A stretch of DNA of 64,000 nucleotides, taken from the NCBI GenBank assembly GCA_016278505.1, contig JADQBQ010000002.1, forward strand, positions 1,123 to 65,122, in the 5' to 3' direction. The notes beneath the pieces were generated by a model, which had not been told where the DNA came from, searched no databases, and was given only the letters and a program-made list of their open reading frames with translations. The stretch comes from Clostridiales bacterium (GTDB taxonomy: Bacteria > Bacillota > Desulfotomaculia > Desulfotomaculales > VENG01). The position numbers were made by a program, and so were the translations under genes. This document shows, piece by piece, positions 1 to 64,000 of the stretch (the first letter of the stretch is position 1; every line of letters begins with the position of its first letter).

Positions 1-273
1 TTAGCAGCCCTTTTTATTGTTTCATTTATATTGAAAGACTTTTTGCTAGACCCTAACCATGGCTTGCCTATATGGTTTCAATCAGTTATATATATTGGTG
101 CAATGCTAATGATCTTTCATTCAATTAATATAGTGAAATACTGGATGGAAGGTAGAGGCTTTTTTCAATGGCTTCGTGAGGATCATGGGACATACATAAA
201 GTGGATGATAATTTTTACATTGATTTACGCGGTAGGGTTGATTCTTAATCAGTTTCTTTTTTCCTTGGTGTAA
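1..273 (+). CDS. Hypothetical small membrane protein, 5' end beyond the window
   Basis: Frame is open from base 1 (LAALFIVSFILKDF...) to TAA 271-273; AT-rich with several hydrophobic stretches; no recognised motif. Confidence 0.55.
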   Translation, partial: LAALFIVSFILKDFLLDPNHGLPIWFQSVIYIGAMLMIFHSINIVKYWMEGRGFFQWLREDHGTYIKWMIIFTLIYAVGLILNQFLFSLV

Positions 274-280
274 AATATCT

Positions 281-376
281 TTCAGAATCATAGTTGCTGC
301 ACATCTTACCTAAATAGCGCATTACTTAGGTTCGCTTCCCATTCGGTTATTGCAGTATATGCATGTTATCTGAAGT
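281..376. repeat. Long imperfect palindrome, attC-like (degenerate)
   Basis: TTCAGAATCAT (281-291) pairs imperfectly with ATGTTATCTGAA (363-374); inner TGCTGCA/TGCAGTA and ACCTAA...TTAGGT stems; begins 7 bp after a stop codon. Confidence 0.35.
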
Positions 377-465
377 AACCCAAAAGACAACCCGGTCTTT
401 CTTCTGATTAGGGAGATCGATGAACACGGGAGATAGTTTATTTCAAACCTCATTCCTTAACTCTT

Positions 466-494
466 GCAGGAATATTTATGTCCTCGAGGAATAA
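466..494 (+). promoter_or_regulatory. Sigma-H-like promoter for comM
   Basis: GCAGGAAT...GAATAA; AGGA (468-471), 17 bp, GAAT (489-492). Confidence 0.55.
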
Positions 495-531
495 TTAACC
501 TTAAGAACGGGAATCAAAAACGGAGGAAAAC

Positions 532-2076
532 ATGCTTGCAATCGTAAAAAGCGTAGCCCTGCACGGCTTAGAAGGGCATATAATACAGGTTGAGGTAGAT
601 GTATCTAACGGGCTTCCTGCCTGCGATATTGTTGGATTACCCGATACTGCCGTCCGCGAAGCGCGGGACAGAGTTAGAACGGCAATTCGAAACTCCGGTT
701 ACGATTTTCCCCTCAGCAGGATAACTGTTAACTTAGCACCGGCAGACATAAAAAAAGAGGGTCCGGTTTATGACCTTGCCATTGCTGTGGGCATACTGGC
801 GGCCACCGGACAGGTTGATCCAACTGTCTGTCGGCAGTATGCGTTTATTGGAGAATTGTCGCTGGAAGGATCAGTCCGTTCAATTAACGGAACACTTCCC
901 CTGGTATCAGCATTAAAGGGACATAATATTGACCACATAATTGTACCCTGGAAAAACGCTCCGGAAGCAGCTTTGATACAGGACGTGGAAATATACGGAG
1001 CCGGAACTCTAGCTCAGTTGGTTTTTCATTTGCAAGGGCATGAGCAAATGCTACCGCACAAGCAGGATATTGAAGGTCTCTTCCGGCAAGAGAAAGAAGG
1101 GACCCCGGATATGGCTGACGTGCGGGGGCAAACAGCCGCTAAGAGGGCACTGGAAATAGCGGCGGCAGGAGGCCATAATGTTTTAATGCTGGGTAGTCCC
1201 GGCTCGGGAAAAACCATGCTGGCCAGAAGACTGGCGGGCATTTTACCGGATCTCAGTTTGGAAGAAGCCCTGGAGGTTACAAAGATACATAGCCTTGCAG
1301 GACTGGTCCCGGCCGGAGAACCGCTGGTTGCCCGAAGACCTTTTCGCGGGCCGCATCATACAGTATCTACGGCAGGCCTTGTCGGGGGCGGAAGATTCCC
1401 CCGCCCGGGGGAAATATCTCTGGCCCATAATGGCGTCCTTTTTATGGACGAACTACCTGAGTTCCGCAGGGACGCATTGGAGGCGTTGCGCCAACCCCTT
1501 GAGGATTCTTTGGTTACGATTTCCCGGGTTAATTCATCAGTAAGTTATCCGGCGCGGATAATGCTGGTTGCTGCCATGAATCCCTGTCCCTGCGGTTTTT
1601 TAACCGATGAGGAGCGTGAATGCAGCTGCACCCCGCCCCAGGTGCAAAGGTACCTCGGCCGAATATCCGGGCCGTTCCTTGATCGATTGGATATACATAT
1701 AGAAGTACCCCGGCCTCTTTTTTCGGAATTGGAGTCACCACCGGACGGCGACACTTCACAGGATATTAGAAAAAAGGTTCAAAACGCCAGGGAATTTATG
1801 CAACAGCGCTTGGAGAAATTGGGCTTAAACATCCCTTTGAATTGCAATGCACACATGACTTCCAAGATGTTACAGCAGGTTTGTCGCCCTACTGCGGAGG
1901 GGAAAAACCTCCTGCAGGATGCTTTCAGCAGGTTAAAGCTGACCGCGAGGTCGCACGGCAAAGTTCTGAAGGTAGCAAGGACCATAGCGGACCTTGCGGG
2001 TAGTGAAGAAATTGATGCCGTACATGTAGCTGAAGCTATTCAGTACCGTAATCTGGAAAGAAAATTGTGGTTATAA
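532..2076 (+). CDS. comM: YifB/ComM Mg-chelatase-like AAA+ ATPase
   Basis: GLPDTAVRE, ITVNLAPADIKKEG, GSPGSGKT Walker A, LAHNGVLFMDE, AMNPCPCG; GGAGG SD. Confidence 0.93.
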   Translation: MLAIVKSVALHGLEGHIIQVEVDVSNGLPACDIVGLPDTAVREARDRVRTAIRNSGYDFPLSRITVNLAPADIKKEGPVYDLAIAVGILAATGQVDPTVCRQYAFIGELSLEGSVRSINGTLPLVSALKGHNIDHIIVPWKNAPEAALIQDVEIYGAGTLAQLVFHLQGHEQMLPHKQDIEGLFRQEKEGTPDMADVRGQTAAKRALEIAAAGGHNVLMLGSPGSGKTMLARRLAGILPDLSLEEALEVTKIHSLAGLVPAGEPLVARRPFRGPHHTVSTAGLVGGGRFPRPGEISLAHNGVLFMDELPEFRRDALEALRQPLEDSLVTISRVNSSVSYPARIMLVAAMNPCPCGFLTDEERECSCTPPQVQRYLGRISGPFLDRLDIHIEVPRPLFSELESPPDGDTSQDIRKKVQNAREFMQQRLEKLGLNIPLNCNAHMTSKMLQQVCRPTAEGKNLLQDAFSRLKLTARSHGKVLKVARTIADLAGSEEIDAVHVAEAIQYRNLERKLWL

Positions 2077-2100
2077 TCAAGGCAAAAGAGGAGGCTACTT

Positions 2101-2514
2101 ATGGATATCATTGATAAAAAGGAATCCCTAAGCCAAGCAAAAAAACGTCTTGGAAAGGATGCCCTGATGAAGCAATTGGGTATCGAGCTTGAGGAAATAA
2201 AGCCTGGTTACGCGCGAACCAGTATGGAGGTAAAACCTGAATTACTTAACGGAGTTGCGTTAACACACGGAGGCGCCATTTTTACCTTAGCTGACATAGC
2301 CTTTGCTGCAGCCAGCAATGCTCACGGCCCAGTAGCAGTGGCACTAAATGTAAACATCAGTTTTTTAAAGGCCACGACTGCGGGCACCACCCTTACCGCA
2401 ACGGCTCAAGAGGATAACTTAACAAACAAAACCGGCCTTTATCGCTTAGAAGTGAAAGATGAAAGCGGGGAACTGGTTGCCCTGGCGGAAGGGTTGGTTT
2501 ATAGAAAGAAGTAA
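2101..2514 (+). CDS. PaaI-family hotdog thioesterase
   Basis: NGVALTHGGAIFTLAD motif, 137 aa; GGAGG SD. Confidence 0.88.
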   Translation: MDIIDKKESLSQAKKRLGKDALMKQLGIELEEIKPGYARTSMEVKPELLNGVALTHGGAIFTLADIAFAAASNAHGPVAVALNVNISFLKATTAGTTLTATAQEDNLTNKTGLYRLEVKDESGELVALAEGLVYRKK

Positions 2515-2543
2515 ACTATAAGGACACCTATACTGGTTTAAAT

Positions 2544-2981
2544 TTAAACTTCCATAGATGCCTTACCGCTTAGAACGATAATTTTGCCAAAAACATTTCC
2601 TTCAAGCACTTGCTCGCCATTTTGATTGGTACATATCATTTCAAGTCCAAGCTTTTCACCTTGTTTTAATGTCACTTTCACCCTAGCTGTGATGGTTTCT
2701 CCTATATAAACCGGTGCCAAAAACCGAAAGGACATTTTTGAGGCTACGTACGGCTCCGGGAGGAGTGTGCCGCCGGCATGCGTCAACATACCACCAGTTA
2801 AAAGGCCCGGTACGATTCTTTTTTTAAACCCGCACTTTTGTGCCGCAATTTCATCTATATGAAACTTGTTAAAATCCCCTGTAGTACCAGTAAAATTGGC
2901 CACATCACCGTCATTGAAAGTTCTGGAAAACTCAATTATGTCTCCTTCTTGCATTTCATCCCAGGAATTAAAAAAACGCAT
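2544..2981 (-). CDS. MaoC-family (R)-specific enoyl-CoA hydratase/dehydratase
   Basis: FTGTTGDFNKFHIDE hydratase motif, FLAPVYIGETIT. Confidence 0.85.
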   Translation of the reverse strand: MRFFNSWDEMQEGDIIEFSRTFNDGDVANFTGTTGDFNKFHIDEIAAQKCGFKKRIVPGLLTGGMLTHAGGTLLPEPYVASKMSFRFLAPVYIGETITARVKVTLKQGEKLGLEMICTNQNGEQVLEGNVFGKIIVLSGKASMEV

Positions 2982-3124
2982 AAAATTAACCCCTTTCTTA
3001 ACTAAGGTACATACTCGGCAATGCGCCTCAAATCCACTCTTTTCAAAGTCGTCTTAGACAACCAACTGATTCCCTGTAAATAGCATCAGGTACTCTTGGA
3101 AATATTCAAACTATTCCTTTAATT

Positions 3125-3151
3125 ATTCACTCTTAGATCTCAAATTCCTGC
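3125..3151 (-). promoter_or_regulatory. Sigma-H-like promoter upstream of MaoC
   Basis: Minus strand GCAGGAATTTGAGATCTAAGAGTGAAT; AGGA-17-GAAT. Confidence 0.5.
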
Positions 3152-3167
3152 TTTTCAGGACTTCTAA

Positions 3168-3746
3168 CTACCTTTTATCCTCTGTATTGATACCAAATAA
3201 AAACAAGTCAAAGACTTTTCTAAATGCTTCATCCAGGGAAATGGAATGATCACATATGAAAGAAGGATTTATCACAGCTCGAACCGCTGCCAGAATAGCC
3301 GTTATTGTTATATGCGAGTCCACATTTCTGAAATAGCCTAAATTAACTCCCTCTGTTAAAATACTTTCTAACTGCCCTATGCGTGCAGTACGAAAGTCAT
3401 CAATATATGACCATATGTCCGGGTAATGTTTTTGTAATTCACCAAATGCCAGTGAATCCATAAACCGTATATTCTCATAAACCAATAGCGCTATCTGCCG
3501 CAGTTTTTCCGGTGGTGTCTGGTCACTTTTAATGACTTCCCGGATTAATTTTTCTATGCGCTCGGTCAAACGATGAAACATTGCCTCTATTACTTTTTCT
3601 TTACTGCTGAAATAGCGGTATAATGTGCGCTTACTTATACCTGCTTCTGCTGCCAATTCGTCCGTTGTAGTTCCGGCCAGCCCTTTGCGCTCGGCCAATA
3701 TTTCCATACTGTTCAATATTGTTTCCCTAATATTGCGCTTGTCCAT
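3168..3746 (-). CDS. TetR/AcrR family transcriptional regulator
   Basis: N-terminal HTH TTDELAAEAGISKRTLYRYFSSKE. Confidence 0.92.
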   Translation of the reverse strand: MDKRNIRETILNSMEILAERKGLAGTTTDELAAEAGISKRTLYRYFSSKEKVIEAMFHRLTERIEKLIREVIKSDQTPPEKLRQIALLVYENIRFMDSLAFGELQKHYPDIWSYIDDFRTARIGQLESILTEGVNLGYFRNVDSHITITAILAAVRAVINPSFICDHSISLDEAFRKVFDLFLFGINTEDKR

Positions 3747-4882
3747 TATTCCACCCTCTTGCGGAACTTTAATGAGGCGACGGTAACAACAGCAATGCCA
3801 AAGCCTGCCAGCGGAATCACGTCACGCCAAAGCTGAGTCAAACCCACCCCTTTAAGCATGATACCACGTAGAATTTCGAGGAAATACGTTAGCGGTATAA
3901 CATAACCAAGGTAGCTAATAACATTAGGCATAGATTCCCGTGGAAACACAAAACCCGATAAGAGAACAGACGGGAGAATGAAAAGCATAACCATTTGCAT
4001 AGCCTGGAGTTGTGTTTTGGCGACAGCCGAAAACAACATTCCCAGCCCCAGGGCAAAGATCAAAAACAATAGGGACAATATTAAAAGCAGCGGCAGACTG
4101 CCCTGAATGGACACTTTGAACCACCATACGCCAAGTCCCAGTACCAGACCCACATCCATAAAGGCAATTATGATGTAGGGAATTAGTTTACCTACCATTA
4201 GCTCAAATCCCTGTACAGGAGTAACCATTAGCTGTTCCAGAGTTCCACGCTCCCTTTCCCTAACCAGGGCAAACGCGGTAAGCATTACGGTAATGTTCTG
4301 AAGAATCAGCCCAATTAACCCGGGCACATTAAACTTTAGGCTTTCCAATCCGGGGTTGTAGTAGGCCCGGGTTCGCATATCTATGGGTGGCTCTTTGTCT
4401 AACTGTATGCCGCCCTGACGATTAAGAAATTCTATTTGCTTCTGTCTACCTAGATTTTGAGCGGTAATTTGGGCCACATTTAGCGCCGTCCTGGCTACCA
4501 GGGGGTCTGAGCCGTCCACTAAAAATTGGACCCGTGCCGGTTCCCCGCGCTTTAGATTCCGAGCATATCCGGATGGTATGACCAGTCCGGATTTAGCACT
4601 GCCTTCATCAAGATGATCTTCGAGCCGGTCAATATTATTGACATAGATTACAGGCTGGAAGTAGCCTGTATTTTCGAAAGCATCCACCAGTTCGTGCCCC
4701 TGCCGGTGACGGTCATTATCCAACACGGCCAGGGATATGTTTTCCACATCCGTAGTCACAGCATATCCAAACAAGAGAAGCATTAATACCGGCATGGCCA
4801 CGGATATTATTAAGCTGGGCCGGTCTCTTATTATATGCAATATCTCCTTACGGGCAATAGCAGCGAGGAGACTAAAGCGCAT
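3746..4882 (-). CDS. ABC-2 type exporter permease (YbhR/YbhS-like)
   Basis: KEILHIIRD N-terminus, RERERGTLEQLMVTP, multiple TM helices. Confidence 0.9.
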   Translation of the reverse strand: MRFSLLAAIARKEILHIIRDRPSLIISVAMPVLMLLLFGYAVTTDVENISLAVLDNDRHRQGHELVDAFENTGYFQPVIYVNNIDRLEDHLDEGSAKSGLVIPSGYARNLKRGEPARVQFLVDGSDPLVARTALNVAQITAQNLGRQKQIEFLNRQGGIQLDKEPPIDMRTRAYYNPGLESLKFNVPGLIGLILQNITVMLTAFALVRERERGTLEQLMVTPVQGFELMVGKLIPYIIIAFMDVGLVLGLGVWWFKVSIQGSLPLLLILSLLFLIFALGLGMLFSAVAKTQLQAMQMVMLFILPSVLLSGFVFPRESMPNVISYLGYVIPLTYFLEILRGIMLKGVGLTQLWRDVIPLAGFGIAVVTVASLKFRKRVE

Positions 4883-5618
4883 CCTGTTCAGCTCCTTCCC
4901 GGGCCAATTTTACAAACACATCTTCTAAGCTGGAGGTACCGGCAAATTGCTCTATTAAATCTGAGGGCTTACCGAATGCGCTAAGTTGCCCCTTAAACAT
5001 TAGAGCGGTTGTGTCACACCGCTCAGCCTCATCCATATAGTGAGTTGTTACCAAAACGGTGATCCCCTTCCGGCTCAAGTCACTTAGGATTTGCCAAAAA
5101 AGCCGTCTGGAAACAGGGTCTACCCCGGCAGTGGGCTCGTCCAGAATAAGCAGACGCGGTTCATGTAGAAATGCGCAGGCCAAGGCAACCCGCTGTTTCC
5201 AGCCACCGGAGAGAGTACCTACAATTTGGTTTTCCCTTATATCAAGCTGCATTTCCTGCTTTAATTCGGACAGCCGCTCTTTGGCATAACTGCGGGACAG
5301 ACCGTATATTTGACCGAAAAACAGCATATTTTCCTTAATGGTCAAATCTTCATACAGACTAAATTTTTGATTCATGTAACCTATGTTTTGCTTAATCTTT
5401 TCAGCACCGGTGACAATGTCATAGCCTAATACAGTTGCGCCACCACCCGAAGGCCTCATTAGGCCACACAGCATTCGTATAGTAGTGGATTTGCCGGAAC
5501 CGTTCGGACCAAGCAGACCAAATATAGACCCTTCGGGTATTTGCAAGGAGACATTGTCCACGGCTTGCAAAGAGCCAAAATTTTTGCTCAGATTTTCGAC
5601 TTCTATTACGTAAGGCAC
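4872..5618 (-). CDS. ABC exporter ATP-binding protein
   Basis: GPNGSGKS, LSGGWKQR, LILDEPT; GTG start at 5618 preferred from the SD position. Confidence 0.92.
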   Translation of the reverse strand: MPYVIEVENLSKNFGSLQAVDNVSLQIPEGSIFGLLGPNGSGKSTTIRMLCGLMRPSGGGATVLGYDIVTGAEKIKQNIGYMNQKFSLYEDLTIKENMLFFGQIYGLSRSYAKERLSELKQEMQLDIRENQIVGTLSGGWKQRVALACAFLHEPRLLILDEPTAGVDPVSRRLFWQILSDLSRKGITVLVTTHYMDEAERCDTTALMFKGQLSAFGKPSDLIEQFAGTSSLEDVFVKLAREGAEQDAL

Positions 5619-5662
5619 TAATACCACCTTATTCCTTATCATTTAATTAGCAGTTAGACATA

Positions 5663-6658
5663 TTACAGATAAACATCTGCCGGCATACCCGGTAAAAGAT
5701 AAGATTGTCCGTTAACCACTTCTAACTTAACTTTAAAAACCAATCGTACCCGGTCTTCTTCAGTCTGCACATTTTTAGGAGTAAATTCAGCCTCCGGTGA
5801 GATATAGGTGACCTTGGCCTTAAATCGCTTTTTAGGATAGCTGTCCACGGCAATTTGGACTTCCTGTCCAGCTTTAACTTTATCCAACCGGTTTTCAGGG
5901 ATGTAGGTATAAAGGTATAAATCATCAGTATTCCCCAGGGTGGCAATTTCAGATCCGGGCTTTACTACTTCACCTATTTTATAGTTACACGTAAGCACGG
6001 TCCCTTTCATGGGTGTACGCAGCACAGTTTCAGAAAGATTTTGCTCGTGCAATTTTACTGCTGCATTGGCTGCATCTACATGGGCCCGAAGTTGTTCTAT
6101 GGTTTCCGGTTTTACCCCGGACTTTAACAAATCCAGTTTACTGCGGGCAGCTTCCAAACTTGATTCCACAGCATTTAGGCGGTACTTTGCCTTATCAGTC
6201 AAGTTAGCCTGAGTTTTCAATTTATGTTCGGTCAAGGCACCTTGCTCAGCTAACTGCGTGTATTTCTGCAGTGTGTCCTGCTGAAGGTTTAAGTCTGAGC
6301 GGGCCGATTTAAGTTCAGCAGCTATACGCTCCACTTCCTGCCTTGCTGCCGCAATTTCTTGCACCCTGCTTCCGCTTTCTGCTTCGGCCAGCTTTGCCCG
6401 GGTAGCTCTTAATTCTGCTTTGGCTTGCTCCACTTTTAATTCCAATTCCGGAGAGGAAAGCAAGGCCACCTTATCTCCTCCTGCAACAACCGATCCTTCG
6501 TCTACAAAAAGCTCTTTTATCGTTCCGCCTACTTCTGCCACTATTCTAATTTCCTCCGCCTCGACTGTCCCGGTGGTCTTTAAAATTTTTCCATCGTCGC
6601 CGCATCCTGCGGTAAAGGCAATCAAAATAAGAAGAATTAGCATACTGAATTTGTGCAT
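5663..6658 (-). CDS. HlyD/membrane-fusion efflux adaptor (YbhG-like lipoprotein)
   Basis: Lipobox TAGC, lipoyl-like halves, long coiled coil, ISPEAEFTPKNVQT, PGMPADV. Confidence 0.9.
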   Translation of the reverse strand: MHKFSMLILLILIAFTAGCGDDGKILKTTGTVEAEEIRIVAEVGGTIKELFVDEGSVVAGGDKVALLSSPELELKVEQAKAELRATRAKLAEAESGSRVQEIAAARQEVERIAAELKSARSDLNLQQDTLQKYTQLAEQGALTEHKLKTQANLTDKAKYRLNAVESSLEAARSKLDLLKSGVKPETIEQLRAHVDAANAAVKLHEQNLSETVLRTPMKGTVLTCNYKIGEVVKPGSEIATLGNTDDLYLYTYIPENRLDKVKAGQEVQIAVDSYPKKRFKAKVTYISPEAEFTPKNVQTEEDRVRLVFKVKLEVVNGQSYLLPGMPADVYL

Positions 6659-6677
6659 AGCACGCCCTCCTCTGTAT

Positions 6678-6741
6678 GTAAACTAAAACCAGTTAATCAG
6701 TTTACTTTACCCATTTTAAATCAAGCTGGCAGTATATGCAA
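6678..6741 (-). promoter_or_regulatory. Sigma-A promoter with downstream palindromic operator (probable TetR site)
   Basis: TTGCAT (6741-6736), 17 bp, TAAAAT (6718-6713); GTAAACT-N14-AGTTTAC at 6678-6705. Confidence 0.6.
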
Positions 6742-6752
6742 CAGATATCAAG

Positions 6753-6790
6753 AAAAACGCGCTAAATCAGTTCCCTTAGCGCGCTTTTTT
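6753..6790 (-). terminator. Rho-independent terminator after adenine deaminase
   Basis: CGCGCTAA...TTAGCGCG stem with A/T tracts on both sides. Confidence 0.7.
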
Positions 6791-6853
6791 CATACTTTTC
6801 TAAAGTGTAAAAAACTCTATTCCGGCCAGCACCGAATAGAGTTTTTTAAACCA

Positions 6854-8647
6854 TTAGCTTTGGACCAGGTCAACAAACGAGAAACTCAATGTATTTACCA
6901 GCCCCCGGTTAGTAAGTCTTAGCTCTGGCAACACCGGTAGCGAAAGGAGAGACATGGTCATAAACGGAGAAACTAACCGGCACCCCAACTCCTGCCACGC
7001 ATCATGAACGCCTTTTACCCTGTCTGCAACTTCCTCTACCGACTTGTCGGACATAAGACCGGCTATGGGCAGGGGTAGGAGCGCCAGCACTTTACCATCC
7101 CGCACGACCACCATTCCGCCCCCGCTTTCTGCCAGGGCGTTTCCGGCTAAGGCCATGTCAGCATCATTCATACCCACAATGAGCAGGTTATGACTATCAT
7201 GGGCAATGGTTGACGCGACGGCCCCTCCGTTTAAACCGAATCCCTGCACCAGTCCCAAGCCTATACTTCCGTTCCCTCCATGTCTTTCTACAACCGCCGC
7301 TTTGGCAATGTCATGGGTTGAGTCAGCTTCAACTCCGCCATCTTTTACTGGTAATTCCTCTGTCTTGTGCCTGTTGAGCACACTTGCTTCTAAAATCTCC
7401 ATGACACGAGCTCGGGCTGTTCCTGTACCCGTAGTAGGAGCTACAATTCGGAAGTGATCAGCCTTTAAGGGTTCTTTTAAATGAACGGAACTACTAACGT
7501 TGGTGGGGTATGTAACTTCAGGCAAGTCAGCTAACATTTTACCGGCATCTGCTGTAATTTGCCCGTCGGTCATGACCTTTTCTACTTCAACACCGGCCAG
7601 GTCACTTAAGAAAAGAATATCAGCAAAACGGCCCGGGGCAATTGCTCCCAGGTCCTGGGCCACGCCAAAGCATTCCGCTGTATTGATGGTTACCGCTTGA
7701 ATGGCGCGAATGGGATCAAGCCCCTCGTTAACGGCTCTTTGCACTACATGGTTCAGATGGCCTGAACTTAACAGAGTGTCAGGGTGACAGTCATCGCTTA
7801 CTAAGATGGCACGGCGGCTATCAACACTGGTTTCAGTCAAACTTTTTACAGTAGCTTTCACATCATGCCACGCAGAACCCTCTCGCATTTTGGCATAAAA
7901 CCCCAAGCGAAGGCGATTTAACGCGTCCTGAGTTAGCACGGATTCATGACAGGAAATAATTCCGGCAGCACCATAGGCCGCTAAGCCCTGAAAATCGCCA
8001 GGCATAGAATAATGACCGGTGATGGGTTTCCCTGCCTGCATAGTAGCCTTTAGCTCTCCGTATACACTTTCATCTCCGGCCAGTACACCAGGAAAATTCA
8101 TCATTTCGCCCAAGCCGCAAATCCCAGGCCAGGTCATAGCTTCAGCAATTTCTTCCGGCCCAAAAACAGCGCCCGCATCTTCGAACCCGGGAGCCGCAGG
8201 AACACACGAAGGCATGGTGGCAAAAACTTTGAGGGGAAGGTCAAGTCCTTCCTCTACCATCAATTTAACCCCGTCCATCCCCAACACATTTGCTATTTCA
8301 TGAGGGTCCATAAATATGGTGGTAGTTCCGCACGGAAGAACTGCACGCGCAAATTGAGTGACCGTTACCATGCTGCTCTCCACATGCACATGGCCATCCA
8401 TAAAGCCCGGGCAAAGATAATAGCCTTCCGCGTCAATAACCTCAGTATCAGGACCAATAGTATGACTGACGTCACCCACCGTGGCTATCCGGTCCCCCTT
8501 AATTGCCACGTCCCAGTTTAATATCTCCCCGGTAAAAACGTTGACCACTTTACCGTTTTGAATAACCTTATCTGCCGGTGTTTTGCCGGTGGCCGTTGCC
8601 ACCAAGTCCCGGGTCACTTCCATCAATGGATTCCTGCCTAAAACCAT
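6854..8647 (-). CDS. ade: Adenine deaminase
   Basis: PGFMDGHVHVESS, DPHEIANVLG, GLGEMMNFPGV, SCHE, STIAHDSHN; AGGAGG SD before ATG 8647. Confidence 0.95.
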   Translation of the reverse strand: MVLGRNPLMEVTRDLVATATGKTPADKVIQNGKVVNVFTGEILNWDVAIKGDRIATVGDVSHTIGPDTEVIDAEGYYLCPGFMDGHVHVESSMVTVTQFARAVLPCGTTTIFMDPHEIANVLGMDGVKLMVEEGLDLPLKVFATMPSCVPAAPGFEDAGAVFGPEEIAEAMTWPGICGLGEMMNFPGVLAGDESVYGELKATMQAGKPITGHYSMPGDFQGLAAYGAAGIISCHESVLTQDALNRLRLGFYAKMREGSAWHDVKATVKSLTETSVDSRRAILVSDDCHPDTLLSSGHLNHVVQRAVNEGLDPIRAIQAVTINTAECFGVAQDLGAIAPGRFADILFLSDLAGVEVEKVMTDGQITADAGKMLADLPEVTYPTNVSSSVHLKEPLKADHFRIVAPTTGTGTARARVMEILEASVLNRHKTEELPVKDGGVEADSTHDIAKAAVVERHGGNGSIGLGLVQGFGLNGGAVASTIAHDSHNLLIVGMNDADMALAGNALAESGGGMVVVRDGKVLALLPLPIAGLMSDKSVEEVADRVKGVHDAWQELGCRLVSPFMTMSLLSLPVLPELRLTNRGLVNTLSFSFVDLVQS

Positions 8648-8698
8648 GTGATAGCTCCTCCTTGTCAATACTAAAGTTAATTGTTAGTCCGTGTTATT

Positions 8699-8758
8699 AA
8701 AGGAAATGTAACTCCTAACTTAGAATTATATAGGATAAATGACTTACCTGTCGAATCT
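8699..8758 (+). promoter_or_regulatory. Two tandem sigma-H-like promoters for the cupin gene
   Basis: AGGA (8701)-18-GAAT (8723) and AGGA (8732)-17-GAAT (8753). Confidence 0.45.
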
Positions 8759-8798
8759 AGTCTGAACACTCATGATAAGAGAAAGGGGTTATGTAATC

Positions 8799-9146
8799 TT
8801 GTTTGTAAGTAATGTTGCCAACATTGATAAAGTTGAAGTTAACGCTCCGGGAGCGCTAAATGCCCTTAAGCAAACCCTGATAGGGCCGGCACAGGGGTGG
8901 GAAGGTTGGGTAATGCGTATGTTTACCCTTTCCGAGGGGGGAAACACACCGCGGCACTCACACGCATGGCCGCATATTAATTACATTGTGAGTGGCAAGG
9001 GCATATTATACCTGGAAGGTGAAGAGCATGTGGTGGAGCCAGGTTCCGTAGCCTATGTTCCCGGCGGCGCTGAGCACCAATTCAAAAGTAAGGGAAAAGA
9101 AGACTTTTCCTTTATATGCATAGTCCCGGAAGAAGGAGATATCTAG
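8799..9146 (+). CDS. Cupin domain protein
   Basis: TPRHSHAWPHINYIVSGKG...VPGGAEHQF metal-binding cupin motifs; TTG start likely (upstream ATG at 8772 is possible). Confidence 0.88.
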   Translation: MFVSNVANIDKVEVNAPGALNALKQTLIGPAQGWEGWVMRMFTLSEGGNTPRHSHAWPHINYIVSGKGILYLEGEEHVVEPGSVAYVPGGAEHQFKSKGKEDFSFICIVPEEGDI

Positions 9147-9170
9147 TCTGAATTGTGATAAAATTTAATT

Positions 9171-9205
9171 TAAAAACCCCTTCTTGTATAATGAAGGGGT
9201 TTTTA
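9171..9205. terminator. Bidirectional terminator between convergent genes
   Basis: AAAAACCCCTTC-loop-GAAGGGGTTTTT. Confidence 0.8.
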
Positions 9206-9886
9206 TCTTTCTTGCATATTACCGAGCGGGTAACGGAAATGTCCGGTAATCTCCCAGCGGTTCAAGCAATCCTCTTCCACTGCCATACCGGCATTATGGA
9301 TAACCAGGGGCATGCCGCTAGCACCATTACGGTCGCTAATAATGCCGCAGTGCTCAAGTCCATTGGGAAACCTCCAATAGACCACGTCTCCCCATTGCCA
9401 TTCCTGTAAACCCTCTTTGCCCGTGGAAAGTGTAAGGGAATCACCGAATCTGCTAAAAAAATTAACCTGATTGGGTACCCGTCGGTGGTCAATGTTGGGG
9501 TCGGGTCGTACCAATCCCCAATTTTGAGGATAACGATTAAAGTGCACCTTCATGTCTTTATGAATCAGTCGCTGCAAATCTATACCCGCATGGCGAAAGG
9601 CTCTTATGACCACATCCGTACATGCCCCCCGGTTCTCCGGAACGTCGCCCCCAGGATAATCAATAACTTGATAAGATTCATCGTAAGTAACACCCTTCTT
9701 TACTTCCTGCCGTGCCCCAAGTAATACCAGGTCATACACGTCCCGTTCCTGTGATGGGATCTGCTCTACCGGTGAGGGTTTATCCAAGCTGGAAATAGAA
9801 TTACCTTCTGTGCCCCCCCCACAGCCGACCAACAAAAAGGACACGGCAAATATAATTACTATCTCTCTAATTTTACTGCAGTGCAC
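9203..9886 (-). CDS. DUF1287 (YijF-like) lipoprotein, NlpC/P60-like fold
   Basis: YPGGDVP, GACTDVVIRA, DPNIDHRRVPN, LEHCGII, VIHN; lipobox LVGC; GTG start after AGGAG. Confidence 0.85.
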   Translation of the reverse strand: MHCSKIREIVIIFAVSFLLVGCGGGTEGNSISSLDKPSPVEQIPSQERDVYDLVLLGARQEVKKGVTYDESYQVIDYPGGDVPENRGACTDVVIRAFRHAGIDLQRLIHKDMKVHFNRYPQNWGLVRPDPNIDHRRVPNQVNFFSRFGDSLTLSTGKEGLQEWQWGDVVYWRFPNGLEHCGIISDRNGASGMPLVIHNAGMAVEEDCLNRWEITGHFRYPLGNMQER

Positions 9887-9900
9887 GTAACCGCTCCTTT

Positions 9901-10722
9901 TCACTTTTTGCCCAGAGGGTTCAACCGGCGTCCGCTCCACAACAGTAAAAGTGTACCTACACCTATATAAAATATTAGATAAACACCCCAATACGGTATT
10001 ACCCAATTTGCCTCTTGTCCCAGGAGCGGTCCTTCACCCATAATGCGTAGTAGTGCAAACACCGGGTTAATATCAAGCAAAAACTGCACAGGAAAAGTCA
10101 TATCATTAATTCCGGCATATATATTTCGGGTAACTTCTCTGATAAATACAGCCAAAAAGGCAGTGCCTGCACCTAAAAGAGCAGTAATACCGTAAGACGT
10201 AATGGTACTTATTCCTGTTCGCTTAAAAAAAGCTGAACAGGCCATACCAATAGAGGCAAATAAATACATAGTTACTAAGTAAAAGCCAAACATACTTAAT
10301 AATTGGGCCGGAGCAATACCACCAAACATGAGTACCATGCCATACAGGGGAAACGTCGCCACAACCAATAACAAGGTAAAGGCACAAGATGATACTAGCT
10401 TACTGATTACAATGCCCCGCGGGCTTAAATCGGTAATAAGCAGCACATCAAGGGTTTGGCGTTCCCTCTCTCCACTGATCGTACCTGCGGTGAGCCCCGG
10501 GGTAACAAAGGCCAGTAGAATCAATTGAGCAACACTTAAGACCGCAAATATTTCCTGACTCCGGGAAGGATTAAATGTCATCGGCGCGTGACGCCAATTT
10601 AAATAGATAAAACCCAGGGTAAATCCACCCAGTACCAGAAGGTAAATAAACAGTATCAAAGGTGCTTTGCCCTTTCTGAAGGGCTGCCATAATTCTTTAA
10701 ACAGTACTGGATTGATGGACAT
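9901..10722 (-). CDS. ABC-2 type permease
   Basis: NPVLFKE N-terminus, ISGERERQTLDVLL, about 6 TM helices. Confidence 0.88.
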   Translation of the reverse strand: MSINPVLFKELWQPFRKGKAPLILFIYLLVLGGFTLGFIYLNWRHAPMTFNPSRSQEIFAVLSVAQLILLAFVTPGLTAGTISGERERQTLDVLLITDLSPRGIVISKLVSSCAFTLLLVVATFPLYGMVLMFGGIAPAQLLSMFGFYLVTMYLFASIGMACSAFFKRTGISTITSYGITALLGAGTAFLAVFIREVTRNIYAGINDMTFPVQFLLDINPVFALLRIMGEGPLLGQEANWVIPYWGVYLIFYIGVGTLLLLWSGRRLNPLGKK

Positions 10723-11647
10723 TGCTTTCTACCTCCCCGGTCACTGCCATAAATATATCTTCCAGGTTGCCCTGTTCTTCTGAAAACTGAACTACATCAT
10801 ACCCTGCTGAGACCACTTCTCTAAGCAGATTAACCTGTGCGGTTTTGTTTCCACTAAAAATCAAACGTACCATATTGTCAATTTCCTCTGCCTGTATAAC
10901 AGCGGGATAACCACCTAAGTACTCCACCAGTTTTGTCATGTATTCGGTTACCTCGATATTAATAACGCGGTTACCTTTCCCACCGGAAATTATTTCTGGT
11001 ACGGGGCCGCTGGCCAGTAATTTACCATTTTGTAATATTCCAACCCGGTCACATATCTCGGATAATTCAGGCAAAATGTGCGAACTAATAAGTACTGTCT
11101 TACCCATCCGGCCTAGCTGTACTATGATCTCTTTCACCTCAGCCCTGGCCCTGGGGTCCAGGCCCGAGGCCGGTTCATCCAGAATAAGAACCTGCGGATC
11201 GTGAACAAGACACCTGGCCAGAGCCAAGCGCTGTTTCATACCGCGTGATAAATTATCTACATATGCTTCCGCCTTGTCCGGCAGATTCACCAGTTCCAAC
11301 AGCTCCTTAACCAGGACGTCATGTTTTTCTTCCGGTATATTATAAGACGACGCAAAAAAGCTCAGGTATTCACGTGATGTTAATCCATCATAAACGCCGA
11401 AAAAATCGGGCATGTATCCGATAGAACGTCGTACTCCACGGGTATCGTGAACAATATCTTTTCCGTCAACAATGGCCGTACCACTGTCCGCCGCAGCTAA
11501 AGTAGCCAAAATCCGCATGGCCGTAGTTTTTCCGGCACCGTTAGGACCAATAAGGCCGTAAACCTGCCCGCCCGGGATGGATAGAGTTAATTCATTTAAG
11601 GCGATGTTATTACCAAAGGACTTTGTTAATTCCTTCATTTCAATCAT
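10697..11647 (-). CDS. ABC transporter ATP-binding protein
   Basis: GPNGAGKTT, LSRGMKQR, ILDEPASGLDP, SSHIL. Confidence 0.93.
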   Translation of the reverse strand: MIEMKELTKSFGNNIALNELTLSIPGGQVYGLIGPNGAGKTTAMRILATLAAADSGTAIVDGKDIVHDTRGVRRSIGYMPDFFGVYDGLTSREYLSFFASSYNIPEEKHDVLVKELLELVNLPDKAEAYVDNLSRGMKQRLALARCLVHDPQVLILDEPASGLDPRARAEVKEIIVQLGRMGKTVLISSHILPELSEICDRVGILQNGKLLASGPVPEIISGGKGNRVINIEVTEYMTKLVEYLGGYPAVIQAEEIDNMVRLIFSGNKTAQVNLLREVVSAGYDVVQFSEEQGNLEDIFMAVTGEVESNVHQSSTV

Positions 11648-13925
11648 TTATTGCCACTCCCTCCACTGCCACGGAAGGTACCGGAACTATGTCCTTAGCG
11701 CCTAATCCCCGGATAAAAATCCTGATACGGTATGCTTCGGAGATATAGGGTTTGAGTTCTTCCGCCTCCATTCGTGTCTTATTTAATGTCATTTTTTCCC
11801 ATTTCTCTTTTGTCCAATTAAAGATTTCCAACCTGTAAGGTTCATCCCCACTCATGTATTGAAACTCAACTGACTTGATTTCTGCATTCCGGTGCTGCCC
11901 AGGCAGTTGGAGGTTATATTCTAACTTTACATTTTGTCCGTGAATTAATTTTCCTTCCGGTGTGGGCTGTACAGAGCCGCTGTTTCCAATAACACGCGCC
12001 GGAATTAATCCCGCAGGAAGCGTAAATTTACCGCTATCCGTCAAATCCAGCGGCAGGCGCTGCATGATCATGGCTGAACTGTAGTTTTGTGCTCCCTCAT
12101 TTTCTATTTGTGCTAACCCAGGCACATTATTACCGTAACCAATTAGTTGAATTCCCTCATCAAAATAGTTTCCTTCCTTTTCTCTCCAAGTGGTAGGTCT
12201 TATTGTTGAAACCGCAACATGTTCAATGGCGGGAATGTCCTGTCCCGGAAAGAACCATTTGCCCGGCTTATTTTGCCAATCAAAGAATTTAGCTTTGCTT
12301 AGGTTGTATTCCACTTGTACTTCTTTCCCCCTGGGTAACGCGCCAATATCAAACGCTTTCTCTCCGATAACAACCATGCATTTGGTTAAATTCATGCCGG
12401 TTTTATTTTGAAGGGATCCGGAAATACGGTCGCCGGATATTTTTAAACTTCCTTCTATTTCACCGAAGTTATTGTCGATCTTATAAGTTGCAGCCTGGCG
12501 CATGGACCAAAATTCAACCTGTTCAAAGTGAACCGTTTGCTCCGATTCTATAAACTTAATAACCGGTAAATCCTCCAGGTCACCGCTGTTCGAATATCTG
12601 CGCTGCGGCGTTATGACCGCCTCGCCCGGTGCTGTCAAAGAGAGGGTGCCCCCACGGGGTAGCACGAAGGAACTTCCGGCTTGAACTTCGGCAACATTCT
12701 CATCCATTATTTCCACCATGGCTAAGGTTTGGCCCAGCGGACCACCCAGCCGGTGAAAGGGAGCAAAAAAATATAATAATGATGCCGTTACCACTGCCAG
12801 TCCCGGTATGCAAAGCCAAGCCCATTCCCTTCGATTATATCTCTTCAAAATAAGGTAGAGCCCTGGCCCAATAATAAGCATATACAAGGACCAAATCCCT
12901 GCCAATATCAATACAGAAGGCATTTTCAACTGTGGAATGTTAGCGCTGGCCTGTACAAGCGAATTACTTTCAAATACCATTTTTTCGTTAGTCCTATCAA
13001 TACCGGCAAATATTACTTCCCATATTTTGCCATCAGCTGCAGCCAGGCTGTCCAGCCCAATGGCGCTGAAAATGACATTACCGCGCCCTAGATTCCGATC
13101 GGCAACCAGCAATGTATTATTAGCCGCCAGCCTTTCTTCGCCTCTTGCAAATTTGCCTACAGCAATACGAACGGTGCCGGTGTCGTTTCGCAAACCGTTT
13201 ATGCTTCCTGTAATATTCTTTTCTCCTGTTACCAATACCGGGCTTATGTCGGCAAACGGTTCTCCTGCCGATGCACCTGCCCCGCCGGAAAGCACTATGT
13301 CCCCTCCCAGCTTCACCCACTTCTTGACGGCATCCACTTGTGAAGCTGTAAGTTCACTGGTCTTATTCTTATCCAGGATAATTATATCGGCAGTTTCCAG
13401 AGCCAGAGGATCGGCAGGTACTTCCCCGACAGGCATATATTTTACGGTAAGATCATTCATGTGTTCTCCGAGCCAGGCTTGCAGGCCATTTGATAACGGT
13501 GCCTCTCCCACACTTATACCTATCATTTCACTGTTTATTGCTATACCTTGTACCTTTTGACCCGCTATTTCTTTATTATTGGAAAGTAATCTAACTCTGG
13601 GCTCGCTTCTGGCCATGGATCCAGGGATAACAATGGATGTTTCCAAAGCCTCCCCGGCCGCAACACTGACCGCGCGCTTATAAATAGCTTCATGCTGCGG
13701 ACGGCGCACATAATCACCCTGTTTAGCTACATAAACCTCAAGCAAAGCGTTTTCCAATGCTTTTTCGCTATTAACAATAGTTATATTTAATTTTACAGGA
13801 CGATCTGTTTGGTATATGCCGTTAAGCCCCGGGTTGACTTTAATATCCGTACCGGCAAAGGCGTATTGCGGAAGAATTAACATAGCCAGTATAGTGCAAA
13901 TAAATATTATCCGTTTCCAAGTCAT
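11640..13925 (-). CDS. Large exported/membrane protein with a glutamine-amidotransferase-like middle domain (ABC-associated hypothetical)
   Basis: Signal peptide (AFA), DIIILD...WVKLGGDIVLSGG segment, two internal TM helices (YMLIIGPGLYLIL..., WLCIPGLAVV...); ATG 13925 overlaps the upstream stop. Confidence 0.7.
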   Translation of the reverse strand: MTWKRIIFICTILAMLILPQYAFAGTDIKVNPGLNGIYQTDRPVKLNITIVNSEKALENALLEVYVAKQGDYVRRPQHEAIYKRAVSVAAGEALETSIVIPGSMARSEPRVRLLSNNKEIAGQKVQGIAINSEMIGISVGEAPLSNGLQAWLGEHMNDLTVKYMPVGEVPADPLALETADIIILDKNKTSELTASQVDAVKKWVKLGGDIVLSGGAGASAGEPFADISPVLVTGEKNITGSINGLRNDTGTVRIAVGKFARGEERLAANNTLLVADRNLGRGNVIFSAIGLDSLAAADGKIWEVIFAGIDRTNEKMVFESNSLVQASANIPQLKMPSVLILAGIWSLYMLIIGPGLYLILKRYNRREWAWLCIPGLAVVTASLLYFFAPFHRLGGPLGQTLAMVEIMDENVAEVQAGSSFVLPRGGTLSLTAPGEAVITPQRRYSNSGDLEDLPVIKFIESEQTVHFEQVEFWSMRQAATYKIDNNFGEIEGSLKISGDRISGSLQNKTGMNLTKCMVVIGEKAFDIGALPRGKEVQVEYNLSKAKFFDWQNKPGKWFFPGQDIPAIEHVAVSTIRPTTWREKEGNYFDEGIQLIGYGNNVPGLAQIENEGAQNYSSAMIMQRLPLDLTDSGKFTLPAGLIPARVIGNSGSVQPTPEGKLIHGQNVKLEYNLQLPGQHRNAEIKSVEFQYMSGDEPYRLEIFNWTKEKWEKMTLNKTRMEAEELKPYISEAYRIRIFIRGLGAKDIVPVPSVAVEGVAIND

Positions 13926-15328
13926 AACTGCTTCTCTCCTCTGTCCCACAATCTCTCTTCCAAGTGTATTCTTAGTACTGATGCCATACCGGTTTCCTGA
14001 CTGCTGTAAAACAGTTTGTTTCCTTGGCAACCAAATACCGGGTTGGTATACCGGTCAGCTTCGCCCAGGGACAATACCCTGGGTTCACGAACCCCTTCCA
14101 GCTCAAGTTTTTTTAACCATTCTATTTCTTTACCTGTCATCGTTTGGTCCTTACTTACCAGCAAAGTACCGGGTGTTATTAAATTTCCTTCAGACTTGTC
14201 ATCCTGCAGTAATTCACCGCCATCAGGACCGGCATAAATTGACCGCACTTCACCTATCCGTTGCCGCACAGTAAATTGTGGAGACCCATCAGGCAGATAA
14301 GTTAAGACCCGCTCTTCTTGACTGGTAACAACAAAGGCCAAAAAACCCTTTTCACCCCACGCAGCCTGCTCACCTTGTCCCAACACCTTTGTTATCCCTG
14401 TTTTAACATCCACAAGGTAAAGAAAATTATTACCTCCGGATTGGTGACGCTGTACAATAATCTTTGAGCCGTCCGGTGACCAGGCCGGATGCCTGCCTGA
14501 TGATACAAAATCATTTATCCCGTTACTGTTGGTAATATATACCCGAGCTAAATTGCCTTCAGTCTCTGCATATGCCAGGCGAGCCCCCCCCGGAGACCAG
14601 GTAAGACCGCTATACTCGTGAGCATTCTTTCCTCTGCACAATATCTCAAACTGGAGTGCCTCTGCGGCAGAGTCCGGATTTAATAATTCCTTGGCTTTAA
14701 TGACCACAATTTGTGGTGCGTAGCCATTTTGCCTACGCACCAGTGCCACTTCTTTTCCATCCGGGGAAAAAGCGGGAGATTTATAATCCCAATTTGGAGG
14801 CAAATCCAATACACGGTACGGACTGTTGGATTGGTTCGATAGCAACAACTTGCCATTTCTGGCTACTATCACAGCACCCTCAGGTGAAACGGTAAAGTCT
14901 GTTTCCCCACCTGCATGCCAAAAGCTCATTACCGGTACTGGATTTCCCACTGGTCTAAGGTAAGTTTCAGTAGCATTAAGCCACGATACAAGTATCGCTG
15001 CTGCTATAACTATACCAACTAGCAACAACCAAAAACGGGAGAAAAAATTTCTTATCGGCCTTGGCCCCAACAGTGAAAATTCTGAAACAGAAAGATTGTC
15101 ACCGTGGATTCTACTGCTAAGCAGTAACTGCTTAAGCTCAGTCTGCAATTTTTGATTTACCGGTACCGCCTGTCGTATCCTGCGCATATGGTCTAATAAT
15201 TGGTGCACTGATTCATTAACATCATTTTCGCCGGTGCCTTCAAGCAAACGACACCTGTCCTTATGCCTTTCCTCTTTATGTCTTTCCATAGAAAATACTT
15301 TCCCTCTGTCTTTGTTAAAATCATTCAT
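13922..15328 (-). CDS. Putative anti-sigma factor: cytoplasmic N-terminus, single TM helix, TolB/PD40 beta-propeller
   Basis: One TM (FWLLLVGIVIAAAILVSW), repeats SPAFSPDGK, WSPGG, PAWSPDGS; overlaps the sigma stop codon. Confidence 0.72.
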   Translation of the reverse strand: MNDFNKDRGKVFSMERHKEERHKDRCRLLEGTGENDVNESVHQLLDHMRRIRQAVPVNQKLQTELKQLLLSSRIHGDNLSVSEFSLLGPRPIRNFFSRFWLLLVGIVIAAAILVSWLNATETYLRPVGNPVPVMSFWHAGGETDFTVSPEGAVIVARNGKLLLSNQSNSPYRVLDLPPNWDYKSPAFSPDGKEVALVRRQNGYAPQIVVIKAKELLNPDSAAEALQFEILCRGKNAHEYSGLTWSPGGARLAYAETEGNLARVYITNSNGINDFVSSGRHPAWSPDGSKIIVQRHQSGGNNFLYLVDVKTGITKVLGQGEQAAWGEKGFLAFVVTSQEERVLTYLPDGSPQFTVRQRIGEVRSIYAGPDGGELLQDDKSEGNLITPGTLLVSKDQTMTGKEIEWLKKLELEGVREPRVLSLGEADRYTNPVFGCQGNKLFYSSQETGMASVLRIHLEERLWDRGEKQL

Positions 15329-15870
15329 TTTTTTATCTCCATTGGCCACTGATGTTTAAAGCGTTTTCGTAGCATTCTTAACCCCCGAAAATGAATCATT
15401 CTTACTGCTGCTCCGGTTTTACCCAGCACCTCGGCAATCTGAGCAAACCTCAACTCCCCGGCATACCGCAGCGACATTACATCTCTGTAGTCCGGGGGTA
15501 GCGAACTTAGCAAAGAACGGAGTTCAAATACCTCTTCATTCAACAGCATTTGCTCTTCGGGTGTTTTTTGAGGCGCCGCATATTTATGTAAATACATTTC
15601 CGTTGCTGAAGGTTCCGGCAAACCACGCATATAGTCAACAAAAGCGTTATGTGCAATTCTAAACAGCCAGGAGGCAACGGAACTTTGCCCTCGAAAGGTA
15701 TGATACTTTTCCAGAGCCTTCATAAAAACTATCGCTGTCAAGTCGTCTGCGTCCCATGTGTTCTTGACTCGGTAGCGCAAATAACGGTTTACCCGGGAAA
15801 AATGTGTATCGTACAACTCTTCGAAGGATGATGCAGAATCCTTATGTTTGCACTGGGGCGTTTCAGTCAT
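15325..15870 (-). CDS. ECF RNA polymerase sigma factor
   Basis: FEELYD, DADDLT, SWLFRIAHN (region 2); LPPDYRDV...IAEVLG...(region 4); GGAGG SD. Confidence 0.92.
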   Translation of the reverse strand: MTETPQCKHKDSASSFEELYDTHFSRVNRYLRYRVKNTWDADDLTAIVFMKALEKYHTFRGQSSVASWLFRIAHNAFVDYMRGLPEPSATEMYLHKYAAPQKTPEEQMLLNEEVFELRSLLSSLPPDYRDVMSLRYAGELRFAQIAEVLGKTGAAVRMIHFRGLRMLRKRFKHQWPMEIKK

Positions 15871-15898
15871 TTTTAACCTCCACAATGTCTTTATATTA

Positions 15899-15927
15899 TA
15901 GACGAGGTAAAATAGATTTTTGTTACC
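15899..15927 (-). promoter_or_regulatory. Probable autoregulatory ECF promoter
   Basis: GGTAAC-17-CGTCTA on the minus strand, matching the AAC/CGT ECF signature, ~30 bp upstream of the sigma ATG. Confidence 0.6.
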
Positions 15928-15977
15928 GCTATTTTCGATTTTTTGCCGGCAAATAAACAGCAGTCAACAAAACAAGC

Positions 15978-16008
15978 AAAAAAGAACACCACCTTTCGGT
16001 GGTGTTCT
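15978..16008 (-). terminator. Rho-independent terminator of the small Cys-rich ORF
   Basis: AGAACACCACC-GAAA-GGTGGTGTTCT followed by a T tract; perfect 11-bp stem overlapping the TAG. Confidence 0.85.
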
Positions 16009-16117
16009 ACTGTCCCGCGCAATCTTCGTAACTGTAAAATAGTAAGCCACGACAACAATTTCCCCAATAGTAGATACAACTTCTGCACTCGTAACATAAA
16101 TCTCTATTGGTACTCAT
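16007..16117 (-). CDS. Unannotated 36-aa Cys/Tyr-rich peptide MSTNRDLCYECRSCIYYWGNCCRGLLFYSYEDCAGQ
   Basis: Hand translation; SD AAGGGGTG 6 nt upstream of the ATG; terminator at the stop; promoter upstream. Confidence 0.7.
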   Translation of the reverse strand: MSTNRDLCYECRSCIYYWGNCCRGLLFYSYEDCAGQ

Positions 16118-16146
16118 AGCTCACACCCCTTCGTGCTCTTTCCATC

Positions 16147-16175
16147 ATGATAGGCTTACTGGGATAGGAAGGCAA
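16147..16175 (-). promoter_or_regulatory. Sigma-A-like promoter for the Cys-rich peptide
   Basis: TTGCCT (16175-16170), 17 bp, TATCAT (16152-16147). Confidence 0.5.
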
Positions 16176-16214
16176 CGCAAAAGGGCCAAACGGGTAAAAA
16201 CAGTCTTTAACCGG

Positions 16215-16577
16215 TTAAAACGCATTTTTAATATGGTTAATTTTTATCAATTCACCATTGGCCTTAAAATGCAGCGCTAGAACGTCAAAACGGACCTTTG
16301 GGAGAGGTTTATGCAAGGATTGCAAATAAAGAGATGCAACCATTCTTATTTTTCTTTGTTTTACCGGTCCAATACTCTCCTCAGGTAACCCAAAACGTTT
16401 AGTGCTGCGGGATCGTACTTCAACAAAAACCAATGCTTCCTTGTCTGCAGCAATTATGTCTAGTTCACCTATTTTACATTTATAGTTGGTTTTATGTATT
16501 TGAAATCCTTGCTTTTTTAGATAATCCAGGCTCACCTTTTCTCCCAATCTACCTAAAGCTAATCTTTTATGGGTCAT
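16215..16577 (-). CDS. yraN: YraN family (UPF0102) nuclease-like protein
   Basis: LGRLGE, NYKCKIGELDII, VFVEVRSR, RFDV. Confidence 0.92.
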   Translation of the reverse strand: MTHKRLALGRLGEKVSLDYLKKQGFQIHKTNYKCKIGELDIIAADKEALVFVEVRSRSTKRFGLPEESIGPVKQRKIRMVASLYLQSLHKPLPKVRFDVLALHFKANGELIKINHIKNAF

Positions 16578-16733
16578 TTACCTCCACCTAACCTATCCAC
16601 TTTACTAAAACAATCTTCAAATAAGTATTTTACCGACTTTAAAACAAAATCCTTTAAAATCACAATAATAATTAAAGAAGGTTCTTGGGCACCAATAGCG
16701 AACAATCAAGTATAATCTTACGGGGGTGGCAAT

Positions 16734-16946
16734 ATGACCGGTGTAATCAGAACAATAGAAGGACAATATGCCGTTATTGAAATGGGGACCAGTAAACACA
16801 AAGTGATTATGCCAATTCAATTTCTGCCGCAAGGAGCGAAAGAAGGCCATACTCTCCAAATAGACATTACTATTGACCCCAAAACACCACGAAGACCTCG
16901 GTCAAAGGTGACTAACATTAAGGAAAAATTAAACAAAAGAAAATAG
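16734..16946 (+). CDS. DUF3006-like small protein
   Basis: GVIRTIEGQYAVIE...LPQGAKEG pattern; GGGGGTG SD. Confidence 0.65.
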   Translation: MTGVIRTIEGQYAVIEMGTSKHKVIMPIQFLPQGAKEGHTLQIDITIDPKTPRRPRSKVTNIKEKLNKRK

Positions 16947-16969
16947 ACCCGTACTACGGGTCCATTTAA

Positions 16970-17404
16970 TTAATACAAACCTTTTTCCTCCATATATTCG
17001 CCGAGTAATTTAGCCGTATTACCTGTAATCTTAATACAAGTTCTAAGGTGCTCTTTGCTGTCAAAAGGATACTCATTAAGTGCTCGGCAGCAGGTTGCTC
17101 CAAACTTTTCCTCAAACCTGTCATGGAATTCCTTGGCAACATCATAAGCAGGCTCCCTGGCTTCGGATTGGGTGGTTCTTCCCTTGACTATCCCCAAAAC
17201 TGCAACCGATGCGGCAAGAGCCCCACAAACACAACCTGAATGACCAAACCCGCCTCCAAAACCAGTAAACATCCTAACTATTGACTCATCCAATTCAGGT
17301 GTTACTTGCGGTCTAAATGTTTTTATAATAGATTCTGCACAATTGTAACCCTCTCTGAAGTATCCGCCGGCAGTATTACGCATAAGAGTAGCTTTGTCTT
17401 CCAT
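16970..17404 (-). CDS. C_GCAxxG_C_C family putative redox/metal-binding protein
   Basis: YNCAES, GFGGG, GCVCGAL, TCC, terminal C. Confidence 0.88.
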   Translation of the reverse strand: MEDKATLMRNTAGGYFREGYNCAESIIKTFRPQVTPELDESIVRMFTGFGGGFGHSGCVCGALAASVAVLGIVKGRTTQSEAREPAYDVAKEFHDRFEEKFGATCCRALNEYPFDSKEHLRTCIKITGNTAKLLGEYMEEKGLY

Positions 17405-17495
17405 GTTTGCATACCTCCATAAAGTCTGTTATTAGTAATTTAGACAAATATTTTTAAATTCCTTGAAAATTATAAAAAATATTAAGGATGAACGT

Positions 17496-18692
17496 TTATT
17501 CTCTAACGGTCAAGCGCTTTATAGCTTTCTGTAATCCTTCTAGTGTCAGTTCAAACATTGGAACAATGTCCGAGATAATATCTATTGTATGTGCTCCCTC
17601 AGTTGCGGGCCAAATTTTTTTCGGTATTGGATTAAGCCAAACAACATGCCTAAAATGGTTAACAATGTGCCGCAACCACGTTATTCCCGGCTCATTATTC
17701 AGGTAGTTCCACTCCAGCGCCCCGTATTTCATCATTAGCTCACTGGTTGCCATACTGGCATCTCCTACCAAAATAACTTTATAATCATGAGCATAAGTGT
17801 TTAATACTTCCAGTGTTCTTTGAGAAGCTTGAACGCGACAAAAGGGCTCGTGGAAGAGATGTTCATATATACAGTTATGAAAAAAATAAACTTTAAACTT
17901 TTTAAAGTGGCCCGCTTTATTTGCAGCTTGGAATAGCTGACTGCACAACCGTGCATAGCGATTCATTGATCCACCGGAGTCCATCAATAGCATTAATTTA
18001 ACATTATTTTTCCTGGGCCGGTTCCAAACTAATTTTAAATTGCCTGCGTTATTGCCTGTGGCCTCAATCGTACTCTCCAGGTCCAGCACTTCTTTAGGTC
18101 CTTCCTCGTGGCGGGATAGACGGCGCAAACTACGCAGAGCGGTTTGGAAATGGCGCGTGTTTAATACTTCGTCCTTCCTAAAGTCATGAAAACTTCGTTC
18201 AGCTGCTACTTGAGCAGCAGAGCGGTTTATTGACTGCCCACCAATTCGCACTCCGGCAGGGTTATAACCGGAATGCCCGTAGGGAGAAGTGCCACCGGTT
18301 CCAATCCAGTAGGAACCTCCATGGTGTTCAGAATCTTGCTGCTCCATCCTACCTTCCAAATTGCGACGAAGTTCCTCAAAGTCCCAATCCTCAAAACATG
18401 CGCGTTCTGCAGACGTAATATTTAAAGGTGGTATTGATTTTTCCACCCATTTCAATACTTCACTTACCATTTCTTCTGACGTTTCTATCCCGCCGAAAAA
18501 TTTTAAAAAAGCACGGTCAAAAGAATCGTAATAGGCCTCGCTCTTGACAAGAATTGCCCTAGCCAACCGGTAAAATTGCGTCAAACTGGAGAAGCCCAGA
18601 CCTTTATCCAGGGCTGACATAAAAGTTATCCATTCAGTTAATGAAACCGGAACCCCCATCCCGCGAATTAAATAAAAAAAGCCTGTAAACAA
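17496..18692 (-). CDS. VWA domain CoxE-like protein
   Basis: HHGGSYWIGTGGTSPYG, MIDAS DSGGSM, FFHNCIYE, GDASM, VWLNP; TTG start ~18692. Confidence 0.85.
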   Translation of the reverse strand: MFTGFFYLIRGMGVPVSLTEWITFMSALDKGLGFSSLTQFYRLARAILVKSEAYYDSFDRAFLKFFGGIETSEEMVSEVLKWVEKSIPPLNITSAERACFEDWDFEELRRNLEGRMEQQDSEHHGGSYWIGTGGTSPYGHSGYNPAGVRIGGQSINRSAAQVAAERSFHDFRKDEVLNTRHFQTALRSLRRLSRHEEGPKEVLDLESTIEATGNNAGNLKLVWNRPRKNNVKLMLLMDSGGSMNRYARLCSQLFQAANKAGHFKKFKVYFFHNCIYEHLFHEPFCRVQASQRTLEVLNTYAHDYKVILVGDASMATSELMMKYGALEWNYLNNEPGITWLRHIVNHFRHVVWLNPIPKKIWPATEGAHTIDIISDIVPMFELTLEGLQKAIKRLTVRE

Positions 18693-18693
18693 T

Positions 18694-19563
18694 CTATACC
18701 CCACCCTGACGGTTAAAATGTCCTACACCCACACTATTAATATACTTTTTAACCTGGGCCATATCCTTGTCCTTTTTAATTAACGAGCCTGCAAAAGGTA
18801 GCTCTTCAGTAATTTTTGCGGGGTCTACCCCGCCCAAAACTAATGCTTGCAGCCAGTCTAACAGCTCACTGGTACTTGGCCTTTTTTGTAAACCTGGGAC
18901 TGATCTTAACCAATAAAAAGCTTGTACAGCTTCTGTTAGCAAGTTCCTCATCAAATTAGGATAATGTACTTTGATAATTTGTTTCATTTCCTCAGGTCCC
19001 GGAAAAGCGATGTAGTGAAAAATACAACGGCGCAGAAAGGCGTCCGGAAGTTCCTTCTCGGCATTACTAGTTATAATTACTATGGGGCGTTTCTTCGCCG
19101 TTACAGTTTCGCCGGTTTCTGGAACATGAAAACTCATCATATCCAATTCCCATAAAAGATCATTAGGAAACTCCAGGTCAGCTTTATCAATTTCGTCAAT
19201 CAGTAGAACCACTTGTTCTTTTGAAGAAAATGCCTGCCCCAGTTTGCCAAGCTTTATGTAGTTTTTTATTTCTGACACATCACGGTCACCGAATTGACTA
19301 TCATACAAACGCTGCACCGTATCATACACGTATAGGCCGTCTCGAGCCTTTGTGGTGGATTTAATATTCCACATTAAAATATCTAAACCCAGTCCCTCTG
19401 CAATACTTTTGGCAAGCATAGTTTTACCTGTACCCGGTTCTCCCTTAATGAGAAGTGGTCTACTCAGTGCAAGAGCAACATTAACAGCTTGTTGTAAATC
19501 GCCCGGGGCTACGTAGTCGGCAGTCCCGGAAAATCTATTGAATGGTTGATACAAGCTAATCAC
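18694..19563 (-). CDS. MoxR-family (CoxD-like) AAA+ ATPase
   Basis: GEPGTGKT, LLIDEIDKAD, TSNAEKELPDAFLRRC, KRPSTSELLDW. Confidence 0.9.
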   Translation of the reverse strand: MISLYQPFNRFSGTADYVAPGDLQQAVNVALALSRPLLIKGEPGTGKTMLAKSIAEGLGLDILMWNIKSTTKARDGLYVYDTVQRLYDSQFGDRDVSEIKNYIKLGKLGQAFSSKEQVVLLIDEIDKADLEFPNDLLWELDMMSFHVPETGETVTAKKRPIVIITSNAEKELPDAFLRRCIFHYIAFPGPEEMKQIIKVHYPNLMRNLLTEAVQAFYWLRSVPGLQKRPSTSELLDWLQALVLGGVDPAKITEELPFAGSLIKKDKDMAQVKKYINSVGVGHFNRQGGV

Positions 19564-19709
19564 CGCCTTTGTAAAACTAATTAATCACTCTTTTAAGCTG
19601 CATAATACTACCTTTACAACTAATGATAACAGAAGCAAAACGTCTCATCAAATAAAGTATACTAATCCAGATCTTTCAGAATAAGTTTTAATTATATGTT
19701 TTAGGATAA

Positions 19710-19738
19710 GAAGGATTTTACCATTATATTTTGAATAC
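19710..19738 (+). promoter_or_regulatory. Sigma-H-like promoter for enoyl-CoA hydratase
   Basis: GAAGGATTT...GAATAC; AGGA (19712), 17 bp, GAAT (19733). Confidence 0.55.
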
Positions 19739-19776
19739 TCTTATAGTTGTTCTACATATTTTGGGAGGTGTCTCAG

Positions 19777-20565
19777 TTGGATTTTAACTTTTTAAATTTG
19801 AATAAGTCAGATAATGTGGGCACAATCCTTCTCAATCGTCCGGAATGCGGAAACGCATTGAACCTGCTACTCGCTGAGGATTTAATAAGTGCACTGGAAA
19901 ATTGTTGTGAAGATGAAACCATAAACGCGGTAGTCATCACAGGTAAAGGAGATCATTTCTGCAGTGGAGGTGACCTCAAGGATTCTAAAAACAATCCAGA
20001 CGGCCGCTCAGAATACTGGAAACATCTAACTCGACGTTTAAACAGGATAATTGTCAATATTCGTTACACAAGAAAGCCGGTTATTGCCTCAGTTAACGGC
20101 CCGGCAGTAGGAGCCGGAATGAGTATTGCCTGTGCCGCTGACTTGAGAATTGCCAGTGCCTCAGCAATCTTTAAACAAGGATGGACCAGCGTGGGATTAG
20201 TGCCTGACGGTGCTTGGACACTCATGCTTCCTCTTACCCTTGGGATGAGTAAGGCCAGTGAATTGATATTTATGGACCCGGAAATAACTGCCGCTGAAGC
20301 TTATAATTTTAGCTTGGTCAATTTAGTAACGCCTAATGATGAGCTGGAAAGAACGACCATAAAATGGGCACTTAAGTTAGCTAAGGGTCCCTTTGAGGCT
20401 CTCGCAAGGTCAAAAGAATTGCTAAATGAATCCATGCTAAATATTCTGGAGGCACAGCTAGGCCGTGAAAGGCGGGAGATAGTTGAGGCGGCACGTACTG
20501 AGGATCATAAAGAGGCTGTGGAGGCATTCCTTAATAAGAGGGATCCTATTTTTAAGGGAATTTAA
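19777..20565 (+). CDS. Enoyl-CoA hydratase/isomerase (crotonase; PaaG-like)
   Basis: LNRPECGNAL, FCSGGDL, NGPAVGAG, GLVPDG; TTG start after GGAGGTG. Confidence 0.9.
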   Translation: MDFNFLNLNKSDNVGTILLNRPECGNALNLLLAEDLISALENCCEDETINAVVITGKGDHFCSGGDLKDSKNNPDGRSEYWKHLTRRLNRIIVNIRYTRKPVIASVNGPAVGAGMSIACAADLRIASASAIFKQGWTSVGLVPDGAWTLMLPLTLGMSKASELIFMDPEITAAEAYNFSLVNLVTPNDELERTTIKWALKLAKGPFEALARSKELLNESMLNILEAQLGRERREIVEAARTEDHKEAVEAFLNKRDPIFKGI

Positions 20566-20580
20566 TACTGCCGTGACAAC

Positions 20581-20617
20581 AAGAAGCCAGGTTCTGTTAA
20601 ACAGAACCTGGCTTCTT
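20581..20617. terminator. Bidirectional terminator
   Basis: AAGAAGCCAGGTTCTGTT-A-AACAGAACCTGGCTTCTT near-perfect inverted repeat between convergent genes. Confidence 0.85.
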
Positions 20618-20634
20618 AAGTTCGCTTTATTTCT

Positions 20635-22062
20635 TTATTGCAGGAAGAACGAATGAGCTGCAGCATTTACAACTTCAGATAGCGGCCCGGGATATACACC
20701 GATAATCAGAGTCACAAGCATAGTAACAACGAGTGTAATGGCCACCGGGCTGGACACCTTTATCGGTGTAGAATCAGCCGGCTCATCTCGATACATAACC
20801 AAAGCTACCCGGAGGTAGTAATATACCGATACCATGCTCATGATCAGACCAATAAAAGCAAGCCATAGGTAATTATCTACTATCGTTGTAAAAAGGTAAA
20901 ATTTACCCACGAAGCCCGCGAGTGGTGGAATACCCGCCATACTGAGCATAGCCACCAACATTACTACGGCCATTAAAGGAGAGCGCTGGCTTAATCCTGC
21001 GTAATCCTTTATTTTATCACTGCCTGTAATGTTATAGAAGTAGGTGGCAACAGTAAACGCACCGAGCGTAGCAAAAACGTATAAGAAGGCATAAAACATA
21101 ACACCCTTTATACCCGCCTCAGTAGCAGTCACCAAGCCTACCAGTATATATCCTGCCTGAGCAATACTGGAGTAAGCCAAAAGACGCTTAATGTTATCCT
21201 GTGGTATGGCAACAAGGTTACCCACAATTATGGTAACTCCTGCCAGTATGGCCACAACCATTGCCCAATGCTCCCATATGCCAGGGAGAGCAGCGACAAA
21301 AACCCGGAGCAGTATGGCCAATGATGCTGCCTTTGACCCCACAGCCAAAAATGCAGTAACAGGAGTGGGTGCTCCTTCATAGACATCAGGTGACCACATG
21401 TGGAACGGAACCGCAGATATTTTGAACCCGAACCCGGCCAGCAACATAACCACCCCAAGTATAAGCGCAGGGCTTACAGGGTTCATGGCCACTATCCGTC
21501 CAACCTCATAAATATTAATACTACCTGTTAAACCGTATATCAGGCTCAACCCGTACAACAATACAGCAGAACTCATTGATGCAAGTAGAATGTACTTGAT
21601 GCCGGCTTCTACTGACTTACTTTCGTTTTTACGAAAGCATACCAGGATGATAAAGGAAATGGTCATCAATTCCAAACCCATAAATAAGGTTATGAAATCT
21701 CCTGCGGATGCCATGACCATCATACCCAGTGTAGCGAATATTAAGGTACTATAATATTCGGTTTGTCCACCAAGGTTATCCACATAACGCATGGAACCCA
21801 GTACGACTAATACAGCTGCAACCAGGAAGGTGAGCTTCCAAAATGTAGCGTAATTATCTACCAGGTACATACCCGAATAAACACTACCTTGTGTACCCCA
21901 AAAGCCAATGGCTGCCCCGGATACACCCAACAAACCAATAACCGTTATCCAGCCCAGGCCCTTCTTAGCGCTTGCCGGAGATATAATCCCTAATATGAGC
22001 ACCGCCAGGCCCAGCGCGGCAGTAAGCATTTCAATGGAAAGTAAAGAAGTATCAAACGGCAT
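20635..22062 (-). CDS. nuoN: NADH-quinone oxidoreductase subunit N
   Basis: EAGIKY, FKISAVPFHMWSPDVYEGAPTP, KRLLAYSSIAQAGY. Confidence 0.95.
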   Translation of the reverse strand: MPFDTSLLSIEMLTAALGLAVLILGIISPASAKKGLGWITVIGLLGVSGAAIGFWGTQGSVYSGMYLVDNYATFWKLTFLVAAVLVVLGSMRYVDNLGGQTEYYSTLIFATLGMMVMASAGDFITLFMGLELMTISFIILVCFRKNESKSVEAGIKYILLASMSSAVLLYGLSLIYGLTGSINIYEVGRIVAMNPVSPALILGVVMLLAGFGFKISAVPFHMWSPDVYEGAPTPVTAFLAVGSKAASLAILLRVFVAALPGIWEHWAMVVAILAGVTIIVGNLVAIPQDNIKRLLAYSSIAQAGYILVGLVTATEAGIKGVMFYAFLYVFATLGAFTVATYFYNITGSDKIKDYAGLSQRSPLMAVVMLVAMLSMAGIPPLAGFVGKFYLFTTIVDNYLWLAFIGLIMSMVSVYYYLRVALVMYRDEPADSTPIKVSSPVAITLVVTMLVTLIIGVYPGPLSEVVNAAAHSFFLQ

Positions 22063-23577
22063 TTATAAGTTCCCCCCTAACTGCAGCACGTTGCTAATCT
22101 CAGCATGGAGAGGCACAACGCCGCTGTTAATCATGTCAAATAACAGGGAGGGAAGCAGACCACCTACTACAAGTACCGTTCCCAACACTACAAGAGGCAC
22201 AAGCTCAACACCCTTAATATCTTCCAGGTGATCATATTCCGTTCTGGGAGGACCAAACAGTGTATTGGCTCCCGCTCGCAGTACATATAGCGCGGTGATA
22301 ATGATACCCGCGATACCAATTACCGCCAGGCCGCCGTAATTATCAAACGCCGAAACAAATATGGTAAATTCTGGCATAAAACTTATCAAGCCAGGCAATC
22401 CAAGTGACGCCATTGCAGCCATCATAAAGCCTACGGCAAGCTTGGGAGTTTGATGTGCCAGACCTCCCATGTCAGGAATCCAACGGGTATGAGTCTTCTC
22501 ATAAATGAAACCGATCATCGAGAAGAAGAGTGCCGCCATTACACCGTGGGCGAACATATTGGCAACTGCCCCGTTAAGACCGATAACATCTAAACAGGCC
22601 ACGGCGATCATAACGTAACCCATATGGCTGACTGACGAGTATCCCACAACATATTTAAGGTCTTTCTGGGCAAGTGCTCCGAATGCCGCATAAGCAACAC
22701 CGGCAATCCCCAGCACAGCCATCCATGGGGCCCAGAAATGTGCACCAACCGGAAGGGTGACAACAGCAACTTTAATCAAACCATAGCCACCGATTTTTTT
22801 AAGCACGCCGGCGTGAATCATACTAACAGCAGTGGGAGCACCGGCATACCCGTCGGGCGACCAGGAGTGGAAGGGCCACATGGAAATCAATGACCCGAAC
22901 CCGAACAGCAGCAGCGCAAACAACCATTTCTGGTCAAAAGCTGAAAGTTGACTCCCCGCGATCGCCAATGCCGAGAAGCTCATATCCGGAGCACCTAGAA
23001 TACTAATAGATTTGGTGAACAGAGCAATCACGCCAACCAACAGGAAGCCACTACCAATCAACAAGTAAATAGTCAGCTTCATAGCTGCGTATTCCTTGGT
23101 AACCCGCTTGGAGCTACCCCAAATAACAACCATGATGTAGATGGGAATGACCACAACCTCGTAGAAAAGCAGGAAAATAAACAAGTCGTGGGCAATAAAG
23201 GTGCCCATAACACCAGTAATTAAGACCAACAAAAGTATGAAGAATTCCCGCGGACGAGTGCCAATGTTCCATGATGCAAATATAGCGGAAAAACCAATCA
23301 AGTTAGTCAGCAAGAGCATAGGCAAACTAATACCGTCCACAGCCAGGAAGAAAGTCACACCTAAATCTTGAATCCAGTCATGCCGTATAACGTATTGAAG
23401 CCCACCTAAGGTCTGGTCATAACCAAAGTACACATAAAAGCTCAAGGCCATAGAAACAAATGTGCCAATGGCCGCTACACTTTTAATTAGCTTGTGTTCA
23501 TCCTTAGGGACAAATACCAAAACCAGAGCGGCCGCCAACGGGGCCAGCAATATCACAGGGAGTACGGGAAAGCTCAT
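22063..23577 (-). CDS. nuoM: NADH-quinone oxidoreductase subunit M
   Basis: AVDGISLP, PFHSWSPDG, DLKYVVGYSSVSHMG, GLPGL. Confidence 0.95.
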   Translation of the reverse strand: MSFPVLPVILLAPLAAALVLVFVPKDEHKLIKSVAAIGTFVSMALSFYVYFGYDQTLGGLQYVIRHDWIQDLGVTFFLAVDGISLPMLLLTNLIGFSAIFASWNIGTRPREFFILLLVLITGVMGTFIAHDLFIFLLFYEVVVIPIYIMVVIWGSSKRVTKEYAAMKLTIYLLIGSGFLLVGVIALFTKSISILGAPDMSFSALAIAGSQLSAFDQKWLFALLLFGFGSLISMWPFHSWSPDGYAGAPTAVSMIHAGVLKKIGGYGLIKVAVVTLPVGAHFWAPWMAVLGIAGVAYAAFGALAQKDLKYVVGYSSVSHMGYVMIAVACLDVIGLNGAVANMFAHGVMAALFFSMIGFIYEKTHTRWIPDMGGLAHQTPKLAVGFMMAAMASLGLPGLISFMPEFTIFVSAFDNYGGLAVIGIAGIIITALYVLRAGANTLFGPPRTEYDHLEDIKGVELVPLVVLGTVLVVGGLLPSLLFDMINSGVVPLHAEISNVLQLGGNL

Positions 23578-25515
23578 TTACATTACACCTCCCAGGACCA
23601 GGCTGGCGGTAGAAGGACCGGCAAAAACCATAAGTACGGCAATAGCCAATACCCCAAGGAAAAATACCAGGGCGTAGTTTTGCAAACGTCCGGTTTGGAG
23701 TACACGTAACCCTTCACCCGAAAGCTTACCAAATCCACCCAGCCCGTTAACAATTCCGTCCACCACATAAATGTCAAAGAGATAGAATAACTTGGCAGAA
23801 CCATCCACCATGGTATGATTAAACCAAAGGTACATCTCATCAATATAGTACTTGTTAAAAGATAAATTATAGAGGCTCTTGTACCTCTCGGCAAGGGCTT
23901 TCACCTTGACCTTTTCCTTATCCTTCAGATATAGGGTGTACGCAAGATATATTCCTGCAACAGCTATTACTGCGGAAGATATCATAGCACCCCAAGCGAT
24001 TTCGCCACTATGGTGAGCTTCACCAAAGAAAATCCACTCCGCCCAGATGTTGTTCCAAGGGGTACCTAAGAGTCCAACCGTCATAGCACCGGCTGCCAAT
24101 ACGATAAGAGGTACACACATGGTCCATGGTGACTCGTGGGGATGATTCTCCGGCTTTTCTTCACCGTAAAAGGCCAAGAATATTAAACGCCACATATAAA
24201 ATGCCGTCAAAAAGGCGGTAAATGCCGCCATGGCATAAAGTATATAGTGACCTCCGTTTAACGTGACAACCAGAATCTCGTCCTTACTCCAGAAACCGGC
24301 AAAGGGCGGTATTCCTGCGATAGCCAACCCGCCAATAACAAACGTCCAGGAGGTTATCGGCATTTTTTTAACCAATCCACCCATTTCCCACACATCAGCC
24401 TTGTGATGCAGGGCATGCAGTACGCTACCTGCACCAAGGAACATAAGGGCCTTGAAAAAGGCGTGTGTCCACATGTGGAACATACCGGCCGTTAAGCTTC
24501 CCACGCCAAGAGCAAGCATCATGTAGCCAAGCTGACTCACAGTTGAATAAGCCAGAATTCGCTTTATCTCCCGCTGCGTAATGGCTATAGTTGCGGCAAA
24601 GAGTGCGGTAAAAGCACCCGTTATGGCTACTAAGTCCATGGCTACCGGAACTTCGTGGAACAGGAAGAGCATGCGCCCCACCAGATAAACACCGGCTACA
24701 ACCATGGTAGCAGCGTGAATCAGCGCGCTGACCGGAGTGGGACCCTCCATAGCATCAGGTAACCATACGTGCAGCGGGAACTGACCTGATTTAGCAATGG
24801 GTCCAATAAAGACCAGTATGGCCAGCAGTGTCATTGTGCCAAATGTAGTATATTCTCTAAAATTAGCTACTCGCTCGCTTAATTCCACAAGGTCCAAGGT
24901 ACCAAAAGTAATGACCAGCCCGAGGATACCCAGCAACAGCCCGAAGTCTGCCACACGGCAGGTAACAAAGGCTTTCTTGGCAGCCTCCCTGGCCGATATC
25001 TTGTGCGAATAAAATCCAATTAGCAGGTAAGAACATAAACCAACCAATTCCCATGCAATGAACATCTGCAGCAGGTTACTGGAAATGACCAGTAAAAGCA
25101 TTGACGCTGCAAAGAGGGAAAGGTAAGAGAAAAATACTGAAAACCCAGGGTCTCCCTTCATATAACCAACTGAATACAGCTGAATAAACGTAGCAATAAA
25201 ACTCACCATGAAGAGCATCATTGCAGATGTAGGATCCAGTTGAACCCCTACGTTAATCTGGAGTTCCGGCATTCCCGGGAGACCGAGTGTTAACCATCTC
25301 GCAGCATAAACGAGAGGATGCTCGGTATATTGATGGTTAGTGAATACTCCATAAGCCGCCAGTGTTGCAAAAAAGCATGCAGTGGCCATACCTCCAACAG
25401 AGATAAAGGCACTCAGCTTTGGCCACGGGCGTGCCAAAAAAACAATGATTAAAAATGCGAGGGCGGGCAGGAGCGGTACCAACCATGCATGATGCAATGC
25501 AAATTCAACAAGCAT
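23578..25515 (-). CDS. nuoL: NADH-quinone oxidoreductase subunit L
   Basis: WELVGLCSYLLIGF, KSGQFPLHVWLPDAMEGPTPVSALIHAATMV, HAFFKA, QTGRLQNY. Confidence 0.96.
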   Translation of the reverse strand: MLVEFALHHAWLVPLLPALAFLIIVFLARPWPKLSAFISVGGMATACFFATLAAYGVFTNHQYTEHPLVYAARWLTLGLPGMPELQINVGVQLDPTSAMMLFMVSFIATFIQLYSVGYMKGDPGFSVFFSYLSLFAASMLLLVISSNLLQMFIAWELVGLCSYLLIGFYSHKISAREAAKKAFVTCRVADFGLLLGILGLVITFGTLDLVELSERVANFREYTTFGTMTLLAILVFIGPIAKSGQFPLHVWLPDAMEGPTPVSALIHAATMVVAGVYLVGRMLFLFHEVPVAMDLVAITGAFTALFAATIAITQREIKRILAYSTVSQLGYMMLALGVGSLTAGMFHMWTHAFFKALMFLGAGSVLHALHHKADVWEMGGLVKKMPITSWTFVIGGLAIAGIPPFAGFWSKDEILVVTLNGGHYILYAMAAFTAFLTAFYMWRLIFLAFYGEEKPENHPHESPWTMCVPLIVLAAGAMTVGLLGTPWNNIWAEWIFFGEAHHSGEIAWGAMISSAVIAVAGIYLAYTLYLKDKEKVKVKALAERYKSLYNLSFNKYYIDEMYLWFNHTMVDGSAKLFYLFDIYVVDGIVNGLGGFGKLSGEGLRVLQTGRLQNYALVFFLGVLAIAVLMVFAGPSTASLVLGGVM

Positions 25516-25548
25516 TTATCTTAGCACCTACCTTCATTCTGTAGAATC

Positions 25549-25863
25549 CTACCATTTTAGCCAGTCAAATTCATCAAGATTGACCGACAATTTATTGCGG
25601 TAGATGGCTATTATAATCGCCAACCCTACCCCCACTTCTGCAGCAGCCACAGTAATTACAAAAATGGCAAATATCTGGCCTATAAATTCGTTCGGCGTAA
25701 TGTATTTACTGAATGCAATCAAATTAATGTTTACCGCATTCAGCATCAGTTCAATACAGATCAGCACCGAAATGGCATTCTTTTTAGATAGAACTCCAAA
25801 AAGACCTATACTAAAAAGGATTGCCGACAAAACCACATAGTGGGTAAGGCTAATCGTCAACAT
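25549..25863 (-). CDS. nuoK: NADH-quinone oxidoreductase subunit K
   Basis: IELMLNAVNIN, VAAAEVGVGLAI. Confidence 0.95.
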   Translation of the reverse strand: MLTISLTHYVVLSAILFSIGLFGVLSKKNAISVLICIELMLNAVNINLIAFSKYITPNEFIGQIFAIFVITVAAAEVGVGLAIIIAIYRNKLSVNLDEFDWLKW

Positions 25864-26374
25864 TAGCCTTCACCTCCTTGGCCAGAACGATCGCTCCTAC
25901 CAGGGCCACTAACAGCAGCAGGGCAGCGACTTCAAAGGGTATTACGTATTTACTTAAGAGCAACTGACCAATTTGCCCCAGTGAATCCTCAGGCACCGGG
26001 GTGTTGGCCGCTAAATCTGCCCAAGCCGTAGTTCCGGCAAAAAAACCACTCACTGCCAGTGTCAAAGCCACAACTCCTCCGGCCATAAATGTTTGCCTGT
26101 TAAACAGGTTGGACTGTTTCATGTCTGTCCTTTGGATAAGCATTACACCAAAGATAATCATGATACAAACCGCACCGGCGTATACCAAAACCTGGATAAC
26201 AGCAAGGTAAGCAGCATCCAGTATAAGGAATAACCCAGCCATGGCTATAAAGCATATGGCCAAAAACAATACTGAATGGACAATATTCCGCATTGACACT
26301 ACCAGTATAGCCGAACCCAGGATAACCGCGGCCAGTACGTAAAAAGCTAGTACACTGTAAATACTGGTTTCCAT
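25850..26374 (-). CDS. nuoJ: NADH-quinone oxidoreductase subunit J
   Basis: NIVHS, QVLVYAGA, PFEVAALLLLVALVGA; ATG 26374. Confidence 0.93.
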   Translation of the reverse strand: METSIYSVLAFYVLAAVILGSAILVVSMRNIVHSVLFLAICFIAMAGLFLILDAAYLAVIQVLVYAGAVCIMIIFGVMLIQRTDMKQSNLFNRQTFMAGGVVALTLAVSGFFAGTTAWADLAANTPVPEDSLGQIGQLLLSKYVIPFEVAALLLLVALVGAIVLAKEVKANVDD

Positions 26375-26378
26375 GATA

Positions 26379-26930
26379 TTACTGACCCTCCTTCTCCGGG
26401 GCCTTTCCGGCAGCCACTTCATCAGAAGCAGATTTATCTGCCGATGCTGCCGGGGTTTCCTCTTTCTGTTTCCCTTTGCCCTTTACTTTAGGTTCAGCCT
26501 TCTCACCCGATGCCTCCGGTGTTGCTTCTTCCGGCTTTGGTTCAGGCTTAGGTGCTTCTCGCTCAACCAAGATCAAGGGAATAGCATCATAATTATACTG
26601 ACTCATATCATGTTCTAAACTAAAGTTTATTGCGTCTTTATTGCAAGCTTCCACACACATGCCGCAAAACAGGCAATATTCAATGTTCATAACGTACTTA
26701 GTCAAAAACTTCTTCTTTTCAACTTTTTCACTTTTGAGCTCAATTACATTGTTCGGACAAGCATTCGCACACAGATTGCATGCAATACATTTATCAGCGT
26801 CGAAAACAAACCGGCCGTGAAAGCGCTCCGGTTTAGTGTGCTGCTCTTCAGGATACTGCACAGTAAACTTTTTCGACGTAAATTCCTTCCACGTTATGCG
26901 CAGACCTTTGATTAAGCCGTTTCCAAACAT
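26379..26930 (-). CDS. nuoI: NADH-quinone oxidoreductase subunit I (2x[4Fe-4S])
   Basis: TVQYPE, CIACNLCANACP, CLFCGMCVEAC; low-complexity P/E/K/A tail. Confidence 0.94.
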   Translation of the reverse strand: MFGNGLIKGLRITWKEFTSKKFTVQYPEEQHTKPERFHGRFVFDADKCIACNLCANACPNNVIELKSEKVEKKKFLTKYVMNIEYCLFCGMCVEACNKDAINFSLEHDMSQYNYDAIPLILVEREAPKPEPKPEEATPEASGEKAEPKVKGKGKQKEETPAASADKSASDEVAAGKAPEKEGQ

Positions 26931-26934
26931 GCCA

Positions 26935-27987
26935 TCACCACCCTATCGCCCGGTAGATATACATACCAATACCGGTTACAAAAACGTTGGCCAGGGACAG
27001 TGGTACCAGTATTTTCCAACCAAAACCCATTAGTTGATCAACTCTGATACGCGGGAAGGTCCAACGGAACCACATTACCACAAAAATCAGTACGTACATT
27101 TTCAGGAAAAACCATAACCAAGAAGGAATAAAAGTCAATCCAAAAGGCGCCAGCCAGCCACCCAAGAAAATAGTAGTTGCCATGGCTGAAATAATCATAA
27201 TGCTTGCGTATTCGGCTAGAAAGAACATGGCAAATCCCATGCCTCCGTATTCTGTATACGGCCCGTTAATAATCTCCGATTCACCTTCCACCAGGTCAAA
27301 CGGTGTACGGTTACACTCAGCCACTGCGGCTATAAAGAAAATCAAAAAAGCAATGGGCTGGGTAACAATAAACCACATGTTCTGCTGAGCGGCAATAATT
27401 TCGGTTAAGTTCATACTCCCCACCAGCATAATAACGCCCAGTACCGACAGGATCATAGGGAGTTCATAACTTACCATTTGTGCTACCACTCGCATAGATC
27501 CCAGTAAGGAATACTTATTGTTTGAGCCCCATCCACCCATCCAGAAGATAATGGTAGTTAGAGACGCCAGGGCAAAAACGTAAAACAGACCTATATTTAA
27601 GTCCAGTGCCACCATATCTTTGCCAAAAGGAATAGCGGCAAAAATCATTAAAGGCGGCACAAATACTAAAGCCGGTGCCAGCAAGAATAGAATCTTATCT
27701 GCACTTTTCGGAATCGGAATTTCTTTACTAATCAGTTTTCCAATGTCACAGGTAGTTTGCAGTAATCCCCATGGTCCCACCCTGTTAGGACCTATACGGG
27801 CCTGCATGTATCCAGCCACTTTCCGCTCCATAAGCACTAACCAAAGGGCATTTATAAGAATAAATACCAGGATAGCAACCAGCTTTACGACCAGCAACGT
27901 GACGTCATTCCAAAGTGGAGGGACCCCCGCGCTGTCCAGCAGGTTTCTGAGCAAGCCGGCTATATTTGTAAAAAGATTTTCCAACAT
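26935..27987 (-). CDS. nuoH: NADH-quinone oxidoreductase subunit H
   Basis: ERKVAG, RIGPNRVGP, NRTPFDL.E.ESE, PRIRVDQLM. Confidence 0.96.
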   Translation of the reverse strand: MLENLFTNIAGLLRNLLDSAGVPPLWNDVTLLVVKLVAILVFILINALWLVLMERKVAGYMQARIGPNRVGPWGLLQTTCDIGKLISKEIPIPKSADKILFLLAPALVFVPPLMIFAAIPFGKDMVALDLNIGLFYVFALASLTTIIFWMGGWGSNNKYSLLGSMRVVAQMVSYELPMILSVLGVIMLVGSMNLTEIIAAQQNMWFIVTQPIAFLIFFIAAVAECNRTPFDLVEGESEIINGPYTEYGGMGFAMFFLAEYASIMIISAMATTIFLGGWLAPFGLTFIPSWLWFFLKMYVLIFVVMWFRWTFPRIRVDQLMGFGWKILVPLSLANVFVTGIGMYIYRAIGW

Positions 27988-28014
27988 GCCTTTTCTCCCC
28001 TATAGTCCCATTTT

Positions 28015-29118
28015 TTAACAGTCCACTTCACCCAAAACAATATCAATGCTACCCAGGATAGCTACTAAGTCTGCAATCAACCAGCCGCGGCTCATTTCAT
28101 CCAAGTAACCGAGGTTAATAAATGAAGGCCTCCTTACATGAACACGGTGTGGTTTATTAGTACCGTCGCTTACGACATAAAAACCCAATATTCCTTTGGA
28201 ACTTTCGATTTCAGCGTAAGCATCGCCTTTCGGCGGCTTAAGTGCTTTTGGCACCTTGCCTTTAATAGGACCGTCAATCTCTTTAATTTGTTCTATGGCC
28301 TGCTTAATAATCCGTACCGATTGGCGCATCTCCCTAACTCTGCAGAAATAGCGATCGAAACAATCCCCGTTTTTACCCACGGGCACTTCAAAGTCAAAGC
28401 GGTCATAAATACTGTAAGGCTTGGCCTTGCGCAGGTCATAGTTTATACCGGATCCCCGCAAAACAGGCCCACTAAGGCTATAGTCAATAGCAGTTTCAGG
28501 AGAAAGACCCCCCACTTGCTTGGTTCTGGCTTGGAAAATTTCATTCCCGGTTATCAGCCCGTCATACTCATCAATATACCCTGGCATATCGTCCATCAGT
28601 TTGTCGAGCTTTTCCAACCATCCTTCAGGAGCATCATCAGCAACTCCACCAAAGCGAGCATAACTGAAAGTCATCCTGGAGCCGGTTAGTTCCTCCAATA
28701 AATCCATCATCCGTTCACGCTCCCGGAAACAAAGGAGAAATCCTGTAAACCCTCCCACATCCAAGGCATAAACTCCGGTGGCCAACACATGACTCGCCAA
28801 ACGAGACAACTCTCCTGAAATAACACGCAGGTATTCTGCCCTTTCAGGGACTTCAAGGCCCATCAATTTTTCAACAGCCATTACATAACCCCAGTTTTGC
28901 AGCATGGATGCCAAGTAATCCATTCTATCCGTATAAGGAATCACCTGTTGATAGGTACGACTTTCAGCTAATTTTTCAATTCCCCGGTGCAGATAGCCGC
29001 AGACGGGCTCAGCTTTAACAATCTTTTCCCCGTCTAACGTAAGGACCACTTGGAACACGCCGTGGGTAGCGGGGTGCTGTGGGCCAAAGTTCATTGTATA
29101 AGTTTCCGTCCTCAACAT
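28015..29118 (-). CDS. nuoD: NADH-quinone oxidoreductase subunit D
   Basis: [34 protein letters not shown]; no NiFe CxxC motifs. Confidence 0.95.
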
Positions 29119-29144
29119 TTGCCACACCTCTTAATTTTCAAGAG

Positions 29145-29627
29145 TTACTTCCTGCCACCCACCCATTGATAATCCTTGCGCAACGGGTAGCCCTCAAAAT
29201 TATCCGTAAGCAAAATCCGCTTTAGATTAGGGTGGTCGGTAAAGACAATACCAAACAGGTCATAAACTTCACGTTCCTGCCAATTGGCACCGCCCCAAAC
29301 CGGGAACACGGAAGGTATTTCCGGATTTTTTCGACTAACGCGGGCCTTCACAGTTAAATAAAGTTTCTCATAAACGGAGGTTAAGTTGTAAACAATCTCC
29401 ATTTCCCCGTCATCTTCGTCTTCATTACCATCGCCTTTTCCTTTTGCATCAGCGGGATAATCGGCGGCAGTAAGGTTGGTAAGGTAATTGAAACCAAAAC
29501 TATTTTTTAATTCCTGCATCAGACCCAGTAAATCCTCAGTCGAAACACTAATAGTTTCCTCTGACGTTTTTATCTGGGGAAACTTTTCCTTCAATTCGCT
29601 TATTATTTCAGATATCTTTTTCTCCAT
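29145..29627 (-). CDS. nuoC: NADH-quinone oxidoreductase subunit C
   Basis: ANWQEREVYDLFGIVF.DHPNLKRIL, YPLRKD; acidic insertion. Confidence 0.94.
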   Translation of the reverse strand: MEKKISEIISELKEKFPQIKTSEETISVSTEDLLGLMQELKNSFGFNYLTNLTAADYPADAKGKGDGNEDEDDGEMEIVYNLTSVYEKLYLTVKARVSRKNPEIPSVFPVWGGANWQEREVYDLFGIVFTDHPNLKRILLTDNFEGYPLRKDYQWVGGRK

Positions 29628-29630
29628 AAT

Positions 29631-30137
29631 CTAAAGCTCCACCACCTTCGGATCAAGTATTTTGGCCCTTAATTTCAAAAAGCCGTCAATAATTGCATCG
29701 GGCCGTGGTGGACACCCGGGTACATATACATCTACCGGAATAATTTGTCTTGCACCCGGTACTACAAAATAAGAATCCACAAATGGACCGCCGGAAATAG
29801 CACAACTACCCACTGCTATACACCATTTAGGTTCTGCCATCTGCTCCCACAAACGCAACACAAATGGTGCTGACTTGGTAGTAATTGTTCCGGCAACTAC
29901 CATTACATCAGCCTGTCGCGGAGTGGGGCGCATAACCTCATAACCAAAGCGCGACAAATCATACCGGGGTCCGTTTGTACCCATCAAAGCTTCAATGGCA
30001 CAGCAGGCCAACCCAAAACCTAATGGCCAAATGGAATGTGCTCTGGCCATATTTAGGACTTTTTCCAGAGATGCAAAGTGGACAAGTCGCTTTAATTCGC
30101 TTGGCATTGGCATGCCCTTATCGTTAGTTACTTCCAT
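29631..30137 (-). CDS. nuoB: NADH-quinone oxidoreductase subunit B
   Basis: [29 protein letters not shown]. Confidence 0.95.
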
Positions 30138-30481
30138 TCCAATGCACCTTCCTTCCAGGCGTACCACAAACCGACAATTAGAATAAATAGAAATATCATC
30201 ATTTCAATGAACGCAAATAGCCCCAGGCTCTGATATTTTATAGCCCATGGAAACAAGTATATTGTTTCCACATCAAATATTACAAACATTAGTGCATAAA
30301 GAAAGTAAGAAGTCCTGAATCGCACCCACGTTGTGCCAATGGTGGGCACTCCACATTCATAAGCTTCAAATTTTTGATTAGCAATACTCCTGGGGTGAAT
30401 GATAAAACTTGTGACAATTCCTCCAGCGCCAAAAGCAACTGCCACTGCAAGGAAAATCAACACACCCGCCCAGTCGGACAA
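30128..30481 (-). CDS. nuoA: NADH-quinone oxidoreductase subunit A
   Basis: [21 protein letters not shown]. Confidence 0.95.
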
Positions 30482-30748
30482 TGTTCTCCCCCCCTTCTTT
30501 TATTAAATACCACAAAGTTTTAAAAACAGCCCCTTTATAACCGGAGGTGTAAATGATTGTGAATTCTGTAACTCCCCAGCGTATAAAAATAAGCTAACTT
30601 CGTGGCTAAAAAAATATTAGTAAAATAATCTTACTAAGCAACTAATAAAATTGAAACAAATAAGTTTTCTAACACTTTTGCCTATTTGTAGTTTATATAA
30701 GTGAAGTTATGAACTAACTTAGACAAACATTACAAAGTAACAACGAAT

Positions 30749-31567
30749 TTACCCTTCTTTAATTTTGTTACAGTGTAAAAGACGTTTAACCGGAGCAAAA
30801 TCAGCTCGGTGAGCAGCACAAGGTCCATAAGCCTGTAGTGCCTGGAGGTGTTCTTTCGTACCATAACCTTTGTGCTTTTTAAATCCATATTGTGGGTGCA
30901 TAATGTGCAGCACCGTCATTAGTTCATCACGAGTAACCTTGGCCAGTACTGAAGCTGCCGCAATAGAGGCGGAAAGATCATCACCACCAACCAATGCTGT
31001 TTGATGCACATCAAGATCCTTGATGGGAAACCCGTCCACCAAAAGATATTCGGGCTTATACTGGAGGCCTTGGACAGCTCTTTTCATAGCCAAAAGTGAA
31101 GCCCAATAAATATTATAACACAAAATCTCGTTCACTGTGGATAGGCTAACCGACCAGTCCAAGGAGACTTCTTTTATCATTACTGCCATTTTTCTCCGGG
31201 CTTCGGGTGACAGCTTCTTGGAATCTCTTAATCCCGGTAGTTCAACAAAGCCCGGCAGCACGACTGCTGCCGCAACCACCGGTCCGGCCAAAGGGCCTCT
31301 TCCTGCTTCGTCCACACCGGCTATAATTGAAAATCCCTGATCGTATAAATCATTTTCGTGTATGAAAAGTTTTTTTAGAAACGCTAATTTTCTATCATGT
31401 TCTATAGCTTTTTGCTGAACCGAACGGTAAATATTCCTTACTCCCACCCTATGATCTACAGCAAGTGATGCAATGAATTCATTATCCAGTTGAGCACTAT
31501 GGGCAACTATTTTCTTTATTTGAGCTACCGTTAGAGTCCCCGGATCACATTTAAGCTTTTTGGGCAT
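30749..31567 (-). CDS. rnhB: Ribonuclease HII
   Basis: GVDEAGRGPLAGPV, DSKKL, IAAASVLAKVTRD, HKGYGT. Confidence 0.95.
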   Translation of the reverse strand: MPKKLKCDPGTLTVAQIKKIVAHSAQLDNEFIASLAVDHRVGVRNIYRSVQQKAIEHDRKLAFLKKLFIHENDLYDQGFSIIAGVDEAGRGPLAGPVVAAAVVLPGFVELPGLRDSKKLSPEARRKMAVMIKEVSLDWSVSLSTVNEILCYNIYWASLLAMKRAVQGLQYKPEYLLVDGFPIKDLDVHQTALVGGDDLSASIAAASVLAKVTRDELMTVLHIMHPQYGFKKHKGYGTKEHLQALQAYGPCAAHRADFAPVKRLLHCNKIKEG

Positions 31568-31648
31568 CTTATTTCTCCGGCGCAAAAGTGTAAAACTTAA
31601 TAAGATTTTCTCGGTTTATAAATAAATCCCTGCTCGCAATCACAAATT

Positions 31649-32512
31649 TTAACTCTTTTTTGTTAGCTGTGGAGGCATTTCCAGTGTAAAACACCCTAAC
31701 TTACCCTCACGAAATTCTTTTAATATATGGACAGAGGCTTTATACATATCCACTTTTCCGCCAGAGATAATAAATCCCCGCCTGTGGGCCACTTGTTCTA
31801 TGATTTCATTTACTTCATCAATTACTCCATTATCGTCTGACAAATTATACCTATCTCTTAACACACCTGGATGATTTGTCTCAAACCATTGAATCAATCC
31901 AGCTGCTACATCCTCACTGGAGAAAACCTCTTCTTTTATAGCCCCAATAGCAGCCAAACGGAACCCCACTTCAGGATCATCAAACTTAGGCCATAGAATC
32001 CCGGGAGTATCGAGTAATTCCACTTTTTTACTAACACGTATCCATTGCTGCCCTTTAGTTACACCGGGCTTGTTTCCTGTACGGGCAGCTTTTTGCCGCA
32101 CCAAACTGTTAATAAATAATGATTTACCTACATTGGGAATCCCAACAATCATACACCTGACCGGCCTTGCTCTTCCCGTGGCCGTGGCCTTCATCTTTGC
32201 AGGTGCCAGCTTGATAACCGCGTCCGGAACCTTGTTTATACCGTGGCCGGTACGCGAATTAACCACTAAAGAAACACCCTCAGGACATATACCGCGCGCC
32301 CACAATTCCGTTAGCCTTTTATCTGCCAGGTCAGATTTATTTAATACTACCAACTGCGGTTTACGGCCTATAATCTTGTTAACCATGGGGTTACGGCTGC
32401 TGAGCGGAGCGCGCGCATCCACCAGTTCAATAACAACATCTACCAGTTTCAAATTCTGCTCAACCAATCTGCGGGCTTTGGCCATATGACCTGGGTACCA
32501 CTGAATATTCAT
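31649..32512 (-). CDS. rbgA: Ribosome biogenesis GTPase RbgA/YlqF
   Basis: IQWYPGHMAKA, NKSD, GIPNVGKS, LLDTPGILWPK. Confidence 0.95.
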   Translation of the reverse strand: MNIQWYPGHMAKARRLVEQNLKLVDVVIELVDARAPLSSRNPMVNKIIGRKPQLVVLNKSDLADKRLTELWARGICPEGVSLVVNSRTGHGINKVPDAVIKLAPAKMKATATGRARPVRCMIVGIPNVGKSLFINSLVRQKAARTGNKPGVTKGQQWIRVSKKVELLDTPGILWPKFDDPEVGFRLAAIGAIKEEVFSSEDVAAGLIQWFETNHPGVLRDRYNLSDDNGVIDEVNEIIEQVAHRRGFIISGGKVDMYKASVHILKEFREGKLGCFTLEMPPQLTKKS

Positions 32513-32579
32513 GGTCTCACTTCCGACTATTGTTTATTAAAGTATACTACCCTTAATTCCATAAGTTGATTATATATTG

Positions 32580-33155
32580 CTACTTTAGAAGGCCGATCCT
32601 TCCCGGAGGCCAATATACAACCACGGCCTCTCCAATCACATACTCTTCCGGCAACGGGCCCCACCTCCTGCTGTCGTCACTGTTATTACGATTATCGCCC
32701 ATCATAAAATAGTTGTCTTCAGGCACCTTAACCGGACCAAAATCAGGGAACCTCAAGTCATCCGGCAGGTAGTTTTCTTCAACAGGTGTTCCGTCAATAT
32801 AGAGCTGGCTGTCGCGGAAAGACACTGTTTGCCCTCCAACAGCTATAACCCTTTTTACGAAGTCCCTGTCAGGGTCCAAAGGAAACCTGAAAACCATTAC
32901 ATCTCCACGGGCAGGCTCAGTAAAATGATAATTTAATTTACTTACAATGATTCGATCACCAATTTGTAGTGTCGGCTCCATGGAACCGGAGGGAATATAG
33001 AAAGGACTGAAAATAAATATGCGTATTAAAGAGGCCAGTATGACAGCAATAACCACTGACTCCAATATCTCCACAAAGGCTGATTTACGGCGTTTGTCCC
33101 TTACTTTAAGCTTAGCATCATTAACTTTATCGTGATCGTTATCTGCCTGCAACAT
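32580..33155 (-). CDS. lepB: Signal peptidase I
   Basis: IPSGSMEPTL, FVKRVI, MGDNRNNSDDSR. Confidence 0.95.
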   Translation of the reverse strand: MLQADNDHDKVNDAKLKVRDKRRKSAFVEILESVVIAVILASLIRIFIFSPFYIPSGSMEPTLQIGDRIIVSKLNYHFTEPARGDVMVFRFPLDPDRDFVKRVIAVGGQTVSFRDSQLYIDGTPVEENYLPDDLRFPDFGPVKVPEDNYFMMGDNRNNSDDSRRWGPLPEEYVIGEAVVVYWPPGRIGLLK

Positions 33156-33237
33156 TTTTATCTCCCCGTAGCATAAATTTACCTTTAAGTAAATAAGTGT
33201 ATCTTGTGCGGAGTTTTCGCACAACCTCTTTAATTAT

Positions 33238-33263
33238 AAAAAGGGACTGGCTGGCAGTCCCTT
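33238..33263 (-). terminator. Terminator after rplS
   Basis: AAGGGACTG-loop-CAGTCCCTT with a T tract on the minus strand. Confidence 0.7.
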
Positions 33264-33265
33264 AA

Positions 33266-33613
33266 TTAATATCTTCTTCTTTCCTTAACGCGGGCTGCTT
33301 TACCTCTGCGCTCACGCAAATAATAAAGCCTGGCTCTGCGCACACGACCACGTCTGGAAACCTCAATTTTAGCAATCCTGGGCGAGTGCAGGGGAAAAGT
33401 GCGCTCCACACCTACTCCATACGAAACCCTTCTAACGGTGAAAGTCTCGCTTATACTGGACCCCTTGCGACGAATAACCACACCTTCAAACACCTGAATG
33501 CGTTCCCTGGTGCCTTCCACAACTTTCACATGGACCTTAACTGTATCTCCCGGCTGAAAGTTAGGAATGTCATTCTTAAGCTGTTCCTTTTCTATTACAT
33601 CAACTAAATTCAA
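33266..33613 (-). CDS. rplS: 50S ribosomal protein L19
   Basis: [36 protein letters not shown]. Confidence 0.98.
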
Positions 33614-33635
33614 TTTATGTACCCCCTTTTCTGAA

Positions 33636-33672
33636 GATGTTCATGCCTTAATATCTAAGACAGCGGACCATC
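33636..33672 (-). ncRNA. L19 leader RNA
   Basis: GATGGTCCGCTGTCTT...AAGGCATGAACATC upstream of rplS, resembling the Firmicutes L19_leader motif. Confidence 0.75.
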
Positions 33673-33689
33673 TTTTATCAACAATCGAA

Positions 33690-33718
33690 ATTATAGCACA
33701 ATTTTTTTCCAGGTGCAA
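33690..33718 (-). promoter_or_regulatory. Sigma-A promoter of rplS
   Basis: TTGCAC-17-TATAAT with extended -10 TG. Confidence 0.75.
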
Positions 33719-33727
33719 CAAGTTATC

Positions 33728-34477
33728 TTAGGTGCAACTGTCCAAGGTTTTCTTAAGTTCTTTAAGGAATGCCTTGTCCCGTGCGGTTAACAGGTCACCT
33801 TCCAACAAATCCGGCCTTCTGACCATAGTCCTAATTAAAGATTCCTTACGCCGCCAATCTCGAATGAGCTGATGATGACCGCTGGTAAGTACATCCGGCA
33901 CTTCCATCCCCCTAAATTCACGCGGGCGAGTATAATGAGGATATTCCAAAAGGCCATTATAAAAGGAATCTTCTTCAGCAGATGTCCTTTCTCCCAAGAC
34001 ATCTGGAACCAGCCTTGCCACGGCATCAATCACTACCATAGCCGGAAGTTCACCGCCGGTGAGAACAAAGTCACCTATGGAAACTTCATCCGTTACCAGC
34101 TGTTCATGTATGCGCTCATCAAAACCCTCGTAGTGTCCGCAAATAATTACCAGATGATCCTCCCGGGCAATTTCCTTGGCAAATTCCTGATTAAATGGCC
34201 TACCGGTAGGACACATAATCATAACACGCCCGGCAAAACCGCCTGACTGGCGACCTATGTAATCCATAGCATTAAAAACCGGCTCAGGACCGATAACCAT
34301 CCCCGCTCCTCCACCAAACGGCGTATCATCCACGGTACGGTGTTTGGTGGTGGAAAAATCTCTGATGTTAACAATATTAATATTGATTAAGTCTTTCTCT
34401 CTCGCCCTTTTAACAATACTGGCATCAAAAGGACCTTGAAACATTTCCGGAAACAAGGTGAGAATGTCTATTATCAA
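33728..34477 (-). CDS. trmD: tRNA (guanine-N1)-methyltransferase
   Basis: TLFPEMF, VDDTPFGGGAGM, CGHYEG.DER, SIGDFVLTGGE, LEYPHYTRP. Confidence 0.97.
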   Translation of the reverse strand: MIIDILTLFPEMFQGPFDASIVKRAREKDLININIVNIRDFSTTKHRTVDDTPFGGGAGMVIGPEPVFNAMDYIGRQSGGFAGRVMIMCPTGRPFNQEFAKEIAREDHLVIICGHYEGFDERIHEQLVTDEVSIGDFVLTGGELPAMVVIDAVARLVPDVLGERTSAEEDSFYNGLLEYPHYTRPREFRGMEVPDVLTSGHHQLIRDWRRKESLIRTMVRRPDLLEGDLLTARDKAFLKELKKTLDSCT

Positions 34478-34490
34478 TGGTTACACCTCG

Positions 34491-35009
34491 TCAAAGTTCC
34501 AACCCCTCGGGTAATTGTACCACTATGTTCCCAGCCTCCGGGTCCATATGGTGCACAACTGTTTTTAAAGCCGGAACTAAAAGTGGTTTGCGGCGTCCTT
34601 CTCCTTCCACCACATAAACATCATTTGCACCGGTTCTTATAACATCTTTTACTTCACCAAGGAGTTCTCCTTCCCTGGTATATACCTTGCAACCTAATAT
34701 CTCGAAAACATAGTAGGTTTGTTCGGGAAGATCCATGGCCTGCTCTCGGTAGACTTGCAGCAAAGCACCCTTATACTTTGCTGCTTCGTTGATGTCTTGA
34801 ATTTCCCGAAACCGTATAACTATAAACCTTTTATTGCGAAAAGCCTCTTCTATGTGTAAGATTTCCCTCTTGTTTCGGTGCAACACCAAAACCTCATCCA
34901 TATCAAAAAAGCGGTCAGGAAAATCCGTGAGAGGCAGAATACGTAGCATTCCATGTCTGCCCTGAGTATTTGCTATTTTACCCACCGTTATATATCGGAC
35001 ATCCTGCAT
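34491..35009 (-). CDS. rimM: 16S rRNA processing protein RimM
   Basis: VGKIANTQG, TDFPDRF, TGANDVYVV, PEGL; position between khpA and trmD. Confidence 0.93.
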   Translation of the reverse strand: MQDVRYITVGKIANTQGRHGMLRILPLTDFPDRFFDMDEVLVLHRNKREILHIEEAFRNKRFIVIRFREIQDINEAAKYKGALLQVYREQAMDLPEQTYYVFEILGCKVYTREGELLGEVKDVIRTGANDVYVVEGEGRRKPLLVPALKTVVHHMDPEAGNIVVQLPEGLEL

Positions 35010-35094
35010 CCCATGGAAGTCCTCCTTGCCAACCCCTGTATACTAATTAAAGAGGTGTAATACCCTGGTAAATGCCAGGAACTTACCCTGGTGT

Positions 35095-35328
35095 CTAGAT
35101 ACTATCAATTTCCACAAATACTTTCTTCCGCTCTTTAATGGCAGCAGCTTTTACAACTGTACGCATTGCCTTAGCAATACGTCCGTGTTTGCCAATAACC
35201 TTACCCATATCTTCTGGCGCAACCCTTAATTGAATGACACTGGATTTCTCTTTCTCTGTCACATTTACCGAAACATGCTCGGGCTGGTCTACCAGGGCTT
35301 TGGCCAAGATTTCAACCAATTCTTCCAT
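35095..35328 (-). CDS. khpA: KH domain RNA-binding protein KhpA/YlqC
   Basis: LVDQPE, DMGKVIGKHGRIAKA. Confidence 0.93.
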   Translation of the reverse strand: MEELVEILAKALVDQPEHVSVNVTEKEKSSVIQLRVAPEDMGKVIGKHGRIAKAMRTVVKAAAIKERKKVFVEIDSI

Positions 35329-35346
35329 AGAGATAGACCTCCTCAA

Positions 35347-35607
35347 TTATTCCCCTGCTGGTTTATTAAGAACGCCTGCCTTGTTAAATAAGTCTCTGAC
35401 AGTACCGGTAAGCTGTGCCCCTTTACCAATCCAGTCTCTCGCCTTGACCTCGTCAATCTTAATTTCTACCGGCTCTTTAAGCGGATTATAATAACCAAGT
35501 TCCTCAATAAACCTACCATCACGGGGCGAACGAGAATCAGATACCACTATCCTATAAATGGGATTCTTTTTAGCTCCAATCCTTTTCAATCTAATTTTAA
35601 CGGCCAC
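35347..35607 (-). CDS. rpsP: 30S ribosomal protein S16
   Basis: [29 protein letters not shown]. Confidence 0.98.
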
Positions 35608-35642
35608 CTTGTTGTCACCTCCTTTTTAAAGTATAGGCCATC

Positions 35643-35933
35643 CTAGGGACCGAACGGTCCTCTCAGGTTGTTGACAAAGCTGTGTGGTTAACCTGTCTTT
35701 TGCGCCCGCTCATTGCAATTCATCTCGCAGGCCAGGCTAAGGCTCAGTCTCACGCTCCAGCGGGATTCCCGCCCCATTCGCCGTCCTGGCTCAGGGGGCG
35801 GCCTCGCACGTCCTGTGCTCGGTCCCGCTTCCGCTTATCGACTTCGCCAAGCCTGGCTAGCTGCTCGATTCAATGCATTCGCTATGCGCAAAAGACAGGT
35901 TTGTCATCATCCTCTAGGGACCGAAAGGTCCTC
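35643..35933. mobile_element. MITE-like structured element, copy 1, with outer inverted repeats and a 20-bp flanking duplication
   Basis: Direct repeats CTAGGGACCGAA(C/A)GGTCCTC at 35643-35662 and 35914-35933; outer IR AGGTTGTTGACAAA (35665-35678)/TTTGTCATCATCCT (35900-35913); perfect 16-bp inner IR 35690-35705/35886-35901; homologous copy at 39396. Confidence 0.75.
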
Positions 35934-37284
35934 CTTTTTTGCCCATCATTAAGGGGTTTTTACCTGCTTTCCCCTTTTTCATAGACTTTTCTGCATCCAT
36001 AAGCTGTTTCATCATTTTTTTGGTCTGTCCAAACTGTTTTAGTAGCCGATTCACATCCTGCACCCTGGTGCCGCTACCACGGGCAATGCGCTTTTTCCTG
36101 CTGCCGCTGATCTCAGAGGGATTTTGCCTTTCGAAGGGAGTCATAGAATTAATGATTGCTTCTACGTAAACCAGTTCCTTCTCGTCTATATGCATGTCTT
36201 TTAATTTTTTATTGTTTCCCAGTCCCGGAATCATACCCATTATTTGGTCGATAGGACCTAGCTTTTTAACCTGCTGTAGTTGGTCTACAAAATCATCCAA
36301 TGTAAACTCCATACTACGAATGCGTTTATTTAACTTGGATACTTTTTCCTGATCGAAATTATCCTGAGCCTTTTCTATTAGGGTAAGCATATCCCCCATG
36401 CCCAATATACGGTCTGCCATCCGGTTAGGGTGGAATGTCTCCAGGGCATCCAGCTTTTCCCCAATGCCTACAAATTTGATTGGACGGCCCGTTACGGCTT
36501 TTACCGATAAAGCCGCTCCTCCCCGGGCATCCCCGTCCAGTTTGGTCAAAACCACTCCGTCCAGCTCAAGCCGCTCGTTAAATGTATTAGCCACATTGAC
36601 TGCATCCTGCCCGGTCATGGCGTCAACCACCAGTAAAATTTCATCCGGCTTTATCTCTGATTTAACGGCAAATAACTCTTCCATTAATTCCTCATCAATA
36701 TGAAGACGTCCAGCGGTATCAATAATCACTACATCTTGGCCATTATTGATTGCACTTTCTTTAGCTGCCCTGGCAATGGCTGGTGGCCGCTGTTTGTCAC
36801 CCATGGAGAAAACCGGCATGTCAAGTTGACTACCCAACACTTCCAATTGTTTTATTGCCGCCGGCCTGTATATATCCCCTGCTACCAATAGGGGCTTGCG
36901 ACCCTGTTTACGCAGTAACCTGGCCAACTTTGCAGAGGTGGTGGTTTTACCTGCGCCTTGCAGCCCCACCATCATGATCACGGTTGGAGGTTTGGAAGCC
37001 ATATTAATTTTACTTTCTTCGCCTCCCATAAGGCCAACCAGCTCATCATGTACAATTTTTATCACCTGTTGGGCGGGGGTCAAACTATCCAGAACATCGT
37101 GCCCTACCGCTCTTTCTCGGACTCGTTTCATAAAATCTTTTACCACTTGAAAGTTAACATCAGCGGATAAAAGAGCCCGGCGAACTTCTTTAAGAGCTAA
37201 GTCTACATCCGACTCATTTAGTTTTCCCTTGCTTTTAAGCTTTTTAAAGGCATCTTGAAGCCTTTCAGCCAGACTGGAAAACAC
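35914..37284 (-). CDS. ffh: Signal recognition particle protein Ffh
   Basis: GLQGAGKTT, DTAGR, TKLDGDARGG, AIINSMT..ER, RIARGSG. Confidence 0.98.
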   Translation of the reverse strand: MFSSLAERLQDAFKKLKSKGKLNESDVDLALKEVRRALLSADVNFQVVKDFMKRVRERAVGHDVLDSLTPAQQVIKIVHDELVGLMGGEESKINMASKPPTVIMMVGLQGAGKTTTSAKLARLLRKQGRKPLLVAGDIYRPAAIKQLEVLGSQLDMPVFSMGDKQRPPAIARAAKESAINNGQDVVIIDTAGRLHIDEELMEELFAVKSEIKPDEILLVVDAMTGQDAVNVANTFNERLELDGVVLTKLDGDARGGAALSVKAVTGRPIKFVGIGEKLDALETFHPNRMADRILGMGDMLTLIEKAQDNFDQEKVSKLNKRIRSMEFTLDDFVDQLQQVKKLGPIDQIMGMIPGLGNNKKLKDMHIDEKELVYVEAIINSMTPFERQNPSEISGSRKKRIARGSGTRVQDVNRLLKQFGQTKKMMKQLMDAEKSMKKGKAGKNPLMMGKKGGPFGP

Positions 37285-37350
37285 TTAACATCCCCCTAGA
37301 AATAACTACCGCAGGGTAACCCCCTTGGTAATACTAATCTAAAAAAAATA

Positions 37351-37704
37351 CTATTCTTCACTGCTAATTTCAAGCATCCTCTCTAACATTTGCCTTGCTT
37401 TTACCACTGACTCGGCACTACCTTTAATTTCTGATTCATCCAGCAATCTGGCAACTTCCGACAGCTTTTTTCTCTGATCCAAGAATCGTTTCACCAGACC
37501 GAGCTTATCTTCGTAATCACTTAAAACTTTTTCCGATCTTTTAAGACTATCATATACCGCTTGTCTACTAACATCATAGTTCTCAGCTATTTCACCCAGC
37601 GATAAATCATGTCCATAGTACAGATCAATAAAACTTTTCTGTTTTTTGGTTAGTAATTGTCCGTAAAAATCAAATAGTAAAGCCATCCAGGCCACTTTGT
37701 CCAT
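37351..37704 (-). CDS. ylxM: YlxM family SRP-associated protein
   Basis: LFDFYGQLLT.KQ, DLSLGEIAE..VSRQAVYD, YEDKLGL. Confidence 0.93.
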   Translation of the reverse strand: MDKVAWMALLFDFYGQLLTKKQKSFIDLYYGHDLSLGEIAENYDVSRQAVYDSLKRSEKVLSDYEDKLGLVKRFLDQRKKLSEVARLLDESEIKGSAESVVKARQMLERMLEISSEE

Positions 37705-37747
37705 ATTCATCCCTTTTTCACTATAAAGGCAATATACTTTACACCAG

Positions 37748-37776
37748 ATTGTAGCGGAACTTACTCCTGTTGTCAA
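37748..37776 (-). promoter_or_regulatory. Sigma-A promoter of ylxM-ffh
   Basis: TTGACA-17-TACAAT. Confidence 0.8.
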
Positions 37777-37823
37777 GGCTTTTAACTTTAAGTTGGCCTG
37801 CTAGTGCATGTTATTGCATAAAA

Positions 37824-37883
37824 TTGACAGGCGCTGATTGCCGTGATAAATTTATAAATAAGTTTGTGCACAATCTTTGCACA
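37824..37883 (+). promoter_or_regulatory. Sigma-A promoter plus palindromic operator for the aminotransferase
   Basis: TTGACA (37824), 17 bp, TG-extended TAAATT (37847); TGTGCA-N7-TGCACA at 37865-37883. Confidence 0.6.
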
Positions 37884-37904
37884 TTAGTGAGGTGAATAGA
37901 TTAG

Positions 37905-39320
37905 TTGAACGAAAAAAATACCAACAAAAACAGCCTAAACCTTATTTCGTTGGAACAGGCGGTATCTCTAAACAGAAGTGACATACGAAAACTACATAAA
38001 GAATATGGTAATTCAGGCCTTACTTCCACAATGAGCCTTTTAGACTTCGACAAAAATTTTGTCAGAGCCCAAGGAGCAAGTGTATGGGACAGTGACGGTA
38101 ATAAATATTTGGACTTTCTGGGCGGGTTCGGCTCACTTAACGTAGGCCACAATCATCCTAAAATTCTCGCTGCACTCGAAACGGCAAATCAATTACCAAG
38201 CATCATACCCGCATCATTACCGGCCCTGGCGGGCGCCCTGGCAAAAAACTTAGCCCAAATCACCCCGGGTGACCTGCAAAGATCTTTCTTCTGCAACAGC
38301 GGGGCTGAAGCAGTTGAGGGGGCACTAAAACTGGCCCGCGCAGCGACTGGAAAAACAAATATCGTATTTTGTGATAATTCCTTTCACGGCAAAACCTTTG
38401 GGGCCTTATCAGTTACCGGAAGGGATAAATACCAAAAGCCCTTTGAGCCGCTTCTGCCTGGTTGTCATTCGGTACCTTTCAATGATGTAGACGCCCTGGT
38501 AAAAGCTTTAAGTTCATTTTCTCCCGCGGCATTTATAGTTGAGCCCATACAGGGTGAGGGCGGGATTATCACACCTTCAAAAGAGTATTTTAAACAGGTG
38601 CAAAAGATATGCAAAAAATACAGTACGCTTTTGATTATCGATGAAGTTCAGACCGGTTTAGGCCGTACAGGTAAAATGTTTGCATGTGAGCGCCACCATA
38701 TAGAACCTGATGTTCTTTGTTTGGCCAAATCTCTAGGTGGAGGGACAATGCCCATAGGGGCATTTGTCACCAAGGATGCTATCTGGAGAAAAGCCTACGG
38801 TGGTATGGATAAGGCTACTTTACATACTTCCACCTTTGGGGGAAATTCCCGGGCTGCAGCTGCCGGGCTGGCCACCCTGCAAGTAATTTATGAGGAAAAC
38901 CTGCTTGATAAGACAAAGCAAAACGGAGATTTCTTTCTTGATCAATTGAACAGGCTTAAAAATAAGCATCCCCTTATAAAAGAAGTAAGGGGACAGGGGC
39001 TTATGATTGGGTTGGAATTTAATCAGGTAGAAGGTTTGGGCGATAAATTAAGCATGGGGATTACAAATAAGCTCTCCCAGGAGTATATGGGCAGCCTTGT
39101 TGCCGGAGAATTAATGAACGAGTTCAAAATCATTACTGCTTATACTTTAAACAATCCCAATGTTATCCGGCTTGAACCACCTTTAATTGTTTCCCGCGAA
39201 GAATTGGAGGCAGTTGTGGATGCTTTTGATAAAATTCTTTCGCGTCACCGGGGGTTCTTTAGTGTTGCTGCTTCGGGGGCCAGGACAATCCTGAAGTCAT
39301 TCAGGCAGAATAATAAATAA
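37905..39320 (+). CDS. Class III PLP aminotransferase (putrescine/HpnO-like)
   Basis: YLDFLGGFG, NSGAEAVEGA, SFHGKT, EPIQGEGG, DEVQTGLGRTG, LAKSLGGG, HTSTFGGN. Confidence 0.9.
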   Translation: MNEKNTNKNSLNLISLEQAVSLNRSDIRKLHKEYGNSGLTSTMSLLDFDKNFVRAQGASVWDSDGNKYLDFLGGFGSLNVGHNHPKILAALETANQLPSIIPASLPALAGALAKNLAQITPGDLQRSFFCNSGAEAVEGALKLARAATGKTNIVFCDNSFHGKTFGALSVTGRDKYQKPFEPLLPGCHSVPFNDVDALVKALSSFSPAAFIVEPIQGEGGIITPSKEYFKQVQKICKKYSTLLIIDEVQTGLGRTGKMFACERHHIEPDVLCLAKSLGGGTMPIGAFVTKDAIWRKAYGGMDKATLHTSTFGGNSRAAAAGLATLQVIYEENLLDKTKQNGDFFLDQLNRLKNKHPLIKEVRGQGLMIGLEFNQVEGLGDKLSMGITNKLSQEYMGSLVAGELMNEFKIITAYTLNNPNVIRLEPPLIVSREELEAVVDAFDKILSRHRGFFSVAASGARTILKSFRQNNK

Positions 39321-39395
39321 ACCTAAGCCTGGCTTGTTCGCTTTAAGTAGGATCGTAATCCGGCCAGCCTTCGGCCGGCCAGGGCTTGGTAGCTC

Positions 39396-39688
39396 AACCT
39401 GCCTTTTGCGCCCGCTCATTCATTTCATCTCGCAGCGCCAGGCTAAGCTCAGTCTCACGCTCCAGCGGGGTTCCCAAATTAATAAGCCTCATCTTAAGAC
39501 CAGATATTTCCGCAATGGCTTAGATAAGAGTTGTATTACGAAAACAGCGGTGATGCCATTGCTGTCCGCCGTCCTGGCTCAGGGGGCGGCCTCGCACGTC
39601 CTGTGCTCGGCCCCGCTTCCGCTTATCGACTTCGCTAAGCCTGGCTGCTGCTCGATTCAATTCATTCGCTCTGCGCAAAAGGCAGGTT
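39396..39688. repeat. Structured element, copy 2, with a ~90-bp internal insertion
   Basis: Collinear with 35690-35901; IR AACCTGCCTTTTGCGC/GCGCAAAAGGCAGGTT; extra segment ~39476-39566. Confidence 0.8.
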
Positions 39689-39736
39689 TGTCGTAATCTT
39701 ACGCCCAAACCCATAAAAAGGTAGCCGTGTTCCCAC

Positions 39737-40582
39737 TTAATCAGGTCTTAGTGCTTGGTAGCCTGCCAGCAGGCTTCTTGTCAATGGCCCGGGTTTACCG
39801 TCACCGATTTCGATATCGTCCACCCTGGTTACCGGGGCTACTTCATGAATGGTGTTGGTGCAAAACACTTCTTCCGCAGCCGTTAGTTCCGTGGCGGAAA
39901 AAGGTTCCTCCCTAACTTCTACACCCATTGACTCAGCAATTTGAATAACATACTTTCTGGTAATACCGGGAAGTATTTTGTTGCCGTTAGGATATGTTTT
40001 TAGTATACCCTGTTTAATTATGAACACATTGCTGGAGGCAGCCTCGGTTACAGTACCGTCATCCATTACAAAGACTGCTTCTACCGCCCCGCTCTTCTGT
40101 GCCTTGTGCTTAGCCAGAATATTTGCCTGCAGGGAAATGCTTTTAACGTTGCACATCTGCCAGCGCAGATCCGGGTGTGTAATTACTTTAATTCCTTCAC
40201 TGTACATAGATGGCGGAATTTCCGGCACATGCCGTACGGTAACTAACAGGTTAGGCTTTATCCCGGCGTCAAAGGTATGATTACGAGGAGCCGTTCCCCG
40301 GCTGAGCTGTATATAAACCATTGCTTCTTTAATGCCGGATTCTGTCAAAAGTTCTTCGCATATGGCGCCGATATCTTTTTCCACCTCAGGTAGGTCTATT
40401 TCCACGGCAGCTGCACTGGACTTTAATCGCTCCAGATGGTCCTGTAGTGCAAACATCTTTCCATTATAAGCGCGAATCACTTCATAAATGCCGTCTCCAA
40501 AAATATAGCCCCGGTCATTGACTGAGATATGAGCCTCTGCAAATGAGCCAATCCATCCGTTCAGATATACCAGTTCTTTCAT
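39737..40582 (-). CDS. dat: D-amino-acid aminotransferase (class IV PLP)
   Basis: DRGYIFGDGIYEV, RGTAPRNH, RWQMCNVKS, ILPGITR. Confidence 0.85.
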   Translation of the reverse strand: MKELVYLNGWIGSFAEAHISVNDRGYIFGDGIYEVIRAYNGKMFALQDHLERLKSSAAAVEIDLPEVEKDIGAICEELLTESGIKEAMVYIQLSRGTAPRNHTFDAGIKPNLLVTVRHVPEIPPSMYSEGIKVITHPDLRWQMCNVKSISLQANILAKHKAQKSGAVEAVFVMDDGTVTEAASSNVFIIKQGILKTYPNGNKILPGITRKYVIQIAESMGVEVREEPFSATELTAAEEVFCTNTIHEVAPVTRVDDIEIGDGKPGPLTRSLLAGYQALRPD

Positions 40583-40656
40583 ATTATCCCTCATTCGAAT
40601 AAATTAATTGACTATATAATATCTTTTGGATTAGCTAAAAGGCAATATATTATAGA

Positions 40657-40688
40657 AAAAAACGGTGCCGCGCCCGGCACCGTTTTTT
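40657..40688 (-). terminator. Terminator after mtaD
   Basis: AAAAAACGGTGCCG-loop-CGGCACCGTTTTTT. Confidence 0.85.
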
Positions 40689-40691
40689 AAA

Positions 40692-42005
40692 CTATTTACC
40701 TGCCGCCTCTTTCACCAGCCGGTCAGCACATTCTTGTGCTTTAGCGCAAATTTCATCTACATCTACTGTCAGCAGGCGGCGGTTTTCCATAAGTATCTGC
40801 CCGTTGACAATGGTTGTATCGATGTCGGCGGATGAAGCAGCATATGCCACATGAGAAGCAGGATTGTGGAGCGGATACAGGTGTGGTTTATCCATATCGA
40901 TAAGTATTATGTCGGCCTTATAACCGGGCTTTAGCATGCCTACTTCTTTTTCCATGCCTAACACCCTGGCTCCCTCTCTAGTGGCCATACCCAAAGCGGC
41001 AGATGCCGGCAAGGCGGTTGCATCTTCGGTGGAAACCTTTTGCAGGAATGATGCGCTGCGCAATTCTTCCAGCATATCCAAATTGTTATTGCTGGACGCG
41101 CCGTCTGTTCCCAGCCCAACTACTGCTCCGGCGTCTATTAGTTTTTGTACCGGCGCTATACCGCTGGCTAACTTCATATTGCTTTCGGGATTATGAGCAA
41201 TACCAACCTTTTTAGTGCTTAGTATTTCTATGTCTTTATCATCCAAATGCACGCAATGAGCGGCAAGGACCGGAAGTTCAAAGAGCCCAATACTGTCCAT
41301 GAGCTGAGTGGGTGTCTTTCCGTACTGCTCAGTTATGTCGGTGAACTCCCCGCGGGTTTCTGCCAGGTGAATGTGGATACCCACATTTAGTTCTTTCGCG
41401 TATTCCATAGCCTGCTGAACAAACTCGGGCGGGCATGTATAAGGGGCGTGGGGTCCGAACATACACTTAATTCTTCCTTCTGCCGTACCGTTATAATTCT
41501 TTATAAATTCTTTACTTTCTTCCAAGGCCTGGGGGCCGTTGGGGGCTATACCGATCATGCCCCGGCTTAAAACAGCTCTCAGACCCGACTTTTCTACCGA
41601 TTCGGCAATCCGGTCCATGTGCATGTACATATCAGCAAAAGTGGTGGTCCCTGACATTATCATTTCCACGCAACAAAGCATAGCTCCCCAGTAATTATCA
41701 TCCGACGTCATATTATCCTCAAATGGCCAAATCATTTCCTGCAGCCATTTCATCAAGGGGAGATCATCGGCATAACTGCGCAGCAGGGTCATGGAAGCAT
41801 GGGTGTGACAGTTGACAAAGCCGGGCAGAGCAACCATCTTGTCACCACCGGTGGTTTTTTCAGCTACAAAATCTCCGGTGGTTGACCCCGCCGGGCCAAC
41901 ATGAATAATGCGGTCGCCGTCAACCGCTATTTCGCCGCCGGAAAAGACCTCACCATTTTCATTCATGGTAAGAATGTTTCCGGCTTTAATCAAAAGTTTT
42001 GCCAT
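40692..42005 (-). CDS. mtaD: 5'-methylthioadenosine/S-adenosylhomocysteine/5'-deoxyadenosine deaminase (amidohydrolase)
   Basis: PGFVNCHTH, PHAPYTC, HIHLAET, HNPESNMKLASG, GTDGASSNNNLD; cluster context. Confidence 0.85.
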   Translation of the reverse strand: MAKLLIKAGNILTMNENGEVFSGGEIAVDGDRIIHVGPAGSTTGDFVAEKTTGGDKMVALPGFVNCHTHASMTLLRSYADDLPLMKWLQEMIWPFEDNMTSDDNYWGAMLCCVEMIMSGTTTFADMYMHMDRIAESVEKSGLRAVLSRGMIGIAPNGPQALEESKEFIKNYNGTAEGRIKCMFGPHAPYTCPPEFVQQAMEYAKELNVGIHIHLAETRGEFTDITEQYGKTPTQLMDSIGLFELPVLAAHCVHLDDKDIEILSTKKVGIAHNPESNMKLASGIAPVQKLIDAGAVVGLGTDGASSNNNLDMLEELRSASFLQKVSTEDATALPASAALGMATREGARVLGMEKEVGMLKPGYKADIILIDMDKPHLYPLHNPASHVAYAASSADIDTTIVNGQILMENRRLLTVDVDEICAKAQECADRLVKEAAGK

Positions 42006-42093
42006 CTATTTACCGGTAAAGACCGGTTCCCTCCCTTCATTATAAAAGTTATCCATATTGATCACACCCGCCCCTTTTTAGGGCGGGTGGTTT

Positions 42094-42741
42094 CTAATTC
42101 TCTGTATTCTGTCCGTAACTTTGCAAAAAGGCACTCCGCAAAGAAGAAACATCCTTTTCATCAAGGCAGAACGGGGAACCCACGGACAGGCTCATGATAT
42201 ATACACGGCAAGCCTTCTCGACTATTTGGCAGATAAGTAGAGCTTCCCTGATGTCCTTACCTACTCCTACCAGTCCATGGTTAGCTAAAAGTACAGCCCC
42301 GCAGTCTCCCAGGGTTTGTGAAGCAGAACAGGCTAACTCTTCACTGCCGGCCGGGGCATATTCGCTGACCGGAACCTCTCCACCCACAAGCTGAGCTTGT
42401 TCCTCCAGTATAACCGGGAGATTAATACGAGACACCGCCAGTGCACTTGCATAAATACTGTGAGTATGCATTATGGCATGCACGTCCGGCCTGTTACGAT
42501 AAATCTCCAGGTGCAGCGGAGCTTCTGTGGACGGGCGCCTAAAACCTGATTTTACGTTCCCCGAATTATTTAGTAATACTATATCCTGGACATTCAGAGA
42601 ATCATAAGGCATCCCGCTTGGCGTGATAATCAGGCCATCTGCAACGCGCATCGAAGCATTTCCCCAGGTGCCGGCCACGAGGCCGCTGCCGATCATATCA
42701 TTACAAGCCGCTATCAGCTCCAGGCCGGCTTTATTATTCAT
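42094..42741 (-). CDS. Class II aldolase/adducin family protein (Ald2/FucA-like)
   Basis: GTWGNAS, ITPSG, PSTE..LH, HTHS, LLANHG. Confidence 0.88.
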
Positions 42742-43987
42742 CTCCCCAGCTGTTAAGGTACGCATATTGATCGTCGGTTAAGCGGTCAATTTCAATACCC
42801 ATGGACTTCAATTTAAGGTCTGCAACACGGCGATCCAGATCTTCCGGTACTACATATACTTTTTTATCCAACTGCGCACCGTGATTTAATATATGCCGGG
42901 CAGATAATGCCTGCAGGGCAAAGGACATGTCCATAATCTCCGCCGGGTGCCCGTCACCTGCCGCCAAATTTACCAAACGTCCCTCTGCTAACAGGTAAAT
43001 GCGGCGCCCGTCCGGAAGTTTAAACTCTTCAATATTTGTGCGTACTTCCCTGCGGGAAACAGAAGACTTTTCAAGCTCTGGAATATTTATCTCCAAATCG
43101 AAGTGCCCTGCATTACACAGTATAGCACCATCTTTCATCCGGTTATAGTGCCGTTCACGCAGAAGATCCTTACAGCCCGTTACCGTAACAAAAACATCTC
43201 CACGAGAGGCAGCCTCGTCGCTGCTCATAACTTCAAAGCCGTCCATATATGCTTCAATAGCTTTGATGGGGTCAACGTCACATACTATCACCTTTGCACC
43301 CAGGCCTTTAGCACGCATAGCAACGCCTTTACCGCACCACCCATAACCGAAAACAACAACTGTTTTTCCGGCTACTATAAGATTTGTTGTACGCATAATT
43401 CCTGACCATGTGGATTCTCCGGTGCCATATCTATTGTCAAAAAGATATTTGCAAAAAGCATCGTTAACAGCAAGCATAGGAAAACGAAGCTGACCGGCCT
43501 GTTCCATAGCCCTTAAACGGAGTACACCGGTGGTGGTTTCCTCACTACCACCGATCACTTCACCGGCTTGGTCTTTCAGCTCTGTATGCAGCATATGCAC
43601 CAAGTCACCGCCGTCATCTATAATAATGCGAGGTCGGGTTGACAACGTTTTCCGCAGGTGTTCATTATATTCTTCGCTGGTAGAGTTATACCATGCAAAA
43701 ACATTGATATCTTCCTTGGCAAGTGCCGCTGCCACATCATCCTGGGTGGAAAGGGGATTGGAACCTGTAATTGCTACCTCAGCTCCACCAGCCCTCATTA
43801 CTTCTGCCAAATATGCAGTTTTCGCTTCCAAATGAATGCTCATTGCTACCCGCATCCCTTTAAAAGGAAGCTCTCTTTCAAATTCATCACGGATGGCGTT
43901 TAATACAGGCATGTGGGCCCTTACCCACTCAATTTTGAGCCTGCCGCTATCTGCCAGGTTGATGTCACGAACAATGTAGTCAGACAC
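42734..43987 (-). CDS. ahcY: Adenosylhomocysteinase
   Basis: [47 protein letters not shown]. Confidence 0.96.
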
Positions 43988-44025
43988 TTATATTTTCCTC
44001 CCTTTTTTATGTTGATTGTCTACGG

Positions 44026-45054
44026 TTATTTAAGAGCCGCAAGGCCCTGGGCATATGGAGAACGGGCAATTCCCTTATCTGTGATTATAGCTGTCACCAG
44101 GTCAGACGGGGTTACATCAAAGGCAGGGTTCCAGACCCGGACACCTTCCGGAGCGACAGCCTGCCCGGCCAGGCCTGTAACTTCGTGCCATTCCCGTTCC
44201 TCAATGGGAATTTGGCTCCCGGAACCAAGTTTAAAATCTATGGTTGACATAGGCGCGGCCACATAAAACGGTATGTTATGTTGTTTAGCCAAAACAGCTA
44301 CACTGTAAGTACCGATTTTATTGGCTACATCTCCGTTGGCTGCTATACGGTCAGCGCCCACAATGACTATGTCCACCATACCCTTATACATTAAATACCC
44401 TGCCATATTATCAGTAATTATAGTGACCGGGATATTTTCCTGCATCATTTCCCATGCAGTCAACCGGGCACCCTGCAAAAGCGGTCTGGTTTCGTCTGCA
44501 TAAACGCTAATATCTAAACCCTTTTCATGGGCTGCTCGTATTACCCCCAGTGCCGTGCCGTAACCAGCTGTGGCCAATGCTCCGGCATTGCAATGGGTTA
44601 ATATCCTGGCTCCGTGGGGGATAAGGTTAAGGCCGTGCTGCCCCATCTGCTTATTCCCTTCGACATCCTCGTTAAAGATTTTATGTGCTTCCTCAAGCAT
44701 ATCCGAGATAATACCCGCCGTATCCCGGGCATGGCTTGAATGTACACGGGCAAGCATGCGTTCTAACGCCCACTGCAGGTTAACAGCAGTAGGGCGAGTA
44801 GAAGCTATTTCCCGCGCAATGTCCTCTATTTTTTTTATAAAGGTAGTTTGATTAAGATGCTCTTCAGAAAGAGCTCCAATAACTAACCCGTAAGCTGCTG
44901 ATGCTCCAATAGCCGGGGCTCCCCGTACACTAAGCCGTTTGATGGACTGCATCACATCATGGTAGTCTGTGCATTCCAGGTATACCGTTTTCGATGGTAG
45001 TTGGGTTTGATCCAGCAGCTTTAGGCATCTGTCTTCCCAGTACATTGTTTCCAT
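44026..45054 (-). CDS. mtnA: S-methyl-5-thioribose-1-phosphate isomerase
   Basis: VRGAPAIG, RPTAVNL, THCNAGALAT, ETRPLLQGARLT, NGDVANKIGT, NPAFDVTP. Confidence 0.96.
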   Translation of the reverse strand: METMYWEDRCLKLLDQTQLPSKTVYLECTDYHDVMQSIKRLSVRGAPAIGASAAYGLVIGALSEEHLNQTTFIKKIEDIAREIASTRPTAVNLQWALERMLARVHSSHARDTAGIISDMLEEAHKIFNEDVEGNKQMGQHGLNLIPHGARILTHCNAGALATAGYGTALGVIRAAHEKGLDISVYADETRPLLQGARLTAWEMMQENIPVTIITDNMAGYLMYKGMVDIVIVGADRIAANGDVANKIGTYSVAVLAKQHNIPFYVAAPMSTIDFKLGSGSQIPIEEREWHEVTGLAGQAVAPEGVRVWNPAFDVTPSDLVTAIITDKGIARSPYAQGLAALK

Positions 45055-45091
45055 TAGGGCTAACTCCAATCTTAGAAGAGGTTGTTTGATA

Positions 45092-45877
45092 TTATTTAGT
45101 GACCGAGGGGTCTTCAGCCGGCTCATGGCAAATGCACGACCGTCTCTCATCCAAAACGGAAATGGTACCCATTACCAGTTTGCGCAGGTTGTTAGCATTC
45201 TCATCCATTACATCCAAAACCTCCTGGTGCGACAGCCTATCCTGTGAAATCCCTGCGCCAAAATTAGTCACCATGGCGATGGTTGCGTAGCACATTTGTG
45301 CTTCCCGGGCCAGGACTACTTCCGGTACGCTGGTCATTCCCGCTAAATCTCCTCCCAGACGAGAAAACATGCTTACTTCAGCCGGTGTTTCAAACCTTGG
45401 CCCCTCAGTGCACACGTAGGTACCCTGATTGTGATATGAAAGCCCTAATTTTTTTGCTGATTGCTCCAACAATGATCGCAGTTGAGGGCAGTAGGGATCG
45501 GTCATATCCAAGTGGATTACCCCTTCCTCCACAAAGGTTTGCGGACGTGATTTAGTAAAGTCTAAAAACTGGTCAACAAACACAAAATCCTTTGGTTTCA
45601 TAGCTTTATTGAACGAACCAACGGCAGCGGTAGCAAAAATGTTTTTTACCCCGAGATCTTTCAGAGCCATTATGTTTGCCCGGTAATTTACCAGGTGCGG
45701 CGGCACCGAGTGATCCTCACCATGCCTGGCCATAAAAGCTACCGACTTGCCCCGATATTTGCCGACCTTAACCTTTACTTTCCCCCATGTGGTCATGACC
45801 GTTTCATCCCTTATGTCCTCGAGTATGTTCGGGTCATATACCCCGGTACCTCCAATAATACCAATCTTAATTGTCAT
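45092..45877 (-). CDS. mtnP: S-methyl-5'-thioadenosine phosphorylase
   Basis: IGIIGGTG, RHG..H..PPH..NYRAN, EGPRFETPAE, GMT.VPE, VTN. Confidence 0.9.
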   Translation of the reverse strand: MTIKIGIIGGTGVYDPNILEDIRDETVMTTWGKVKVKVGKYRGKSVAFMARHGEDHSVPPHLVNYRANIMALKDLGVKNIFATAAVGSFNKAMKPKDFVFVDQFLDFTKSRPQTFVEEGVIHLDMTDPYCPQLRSLLEQSAKKLGLSYHNQGTYVCTEGPRFETPAEVSMFSRLGGDLAGMTSVPEVVLAREAQMCYATIAMVTNFGAGISQDRLSHQEVLDVMDENANNLRKLVMGTISVLDERRSCICHEPAEDPSVTK

Positions 45878-45933
45878 CTTTTACCCTCCAATATGCAAGC
45901 CTTTGCAGATAGCATGGTTGCTTAACATAGTTG

Positions 45934-45963
45934 GTATTCGCTGTATTTTCAATGTTTTCCTTT
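45934..45963 (-). promoter_or_regulatory. Sigma-H-like promoter for the mtnP operon
   Basis: AAAGGAAAACATTGAAAATACAGCGAATAC; AGGA-18-GAAT. Confidence 0.55.
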
Positions 45964-46012
45964 CTCCAAGTGACAATTTCACATGATTTTAAAAGTTGTC
46001 GGAGATACAATA

Positions 46013-46040
46013 AAAGTAAGGCTGGCCAGCCTTACTTTTT
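46013..46040 (-). terminator. Terminator after ftsY
   Basis: AAAAGTAAGGCTGGCCAGCCTTACTTTT palindrome. Confidence 0.8.
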
Positions 46041-46043
46041 AAT

Positions 46044-46991
46044 TTACTCTATTTCATGTTCATCTTCGCTATTATCTATTTTTGTGAACAGAGCTGCTGC
46101 GAATTCTCCAGCATCAAACACACGCAAGTCATCCAATCCCTCACCGATTCCAATTAGTTTCACCGGTATATTCAAAGATTCGTTAATACCAATAATAACC
46201 CCACCTTTGGCCGTTCCGTCCAATTTTGTTAAAACGATACCTGTTAAGTCTATTGCTTCATTAAACAGTTTGGCTTGGCTAATAGCGTTTTGCCCGGTGG
46301 TAGCATCAAGAACTAATAGGGTTTCGTGAGGTGCTTCAGGAATTTCACGCCGCAAAACTCTATAAATTTTTTTGAGCTCTTCCATTAGGTTGCTTTTTGT
46401 ATGTAATCTACCGGCAGTATCGATAATCAGGACATCGGCATTACGAGCTTTAGCTGCCTGCAGCGAATCATACGCCACCGCCGCAGGGTCAGCACCATGC
46501 TGGTGCTTAATTACATCTACCCCAACCCTATGTCCCCATATTTCCAGCTGCTCTATGGCCGCTGCCCGAAAAGTGTCCGCTGCCCCGATAATAACTTTTT
46601 GGCCCTGAGACTTACACATGTAAGCCAGTTTTCCGATGGTTGTAGTTTTACCTACCCCGTTAACACCCACTACCATAACCACAACCGGCCCGGGCACATT
46701 AAGCATTAATGCCTGGTTTTCCCCGCCCAGAACGTCCTGAATTAACTCCTGCAGCAGGGGTGTTACCTCTACGGCTTCCTTTATTTTGCGCTGCCTTACC
46801 TCCCCGCGAAGGTTTTCTACCAAATCAATAGCAATATCAGCGCCCATATCAGCCTCTATCATAATTTCTTCCAGTTCTTCATAAAGGCTTTCATCAATAT
46901 TTTTACGTACTTTGACTAAGTTCTCAACTTTTTCCACAAACCCTTGGCGAGTCTTGCCCAGGCTGTCCTTAAGTTTTTTAAATAATCCCAT
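46044..46991 (-). CDS. ftsY: SRP receptor FtsY
   Basis: GVNGVGKTTTIGKLA, DTFRAAA, DTAGRL, TKLDGTAKGG. Confidence 0.98.
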   Translation of the reverse strand: MGLFKKLKDSLGKTRQGFVEKVENLVKVRKNIDESLYEELEEIMIEADMGADIAIDLVENLRGEVRQRKIKEAVEVTPLLQELIQDVLGGENQALMLNVPGPVVVMVVGVNGVGKTTTIGKLAYMCKSQGQKVIIGAADTFRAAAIEQLEIWGHRVGVDVIKHQHGADPAAVAYDSLQAAKARNADVLIIDTAGRLHTKSNLMEELKKIYRVLRREIPEAPHETLLVLDATTGQNAISQAKLFNEAIDLTGIVLTKLDGTAKGGVIIGINESLNIPVKLIGIGEGLDDLRVFDAGEFAAALFTKIDNSEDEHEIE

Positions 46992-47015
46992 GAAAGATAA
47001 CTACCTCCGGTTTAC

Positions 47016-47720
47016 TTACTCCTTTTCTAGGACATTTAGAGCCTTTCTCGCGGCTTCCTGCTCGGCCTCCTTTTTAGAATGCCCCTGTCCTTCACCCAGT
47101 ATTTTTCCCCGGTGGCTTACAGTAACAGTAAAAGTCTTATCGTGATCAGGCCCTTCTGCATGTACTAACTGGTACTTTACAGGTTCACTGTAGCGCTGCT
47201 GCAGGTATTCCTGCAATTCAGTCTTAAAGTCCCTTCCGTATGTCCCGCTTAAAACCCCCTGCAAAACTTCATCAAGCTCTCTTAAGGCAAAATCTCTGGC
47301 TAAATGGAACCCCTTGTCCAAGTACAATGCCCCCAGCAGTGCCTCAAACACATCAGCCAGAATTGAAGGCCGCTTTCGGCCGCCTGAACGTTCCTCTCCT
47401 CTTCCCATAAACATAGACCTGCCCAGATCTAATTTACGGGCAACGGAAGCCAGGGAGGGCTCACAAACTATCCTGGCCCTCATTTTAGTTAACTCCCCCT
47501 CCGGTTTGTCCGGACACAATAAGAATAAATGTTCACTTATGATCAGTTCAAGAACTGCATCGCCAAGGAATTCCAGACGTTCATTGTGTTTTATATTTGC
47601 CTGGCCTTTATTTTCGTACGCATATGAACTGTGAGTCAGAGCCTCTTGCAAGAGAGAAGTTCGCTCCCAGTCTATGTTTAGCACTCTTCGGAGGTTTTCC
47701 ATACTTGTATCGAAAGACAT
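47016..47720 (-). CDS. rnc: Ribonuclease III
   Basis: NERLEFLGDAVL, dsRBD with GPDHDK, SKKEAEQ. Confidence 0.97.
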   Translation of the reverse strand: MSFDTSMENLRRVLNIDWERTSLLQEALTHSSYAYENKGQANIKHNERLEFLGDAVLELIISEHLFLLCPDKPEGELTKMRARIVCEPSLASVARKLDLGRSMFMGRGEERSGGRKRPSILADVFEALLGALYLDKGFHLARDFALRELDEVLQGVLSGTYGRDFKTELQEYLQQRYSEPVKYQLVHAEGPDHDKTFTVTVSHRGKILGEGQGHSKKEAEQEAARKALNVLEKE

Positions 47721-47776
47721 TTTCTCACCTGTTATCTTTATTAAAGGTTATTGTAATCTTTTTAGACAATTCATTC

Positions 47777-49015
47777 TTAATCAACACTCTTAAATATCAG
47801 ACTAACATTATGTCCGCCAAAACCAAAGGAATTAGAGATTGCTGCGCGAACGTGCATATCCCTAGAGTGATTCGGAACATAATCCAAATCGCACTCCGGG
47901 TCGGGGGTATTATAATTGATAGTCGGTGGGATTTGCCCATGTTTAATAGCCATCACACAAGCCACACCCTCTATAGCTCCGGCAGCTCCCAATAAATGGC
48001 CGGTCATCGATTTGGTAGAACTCACCGCCAACTTGTGCGCGTGTTCCTGGAATACCTCATGAATAGCAAGTGTTTCTGCTTTGTCACCAGGAGCAGTGGA
48101 AGTACCATGGGCATTCACATAATCTATCTCTTCCGGCTTCATTTGTGCATCTTTAAGGGCCATTTGCATGGCTAACACGGCACCTTTACCTTCAGGATCC
48201 GGGGCCGATATATGATAAGCATCGCAGGTACTGCCATACCCACAAATTTCAGCGTAAATATGGGCTCCCCGCCGTTGGGCGTGCTCCAGTGTTTCTAAAA
48301 CCAATGTTGCTGCCCCTTCCCCAATTACAAAACCATCTCTTTCTTTGTCAAACGGACGACTTGCATGTTCCGGCTCATCATTACGGGTAGACATTGCTTT
48401 CATGGAGCAAAAACCGGCAATGGCCAGTGGTGTTATAGGTGCCTCAGCCCCACCTGTGATGGCCACATCTGCCTGTCCTCTCTGCAATAACTTAAAGGAA
48501 TCCCCGATGGCGTTATTAGCCGATGCACAGGCGCTGGTAGTGGTAAGGTTAGGACCACGCAGGCCAAAATTAATTGCAATTTGTCCGGCAGCCATGTTGG
48601 AAATCATCATGGGTATAAAAAAGGGGCTCACCCTTCCCGGTCCACGACTCAAAAGGGTTTCTTTTTGATTTTCCAGGGTTTCCAGGCCACCAATGCCAGA
48701 ACCCATAATTACAGCTACACCGTCCCTGTCTGTTTTTTCCAAATCAATCTCAGCATGGCTCAGGGCCATGCCTGCCGATGCCAACGCAAATTGAGAAAAC
48801 TTGTCCATTCGCCTGGCTGCTTTACGATCCATATAATCTTCCGCTTTGAAATCCTTTATTTCTCCAGCTATACGGGTACTAAAGTCTGCGGCATCGAACC
48901 TGGCGATAGGACCAATTCCTGAAACACCATCAATCAGGTTGGACCAAAACCTTTCCAGCCCCGTCCCCACTGGCGTTACCACGCCCAGTCCCGTAATAAC
49001 AACCCGTTTATGCAT
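47777..49015 (-). CDS. fabF: 3-oxoacyl-ACP synthase II
   Basis: [39 protein letters not shown]. Confidence 0.97.
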
Positions 49016-49142
49016 TTTCTCACTCCGTTTTTTTCTTTATATCTTTTCGTAGTTTCTCCGGTTTCACTGCCCAAGATCTGTTATGCGTCCCGGCATGGTA
49101 ATCACAAGCCGGGACAGTCAACCCCACATGACCGGCCGTACA

Positions 49143-49373
49143 TTACTGGTGATCTTTAATATACTGTACAGCCTCTCCCACAGTACGAATCTTTTCGGCA
49201 TCCTCATCAGGAATTTGCAGATCGAATTCTTCCTCTAAAGCCATAACCAATTCCACAATATCCAAGGAATCGGCCCCCAAGTCTTCTGTAAAAGATGCTT
49301 CTACTTTTACCTCTGCCGCATCCACACCCAACTGCTCTACAATAATTTCCTTAATTCTCTCAATTTCACTCAT
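49143..49373 (-). CDS. acpP: Acyl carrier protein
   Basis: [14 protein letters not shown]; ATG 49373 after GGAGG. Confidence 0.97.
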
Positions 49374-49423
49374 TTTTTTACCTCCCTGCACGTTTTAATT
49401 GAAAACATTAATTCCTTGCTAAA

Positions 49424-50167
49424 TTACATACTCATGCCACCATCTACTGCCAATACCTGCCCGTTAATATAACCGGCACCTTCACTGGCTAAAAAGGAAA
49501 CTATAGATGCAACATCTTCAGGGGTGCCCAGGCGGTTTGCGGGGACCTGCTTGAGCATCTCCCGCTCCTTTTCCTGCGACAACTGAGCTGTCATCTCAGT
49601 AGCAATAAAGCCCGGGGCAACAGCATTAACAGTGATATTTCTGGAACCCAGTTCCCGCGCCAGTGATTTAGTCATACCTAAAAGTCCTGCTTTCGCCGCA
49701 CAATAGTTAGCCTGCCCCGGATTACCAATTATTCCTACCACTGAAGAAATATTTATTATACGTCCCCACCGGGCCTTTAGCATTTGCCGGGAAAATTTCT
49801 TGGCGCACAAAAACGCTCCCTTAAGATTTACCTGCATTACAGCATCCCAATCCTCTTCTTTCATACGCAATATCAAATTATCACGGGTTATACCCGCATT
49901 GTTAACGAGAATGTCTACTTTACCGAGAGACGCTGTTATTTCTTTAGCCATGCCATCAACAAAGCCGGGATCGGCTACATTTCCTTGTACAATCACCGCC
50001 CGTCTGCCCATAGCTTCAATTTCCTGCTTAACTTCTTCTGCCTCCACAATTCTGGAAGCGCAATTTATTGCCACGTGGGCGCCCTGCCGGGCTAATTCCA
50101 TGGCTATAGCTCTGCCAATACCTCGGGACGAACCAGTAACCAATGCTACTTTATTATTTACCCTCAT
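49424..50167 (-). CDS. fabG: 3-oxoacyl-ACP reductase
   Basis: TGSSRGIG, NNAGITRD, YCAAK, VDGG. Confidence 0.96.
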   Translation of the reverse strand: MRVNNKVALVTGSSRGIGRAIAMELARQGAHVAINCASRIVEAEEVKQEIEAMGRRAVIVQGNVADPGFVDGMAKEITASLGKVDILVNNAGITRDNLILRMKEEDWDAVMQVNLKGAFLCAKKFSRQMLKARWGRIINISSVVGIIGNPGQANYCAAKAGLLGMTKSLARELGSRNITVNAVAPGFIATEMTAQLSQEKEREMLKQVPANRLGTPEDVASIVSFLASEGAGYINGQVLAVDGGMSM

Positions 50168-50170
50168 TTA

Positions 50171-51109
50171 TTAAATAACCTCCTTTACCCGCAACATAAT
50201 TGATTCCAACTCCGAACCGGTGTCGGTACAGAATGTAGTTATCTGGCGGTTAATCTTGCGGGTAAGGCCTGTTAACACTTTGTTTGGCCCAACTTCAAAA
50301 AATACCTGGTAGTCGTCACTTAGTAATCTTTCCACTGACTCCTGCCAGCGTACCGGGCTGTAAACTTGATCCTTCAGGGCCTTTCCTATTTCGGCTCTGG
50401 AGTGCACATAATCTGCGCTTACATTTGCTACCACCGGAATCTCAGGGTCATTTATGGACAATCCATCCAATTCCCCCGCCAAACGATCCCCGGCCGGGCG
50501 CATAAGACTGCTGTGGAAAGGAGCGCTTACAGGAAGTTTCATACAGCGCTTTGCCCCCCATTCTCTTGCTAGGCTACATGCTTCATCAAGTGCTTCATTT
50601 TCACCGGCAATTACTACCTGACCGGGGCAATTTAGGTTTACTGCCTCCACAACACCTTGGGAAGATGCTTTTAAACACAACTCCTGTACAGCTTTGACAT
50701 CCAAACCCATTACCGCAGCCATACCCCCGCGGCCTAAGGCCACAGCTTCTTGCATAAACAGCCCTCTCTTGCGAACCAGTTGAACAGCATCCTCAAAATC
50801 AATGCTGCCGGCAGCAACAAGGGCAGAGTATTCTCCCAAGCTATGCCCTGCTGCTGCATGTGCTTTTAAGCCCAATTCATTTATTACCTGAAGGTAAGCA
50901 ACACTGACTGTAAGGATTGCCGGTTGGGCGTTGACAGTCTTGGCCAACTCATCTTCGGGACCCTCAAAACACATGCCGCTCAGATTTATTCCCAGGCGGG
51001 CATCTGCACGTTCAAAGATCTCTCTTGCCCGGGGATACATATCATAAATATTTCGCCCCATACCAACATACTGAGAACCCTGCCCCGGAAAAACTAAAGC
51101 CAGCTTCAT
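50171..51109 (-). CDS. fabD: Malonyl-CoA:ACP transacylase
   Basis: FPGQGSQ, GHSLGEY, VSAPFHS. Confidence 0.96.
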   Translation of the reverse strand: MKLALVFPGQGSQYVGMGRNIYDMYPRAREIFERADARLGINLSGMCFEGPEDELAKTVNAQPAILTVSVAYLQVINELGLKAHAAAGHSLGEYSALVAAGSIDFEDAVQLVRKRGLFMQEAVALGRGGMAAVMGLDVKAVQELCLKASSQGVVEAVNLNCPGQVVIAGENEALDEACSLAREWGAKRCMKLPVSAPFHSSLMRPAGDRLAGELDGLSINDPEIPVVANVSADYVHSRAEIGKALKDQVYSPVRWQESVERLLSDDYQVFFEVGPNKVLTGLTRKINRQITTFCTDTGSELESIMLRVKEVI

Positions 51110-52056
51110 TATTCTTTCACCGCCCGTTTTTCCAATTGGTTTATTATATGCCGGGCCTCATCTACAATTTGCTTAATTATTTCGCCTGCAGGTTGTATTT
51201 CTTTAATCATAGCACAAACCTGTCCGGCCATGACCGAACCATATTCCACATCACCATCAACCATAGCACTGCGCAGGCGTCCCACACCCAGTTTTTCAAT
51301 CTCCTCCGGAGCGGCACATTTCTTTTCTAATTCCTCAAACTGCCTGCTTAGTTTATTCTTTAATACCCTTACCGGGTGCCCCGTGGACACACCTGTCACC
51401 ACTGTATCCCTATCCTTGGCTTTCACAAGACATTCTTTCACTTTAGGGTGAATGGCACATTCTTGGGCAGACATAAACCTGGTGCCCATTTGCACCCCTT
51501 GTGCTCCCAGAGCCATAGCAGCAACCATTCCCTTTCCGTCATATATACCCCCGGCGGCGATAACAGGAACTTCTACTGCCTCAACAACCTGTGGCACTAA
51601 CGGGAGTGTGCCCAGATCACCCACATGACCTCCGGATTCACGACCCTCGGCAATCAGTGCGTCAATACCACTGCGCACTAAACGACGAGCCAGTGCAACA
51701 GAGGCCACCACGGGAATTACTTTGCACCCTACATCCTGAAGCGGTTTTACATACTTGCCGGGATTACCGGCGCCGGTGGTAACTACATGCACCTTTTCCT
51801 CAATTAAAACATTTATAATATCATCAACATACGGTGACATCAACATAACATTAACGCCGAAGGGTTTATCCGTCAGTAGTTTAGCCTGCCGTATTTGTTC
51901 CTGAACATACTCCGGCGGGGCCTGACCAGCCCCGATTATACCTAATCCGCCGGCATTACTTACTGCCGCAACTAAAGGGGCCGTGGAAACCCAGGCCATA
52001 CCTCCCTGAACAATCGGATAATTTATATTTAACAAATCGCAAATAGATGTCCGGAT
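51109..52056 (-). CDS. fabK: Enoyl-ACP reductase FabK (start uncertain: ATC 52056 or ATG 52080)
   Basis: PIVQGGMAW, EG.ESGGHVG, AAGGI.DG, QMGTRF; located in the fab operon. Confidence 0.92.
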   Translation of the reverse strand: MRTSICDLLNINYPIVQGGMAWVSTAPLVAAVSNAGGLGIIGAGQAPPEYVQEQIRQAKLLTDKPFGVNVMLMSPYVDDIINVLIEEKVHVVTTGAGNPGKYVKPLQDVGCKVIPVVASVALARRLVRSGIDALIAEGRESGGHVGDLGTLPLVPQVVEAVEVPVIAAGGIYDGKGMVAAMALGAQGVQMGTRFMSAQECAIHPKVKECLVKAKDRDTVVTGVSTGHPVRVLKNKLSRQFEELEKKCAAPEEIEKLGVGRLRSAMVDGDVEYGSVMAGQVCAMIKEIQPAGEIIKQIVDEARHIINQLEKRAVKE

Positions 52057-52084
52057 ATTACCCCTCCTCCCTCTGTTCATAAAC

Positions 52085-53089
52085 CTACTGTTTTTGGTAC
52101 CATTTCACGGCCAGGCCGGCCCACGTCAGTCCGGCACCAAAACCAACCATGATTATATTTTGACCGTCTTTTATTTTCTTCTGCTTTACAGCCTCGTATA
52201 GTGCAATTGGTATAGAGGCCGTGGAAGTGTTACCAAACCGATCTACATTTACCAGCACCCTATTCATGTTAATTCCTACCCGGCGTGCGGCTGTTTCAAT
52301 AATTCGGATATTAGCCTGATGGGGAATAAAAAAGTTTATATCTTCAGGCGTTAAGCCTGCCATCGATATCACTTCCATGGCCCCTTCACCCATGGCACGA
52401 ACGGCGAACCGAAAAACCTCTCTGCCATTCATAGTCACATAATGAAGGTTCTCCTGTATTGTGGCTTCAGACGCCGGCAGGCGGGAACCACCGGCCGGTA
52501 CTTTCAGATGCTTTCCGCCGCTACCATCAGAGCCAAGCCGTGTAGAAAGGATACCTCTATTATCGGGGACCCTTTCCAGGACTGCCGCCCCGGCACCATC
52601 TCCAAAAAGAACACAAGTGTTTCTGTCCTTCCAGTTAATTATTTTAGAAAGCGTTTCAGCACCGATAATAAGGACTGTCTCAAATGTGCCTGACGCAATA
52701 TACTGATGACCCACGGATAGGGCGTAAAGAAAGCCTGTGCAACCGGCCAACAAATCAAAGGCACCAGCATTTGCCGCTCCCAACCTGTCCTGAACCATGC
52801 AGGCGGTAGCGGGCATTAGCATGTCCGGAGTATTAGTAGCCACTATAATCAGATCTACACTCTCCGGCCTTAACCCGGCGTTTTTTAGCGCCTCGCCAGC
52901 GGCATCAACCGCTAAATCAGAAGCAGCTTGATCTGGACCGGCAATTCTTCTCTCTTTGATCCCTGTTCTAGTTCGGATCCATTCATCCGAAGTATCTACC
53001 ATCTGTTGTAAGTCCAAATTGGTTAAGACTTTATCTGGTACAGCCACCCCCAGGCCGGTGATGCCCGCCCTGTAAGTAGATTTAGGCAT
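52085..53089 (-). CDS. fabH: 3-oxoacyl-ACP synthase III
   Basis: DTSDEWIRTRTGI, AGCTGF, FGDGAGA, PHQANIRI, GNTSTAS. Confidence 0.96.
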   Translation of the reverse strand: MPKSTYRAGITGLGVAVPDKVLTNLDLQQMVDTSDEWIRTRTGIKERRIAGPDQAASDLAVDAAGEALKNAGLRPESVDLIIVATNTPDMLMPATACMVQDRLGAANAGAFDLLAGCTGFLYALSVGHQYIASGTFETVLIIGAETLSKIINWKDRNTCVLFGDGAGAAVLERVPDNRGILSTRLGSDGSGGKHLKVPAGGSRLPASEATIQENLHYVTMNGREVFRFAVRAMGEGAMEVISMAGLTPEDINFFIPHQANIRIIETAARRVGINMNRVLVNVDRFGNTSTASIPIALYEAVKQKKIKDGQNIIMVGFGAGLTWAGLAVKWYQKQ

Positions 53090-54104
53090 TACCGTAATTC
53101 ACCTCCCGGCCTGCTGTATCGGCGACTCCGCTATGAATAGCGGATACGATATCCTTTTCTGCAGAATCTCTTGCCATTCGAATGGCATGTTTAATGGCTG
53201 TTGAATTCGAACTTCCATGCGCTATAATGGTTATTCCATTCACCCCTAATAGCGGGGCACCCCCATATTCTGAGTAATCCATTTTACGTTTTATCTCCTT
53301 CAATACCGGTATGGTCAAAATTGCTCCCAACCTGGCCCTCATGCTCTTGGCGACCTCTTCCTTGATTGCGCCCATTAAGGTTGCAGCAAGTCCTTCACCG
53401 GTTTTCAAAACAACATTTCCCACAAAACCGTCGCATACAATTACATCGGCAACGCCACTAAACACATCCCGTCCTTCAACATTCCCGATAAAATTAACGT
53501 TTGAAGCTTTTAACAGGGGATAGGTACCAAGTGTTAGTTCATTTCCTTTTGTTTCCTCTTCTCCTATATTTAAGAGCCCTACGGCAGGGTTTTCAACCCC
53601 CAGTATGAGCTTAGAATACAAAGAACCCATAATACCAAACTGCAGTAAATGCTTGGGACTGCAATCTGAATTTGCCCCTGCGTCTAACAACAATGTACAC
53701 CGGGTGCGGTTAGGTAAAAGAGTAGCTATAGCCGGCCGGCCGATACTTTTAATCCTGCCCAAGTAAAGCAATGAGGCCGCCATTACAGCTCCTGTACTGC
53801 CAGCTGAGACCATTGCTTGGGCTTTCCCGCCTTTCATTAACTCCACAGCTTTTACGATCGAAGAGTTGCGCTTGCGCCGCACTGCTACTGCAGGTGACTC
53901 GTGCATTCCAATGATTTCAGGTGCATGTTCCACTGTTACATCTTCAGCGCTCAGCGCTTTCAATTCTTTTACTATTATATTTTCGTCTCCTATTAAACTC
54001 ACTTCTATCCCCAGTTCCCGATGTGCACGCACCGCCCCAAGGACAATCTCACGGGGGGCAAAATCCCCACCCATGGCATCAACGACAATATTCACCGATG
54101 CCAA
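53082..54104 (-). CDS. plsX: Phosphate acyltransferase PlsX
   Basis: VDAMGGDFAP, SAGSTGA, NIGEEETKG, DGFVGNV.LK, GGAPLLGV. Confidence 0.96.
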   Translation of the reverse strand: MASVNIVVDAMGGDFAPREIVLGAVRAHRELGIEVSLIGDENIIVKELKALSAEDVTVEHAPEIIGMHESPAVAVRRKRNSSIVKAVELMKGGKAQAMVSAGSTGAVMAASLLYLGRIKSIGRPAIATLLPNRTRCTLLLDAGANSDCSPKHLLQFGIMGSLYSKLILGVENPAVGLLNIGEEETKGNELTLGTYPLLKASNVNFIGNVEGRDVFSGVADVIVCDGFVGNVVLKTGEGLAATLMGAIKEEVAKSMRARLGAILTIPVLKEIKRKMDYSEYGGAPLLGVNGITIIAHGSSNSTAIKHAIRMARDSAEKDIVSAIHSGVADTAGREVNYGNA

Positions 54105-54667
54105 ACCTCCTCTGCTATAGCAAAAATCAGAAACTTTCCCTCAAAAACGATTTCTTCGCCTACTCGCGAGGAAACCCTTACCATGTATTTATTTCCTTTT
54201 TTTCTGGTAATAGTCGCCCGGGCAACCACATTTTCGCTTTCGTATACTGGACGTTTAAAACTAATCTTAGATGTCCCGGTTAGCGCAACTTCGGTGTCAA
54301 TAAGAGCTACAGCCAGAGAATTTGCTTGGGCAAAAATCAAGTGCCCCCTTGCTACTCGCGTTTTTTGTAAAGTCATATTATCAGTTACATTTAAAATGGA
54401 AACCCCGTAACTACCCACTTCTACATCCACCAGCTCCCCAACCAATTCTTCCCGGTCAAGAGAACGGACATGCGTATAAACCTTTTGAGCTACCTCTTTT
54501 AGACGTTTACGCATCTCCGGGATACCCTTTTCGGAACGGTCGAGACGAACAGTCTGAATACTAACACCAAGGGTATGTGCTAAATCTTCATCTGTTAAAA
54601 AGGGATTCCCTTCGATATATTTTTGTAAAAGTCTTTGCCTAGTCACCTTTGACAATGCGTTTTTCAA
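54092..54667 (-). CDS. fapR: Fatty acid biosynthesis repressor FapR
   Basis: NPFLTDEDLA...VSIQTVRLDR, ARGH.IFAQANSLAVA. Confidence 0.95.
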   Translation of the reverse strand: MKNALSKVTRQRLLQKYIEGNPFLTDEDLAHTLGVSIQTVRLDRSEKGIPEMRKRLKEVAQKVYTHVRSLDREELVGELVDVEVGSYGVSILNVTDNMTLQKTRVARGHLIFAQANSLAVALIDTEVALTGTSKISFKRPVYESENVVARATITRKKGNKYMVRVSSRVGEEIVFEGKFLIFAIAEEVWHR

Positions 54668-54688
54668 ACCAACTCACCTAATATCATA

Positions 54689-54705
54689 TTAGTACCAGGT
54701 ACTAA
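54689..54705. promoter_or_regulatory. FapR operator
   Basis: TTAGTACCAGGTACTAA, a 17-bp palindrome matching the B. subtilis FapR box, just upstream of fapR. Confidence 0.88.
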
Positions 54706-54833
54706 AGTGTAGTATAAATCACGTTGGAAAAAAAAGCAATAAAAAAGTGAGTTTAAATAAGTTCCCTTATAGTCATTAATAATAATAAAAAATAAGCCCC
54801 GAAAATTCGGAACTTATTTGGATAAATTACCTT

Positions 54834-55007
54834 TTATTTGGCTACAACCTCTGTCCCTTTATAATAACCGCATTCGGGACATACACGGTGAGATACCGTA
54901 AAGGCATGGCATTGCGTACATTTTACCAACTTAGGCGCCGTCAACTTTTGAGTTGCCCTGCGCTGGCGGTTACGCTGCTTACCCCTTTTCCTCTTGGGAA
55001 CCCCCAT
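54834..55007 (-). CDS. rpmF: 50S ribosomal protein L32 (zinc-binding form; below the ORF-track cutoff)
   Basis: Hand translation MGVPKRKRGKQRNRQRRA...CTQC...HRVCPECGYYKG, 57 aa. Confidence 0.96.
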   Translation of the reverse strand: MGVPKRKRGKQRNRQRRATQKLTAPKLVKCTQCHAFTVSHRVCPECGYYKGTEVVAK

Positions 55008-55533
55008 TATTCTCCCCCCTTTTCAACAATTCCTTCAATTTTGCCATTCTTGGATCTACAATCTCCTCACGGCAATCACATTCCTTAACATTCCGGTTGC
55101 ATCCACACTGAGGGCATAGGCCTTTACATTGTTCACCACAAAGCGCCCGTATAGGCATGGCTAGAATAATGGCTTTCAAAACCTCAGGCTGAATGTCAAT
55201 CTCATCTCCAGAATAAGGAACATAGTCGTCCCCCTCCTCTGCATTCTGAGAGAGCCCTTTCTCCTTGTCATAATAGGTTTCAAACAGATCGGCATGGACG
55301 GGATATTTGAAGGACGCAAGGCATCTTGCGCATTGTGTGTTGACACTGGTATCAATTGTTCCGGTAACAAGCAAACACAATCCGGTATTTGTTATGTCAA
55401 CATGGATATCAGTAGTCCCGGCAAAAGATACTTGACCTTCACTACTGTCTAACTCCGGTAGACTAACATCCAAGTCATAATGATCTTGCCTGCCTCTTTC
55501 TTCTTTTAAACCCTTAACGTTAAGCCTGATCAT
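54979..55533 (-). CDS. yceD: YceD/DUF177 protein
   Basis: CARCL, LC.EQCKGLCPQCG, DPR; upstream of rpmF and overlapping it by 29 nt. Confidence 0.9.
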   Translation of the reverse strand: MIRLNVKGLKEERGRQDHYDLDVSLPELDSSEGQVSFAGTTDIHVDITNTGLCLLVTGTIDTSVNTQCARCLASFKYPVHADLFETYYDKEKGLSQNAEEGDDYVPYSGDEIDIQPEVLKAIILAMPIRALCGEQCKGLCPQCGCNRNVKECDCREEIVDPRMAKLKELLKRGENNGGSQEEKG

Positions 55534-55559
55534 ATTATCCCTCCGATATAACAAATTCA

Positions 55560-55588
55560 ATTATATAAACAGTTCTATCCATTGTCAA
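55560..55588 (-). promoter_or_regulatory. Sigma-A promoter of yceD-rpmF
   Basis: Consensus TTGACA-17-TATAAT. Confidence 0.85.
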
Positions 55589-55620
55589 GGATTGGACTTG
55601 TACAGGTTATTCTGTCGGCA

Positions 55621-55651
55621 GTCATTTTCCATCCCCTTAAATTCATATATT
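55621..55651 (+). promoter_or_regulatory. Sigma-E-like (mother-cell) promoter of ylbJ
   Basis: GTCATTTT...CATATATT; ylbJ is a sigma-E gene in B. subtilis. Confidence 0.6.
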
Positions 55652-55686
55652 TCAAAGAATAGTGAGAAGGGACTGAAATACTCTCC

Positions 55687-56985
55687 ATGACGTTCATTTT
55701 GATGTTAATAGTGGCTATACTTATACTAATGTTTCGGATAAGTTTCGCTCAGACATTGTACCCGCATAAAGACACGCTAACAAGGGTTCTATTAGGAGTC
55801 ACAGTGGTAAGTTTCATTATCATCATGATAACTCACCCCAAAATTATCTTTGCTGGTTCTGTTGCCGGGCTGAATGCATGGTGGAATATTGTTTTCCCCG
55901 CCTTGCTTCCCTTTTTTATTGCATCCGAATTATTAATGAGTTTTGGTATTGTACACTTTATGGGTGTATTACTGGAACCGATGATGCGCCCTCTCTTTAA
56001 TGTCCCGGGAACAGGTTCCTTTGTGATGGCCATAGGTTTCACCAGTGGTTATCCAATTGGTTCCATGGTCACTGCCCGCCTGCGTAGCCAGGGTCTGTGT
56101 TCAAGGGTGGAAGCAGAAAGACTGATGTCATTTACCAACAATTCAAGCCCCCTGTTTATGCTGGTTGCCGTGGCAGTGGGAATGTTCAACAACCCTGCGG
56201 TAGGGCTGGTAATTGCTGGCGCTCATTATACGGCAAACCTTACCTTAGGATTATGTCTTAGATTCTACAGAATAAGCGAAAAAGGAAAATCATTGCCACC
56301 GCGTACCAAAATACACCTGATACCGGCTAAGGCGCTGGAAGAGATGCTAGGCATTGTAAGGCAGGAGAACCGCCCTTTCGGGAAAATAATGGGGGATGCG
56401 GTCAAAAACTCAATAAACAACCTGCTTAATATTGGCGGCTTCATTATTTTGTTTGCGGTTATTATTAACGTGCTCACCGAATTAGGCGTGATTGGATTAA
56501 TTGCCGCAGCTCTTGGTGAAATATTAATCCCGGTAGGTGTATCAGCCGGCGTATTAAGTGCGGTTGCCAGTGGCATCTTTGAAATGACCATGGGTACAAA
56601 ACTAGCAAGCGAGGCTAGTGCTCCTTTACTACAACAATTAGTAGCTGTATCATTCATTCTCGCCTGGAGCGGTTTATCCGTCATCGCACAAGTAGCAAGC
56701 ATGATTGCCCATACCGACATTAGACTTGGACTCTTTATCATTGCGCGCATATTTCATGCTTTTCTAGCTGGTATATATACCGTGTTTTTTTATAATTTAT
56801 TTGAACCTAAAATAAATACCAGTACTGTTTTTAATGCCTACACCCAAACGGGTTTGGGCACTACCCTAATTTTCATGGAGAACAGTCTGTTATTGTTTTT
56901 TGGCATTCTGGCCGTTTTTATAGCTATCTCATTGTTATCATACCTGACTGTTCTTATTTTCCATATTTTTGCACGTAAAATGTAG
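55687..56985 (+). CDS. ylbJ: Sporulation integral membrane protein YlbJ
   Basis: WWNIVFPALLPFFI, MRPLFNVPG, SGYPIG, EAERL, IGGFIILF, SV.AQV. Confidence 0.9.
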   Translation: MTFILMLIVAILILMFRISFAQTLYPHKDTLTRVLLGVTVVSFIIIMITHPKIIFAGSVAGLNAWWNIVFPALLPFFIASELLMSFGIVHFMGVLLEPMMRPLFNVPGTGSFVMAIGFTSGYPIGSMVTARLRSQGLCSRVEAERLMSFTNNSSPLFMLVAVAVGMFNNPAVGLVIAGAHYTANLTLGLCLRFYRISEKGKSLPPRTKIHLIPAKALEEMLGIVRQENRPFGKIMGDAVKNSINNLLNIGGFIILFAVIINVLTELGVIGLIAAALGEILIPVGVSAGVLSAVASGIFEMTMGTKLASEASAPLLQQLVAVSFILAWSGLSVIAQVASMIAHTDIRLGLFIIARIFHAFLAGIYTVFFYNLFEPKINTSTVFNAYTQTGLGTTLIFMENSLLLFFGILAVFIAISLLSYLTVLIFHIFARKM

Positions 56986-57031
56986 GGATATTTTAAAGAT
57001 TAAGCGTCCTTGCAAAAATTAGAACCTTCAT

Positions 57032-57061
57032 GCATTTGTAATTAAAAGCCTGGATACCCTA
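57032..57061 (+). promoter_or_regulatory. Sigma-F/G-like (forespore) promoter
   Basis: GCATT-15-GGATACCCTA, same architecture as the gpr promoter in this window. Confidence 0.45.
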
Positions 57062-57107
57062 ACTTATAGTTTGTAACTACTTTGACCCTACCGGAAGGTG
57101 AATAAAT

Positions 57108-59210
57108 ATGAATGGGATTTCAAATTTTTTTACTCCTCAATCCGTAGCCATAGTTGGTGCATCAAAAACCCCGGGTAAAATAGGCAATGCTATTGTGAAA
57201 AATATGATTCAGAGCAACTTCCCAGGGAAAATATATCCCATCAACCCCAAGGAGAATGAAATTGAGGGTTTAGAATGCTACCCATCGATTAGTGACGTCG
57301 ATGGTAGTTTGGACATGGTAGCTGTGGCCATTCCTGCTGCACATACTGTGCCACTGGCAGAGGAATGCGGACAAAAGGGTGTTAAACACCTGGTGGTTAT
57401 CTCAGCCGGCTTTAAAGAAATAGGGCATGAAGGAATGGAACTCGAAAAACAGCTTGTTTCCACATGTCAGAACTACGGCATGCGTCTACTGGGCCCTAAC
57501 TGCATTGGCGTCATGGACACACATTCCGGGCTAAATGCATCCTTCTCTGGAGTTTACCCAACCAAGGGTGACATAGCATTCATATCTCAAAGCGGTGCCA
57601 TGTTGGTGGCAATTCTCGACTGGAGCAAAGCTATCGGACTCGGATTCAGTAAGGTAATCAGCTTGGGTAATAAAGCAGACCTTACGGAAACTCACAGCAT
57701 AGACATCGCGGCGGATGATCCTAATACAAAAGTGATTTTATGTTACATCGAAGACGTAGCAGACGGAGAACATTTTTTAGATGTAGTATCAAAGGCCAGT
57801 AAGAAAAAGCCGATCATAATTCTCAAATCCGGAACCAGCCAGGCCGGGGCACAGGCAGCTTCTTCACATACGGGGGCACTTGCCGGCAGTGACATTGCAT
57901 ATGAAACCGCTTTTCGCCAGTGCGGGGTGATAAGGGCTCATACCATGCCGGCACTATTTGACCTGGGCATTGCTTTTTCCCGGCAACCGGTTCCACAAGG
58001 AAAGCGAGTTGCCGTGATAACAAATGCGGGCGGGCCCGGGATTGTTAGTACCGATACCATTGAGAACACAGGACTGGCAATGGCTAGATTTAATAAAGAA
58101 ACTATTTCCAAGCTAAGGGATAGCCTGCCGTCGGAGGCGAATATTTACAACCCTGTAGATGTTTTAGGTGATGCTAAGGCCGACCGTTATGGTTTTTCGC
58201 TGGAAAAAGCTCTTGGTGATAAAGGAGTAGACAGTGCCCTTGTGCTGGTGTGCCCCACCGCAGTTACAGACCCCGTAAACACCGCCAGAGAAGTGACGCG
58301 GGTTCACCGGTTATACCCGGAGAAACCTGTATTTGCGGCATATATGGGTGGCGAAACACTTAAGGACGGATCTAAACTATTGGAACGGGAAGGTGTCCCC
58401 AGTTTTATATTTCCAGAGCCGGCCATCCATGCCCTTGCAGGCATGAGTCGGTATGCAGAATTACAGCAAAGATTTGAGGAAGAAAAGGATGAGGATAAGC
58501 AAGAAACCGGTACAAAGGAAGTTAAACAAATTTTTAACTCTGTAAAGAATGATGGTAGACTGGTACTACTGGGTAATGAAACAGCGCAAGTGGCTACGGC
58601 TTTCGGGATTCCCGCCGCCCCGGTTGAACTGGCCGAAAGCCCGGATGAAGCGGCAAAACTAGCTGATGAAATGGGTTACCCGGTAGTGTTAAAAGTAGCT
58701 TCCCCCAAAATTTTACACAAGACAGATGTGGGGGGAGTTAAAATAAATCTCAATGGCCCTAACGAAGTGCGTAAGGGGTTTGTTGAAATAAACGAAAACA
58801 TCCAAAGATATTTACCCGACGTAGTAATACACGGCATAGAAGTGCAAAGAATGATGCCTAAAGGGGTGGAACTAATCGTCGGAATGAGCAGAGACGTACA
58901 ATTTGGGCCACTCATCGCCTTCGGCCTGGGAGGTATTTACGTTAACCTGCTTAAAGATGTTAGCTTCAGACTCGCCCGGAATTTAACCAGGAAAGAAATA
59001 GAAAGTATGATCCACGAAACGAAAGCATATACCTTACTTCGAGGTTATAGAGGAGATAAGCCGGCGGACATTAAGTCCATAACTAATCTTATCGACCGTG
59101 TGGGAAGGCTGACCATAGAATTCCCGGAAATCACGGAAATGGACATTAATCCTGTGTTTGCCTACCCCGATGGAGCGTCAGCTCTGGATATTAAAATAAC
59201 TATTTCGTGA
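57108..59210 (+). CDS. ADP-forming acyl/acetate-CoA ligase (fused alpha/beta)
   Basis: CoA-binding AIVGAS, GPNCIG, SQSGA, phospho-His ASSHTGALAGSD, TNAGGPG, ATP-grasp HKTDVGGV, EMDINP; no GNAT domain. Confidence 0.92.
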   Translation: MNGISNFFTPQSVAIVGASKTPGKIGNAIVKNMIQSNFPGKIYPINPKENEIEGLECYPSISDVDGSLDMVAVAIPAAHTVPLAEECGQKGVKHLVVISAGFKEIGHEGMELEKQLVSTCQNYGMRLLGPNCIGVMDTHSGLNASFSGVYPTKGDIAFISQSGAMLVAILDWSKAIGLGFSKVISLGNKADLTETHSIDIAADDPNTKVILCYIEDVADGEHFLDVVSKASKKKPIIILKSGTSQAGAQAASSHTGALAGSDIAYETAFRQCGVIRAHTMPALFDLGIAFSRQPVPQGKRVAVITNAGGPGIVSTDTIENTGLAMARFNKETISKLRDSLPSEANIYNPVDVLGDAKADRYGFSLEKALGDKGVDSALVLVCPTAVTDPVNTAREVTRVHRLYPEKPVFAAYMGGETLKDGSKLLEREGVPSFIFPEPAIHALAGMSRYAELQQRFEEEKDEDKQETGTKEVKQIFNSVKNDGRLVLLGNETAQVATAFGIPAAPVELAESPDEAAKLADEMGYPVVLKVASPKILHKTDVGGVKINLNGPNEVRKGFVEINENIQRYLPDVVIHGIEVQRMMPKGVELIVGMSRDVQFGPLIAFGLGGIYVNLLKDVSFRLARNLTRKEIESMIHETKAYTLLRGYRGDKPADIKSITNLIDRVGRLTIEFPEITEMDINPVFAYPDGASALDIKITIS

Positions 59211-59220
59211 GGTGTGTCTC

Positions 59221-60279
59221 GTGAAAAACATTTACACTTTAGGTCCTACAGGAAGCGGAAAAACTGCTATGGCCGTTGGCCTAGCCCTAAAATTACAACA
59301 AGAAGGATATAAAGTATCTTATTTTAAACCAGTGGGTAACACCATGGGGGGTGCTAATAAAGACGAAGATGCTTCACTTATGCAGCGGGTTTTGAATATG
59401 AATCATTCTCTTGATACCATTGTACCGTGTATTACGGGACCCTCATATTTATCCGGATATAAAAAAATGGAGTCTTTGGAACAAATATTATCATCGTATC
59501 AAAAAATTGCAAAAAATAGTGACATAGTTATCATTGGCGGTTCAGGCAACCCATACATACTTGCCTCCTTTGGGCTGGATGCGGCCGCCCTCGCAGCGAA
59601 AATGGATGCCGTTGCTTTATTCATGATACGAATTGAAAATGATTTTAGCCTTGACCAGGCAATTTTCTATAATAAATATTTTTTAAATTATGGTATTTCT
59701 GTTATTGGCAATGTATTTAACAATGTACCAAGGCCGTTACTTTCAAAAACTGAAGGGGTTTATAAAAAGATCCTGGAAGAAAAGGGCCTAAAGACCGTAG
59801 GGATCATACCGGTACGTGCCAACATGGCTTCTCCTACCGTAGCAGAGTACTATGAAGTACTGGGTGGAGAGATTCTTACCGGTGAGGACAGTATGGACAG
59901 ACTTATTGAGGATGTAATTATTGGAGCCATGACCTTGGAAAGTGCCCTGGGATATTTAAGACGGGCCCCTAACAAAGCAATCATTACCGGGGGAGACAGG
60001 GCGGACCTTGCACTGGCCGCGTTGGAAACGAGCACCTCGGCCCTGATTCTTACCGGCGGTCTGTATCCCGATGTGAAAGTTGTTGCCCGGGCAGCGGAAA
60101 AGGAGGTACCTGTTATTTTAGTCCATTATGATACGTACACAACAATTGAGAAAATTAACGAGGTATCCAGACACATAAGACCTGATGATAAGTTAAGCAT
60201 AAGAATTGCCCAGGAAAATACGGAAAAATACTGTAATTGGGAATATGTGTTAAATTGCGCAAAAAGTGAGGGCGATTAA
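59221..60279 (+). CDS. Phosphotransacetylase N-terminal-like protein (BioD-like P-loop plus DRTGG domain, no catalytic PTA domain)
   Basis: GSGKTA, YFKPVG, IITGGDRADL, ILTGG; GTG start after GAGGTG. Confidence 0.85.
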   Translation: MKNIYTLGPTGSGKTAMAVGLALKLQQEGYKVSYFKPVGNTMGGANKDEDASLMQRVLNMNHSLDTIVPCITGPSYLSGYKKMESLEQILSSYQKIAKNSDIVIIGGSGNPYILASFGLDAAALAAKMDAVALFMIRIENDFSLDQAIFYNKYFLNYGISVIGNVFNNVPRPLLSKTEGVYKKILEEKGLKTVGIIPVRANMASPTVAEYYEVLGGEILTGEDSMDRLIEDVIIGAMTLESALGYLRRAPNKAIITGGDRADLALAALETSTSALILTGGLYPDVKVVARAAEKEVPVILVHYDTYTTIEKINEVSRHIRPDDKLSIRIAQENTEKYCNWEYVLNCAKSEGD

Positions 60280-60286
60280 ACGCCCT

Positions 60287-60733
60287 CTACTTAGACTCTC
60301 TTAATTCATTTCTTCCGTCTTTAATTTCTTCTAAAACTTTCATTAAATTATCTTCCAATTCACCAAGAATATCATCAGCATATTGGTACGCTCCCTGTTT
60401 AATTTGTGATGCTATTTCTTGTGCCTGCTGATGGTGTTCTTCAGATATTTCCTGCGCTTTTTTTACCACTTCCGATTCCTCTGCCCGGGTCTGCAGTTCA
60501 TTTTCTGCGTCTTGAATAATACGTATAGCTTCCTGCTTAGAATCGGCAATCACTTTTTCCCTTTCCTGTACCACCCATTTAGCCTGCCGTACTTCTTCGG
60601 GCAACGAGGTTCGAATGCGGTCTAGATAATCGAGCAATTTGTCTTCATCCACTAAAACCCTGCTTGTCATAGGAACCTTAGGACAGGTTTCTATTAACTC
60701 TTCTAACTCGTTAAGTATATTAAATATCTCCAT
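60287..60733 (-). CDS. Conserved coiled-coil protein downstream of coaD (DivIVA/ATP-synthase-b-like)
   Basis: LEELIE...RVLVDE...LPEEVRQA, helical heptads; conserved position. Confidence 0.8.
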   Translation of the reverse strand: MEIFNILNELEELIETCPKVPMTSRVLVDEDKLLDYLDRIRTSLPEEVRQAKWVVQEREKVIADSKQEAIRIIQDAENELQTRAEESEVVKKAQEISEEHHQQAQEIASQIKQGAYQYADDILGELEDNLMKVLEEIKDGRNELRESK

Positions 60734-60755
60734 CAGTATCCCTCCCGTAGCGTAC

Positions 60756-61238
60756 TTAAGGGCAAATTGACTTATCACGCAAACGTTCTTCAACCAGAGA
60801 AGGCACCATATCCCGAACACAACCGTTAAAAAACGCTATCTCCTTAACTGCAGTGGAACTGATAAATGAATACTCAGCCCTGGTCATTAAAAAAATTGTT
60901 TCTACAGAAACTTCCAACTTTTTGTTGGTCAAGGCCATCATTAGCTCATTTTCAAAATCCGAAATAGCCCGAAGCCCCCTAATTATTGCCTGTGCTCCTT
61001 GAACCTTAGCATAGTTAACAGTTAAACCGTGAAAAGAATCAACTTCCACGTTGTAATATGGCCCTAAAACTTCCCGCAACATATCCACCCTTTCCTCCAC
61101 AGCAAACAAGGGAGTCTTCCCAGGGTTTCGGGATACAGCAACTATTACCCGGTCAAAAAGTCCAGCAACTCGCTCGATAATATCCAAGTGACCATATGTA
61201 ACGGGGTCAAAACTTCCCGGATAAACTGCTACTCGCAA
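60756..61238 (-). CDS. coaD: Phosphopantetheine adenylyltransferase
   Basis: YPGSFDPVTYGHLDII, RGLRAISDFE, ISSTAVKE. Confidence 0.97.
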   Translation of the reverse strand: MRVAVYPGSFDPVTYGHLDIIERVAGLFDRVIVAVSRNPGKTPLFAVEERVDMLREVLGPYYNVEVDSFHGLTVNYAKVQGAQAIIRGLRAISDFENELMMALTNKKLEVSVETIFLMTRAEYSFISSTAVKEIAFFNGCVRDMVPSLVEERLRDKSICP

Positions 61239-61813
61239 CGAATTTCCTCCTCTTCTTGTATAGTTGGATTGTTAAATAGAGTCAATAAAGTATCTCCGTA
61301 TTTTTCGCAACGAATTTTTTTTAGTGAGGATATCATATCCGGGAACATTTGTTTTTTATGACTTTCCACTACCACTATTCCGCGTCCTTTGAGTAATTTA
61401 GAGGAACATATCTCTTCCAAGACAGCAAACTCTAACTGCTGCCCATAAGGCGGGTCCATAAATATGTAATCAAAAGCTGCTCCTCTGCGAGCTAACAGTT
61501 TTAATCCCTTGTATACATCATTATTGATCAAGAAGGCCCTCTCTAAGAGCTTTGTATTCTCTAGATTTTTCTTTAAAGTACCCATGACGCGTTTATCTTT
61601 CTCTACAAAAGCGCAGTAAGCCCCTCCCCGGCTGAGGGCTTCAATTCCCAATGCACCTGAACCGGCAAAAAGATCCAATATCTGCGCTTCCTGCACCCCT
61701 GAACCAAGTATACTAAATAATGCCTCTTTTACACGGTCTGCCGTAGGGCGAACTTTCCCCTGGCCGGGCATTTTAAGGGTTGTCCTTTTTGCAGATCCAG
61801 CTATAACGCGCAA
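61229..61813 (-). CDS. rsmD: 16S rRNA m2G966 methyltransferase
   Basis: RVIAG, RPTADRVKEALF, DLFAGSGALGIEALSRG, DPPY. Confidence 0.96.
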   Translation of the reverse strand: MRVIAGSAKRTTLKMPGQGKVRPTADRVKEALFSILGSGVQEAQILDLFAGSGALGIEALSRGGAYCAFVEKDKRVMGTLKKNLENTKLLERAFLINNDVYKGLKLLARRGAAFDYIFMDPPYGQQLEFAVLEEICSSKLLKGRGIVVVESHKKQMFPDMISSLKKIRCEKYGDTLLTLFNNPTIQEEEEIRCE

Positions 61814-61920
61814 TGTAAAAGTTTCCGCCTTTCCAATTTACTAACTTTTCATATTATAACACACAAAATTCAAAAAATCGATTTGTTGCCTGGTTAATTT
61901 TAGTTAAATAAGGTTTTTCA

Positions 61921-61949
61921 GTATAATTTTTAGAATCATGGTAAACCTA
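61921..61949 (+). promoter_or_regulatory. Sigma-F/G promoter of gpr
   Basis: GTATA-14-GGTAAACCTA; gpr is sigma-F/G dependent in B. subtilis. Confidence 0.65.
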
Positions 61950-61974
61950 TGCCACAAGAAGGGAGTGCGCATCA

Positions 61975-62946
61975 ATGGAGTTTGATTTTTTTAAGACTTT
62001 TTCCATAAATCTTGACTTAGCAGTTGAAGCCAGAGAGGTAGTACGTGGAAAAACGGGCCAGGAGATTCCCGGTGCTCAAGTTTCTACTGAAAAATATGAC
62101 CAGGCGGAAGTAACAATTGTCCATATTATGGACGAGAAGGCTGCAACAATCATGGGGAAACCGATTGGCAAATACATAACCATTGAAGCCCCTGCTATTC
62201 GCGAGAACAATGGTCGGGCCCATAAAGATATTACTGAGGTATTAAGCCAGCAGTTAACAAAACTCTTCAAAATCTCCATGGAATCAAATGTTTTAGTAGT
62301 GGGACTGGGAAATTGGAATGCCACTCCGGACGCCTTGGGTCCAAAGGTAGTGGAACAAACTTTAGTAACCAGGCACCTTTTCAATTATGCACCACAAGAA
62401 TTACAAGGAGGCATGAGACCTGTCAGCGCGCTGGCTCCTGGAGTTCTTGGGACAACAGGAATTGAAACGGCCGAGATTATAAAAGGGGCCGTAGATAGGA
62501 TAAAACCGGATCTGGTGATTGCCATTGATTCCCTGGCGGCGAGAAACGTAACACGCATAGCTACGACCATCCAGATGGCAGATACCGGAGTTAATCCCGG
62601 CTCAGGGATTGGAAATCAACGCATGGGGATTAACCAAGAAACCCTTGGGTGTCCCGTAATTGCAATTGGAGTACCCACGGTGGTAAATGCTGCTTTCATA
62701 TGTAAAGACGCCCTGGATTCCTATCTAAAGCAAACAGGAAATTATGTCACACAACAAGAACAAATGGACCCTAACGTTAAGCAGGCCATTGAGAATGTAC
62801 TTAATCCTTTTGGGGGTGATTTGACGGTAACACCAAAGGAGGTGGATATCCTTATTGACACTACAGCCCAGATTGTATCGGGAGGCATATCCATGTCACT
62901 TCATCCCGGCATAAGTTCCGAGGACTATGCATTTTACCTGCATTAA
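61975..62946 (+). CDS. gpr: Germination protease GPR
   Basis: DLAVEA, VVGLGNWNATPDALGP, PGVLGTTGIET, IDSLAAR, IGVPTVV, VTPKEVD. Confidence 0.95.
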   Translation: MEFDFFKTFSINLDLAVEAREVVRGKTGQEIPGAQVSTEKYDQAEVTIVHIMDEKAATIMGKPIGKYITIEAPAIRENNGRAHKDITEVLSQQLTKLFKISMESNVLVVGLGNWNATPDALGPKVVEQTLVTRHLFNYAPQELQGGMRPVSALAPGVLGTTGIETAEIIKGAVDRIKPDLVIAIDSLAARNVTRIATTIQMADTGVNPGSGIGNQRMGINQETLGCPVIAIGVPTVVNAAFICKDALDSYLKQTGNYVTQQEQMDPNVKQAIENVLNPFGGDLTVTPKEVDILIDTTAQIVSGGISMSLHPGISSEDYAFYLH

Positions 62947-62975
62947 TTAATAATCAAAAACTGGCACTGGGAGCC

Positions 62976-63008
62976 TACCTGCTATTTACCTGCTATTTAC
63001 CTGCTATT
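62976..63008. repeat. Tandem repeat (TACCTGCTATT)x3
   Basis: Three exact 11-bp units at 62976, 62987 and 62998. Confidence 0.9.
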
Positions 63009-63048
63009 AAAAACAGTGGATGGACCGCCGATACGGGTCCATCCACTG
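63009..63048 (-). terminator. Terminator between gpr and the SASP gene
   Basis: CAGTGGATGGACC-loop-GGTCCATCCACTG, 13-bp stem with a T tract on the minus strand. Confidence 0.8.
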
Positions 63049-63120
63049 GGGTTAAGCTGTTCTTAATCTGTCGATTGCCCTATCACATTTGATAGACCAA
63101 TGCTTGGGTCCATCGACTGA

Positions 63121-63378
63121 TTAAGGAGTAGGATTCTGGTTTGTTACCTGTGGGGTAGCAGGTTGGTTCCCCTGGGCCAGGTTCTGTTCGTAAGCGGCAA
63201 TCATTTTCTTAACCATGTTACCGCCGATAGCACCGTTAACCCGAGAAGGAATGTCACCCATGTACCCTCCATCCGGTACTTGAATACCCAGCTCGCCAGC
63301 GGTTTCCCACTTAAACTGCTCCATAGCTTGAGCTGCAGCCGGAATAACTTTTCTGTTACTCTTTTGACCTTGTGCCAT
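63121..63378 (-). CDS. Alpha/beta-type small acid-soluble spore protein with a Q/N/P/T-rich tail
   Basis: FKWETAGELG, SRVNGAIGGNMVKKMI..YEQ; GGAGGTG SD. Confidence 0.92.
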   Translation of the reverse strand: MAQGQKSNRKVIPAAAQAMEQFKWETAGELGIQVPDGGYMGDIPSRVNGAIGGNMVKKMIAAYEQNLAQGNQPATPQVTNQNPTP

Positions 63379-63410
63379 CAATTTCACCTCCTCTCTGTTT
63401 AGCTTGATGT

Positions 63411-63441
63411 TAGTATTGCATCTCCCGGGCACCTTTATGTA
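63411..63441 (-). promoter_or_regulatory. Sigma-G-like promoter of the SASP gene
   Basis: TACATA...GCAATACTA on the minus strand. Confidence 0.6.
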
Positions 63442-63535
63442 GGTAATTTTACCCCGCCCTAATGGCAATTCTGGTTAACCATGCTTATATGTTTTTAGTG
63501 ATATTCTTGGCGTGTCTCTGCTTTCTTTAATTGAT

Positions 63536-64000
63536 TTAACTGATATCAATATAATCACCCTTTTGCATAAAACGTCTTTCCATTTCTCCAAAAAGATTAT
63601 TATAATCGTATTTCCTCTGTTCCCCATGGGCATCCATAAATGACAATGCTTCAGATCGAGCTAAACCCATAGTTTTCATATTGGTTATCAAATCCGCTAT
63701 TTTCAATTCCGGCAAGCCGGATTGCCGGGTACCAAATAATTCCCCGGGCCCACGTATTTTTAGATCCATTTCAGCTAAGCGAAATCCATCATTGGACATT
63801 GTCATGGCACGCAAACGTTCCTTAGCCTCATCGGTACCCGGCTCGGAAACTAAAATGCAATACGATTGCCTTGCTCCTCTGCCAACTCTGCCACGCAATT
63901 GGTGAAGTTGGGCCAAACCAAAACGGTGAGCATCGACTATTATTATCACCGTAGCATTGGGCACATCAACACCTACCTCTATTACAGAAGTCGCCACCAG
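63536..64000 (-). CDS. recG: ATP-dependent DNA helicase RecG (C-terminal part)
   Basis: VIEVGVDVPNA, RFGLAQLHQLRGRVGRG, DGF.LAE.DL.IRGPGE.FGTRQSG. Confidence 0.96.
   Translation of the reverse strand: MVATSVIEVGVDVPNATVIIIVDAHRFGLAQLHQLRGRVGRGARQSYCILVSEPGTDEAKERLRAMTMSNDGFRLAEMDLKIRGPGELFGTRQSGLPELKIADLITNMKTMGLARSEALSFMDAHGEQRKYDYNNLFGEMERRFMQKGDYIDIS

Follow-up and report, generated by a model that had tools for sequence, protein, structure and literature searches.

Desulforedoxin of Desulfovibrio gigas, a sulfate reducer, is a 36-aa protein with an Fe(Cys)4 centre and an adjacent Cys-Cys pair. SCIFF peptides (six cysteines in forty-five residues; TIGR03973) are ranthipeptide precursors, and the CsfB/Gin proteins of spore-forming Bacillota are small (~40-50 aa), cytoplasmic, Cys-rich, zinc-binding regulators that carry paired CxxC knuckles. 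The gene analyzed here lies on the minus strand of a 64,000-nucleotide stretch of DNA from a Clostridiales bacterium (hereafter the window, meaning that whole stretch). Its product shares with desulforedoxin a length of 36 aa, a “CC” pair and a sulfate-reducer setting, but the pair is private to the window's genus, and searching the PDB by profile gave two chance matches (E about 2.4) and no related chain of known structure. Like SCIFF, the window protein and its relatives are small Cys-rich peptides of Clostridia-type Bacillota, a kind that gene callers often miss. The cysteine spacing differs, however, the family has five invariant cysteines rather than six, no radical-SAM/SPASM maturase is adjacent, and neither TIGR03973 nor any other NCBIfam model (E <= 0.1; RiPP-precursor models included) matches the window protein, in agreement with an earlier, sequence-only reading of this DNA that had set the peptide apart from SCIFF. 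CsfB/Gin resemble the family in being small, Cys-rich proteins of spore formers with a cytoplasmic location (predicted for the family), but CsfB/Gin have paired CxxC knuckles, and no Pfam or NCBIfam model matches the family (0 Pfam families at E <= 0.1 for the window protein).

The closest known kind is that of the natural half-ferredoxins (“semidoxins”; PD1 stands for protodoxin-1), proteins of about 30 aa that were described in anaerobes in 2025 and of which one was shown to bind [4Fe-4S] (PMC12648291). Semidoxins share with the family a stand-alone length of ~30-40 aa, strictly anaerobic hosts, a single CxxCxxC...CP set, rarity, and the possibility of existing as a monomer or dimer. They were found through InterPro ferredoxin signatures (PMC12648291), whereas the family matches none of these, and the spacing to the CP cysteine is 3 residues in semidoxins and 7 in the family. 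The family is further distinguished by a fifth invariant cysteine, an invariant glycine, and a near-invariant tryptophan and leucine; its cluster is putative; and AlphaFold2 gave no beta-alpha-beta model for it, the models from alignments of 13 and 28 rows being helical, with pLDDT values (59.0 and 57.3) that are too low to read.

Anatomy of the locus

The sequence-only reading had proposed a hidden, monocistronic gene for a six-cysteine peptide at this site. Its ORF, Shine-Dalgarno sequence, promoter-like site and terminator were each recovered in place, as follows.

15973..16008, minus strand: intrinsic terminator, made up of an 11-bp stem closed by a GAAA loop (16008-15983) and a T-run after it
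16007..16117, minus strand: coding sequence of the 36-aa protein, ATG start, found by ORF scan; protein MSTNRDLCYECRSCIYYWGNCCRGLLFYSYEDCAGQ
16124..16131, minus strand: Shine-Dalgarno sequence AAGGGGTG, read from the sequence, with the ATG 6 nt downstream
16147..16175, minus strand: sigma-70-like promoter, with -35 TTGCCT (16175-16170), a 17-nt spacer and -10 TATCAT (16152-16147)
16176..16214, minus strand: spacer from yraN to the promoter, with a weak CCCGTT copy (16194-16189) of the boxes found upstream of orthologs
16215..16577, minus strand: yraN (UPF0102, PD-(D/E)xK nuclease family; PF02021, E 1.2e-26; NF009154, 120 bits, cut-off 109)

The protein contains six cysteines (C8, C11, C14, C21, C22 and C33), and the five tyrosines and one tryptophan that had been attributed to it match the translation of 16007-16117 (minus strand). 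As also claimed, the ORF is masked (a 68-aa ORF at 15891-16097, minus strand, overlaps it and crosses the terminator, and a plus-strand ORF of 58 aa overlaps it too), and the protein lacks a signal peptide; it has no hydrophobic stretch either, and it is predicted to be cytoplasmic. No Rfam model matched above its gathering score between positions 14000 and 18000 of the window.

The terminator stem shares 2 nt with the TAG stop of the ORF, and its predicted folding energy is -21.1 kcal/mol, compared with -8.8 +/- 2.6 for shuffled sequences (z = -4.8; 0 of 200 shuffles equal it). The TTGCCT-17-TATCAT site matches the consensus at 9 of 12 positions, and the number of promoter-like sites in the region (3, compared with 3.6 +/- 2.2 in shuffles) is at chance level when taken alone. 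When the upstream regions of the orthologs placed after yraN (type 1, see below) were aligned, TTGnnn, a spacer of ~17 nt and TAnnnT were present at equal distance from the ATG in 11 of 11, and the -10 takes the form TAnnAT in 10 of these 11 loci; this conserved position supports a separate, predicted promoter for the peptide gene. Most type-1 orthologs (loci L023-L033) also have the boxes CCCGTTAAAC and TTTGCCTTTTCAAGG ahead of the -35, both weak in the window, and these may constitute a candidate operator. Inspection of the upstream boxes by eye, against sigma-54 and known operator consensus sequences, gave no convincing match.

The proposed anatomy of promoter, Shine-Dalgarno sequence and terminator is thus reinforced by the promoter spacing, by strong Shine-Dalgarno sequences among the relatives and by hairpins located 3' of most family copies. 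That the gene is monocistronic is likely, but this part of the earlier claim needs qualification at the upstream end: scanning the window revealed no terminator that would separate yraN from the peptide gene, and read-through from yraN is therefore possible.

Conservation, paralogs and distribution

A six-frame search found an identical copy in a sister species of the same genus, g1 (G001), two weaker copies in the window's own genome (G000), and relatives in 3 other genera of the order. A pattern scan with one genome per species yielded 11 public loci, whose hosts are Desulfallas, Desulfoscipio geothermicus, Desulfotruncus alcoholivorax, D. arcticus, Desulfotomaculum-type MAGs and “Peptococcaceae bacterium BRH_c8a”. 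Relatives that preserve the frame are 40-43 aa long. The ATG lies 11 codons ahead of the first cysteine in all 10 type-1 orthologs of the public loci, and 7 codons ahead of it in the window copy. Most of 22 family genes have a GGAGG- or GGGGG-type Shine-Dalgarno sequence within 18 nt of their assigned start, on its upstream side; it is absent for the start taken in locus L043.

In an alignment of 28 family sequences, C8, C11, C14, C22, G24 and C33 are invariant, M1, W18 and L25 are kept in at least 90%, and the family pattern is [ILV]-C-x2-C-x2-C-x3-[WY]-x3-C-[P]-G-[LI]-x8-C. C21, the first cysteine of the window's “CC”, occurs only in the window's genus and is Ser, Gly, Thr or Leu in other sequences (alignment A5). 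Because C21 is not conserved among the 28 sequences, the family is one of five cysteines, and the six-cysteine pattern first proposed has to be restricted to the window's genus. Of 78 pairs, 8 have more than 70% nucleotide identity; NG86 dN/dS could be computed for 7 of these 8 and was 0.067-0.247, dS being saturated in the other. G000 and G001 differ at 101 of 3108 sites (3.2%) across a 3.1-kb region, at 4 of 97 in either flanking spacer, and at 0 of 111 nt in the coding sequence and 0 of 26 in the terminator stem-loop; their two differences within the promoter (16161 and 16168) fall in its spacer and leave both hexamers intact.

A 36-codon ORF alone is not significant, and it is because frame, start and cysteine columns are conserved and dN/dS is 0.07-0.25 that the gene rises above chance. 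Homologues that keep the frame and the spacing of the five invariant cysteines exist, and the hidden gene for a small Cys peptide is real, as judged by its conserved frame, start, Shine-Dalgarno sequence and cysteine columns and by the purifying selection acting on it. By this comparative evidence, 16007-16117 (minus strand) is with very high probability a genuine protein-coding gene that has its own predicted promoter, ribosome-binding site and terminator.

The window copy is a type-1 ortholog, the type placed just after yraN, and is neutral to acidic like the other type-1 copies, while copies of types 2 and 3 are rich in Lys and Arg. Type-2 copies, of the form MAA..R..[IV]CD.CSKCIY[HR]W..GCPGL..F..EKCK.M, are strongly basic and occupy a second chromosomal site; the window's genome has one outside the window (G000:C27:175429-175551; L002/L039), and the others are L040-L047. 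In 7 of 9 type-2 loci the gene directly upstream encodes a highly conserved protein of 110-123 aa that no Pfam model matches (alignment A4, with a mean column identity of 72%); its positions are as follows.

L040:4409-4744
L041:4267-4638
L042:3546-3881
L043:4394-4750
L044:3518-3850
L046:3106-3438
L047:1469-1804

A TM1266-like gene is close on the downstream side in 4 of the 9 type-2 loci, and an ADP-ribosylglycohydrolase gene as well as Fur-family and Znu zinc-uptake genes (in two genera) occur in the vicinity. In type-2 genes the -35 region is covered by a conserved box rich in A and T, AACAAAAAT[GA]TAACATAATTTTTAT, and the terminator is nearly identical between copies (CCCCTAC-loop-GTAGGGG). 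Type-3 copies (L048, L049 and L003) have a longer basic C-terminal tail and are neighboured by DnaD-like, RusA-like, SNF2, HNH, primase-helicase, DUF3987 and DNA-methylase genes, a setting of prophage-like replication and recombination modules. One type-3 contig (L049 = L050) is present whole in IMG/VR as a viral contig; a type-3 query of viral contigs returned this same contig and two spurious matches only, and a family-pattern search of viral contigs found no relative. The L003 copy lacks the first cysteine and the start codon and may be decayed.

The family is small. When 1.84 billion cluster representatives were searched with a profile, 9 matched at E <= 1e-3, of which 4 carry the motif (40-74 aa); the other 5 comprise four that were inspected and are long repeat proteins and a fifth, P0015, of 2027 aa. 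Among 5.8 billion proteins, a word-indexed search identified 7 matches of 40-43 aa, one of which is the NCBI hypothetical protein Desgi_2721 of Desulfoscipio gibsoniae, with no mention in literature full texts (supplements being outside that scope), and another of which bears the JGI name “ferredoxin oxidoreductase delta subunit”. Carriers, with one to three copies each, make up 15 of the 162 genomes of the GTDB order: 11 of 18 in family f19, 1 of 1 in f12, one weak match in f14, and, in family f1, both genomes of genus g1 (G000 and G001) while G002 has none. The hosts are a small group of spore-forming sulfate-reducing bacteria, and the family is limited to Desulfallaceae-like, spore-forming, strictly anaerobic Bacillota. 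It is undescribed in family libraries, and its members are 36-55 aa long. No PHROGs model matches the family, ESM Atlas searches with the window protein and with P0007 gave no usable match, and the strong family matches contain no in-frame TGA of the kind expected for selenocysteine variants.

The neighbourhood of the gene

On the minus strand of the window, genes for a MoxR-type AAA ATPase, a CoxE-like VWA protein and a C_GCAxxG_C_C protein are followed by yraN and the peptide gene, downstream of which are genes for an ECF sigma factor and a PD40 protein. The public loci share these neighbours as follows.

yraN directly upstream: 10 of 11 public loci
MoxR and VWA: 9 of 11 public loci
C_GCAxxG_C_C: 9 of 11 public loci
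ECF sigma or PD40 protein: 0 of 11 public loci

The eleventh locus, the one that lacks an upstream yraN, is a type-2 paralog. The sequence-only reading had suggested that the peptide could be a signal or cargo of the ECF system and had named co-occurrence with the ECF operon as a way of checking this, but besides the window only L004, a locus of the same genus, has the ECF pair after the peptide gene, and that link must be abandoned. Of 11 type-1 loci, the window included, 4 have a convergent gene in first place downstream, and the genes in that place in the other 7 are mutually unrelated, which, together with the missing ECF genes, removes both the ECF and the leader-peptide readings. The neighbouring ECF operon is an accident of the window's genus, and the relevant neighbour is yraN.

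All five related genomes that lack a type-1 copy retain yraN, which in four of them (G002, G043, G079 and G080) is immediately followed by a hairpin of its own, and no ORF with the motif was found within 900 nt past yraN in any of the five. Since related genomes thus keep yraN, with its own hairpin, in the absence of the peptide gene, the latter is a separable cassette that is dispensable for YraN.

Past the peptide terminator there is an ECF-type promoter-like site, GGTAAC-17-CGTC (15927-15901, minus strand), called by its likeness to the ECF consensus. The sigma gene probably starts at ATG 15870, which is preceded by GGAGG (15881-15877), and not at the TTG at 15885 of the ORF list.

Candidate functions

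We tentatively favour the view that the product is a small cytoplasmic metal-thiolate protein of semidoxin-like character, with an Fe-S cluster as the most likely centre. Its five invariant cysteines would form the metal-thiolate centre, most likely a [4Fe-4S] cluster, with the CxxCxxC triad holding the cluster, C22 or C33 providing the fourth ligand, and the conserved aromatic run F/Y-Y-W shielding it. On this view the protein would resemble semidoxins in function, serving as a very small carrier of electrons or as a module that senses redox state or iron, and it might do so as a dimer. CxxCxxC is described as the canonical low-potential [4Fe-4S] motif (PMC9059760, PMC3320576). C22 is usually followed by Pro, like the ferredoxin “CP”, the residue before the first cysteine is hydrophobic, as in ferredoxins, and an uncontrolled hhalign comparison placed family residues 4-15 against the CxxCxxC of 35 ferredoxin half-motifs from the same genome with a probability of 73.5%, over 12 columns only. 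The “ferredoxin oxidoreductase delta subunit” name given by JGI was counted for the Fe-S reading, as were the strictly anaerobic hosts, which the family has in common with natural semidoxins. Fer4-type profiles gave no significant match (Fer4_2 reached E = 0.14 in 1 of 13 members), and none of the 53 matches of PF00037 in the window's genome falls at the peptide gene. The spacing C-x2-C-x2-C-x7-C-P departs from the ferredoxin motif CxxCxxCxxxCP, and the Gly that is usual after the second ferredoxin cysteine is absent from the family. The five cysteines fit a Zn(Cys)4 site as well as they fit an Fe-S cluster.

The main rival to the Fe-S reading is a zinc knuckle, a mini-protein in which four of the five cysteines would hold a structural Zn and the aromatic residues would stack on bases, and which would bind DNA, RNA or a DNA-processing enzyme. 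We consider this somewhat unlikely. CxxCxxC is not known as a usual zinc-finger spacing, which we counted against it, and the type-1 copies are neutral to acidic; type-2 and type-3 copies, on the other hand, are basic and stand, in the case of type 3, among phage DNA-replication genes on contigs of which one is viral in IMG/VR, and this leans towards nucleic-acid binding over electron transfer. That type 1 immediately follows yraN, a nuclease gene, at 10 of 11 loci also speaks for zinc, YraN having been reported as an ssDNA endonuclease of transformation D-loop resolution (bioRxiv 10.1101/2024.02.06.579203), but this adjacency may be no more than inherited synteny in one narrow clade, and the peptide is not an obligate YraN subunit, because a conserved promoter of its own precedes its gene and yraN persists in related genomes that lack the peptide. 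A predicted complex of YraN, peptide and Zn scored 0.01, with an uncertain fold of the partner, and carries no weight on either side of the binding question. A reading that joins the two ideas, which we regard as unlikely, would make the family a semidoxin-like “proto-ferredoxin” of 36-43 aa with a single Fe-S motif, outside all ferredoxin signatures, in three lineages of which one is prophage-borne; it would assist proteins of DNA transactions, for instance the YraN nuclease, by sensing redox state or iron.

The remaining explanations fare worse. That the peptide is a RiPP precursor, with trans-acting modification of its cysteines by an enzyme (radical-SAM or other) from another part of the genome, would suit a small, Cys-rich product with several paralogs per genome. 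It is nevertheless improbable: the 22 ORFs that were scanned in the window, from 5.6 to 28 kb, include no radical-SAM, peptidase or exporter gene, as the sequence-only reading had noted for radical SAM in the immediate vicinity, and none occurs among the scanned neighbours of 13 type-2 and type-3 loci; no NCBIfam RiPP-precursor model matches; the 7-11 poorly conserved residues before the first cysteine are too few for a usual leader; and conservation runs through the whole core, W, G and L included. This earlier suggestion is thus unsupported, and nothing speaks for the role at the spore surface that had been offered beside it. A signal, cargo, or leader peptide or attenuator of the ECF operon was suggested by the location of the peptide gene, 122 nt upstream of the ECF sigma gene and on the same strand in both the window's genome and the sister species, and by the attenuator-like succession of ORF and terminator. 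The ECF sigma gene and its PD40 partner are not shared by the public loci, however, the next gene in the type-1 loci is convergent or unrelated, the sigma operon has its own ECF-type site at 15927-15901, after the terminator, and selection acts across the whole protein sequence, which is unexpected of a leader peptide, so that this explanation is very improbable. It is barely conceivable that the ORF is no gene at all and arose by chance within the 3' untranslated region of yraN: 36-codon ORFs are common by chance and the count of promoter-like sites is within the shuffle expectation, but frame, start, Shine-Dalgarno sequence and five cysteine columns are kept across genera with low dN/dS, and paralogs at other sites have Shine-Dalgarno sequences and terminators of their own.

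Proteins of fewer than 50 aa are routinely missed, and the family described here was defined by comparative evidence; it comprises three lineages, in each of which the gene has its own putative promoter and terminator, and it is absent from family libraries. Either Fe-S binding or a partnership with YraN or phage replication, if true, would raise its interest. Should the Fe-S reading hold, the family would represent a second, sequence-independent class of natural Fe-S peptides of half-ferredoxin size, beside the few described in 2025 (PMC12648291); such peptides serve as models of the earliest redox proteins. Should it instead be a zinc knuckle with links to YraN and to the replication genes of phages, it would hint at a DNA-processing accessory factor, so far unknown, in anaerobic Bacillota. 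The question is directly testable, since the peptide is short enough for synthesis.

Two further observations concern the surroundings of yraN. The block that encodes the MoxR-type AAA ATPase, the CoxE-like VWA protein, the C_GCAxxG_C_C protein and YraN (16215-19563, minus strand) is conserved across several genera, and yraN is not usually found in such a setting. In the window a DUF3006 gene on the plus strand (16734-16946) separates the C_GCAxxG_C_C gene from yraN, flanked by a bidirectional hairpin (16941-16967); this gene is absent from other loci with the block and was seen only in G000, G001 and G002.

Follow-up and report, generated by a model that had tools for sequence, protein, structure and literature searches.

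The repeated element found twice in the window, the 64,000-nucleotide stretch of DNA analyzed here, is best explained as a whole as a mobile, non-coding element of ~250 bp that belongs to the TwoAYGGAY lineage, lands at hairpins and duplicates them, a reading to which we assign a probability of roughly 70%. TwoAYGGAY has been in Rfam since 2010 without a known function, and the main text of a 2026 preprint goes no further than to compare its spread with that of mobile elements (Li et al. 2026, bioRxiv 10.64898/2026.09.22.753630). The genus that includes the window's genome offers a clean natural experiment, in which five differing insertion sites show what insertion did to its target. The spread of TwoAYGGAY becomes with them a question with defined substrates: the element ends, the target hairpin and the folded strand.

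The initial annotation described two repeats, each folding into a rod with a closing stem of 16 perfect base pairs. Both repeats, copies A and B, are present within the boundaries given there and are a single element; in a pairwise alignment, copy B corresponds to copy A with 93 nt inserted and ~10 nt lost in exchange (Table 1). The closing stem of copy A (AACCTGTCTTTTGCGC/GCGCAAAAGACAGGTT) has no mismatch over its 16 bp. Folding of copy A gave -102.8 kcal/mol for the plus strand (z -8.0) and -118.4 kcal/mol for the minus strand (z -10.9), values that none of 200 shuffled sequences equaled in either case. The minus-strand fold contains tandem G.A/A.G internal loops and places two hairpins on a three-way junction, reproducing the annotated GA/GA loops and the twin hairpins GCAC-AGGAC-GUGC and GCC-AGGAC-GGC. 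The compensatory differences reported between the copies are also there (T35696/A35895 to C/G, A35765/T35823 to G/C, and GGC/GCC to AGC/GCT). The ~44 copies in the genome and the covariation across genomes, both described below, indicate that this repeat pattern is not due to chance.

On the plus strand, the element runs from (C)AGGTTGTTGACAAAGCTGTGTAGCT through the core to TGTCATYAGYCT, with conservation that extends beyond the 16-bp stem; both end modules are also present in two loci from other families (L085 and L092). The genes upstream of the two copies on the minus strand are SRP54/ffh (35914-37284) for copy A and a class IV aminotransferase (39737-40594) for copy B. A similar GC hairpin (CCGGCCGGCC..GCCGGCC AGGG) replaces the usual end module in the left flanks of five copies, namely copy B (hairpin at 39361-39395), C35:13399, C46:89940, C51:38217 and C55:100838. 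At least three of these five follow a truncated older copy, so that the hairpin resembles a module joining tandem insertions.

Table 1. Features of copies A and B in the window, with the strand of the RNA sense.
Feature	Positions	Strand	Basis
Left copy of the duplicated target hairpin (CTAGGGACCGAACGGTCCTC)	35643-35662		19 of 20 positions identical to 35914-35933; single in the sister genome G001 at the empty ffh-rpsP site
3' end module, RNA sense (...AGCUACACAGCUUUGUCAACAACCUGA type)	35663-35689	-	Conserved beyond the closing stem in many copies of the genome
Copy A core: 212-nt rod, three-way junction, two GGA hairpins	35690-35901	-	Fold z -10.9; R1 241.7 bits; covariation
Hairpin 1, GCAC-AGGAC-GUGC	35806-35818	-	Minus-strand fold; loop GGA in 36 of 36 aligned members
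Hairpin 2, GCC-AGGAC-GGC	35780-35790	-	Minus-strand fold; loop GG in 36 of 36, A in 35 of 36
5' end module, RNA sense (AGGAUGAUGACA; family consensus AGACUGAWGACA)	35902-35913	-	Right flank TGTCATYAGYCT kept in own copies
Right copy of the duplicated hairpin, overlapping the last ffh codons and stop codon	35914-35933		Counterpart of the left copy
Copy B core with ins2 module	39396-39688	-	R1 186.9 bits over model positions 1-211; aligned to copy A
ins2, 93-nt extra branch hairpin (GCAAUGGC...GCCAUUGC) replacing ~10 nt by hairpin 2	39476-39568	-	Element-only BLAST matches
Copy B 5' end module (TGTCGTAATCTT on the plus strand)	39689-39700	-	Sequence
Older-copy remnant, decayed (39323-39360), followed by a GC junction hairpin (39361-39395); copy B comes next on the plus strand	39323-39395	-	Truncated 53-nt right end at the same site in G001

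A genome-wide BLAST search of the window's genome (G000; 3.92 Mb in 56 contigs) brought the total to ~44 copies, comprising ~27 plain copies that are 90-97% identical and 17 with between one and three additional modules, each at a fixed place, together with truncated and mini derivatives. Each of the three modules (ins1, ins2 and ins3) forms a side branch when folded and does not disturb the rod. All BLAST matches of ins2 (13 of 13) and ins3 (3 of 3) lie inside elements, and 26 of the 31 matches of ins1 (97 nt) lie outside them. Module content differs at both sites that are filled in G000 and in its sister genome G001, indicating that the modules come and go at fixed loci.

The ins1 module is a dispersed repeat of its own (~85-97 nt), found for example at window positions 6750-6798 (G000:C27:7872-7920) and in 25 other places; it carries a CTTGCCATATATATGGCAAG hairpin and a terminator-like hairpin composed of an A-run, a GC stem and a T-run. 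The five ins1 matches within TwoAYGGAY elements are all at one position of the rod. The ins2 and ins3 modules are related to each other, and both start, in the RNA sense, with CGGACGGCAAUGGC, which contributes a further GGA. All three modules occur together in a 478-nt copy (G000:C13:53913-54390). A protein-coding reading of the element was rejected, since an open reading frame of at least 90 aa spans only 7 of the 44 copies and the base-pair covariation also speaks against it.

To follow individual insertions, we compared G000 with G001, a genome of the same genus whose flanking sequences are 84-98% identical. Among eight G000 sites, five are empty in G001 (the ffh-rpsP site of copy A, C52:321582, C41:82761, C56:39583 and C52:99513), one is filled in both genomes (C31), one holds a truncated remnant (the site of copy B) and one (C47:69166) has flanks that were looked for in G001 and not found. 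In the reverse comparison, the one G001 copy considered is filled in both genomes. Each empty site in G001 holds one hairpin, and its G000 counterpart has the ~250-bp element with that hairpin on either side. The clearest example is C52:321582, which reads AAAAAG-CGCCCTTACGGGCGCTTT-TTGCGC in G001 and ...CGCCCTTCCGGGCGCTTT-[element]-CGCCCTTCCGGGCGCTTT-TTGCGC in G000. The junction at the ffh site is less clean: 5 nt in G000 stand in for 16 nt beside the hairpin, downstream of the stop codon, in G001. The duplicated hairpin at copy A is formed by the last ffh codons (...GGPFGP-stop); ffh ends with TAG in G000 and with TAA in G001.

Similar flanks are also found among copies at large. Measured against mismatched pairs, left and right flanks are alike beyond the 95th percentile in 17 of the 44 copies of the genome (beyond the 99th in 11) and in 9 of 33 copies from other genomes (beyond the 99th in 6). 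The locus-specific flanking duplicates are usually GC-rich stem-loops: 9 of 15 duplicated segments fold within the lowest 5% of random genome segments, and the other 6 are not clearly hairpins, with that of L031 showing no fold at all. The duplications measure 16-31 bp (one is 46 bp) and track the length of the local hairpin. Insertion took the T-run away from one of the two hairpin copies. The evidence for mobility, as the initial annotation had proposed, and for duplication of the target hairpin is strong, and both observations are new as far as the literature was searched. A search of titles and abstracts found no paper on hairpin or target duplication by TwoAYGGAY. The words "target site," "duplication" and "terminator" are absent from the main text of Li et al. 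2026 (bioRxiv 10.64898/2026.09.22.753630).

The fold is held together by covariation on a scale that points to selection for structure. In an alignment of 18 sequences, 31 of 52 base pairs change on both sides, and 98.2% of cells pair, versus 33-41% when the partners are slid. In a 36-sequence alignment from ~30 genomes, 47 of the 52 pairs change on both sides. Pairing there amounts to 95.8% of cells, versus 33-37% with slid partners, and the covariation score is 0.72, versus 0.05-0.08; none of 500 shuffles reached the observed value, and while this alignment was fitted to the model, which favors structure, the slid control has the same bias. GA opposite GA is kept at three internal loops in 29, 16 and 29 of the 36 sequences. 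The GA strand contains 55 G.U/U.G combinations versus 10 A.C/C.A, an excess which indicates that the folded strand is the GA strand, i.e., the minus strand of the window. The claims of the initial annotation that the repeat is selected for its structure, and on this strand, are supported.

The same observations bear on whether the element could be an ordinary DNA MITE, derived by deletion from an insertion sequence whose transposase would move it via its 16-bp terminal inverted repeats, with the rod as a by-product. The perfection of the inverted repeat, the dispersal of ~44 copies with truncated and mini derivatives, and the sites filled or empty between sister genomes are all consistent with such an origin. 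However, covariation of the entire interior across the phylum would be needless for a DNA transposon, and the G.U excess over A.C is strand-specific. Further, conserved ends lie outside the 16-bp repeat, and the duplications follow the hairpin and have no fixed length. No longer element with the same ends was found, and an autonomous parent was rejected as a candidate, because all genomic BLAST matches, partial ones included, are elements or fragments; the only pair of split ends, 5 kb apart, encloses rplI, dnaB and purA. Searches of plasmid and phage collections likewise gave no match to the element. We consider a MITE quite improbable and favor the TwoAYGGAY-lineage element, with its dependence on a folded strand.

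For that strand, we infer that the folded form is RNA rather than single-stranded DNA (ssDNA). Were ssDNA the selected form, the element could be moved in trans by a hairpin-recognizing HUH (Y1) enzyme, in the manner of IS200/IS605 elements or REPINs. Sheared tandem G.A pairs stabilize ssDNA too, selection acts on one strand only, and the targets are hairpins, all of which would suit such a route. The genome, moreover, holds 15 Y1_Tnp matches, including seven RAYT-like proteins, and in Pseudomonas TwoAYGGAY adjoins REP arrays, according to the main text of Li et al. 2026 (bioRxiv 10.64898/2026.09.22.753630). There are also 6 RVT_1 matches in the genome, and the presence of both kinds of gene does not decide between a Y1 and an RT route. 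Transposase, HUH and RT genes were sought beside the copies, and none adjoins one. Against ssDNA, IS200/IS605-type insertion causes, to our knowledge, no target duplication. In three complete genomes, 35 of 49 copies have the GA strand running with replication (35 versus 14 in a hand tally that assumes symmetric replichores), a ratio no larger than gene-direction bias could explain. The RAYT-like protein examined was also not found in 12 of the 36 element-positive genomes. We therefore regard movement as ssDNA as rather unlikely and retain the view of a TwoAYGGAY-lineage element that probably folds as RNA.

The seven RAYT-like Y1 (HUH) paralogues are ~260-320 aa long with a C-terminal extension and are encoded at C5:86076-86972, C5:92966-93862, C26, C36, C41 (two) and C48; small IS200-type Y1 genes are also present in G000. 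Relatives of the 299-aa RAYT-like protein occur in 112 of the 151 genomes sampled from the order. As an obligatory mobilizer, the protein was rejected, because no relative at E<=1e-15 was found in the 12 element-positive genomes mentioned above, among them a complete single-contig genome (G058) with 34 copies.

The initial annotation recognized no named family. On sequence and model scores, however, the element is to be classed as a diverged, expanded sub-family of the TwoAYGGAY lineage (RF01731), a Bacillota form with a long basal rod. The relation lies below the Rfam gathering cut-off, which for this 168-position model is 43 bits. The whole window gave no match to Rfam at the gathering level; copy A gave no TwoAYGGAY match at E<=10, and positions 35600-36000 gave only two chance lncRNA matches. 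Scores of RF01731 against copies in the same genome (27.8, 23.8, 22.3, 19.9 and 18.4 bits) are 15-25 bits below the cut-off, and those against copies in relatives are 30.1-38.5 bits, on the strand corresponding to the minus strand of the window. Three of the own copies (27.8, 22.3 and 18.4 bits) nevertheless align full-length to model positions 1-168. The element lies outside strict Rfam membership.

We also built R1, a covariance model based on 18 element copies of 6 genomes. R1 found matches in 36 of the 151 genomes sampled from the order and in 32 of the 151 genomes of a phylum sample (28 of 129 genera), with at most 16 candidates scored per genome, so that copy numbers from these surveys are lower bounds. 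A class-level sample turned out to consist of genomes from that order alone and contributed no further results. Seven of 20 R1-found loci that were tested pass the RF01731 cut-off (44.7-64.4 bits) at the same position and on the same strand. The canonical TwoAYGGAY locus of the genome is in turn recognized by R1, at 43.7 bits (E 6.7e-9). It is by this continuum, together with the sub-threshold RF01731 alignments, that the element is placed in the lineage. For annotation, this means that an expanded sub-family of ~44 copies escapes Rfam. The canonical locus (L046, G000:C56:92265-92422) scores 43.8 bits with the Rfam model, has the loops CAGGAC and CAUGGAC, and is without a BLAST relative elsewhere in the genome, which harbors both a canonical singleton and an expanded branch.

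In RF01731 as in the element, one basal stem bears two hairpins in succession, each with an A(Y)GGAY loop; the stem contains tandem G.A pairs, and both are multi-copy and occur in Clostridia-type Bacillota. They differ in that the rod of the element is ~25 nt longer on each side than the 168 model positions, with end modules beyond it. The loops read A-GGA-C in the fold, and some own copies have AUGGAU or AAGGAU. Among the 36 aligned sequences, the preceding A is present in 34-35 and the following C/U in 34 (hairpin 1) and 27 (hairpin 2); 25 and 14 sequences, respectively, lack the middle Y that would separate A from GGA. The TwoAYGGAY motif is an entry in Weinberg et al. 2010 (PMC2864571), and tandem G.A pairs in its stem and binding by CsrA were put forward in the text of Gardner and Eldai (PMC4333381). 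Three features that the initial annotation arrived at independently, i.e., tandem G.A pairs, loops resembling CsrA sites and a mobile-like spread, are already published for TwoAYGGAY. What is new here is the set of ~44 copies, the empty and filled sites with hairpin duplication, the very strong covariation, the G.U excess, the neutral private mutations and the co-occurrence with csrA.

With respect to genes, 41 of the 44 copies are downstream of at least one. The GA strand had been described as the sense strand of the upstream gene; this holds for copies A and B (ffh and the aminotransferase) and fails as a rule, being only a bias over all 44 copies (24 sense, 10 antisense to both neighbors, 7 convergent and 3 divergent), with a binomial value for sense versus antisense of ~0.03, a hand estimate on counts from a crude ORF caller. 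Mutations in individual copies show little sign of constraint. Singletons in the 27 plain copies number 44 on 142 paired sites versus 19 on 68 unpaired sites and create G.U and A.C combinations equally often (10 each, a small sample). Variants common to several plain copies, by comparison, give 58 Watson-Crick, 13 G.U and 7 A.C combinations and are mostly compensated. As it stands, the structure is filtered at propagation and not upheld in each resident copy, and private mutations look neutral. This drift of single copies argues against each copy serving the host.

It is relevant to a reading in which the repeats are mainly a host regulatory RNA, either a CsrA-titrating sRNA or a 3' UTR stabilizer or terminator similar to REP/BIME, with copy number reflecting host use. 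The invariant pair of GGA hairpins, the position of copies behind genes with their sense bias of 24 to 10, and the co-occurrence with csrA described below speak for host use. The flagellin leader likewise has a GGA hairpin and AAGGAGG, and the CsrA idea is itself in print, in the text of PMC4333381. This explanation nevertheless appears highly improbable, since two genomes of the same genus disagree at five sites, relatives carry anything from 1 to at least 34 copies, and ten copies are antisense to both neighbors. Singletons, moreover, hit paired and unpaired sites alike, with no preference for G.U, and insertion deprived one hairpin copy of its T-run and did not add a terminator. A mobile TwoAYGGAY-lineage element fits these observations better.

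The genome contains fliW, csrA and flagellin genes, in that order (L065, G000:C55:6606-9761), an arrangement shared with Bacillus subtilis. A GCA-GGGA-UGC hairpin lies in the flagellin leader, ~24 nt ahead of the AAGGAGG ribosome-binding site. In the order sample, csrA was found in 33 of the 36 element-positive genomes versus 53 of the 115 element-negative ones. Related genomes do not count as independent observations here, and csrA goes along with flagellar genes. The three element-positive genomes without a csrA match are 70, 92 and 95% complete. Element and csrA occur in the same genomes in 8 of 10 members of family f10 and 4 of 13 of family f20. Such co-occurrence is necessary for a CsrA link and says nothing more, and shared ancestry or motility may explain it. 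From its loops, the element RNA is a candidate CsrA-binding RNA, and its near-exclusive occurrence in csrA-bearing genomes provides a concrete organism and RNA for the CsrA hypothesis. Titles and abstracts on CsrA and sRNAs contained no experimental test of TwoAYGGAY.

In the scheme that we propose, the repeat behaves like a non-autonomous mobile element and inserts at GC-rich palindromic hairpins, mostly intrinsic terminators; the target of copy A was the hairpin formed by the last ffh codons. After insertion, the whole hairpin (16-31 bp) stands on both sides of the element. This arrangement suggests that the stem-loop is cut twice, at either base, and the gaps are then filled in, which would amount to a staggered cleavage around the hairpin. 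It is the GA strand that has to fold: the rod, the tandem G.A loops and the two A(Y)GGAY loops are kept in spreading lineages, and single inserted copies then drift neutrally. Most copies lie in 3' UTRs or between cistrons, in sense more often than antisense, and their RNA would bear two GGA hairpins ~28 nt apart, the geometry of a CsrA dimer site.

It is possible, if doubtful, that this scheme extends to TwoAYGGAY in general. TwoAYGGAY would then form a class of non-autonomous mobile elements that depend on their structure, span phyla and insert by a chemistry not yet described, a class that homes to palindromic hairpins (terminators in Bacillota and perhaps REPs in Pseudomonas), is integrated by cuts at both bases of the stem-loop, duplicates the hairpin much as the CRISPR repeat is duplicated at spacer integration, and plants paired CsrA sites in 3' UTRs. 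If true, the planted 3' UTR sites could rewire CsrA control, and CsrA or another GGA-loop binder might be a host factor for movement of the element.

Several known systems resemble the element in part. Like the REP/BIME, ERIC, BOX and Correia repeats, it is short, structured, extragenic, located behind genes and modular, in its case through ins1, ins2 and ins3. Those repeats occur in narrow taxa and duplicate either a short target of fixed length or none. We know of no phylum-wide covariation of a 52-pair structure in any of them. The sRNAs CsrB, RsmY and RsmZ share GGA in hairpin loops (ACAGGAC and CCAGGAC in the element) and the presence of csrA in the genome. The element, however, has only two sites per unit, has no promoter of its own identified, and is dispersed and mobile; its CsrA binding is putative, and the CsrA of the present genome is the FliW-partnered flagellar kind, unlike the setting of CsrB, RsmY and RsmZ.

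The closest counterpart is the extended TwoAYGGAY of Pseudomonas, for which the main text of Li et al. 2026 (bioRxiv 10.64898/2026.09.22.753630) describes multi-copy loci flanked by repeats and REP arrays, suggests both Csr/Rsm sponging and a mobile-like expansion, and calls the link between the two unresolved. As reported there, it resembles the present element in its high and variable copy number, its flanking repeats and its arrays of REP hairpins at a fixed place, and differs in having extra hairpins and a 3' pseudoknot, where the Bacillota copies have an elongated basal stem instead. Relative to that main text, empty sites and hairpin-length duplications are shown for the present element. 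Divergent doublets, which are enriched in Pseudomonas according to the same source (bioRxiv 10.64898/2026.09.22.753630), are also seen in other Bacillota, with elements ~120-400 nt apart at G292:C49:38066-38620 and 49526-50077, G292:C84:16723-17558 and G225:C28:1998-2602.
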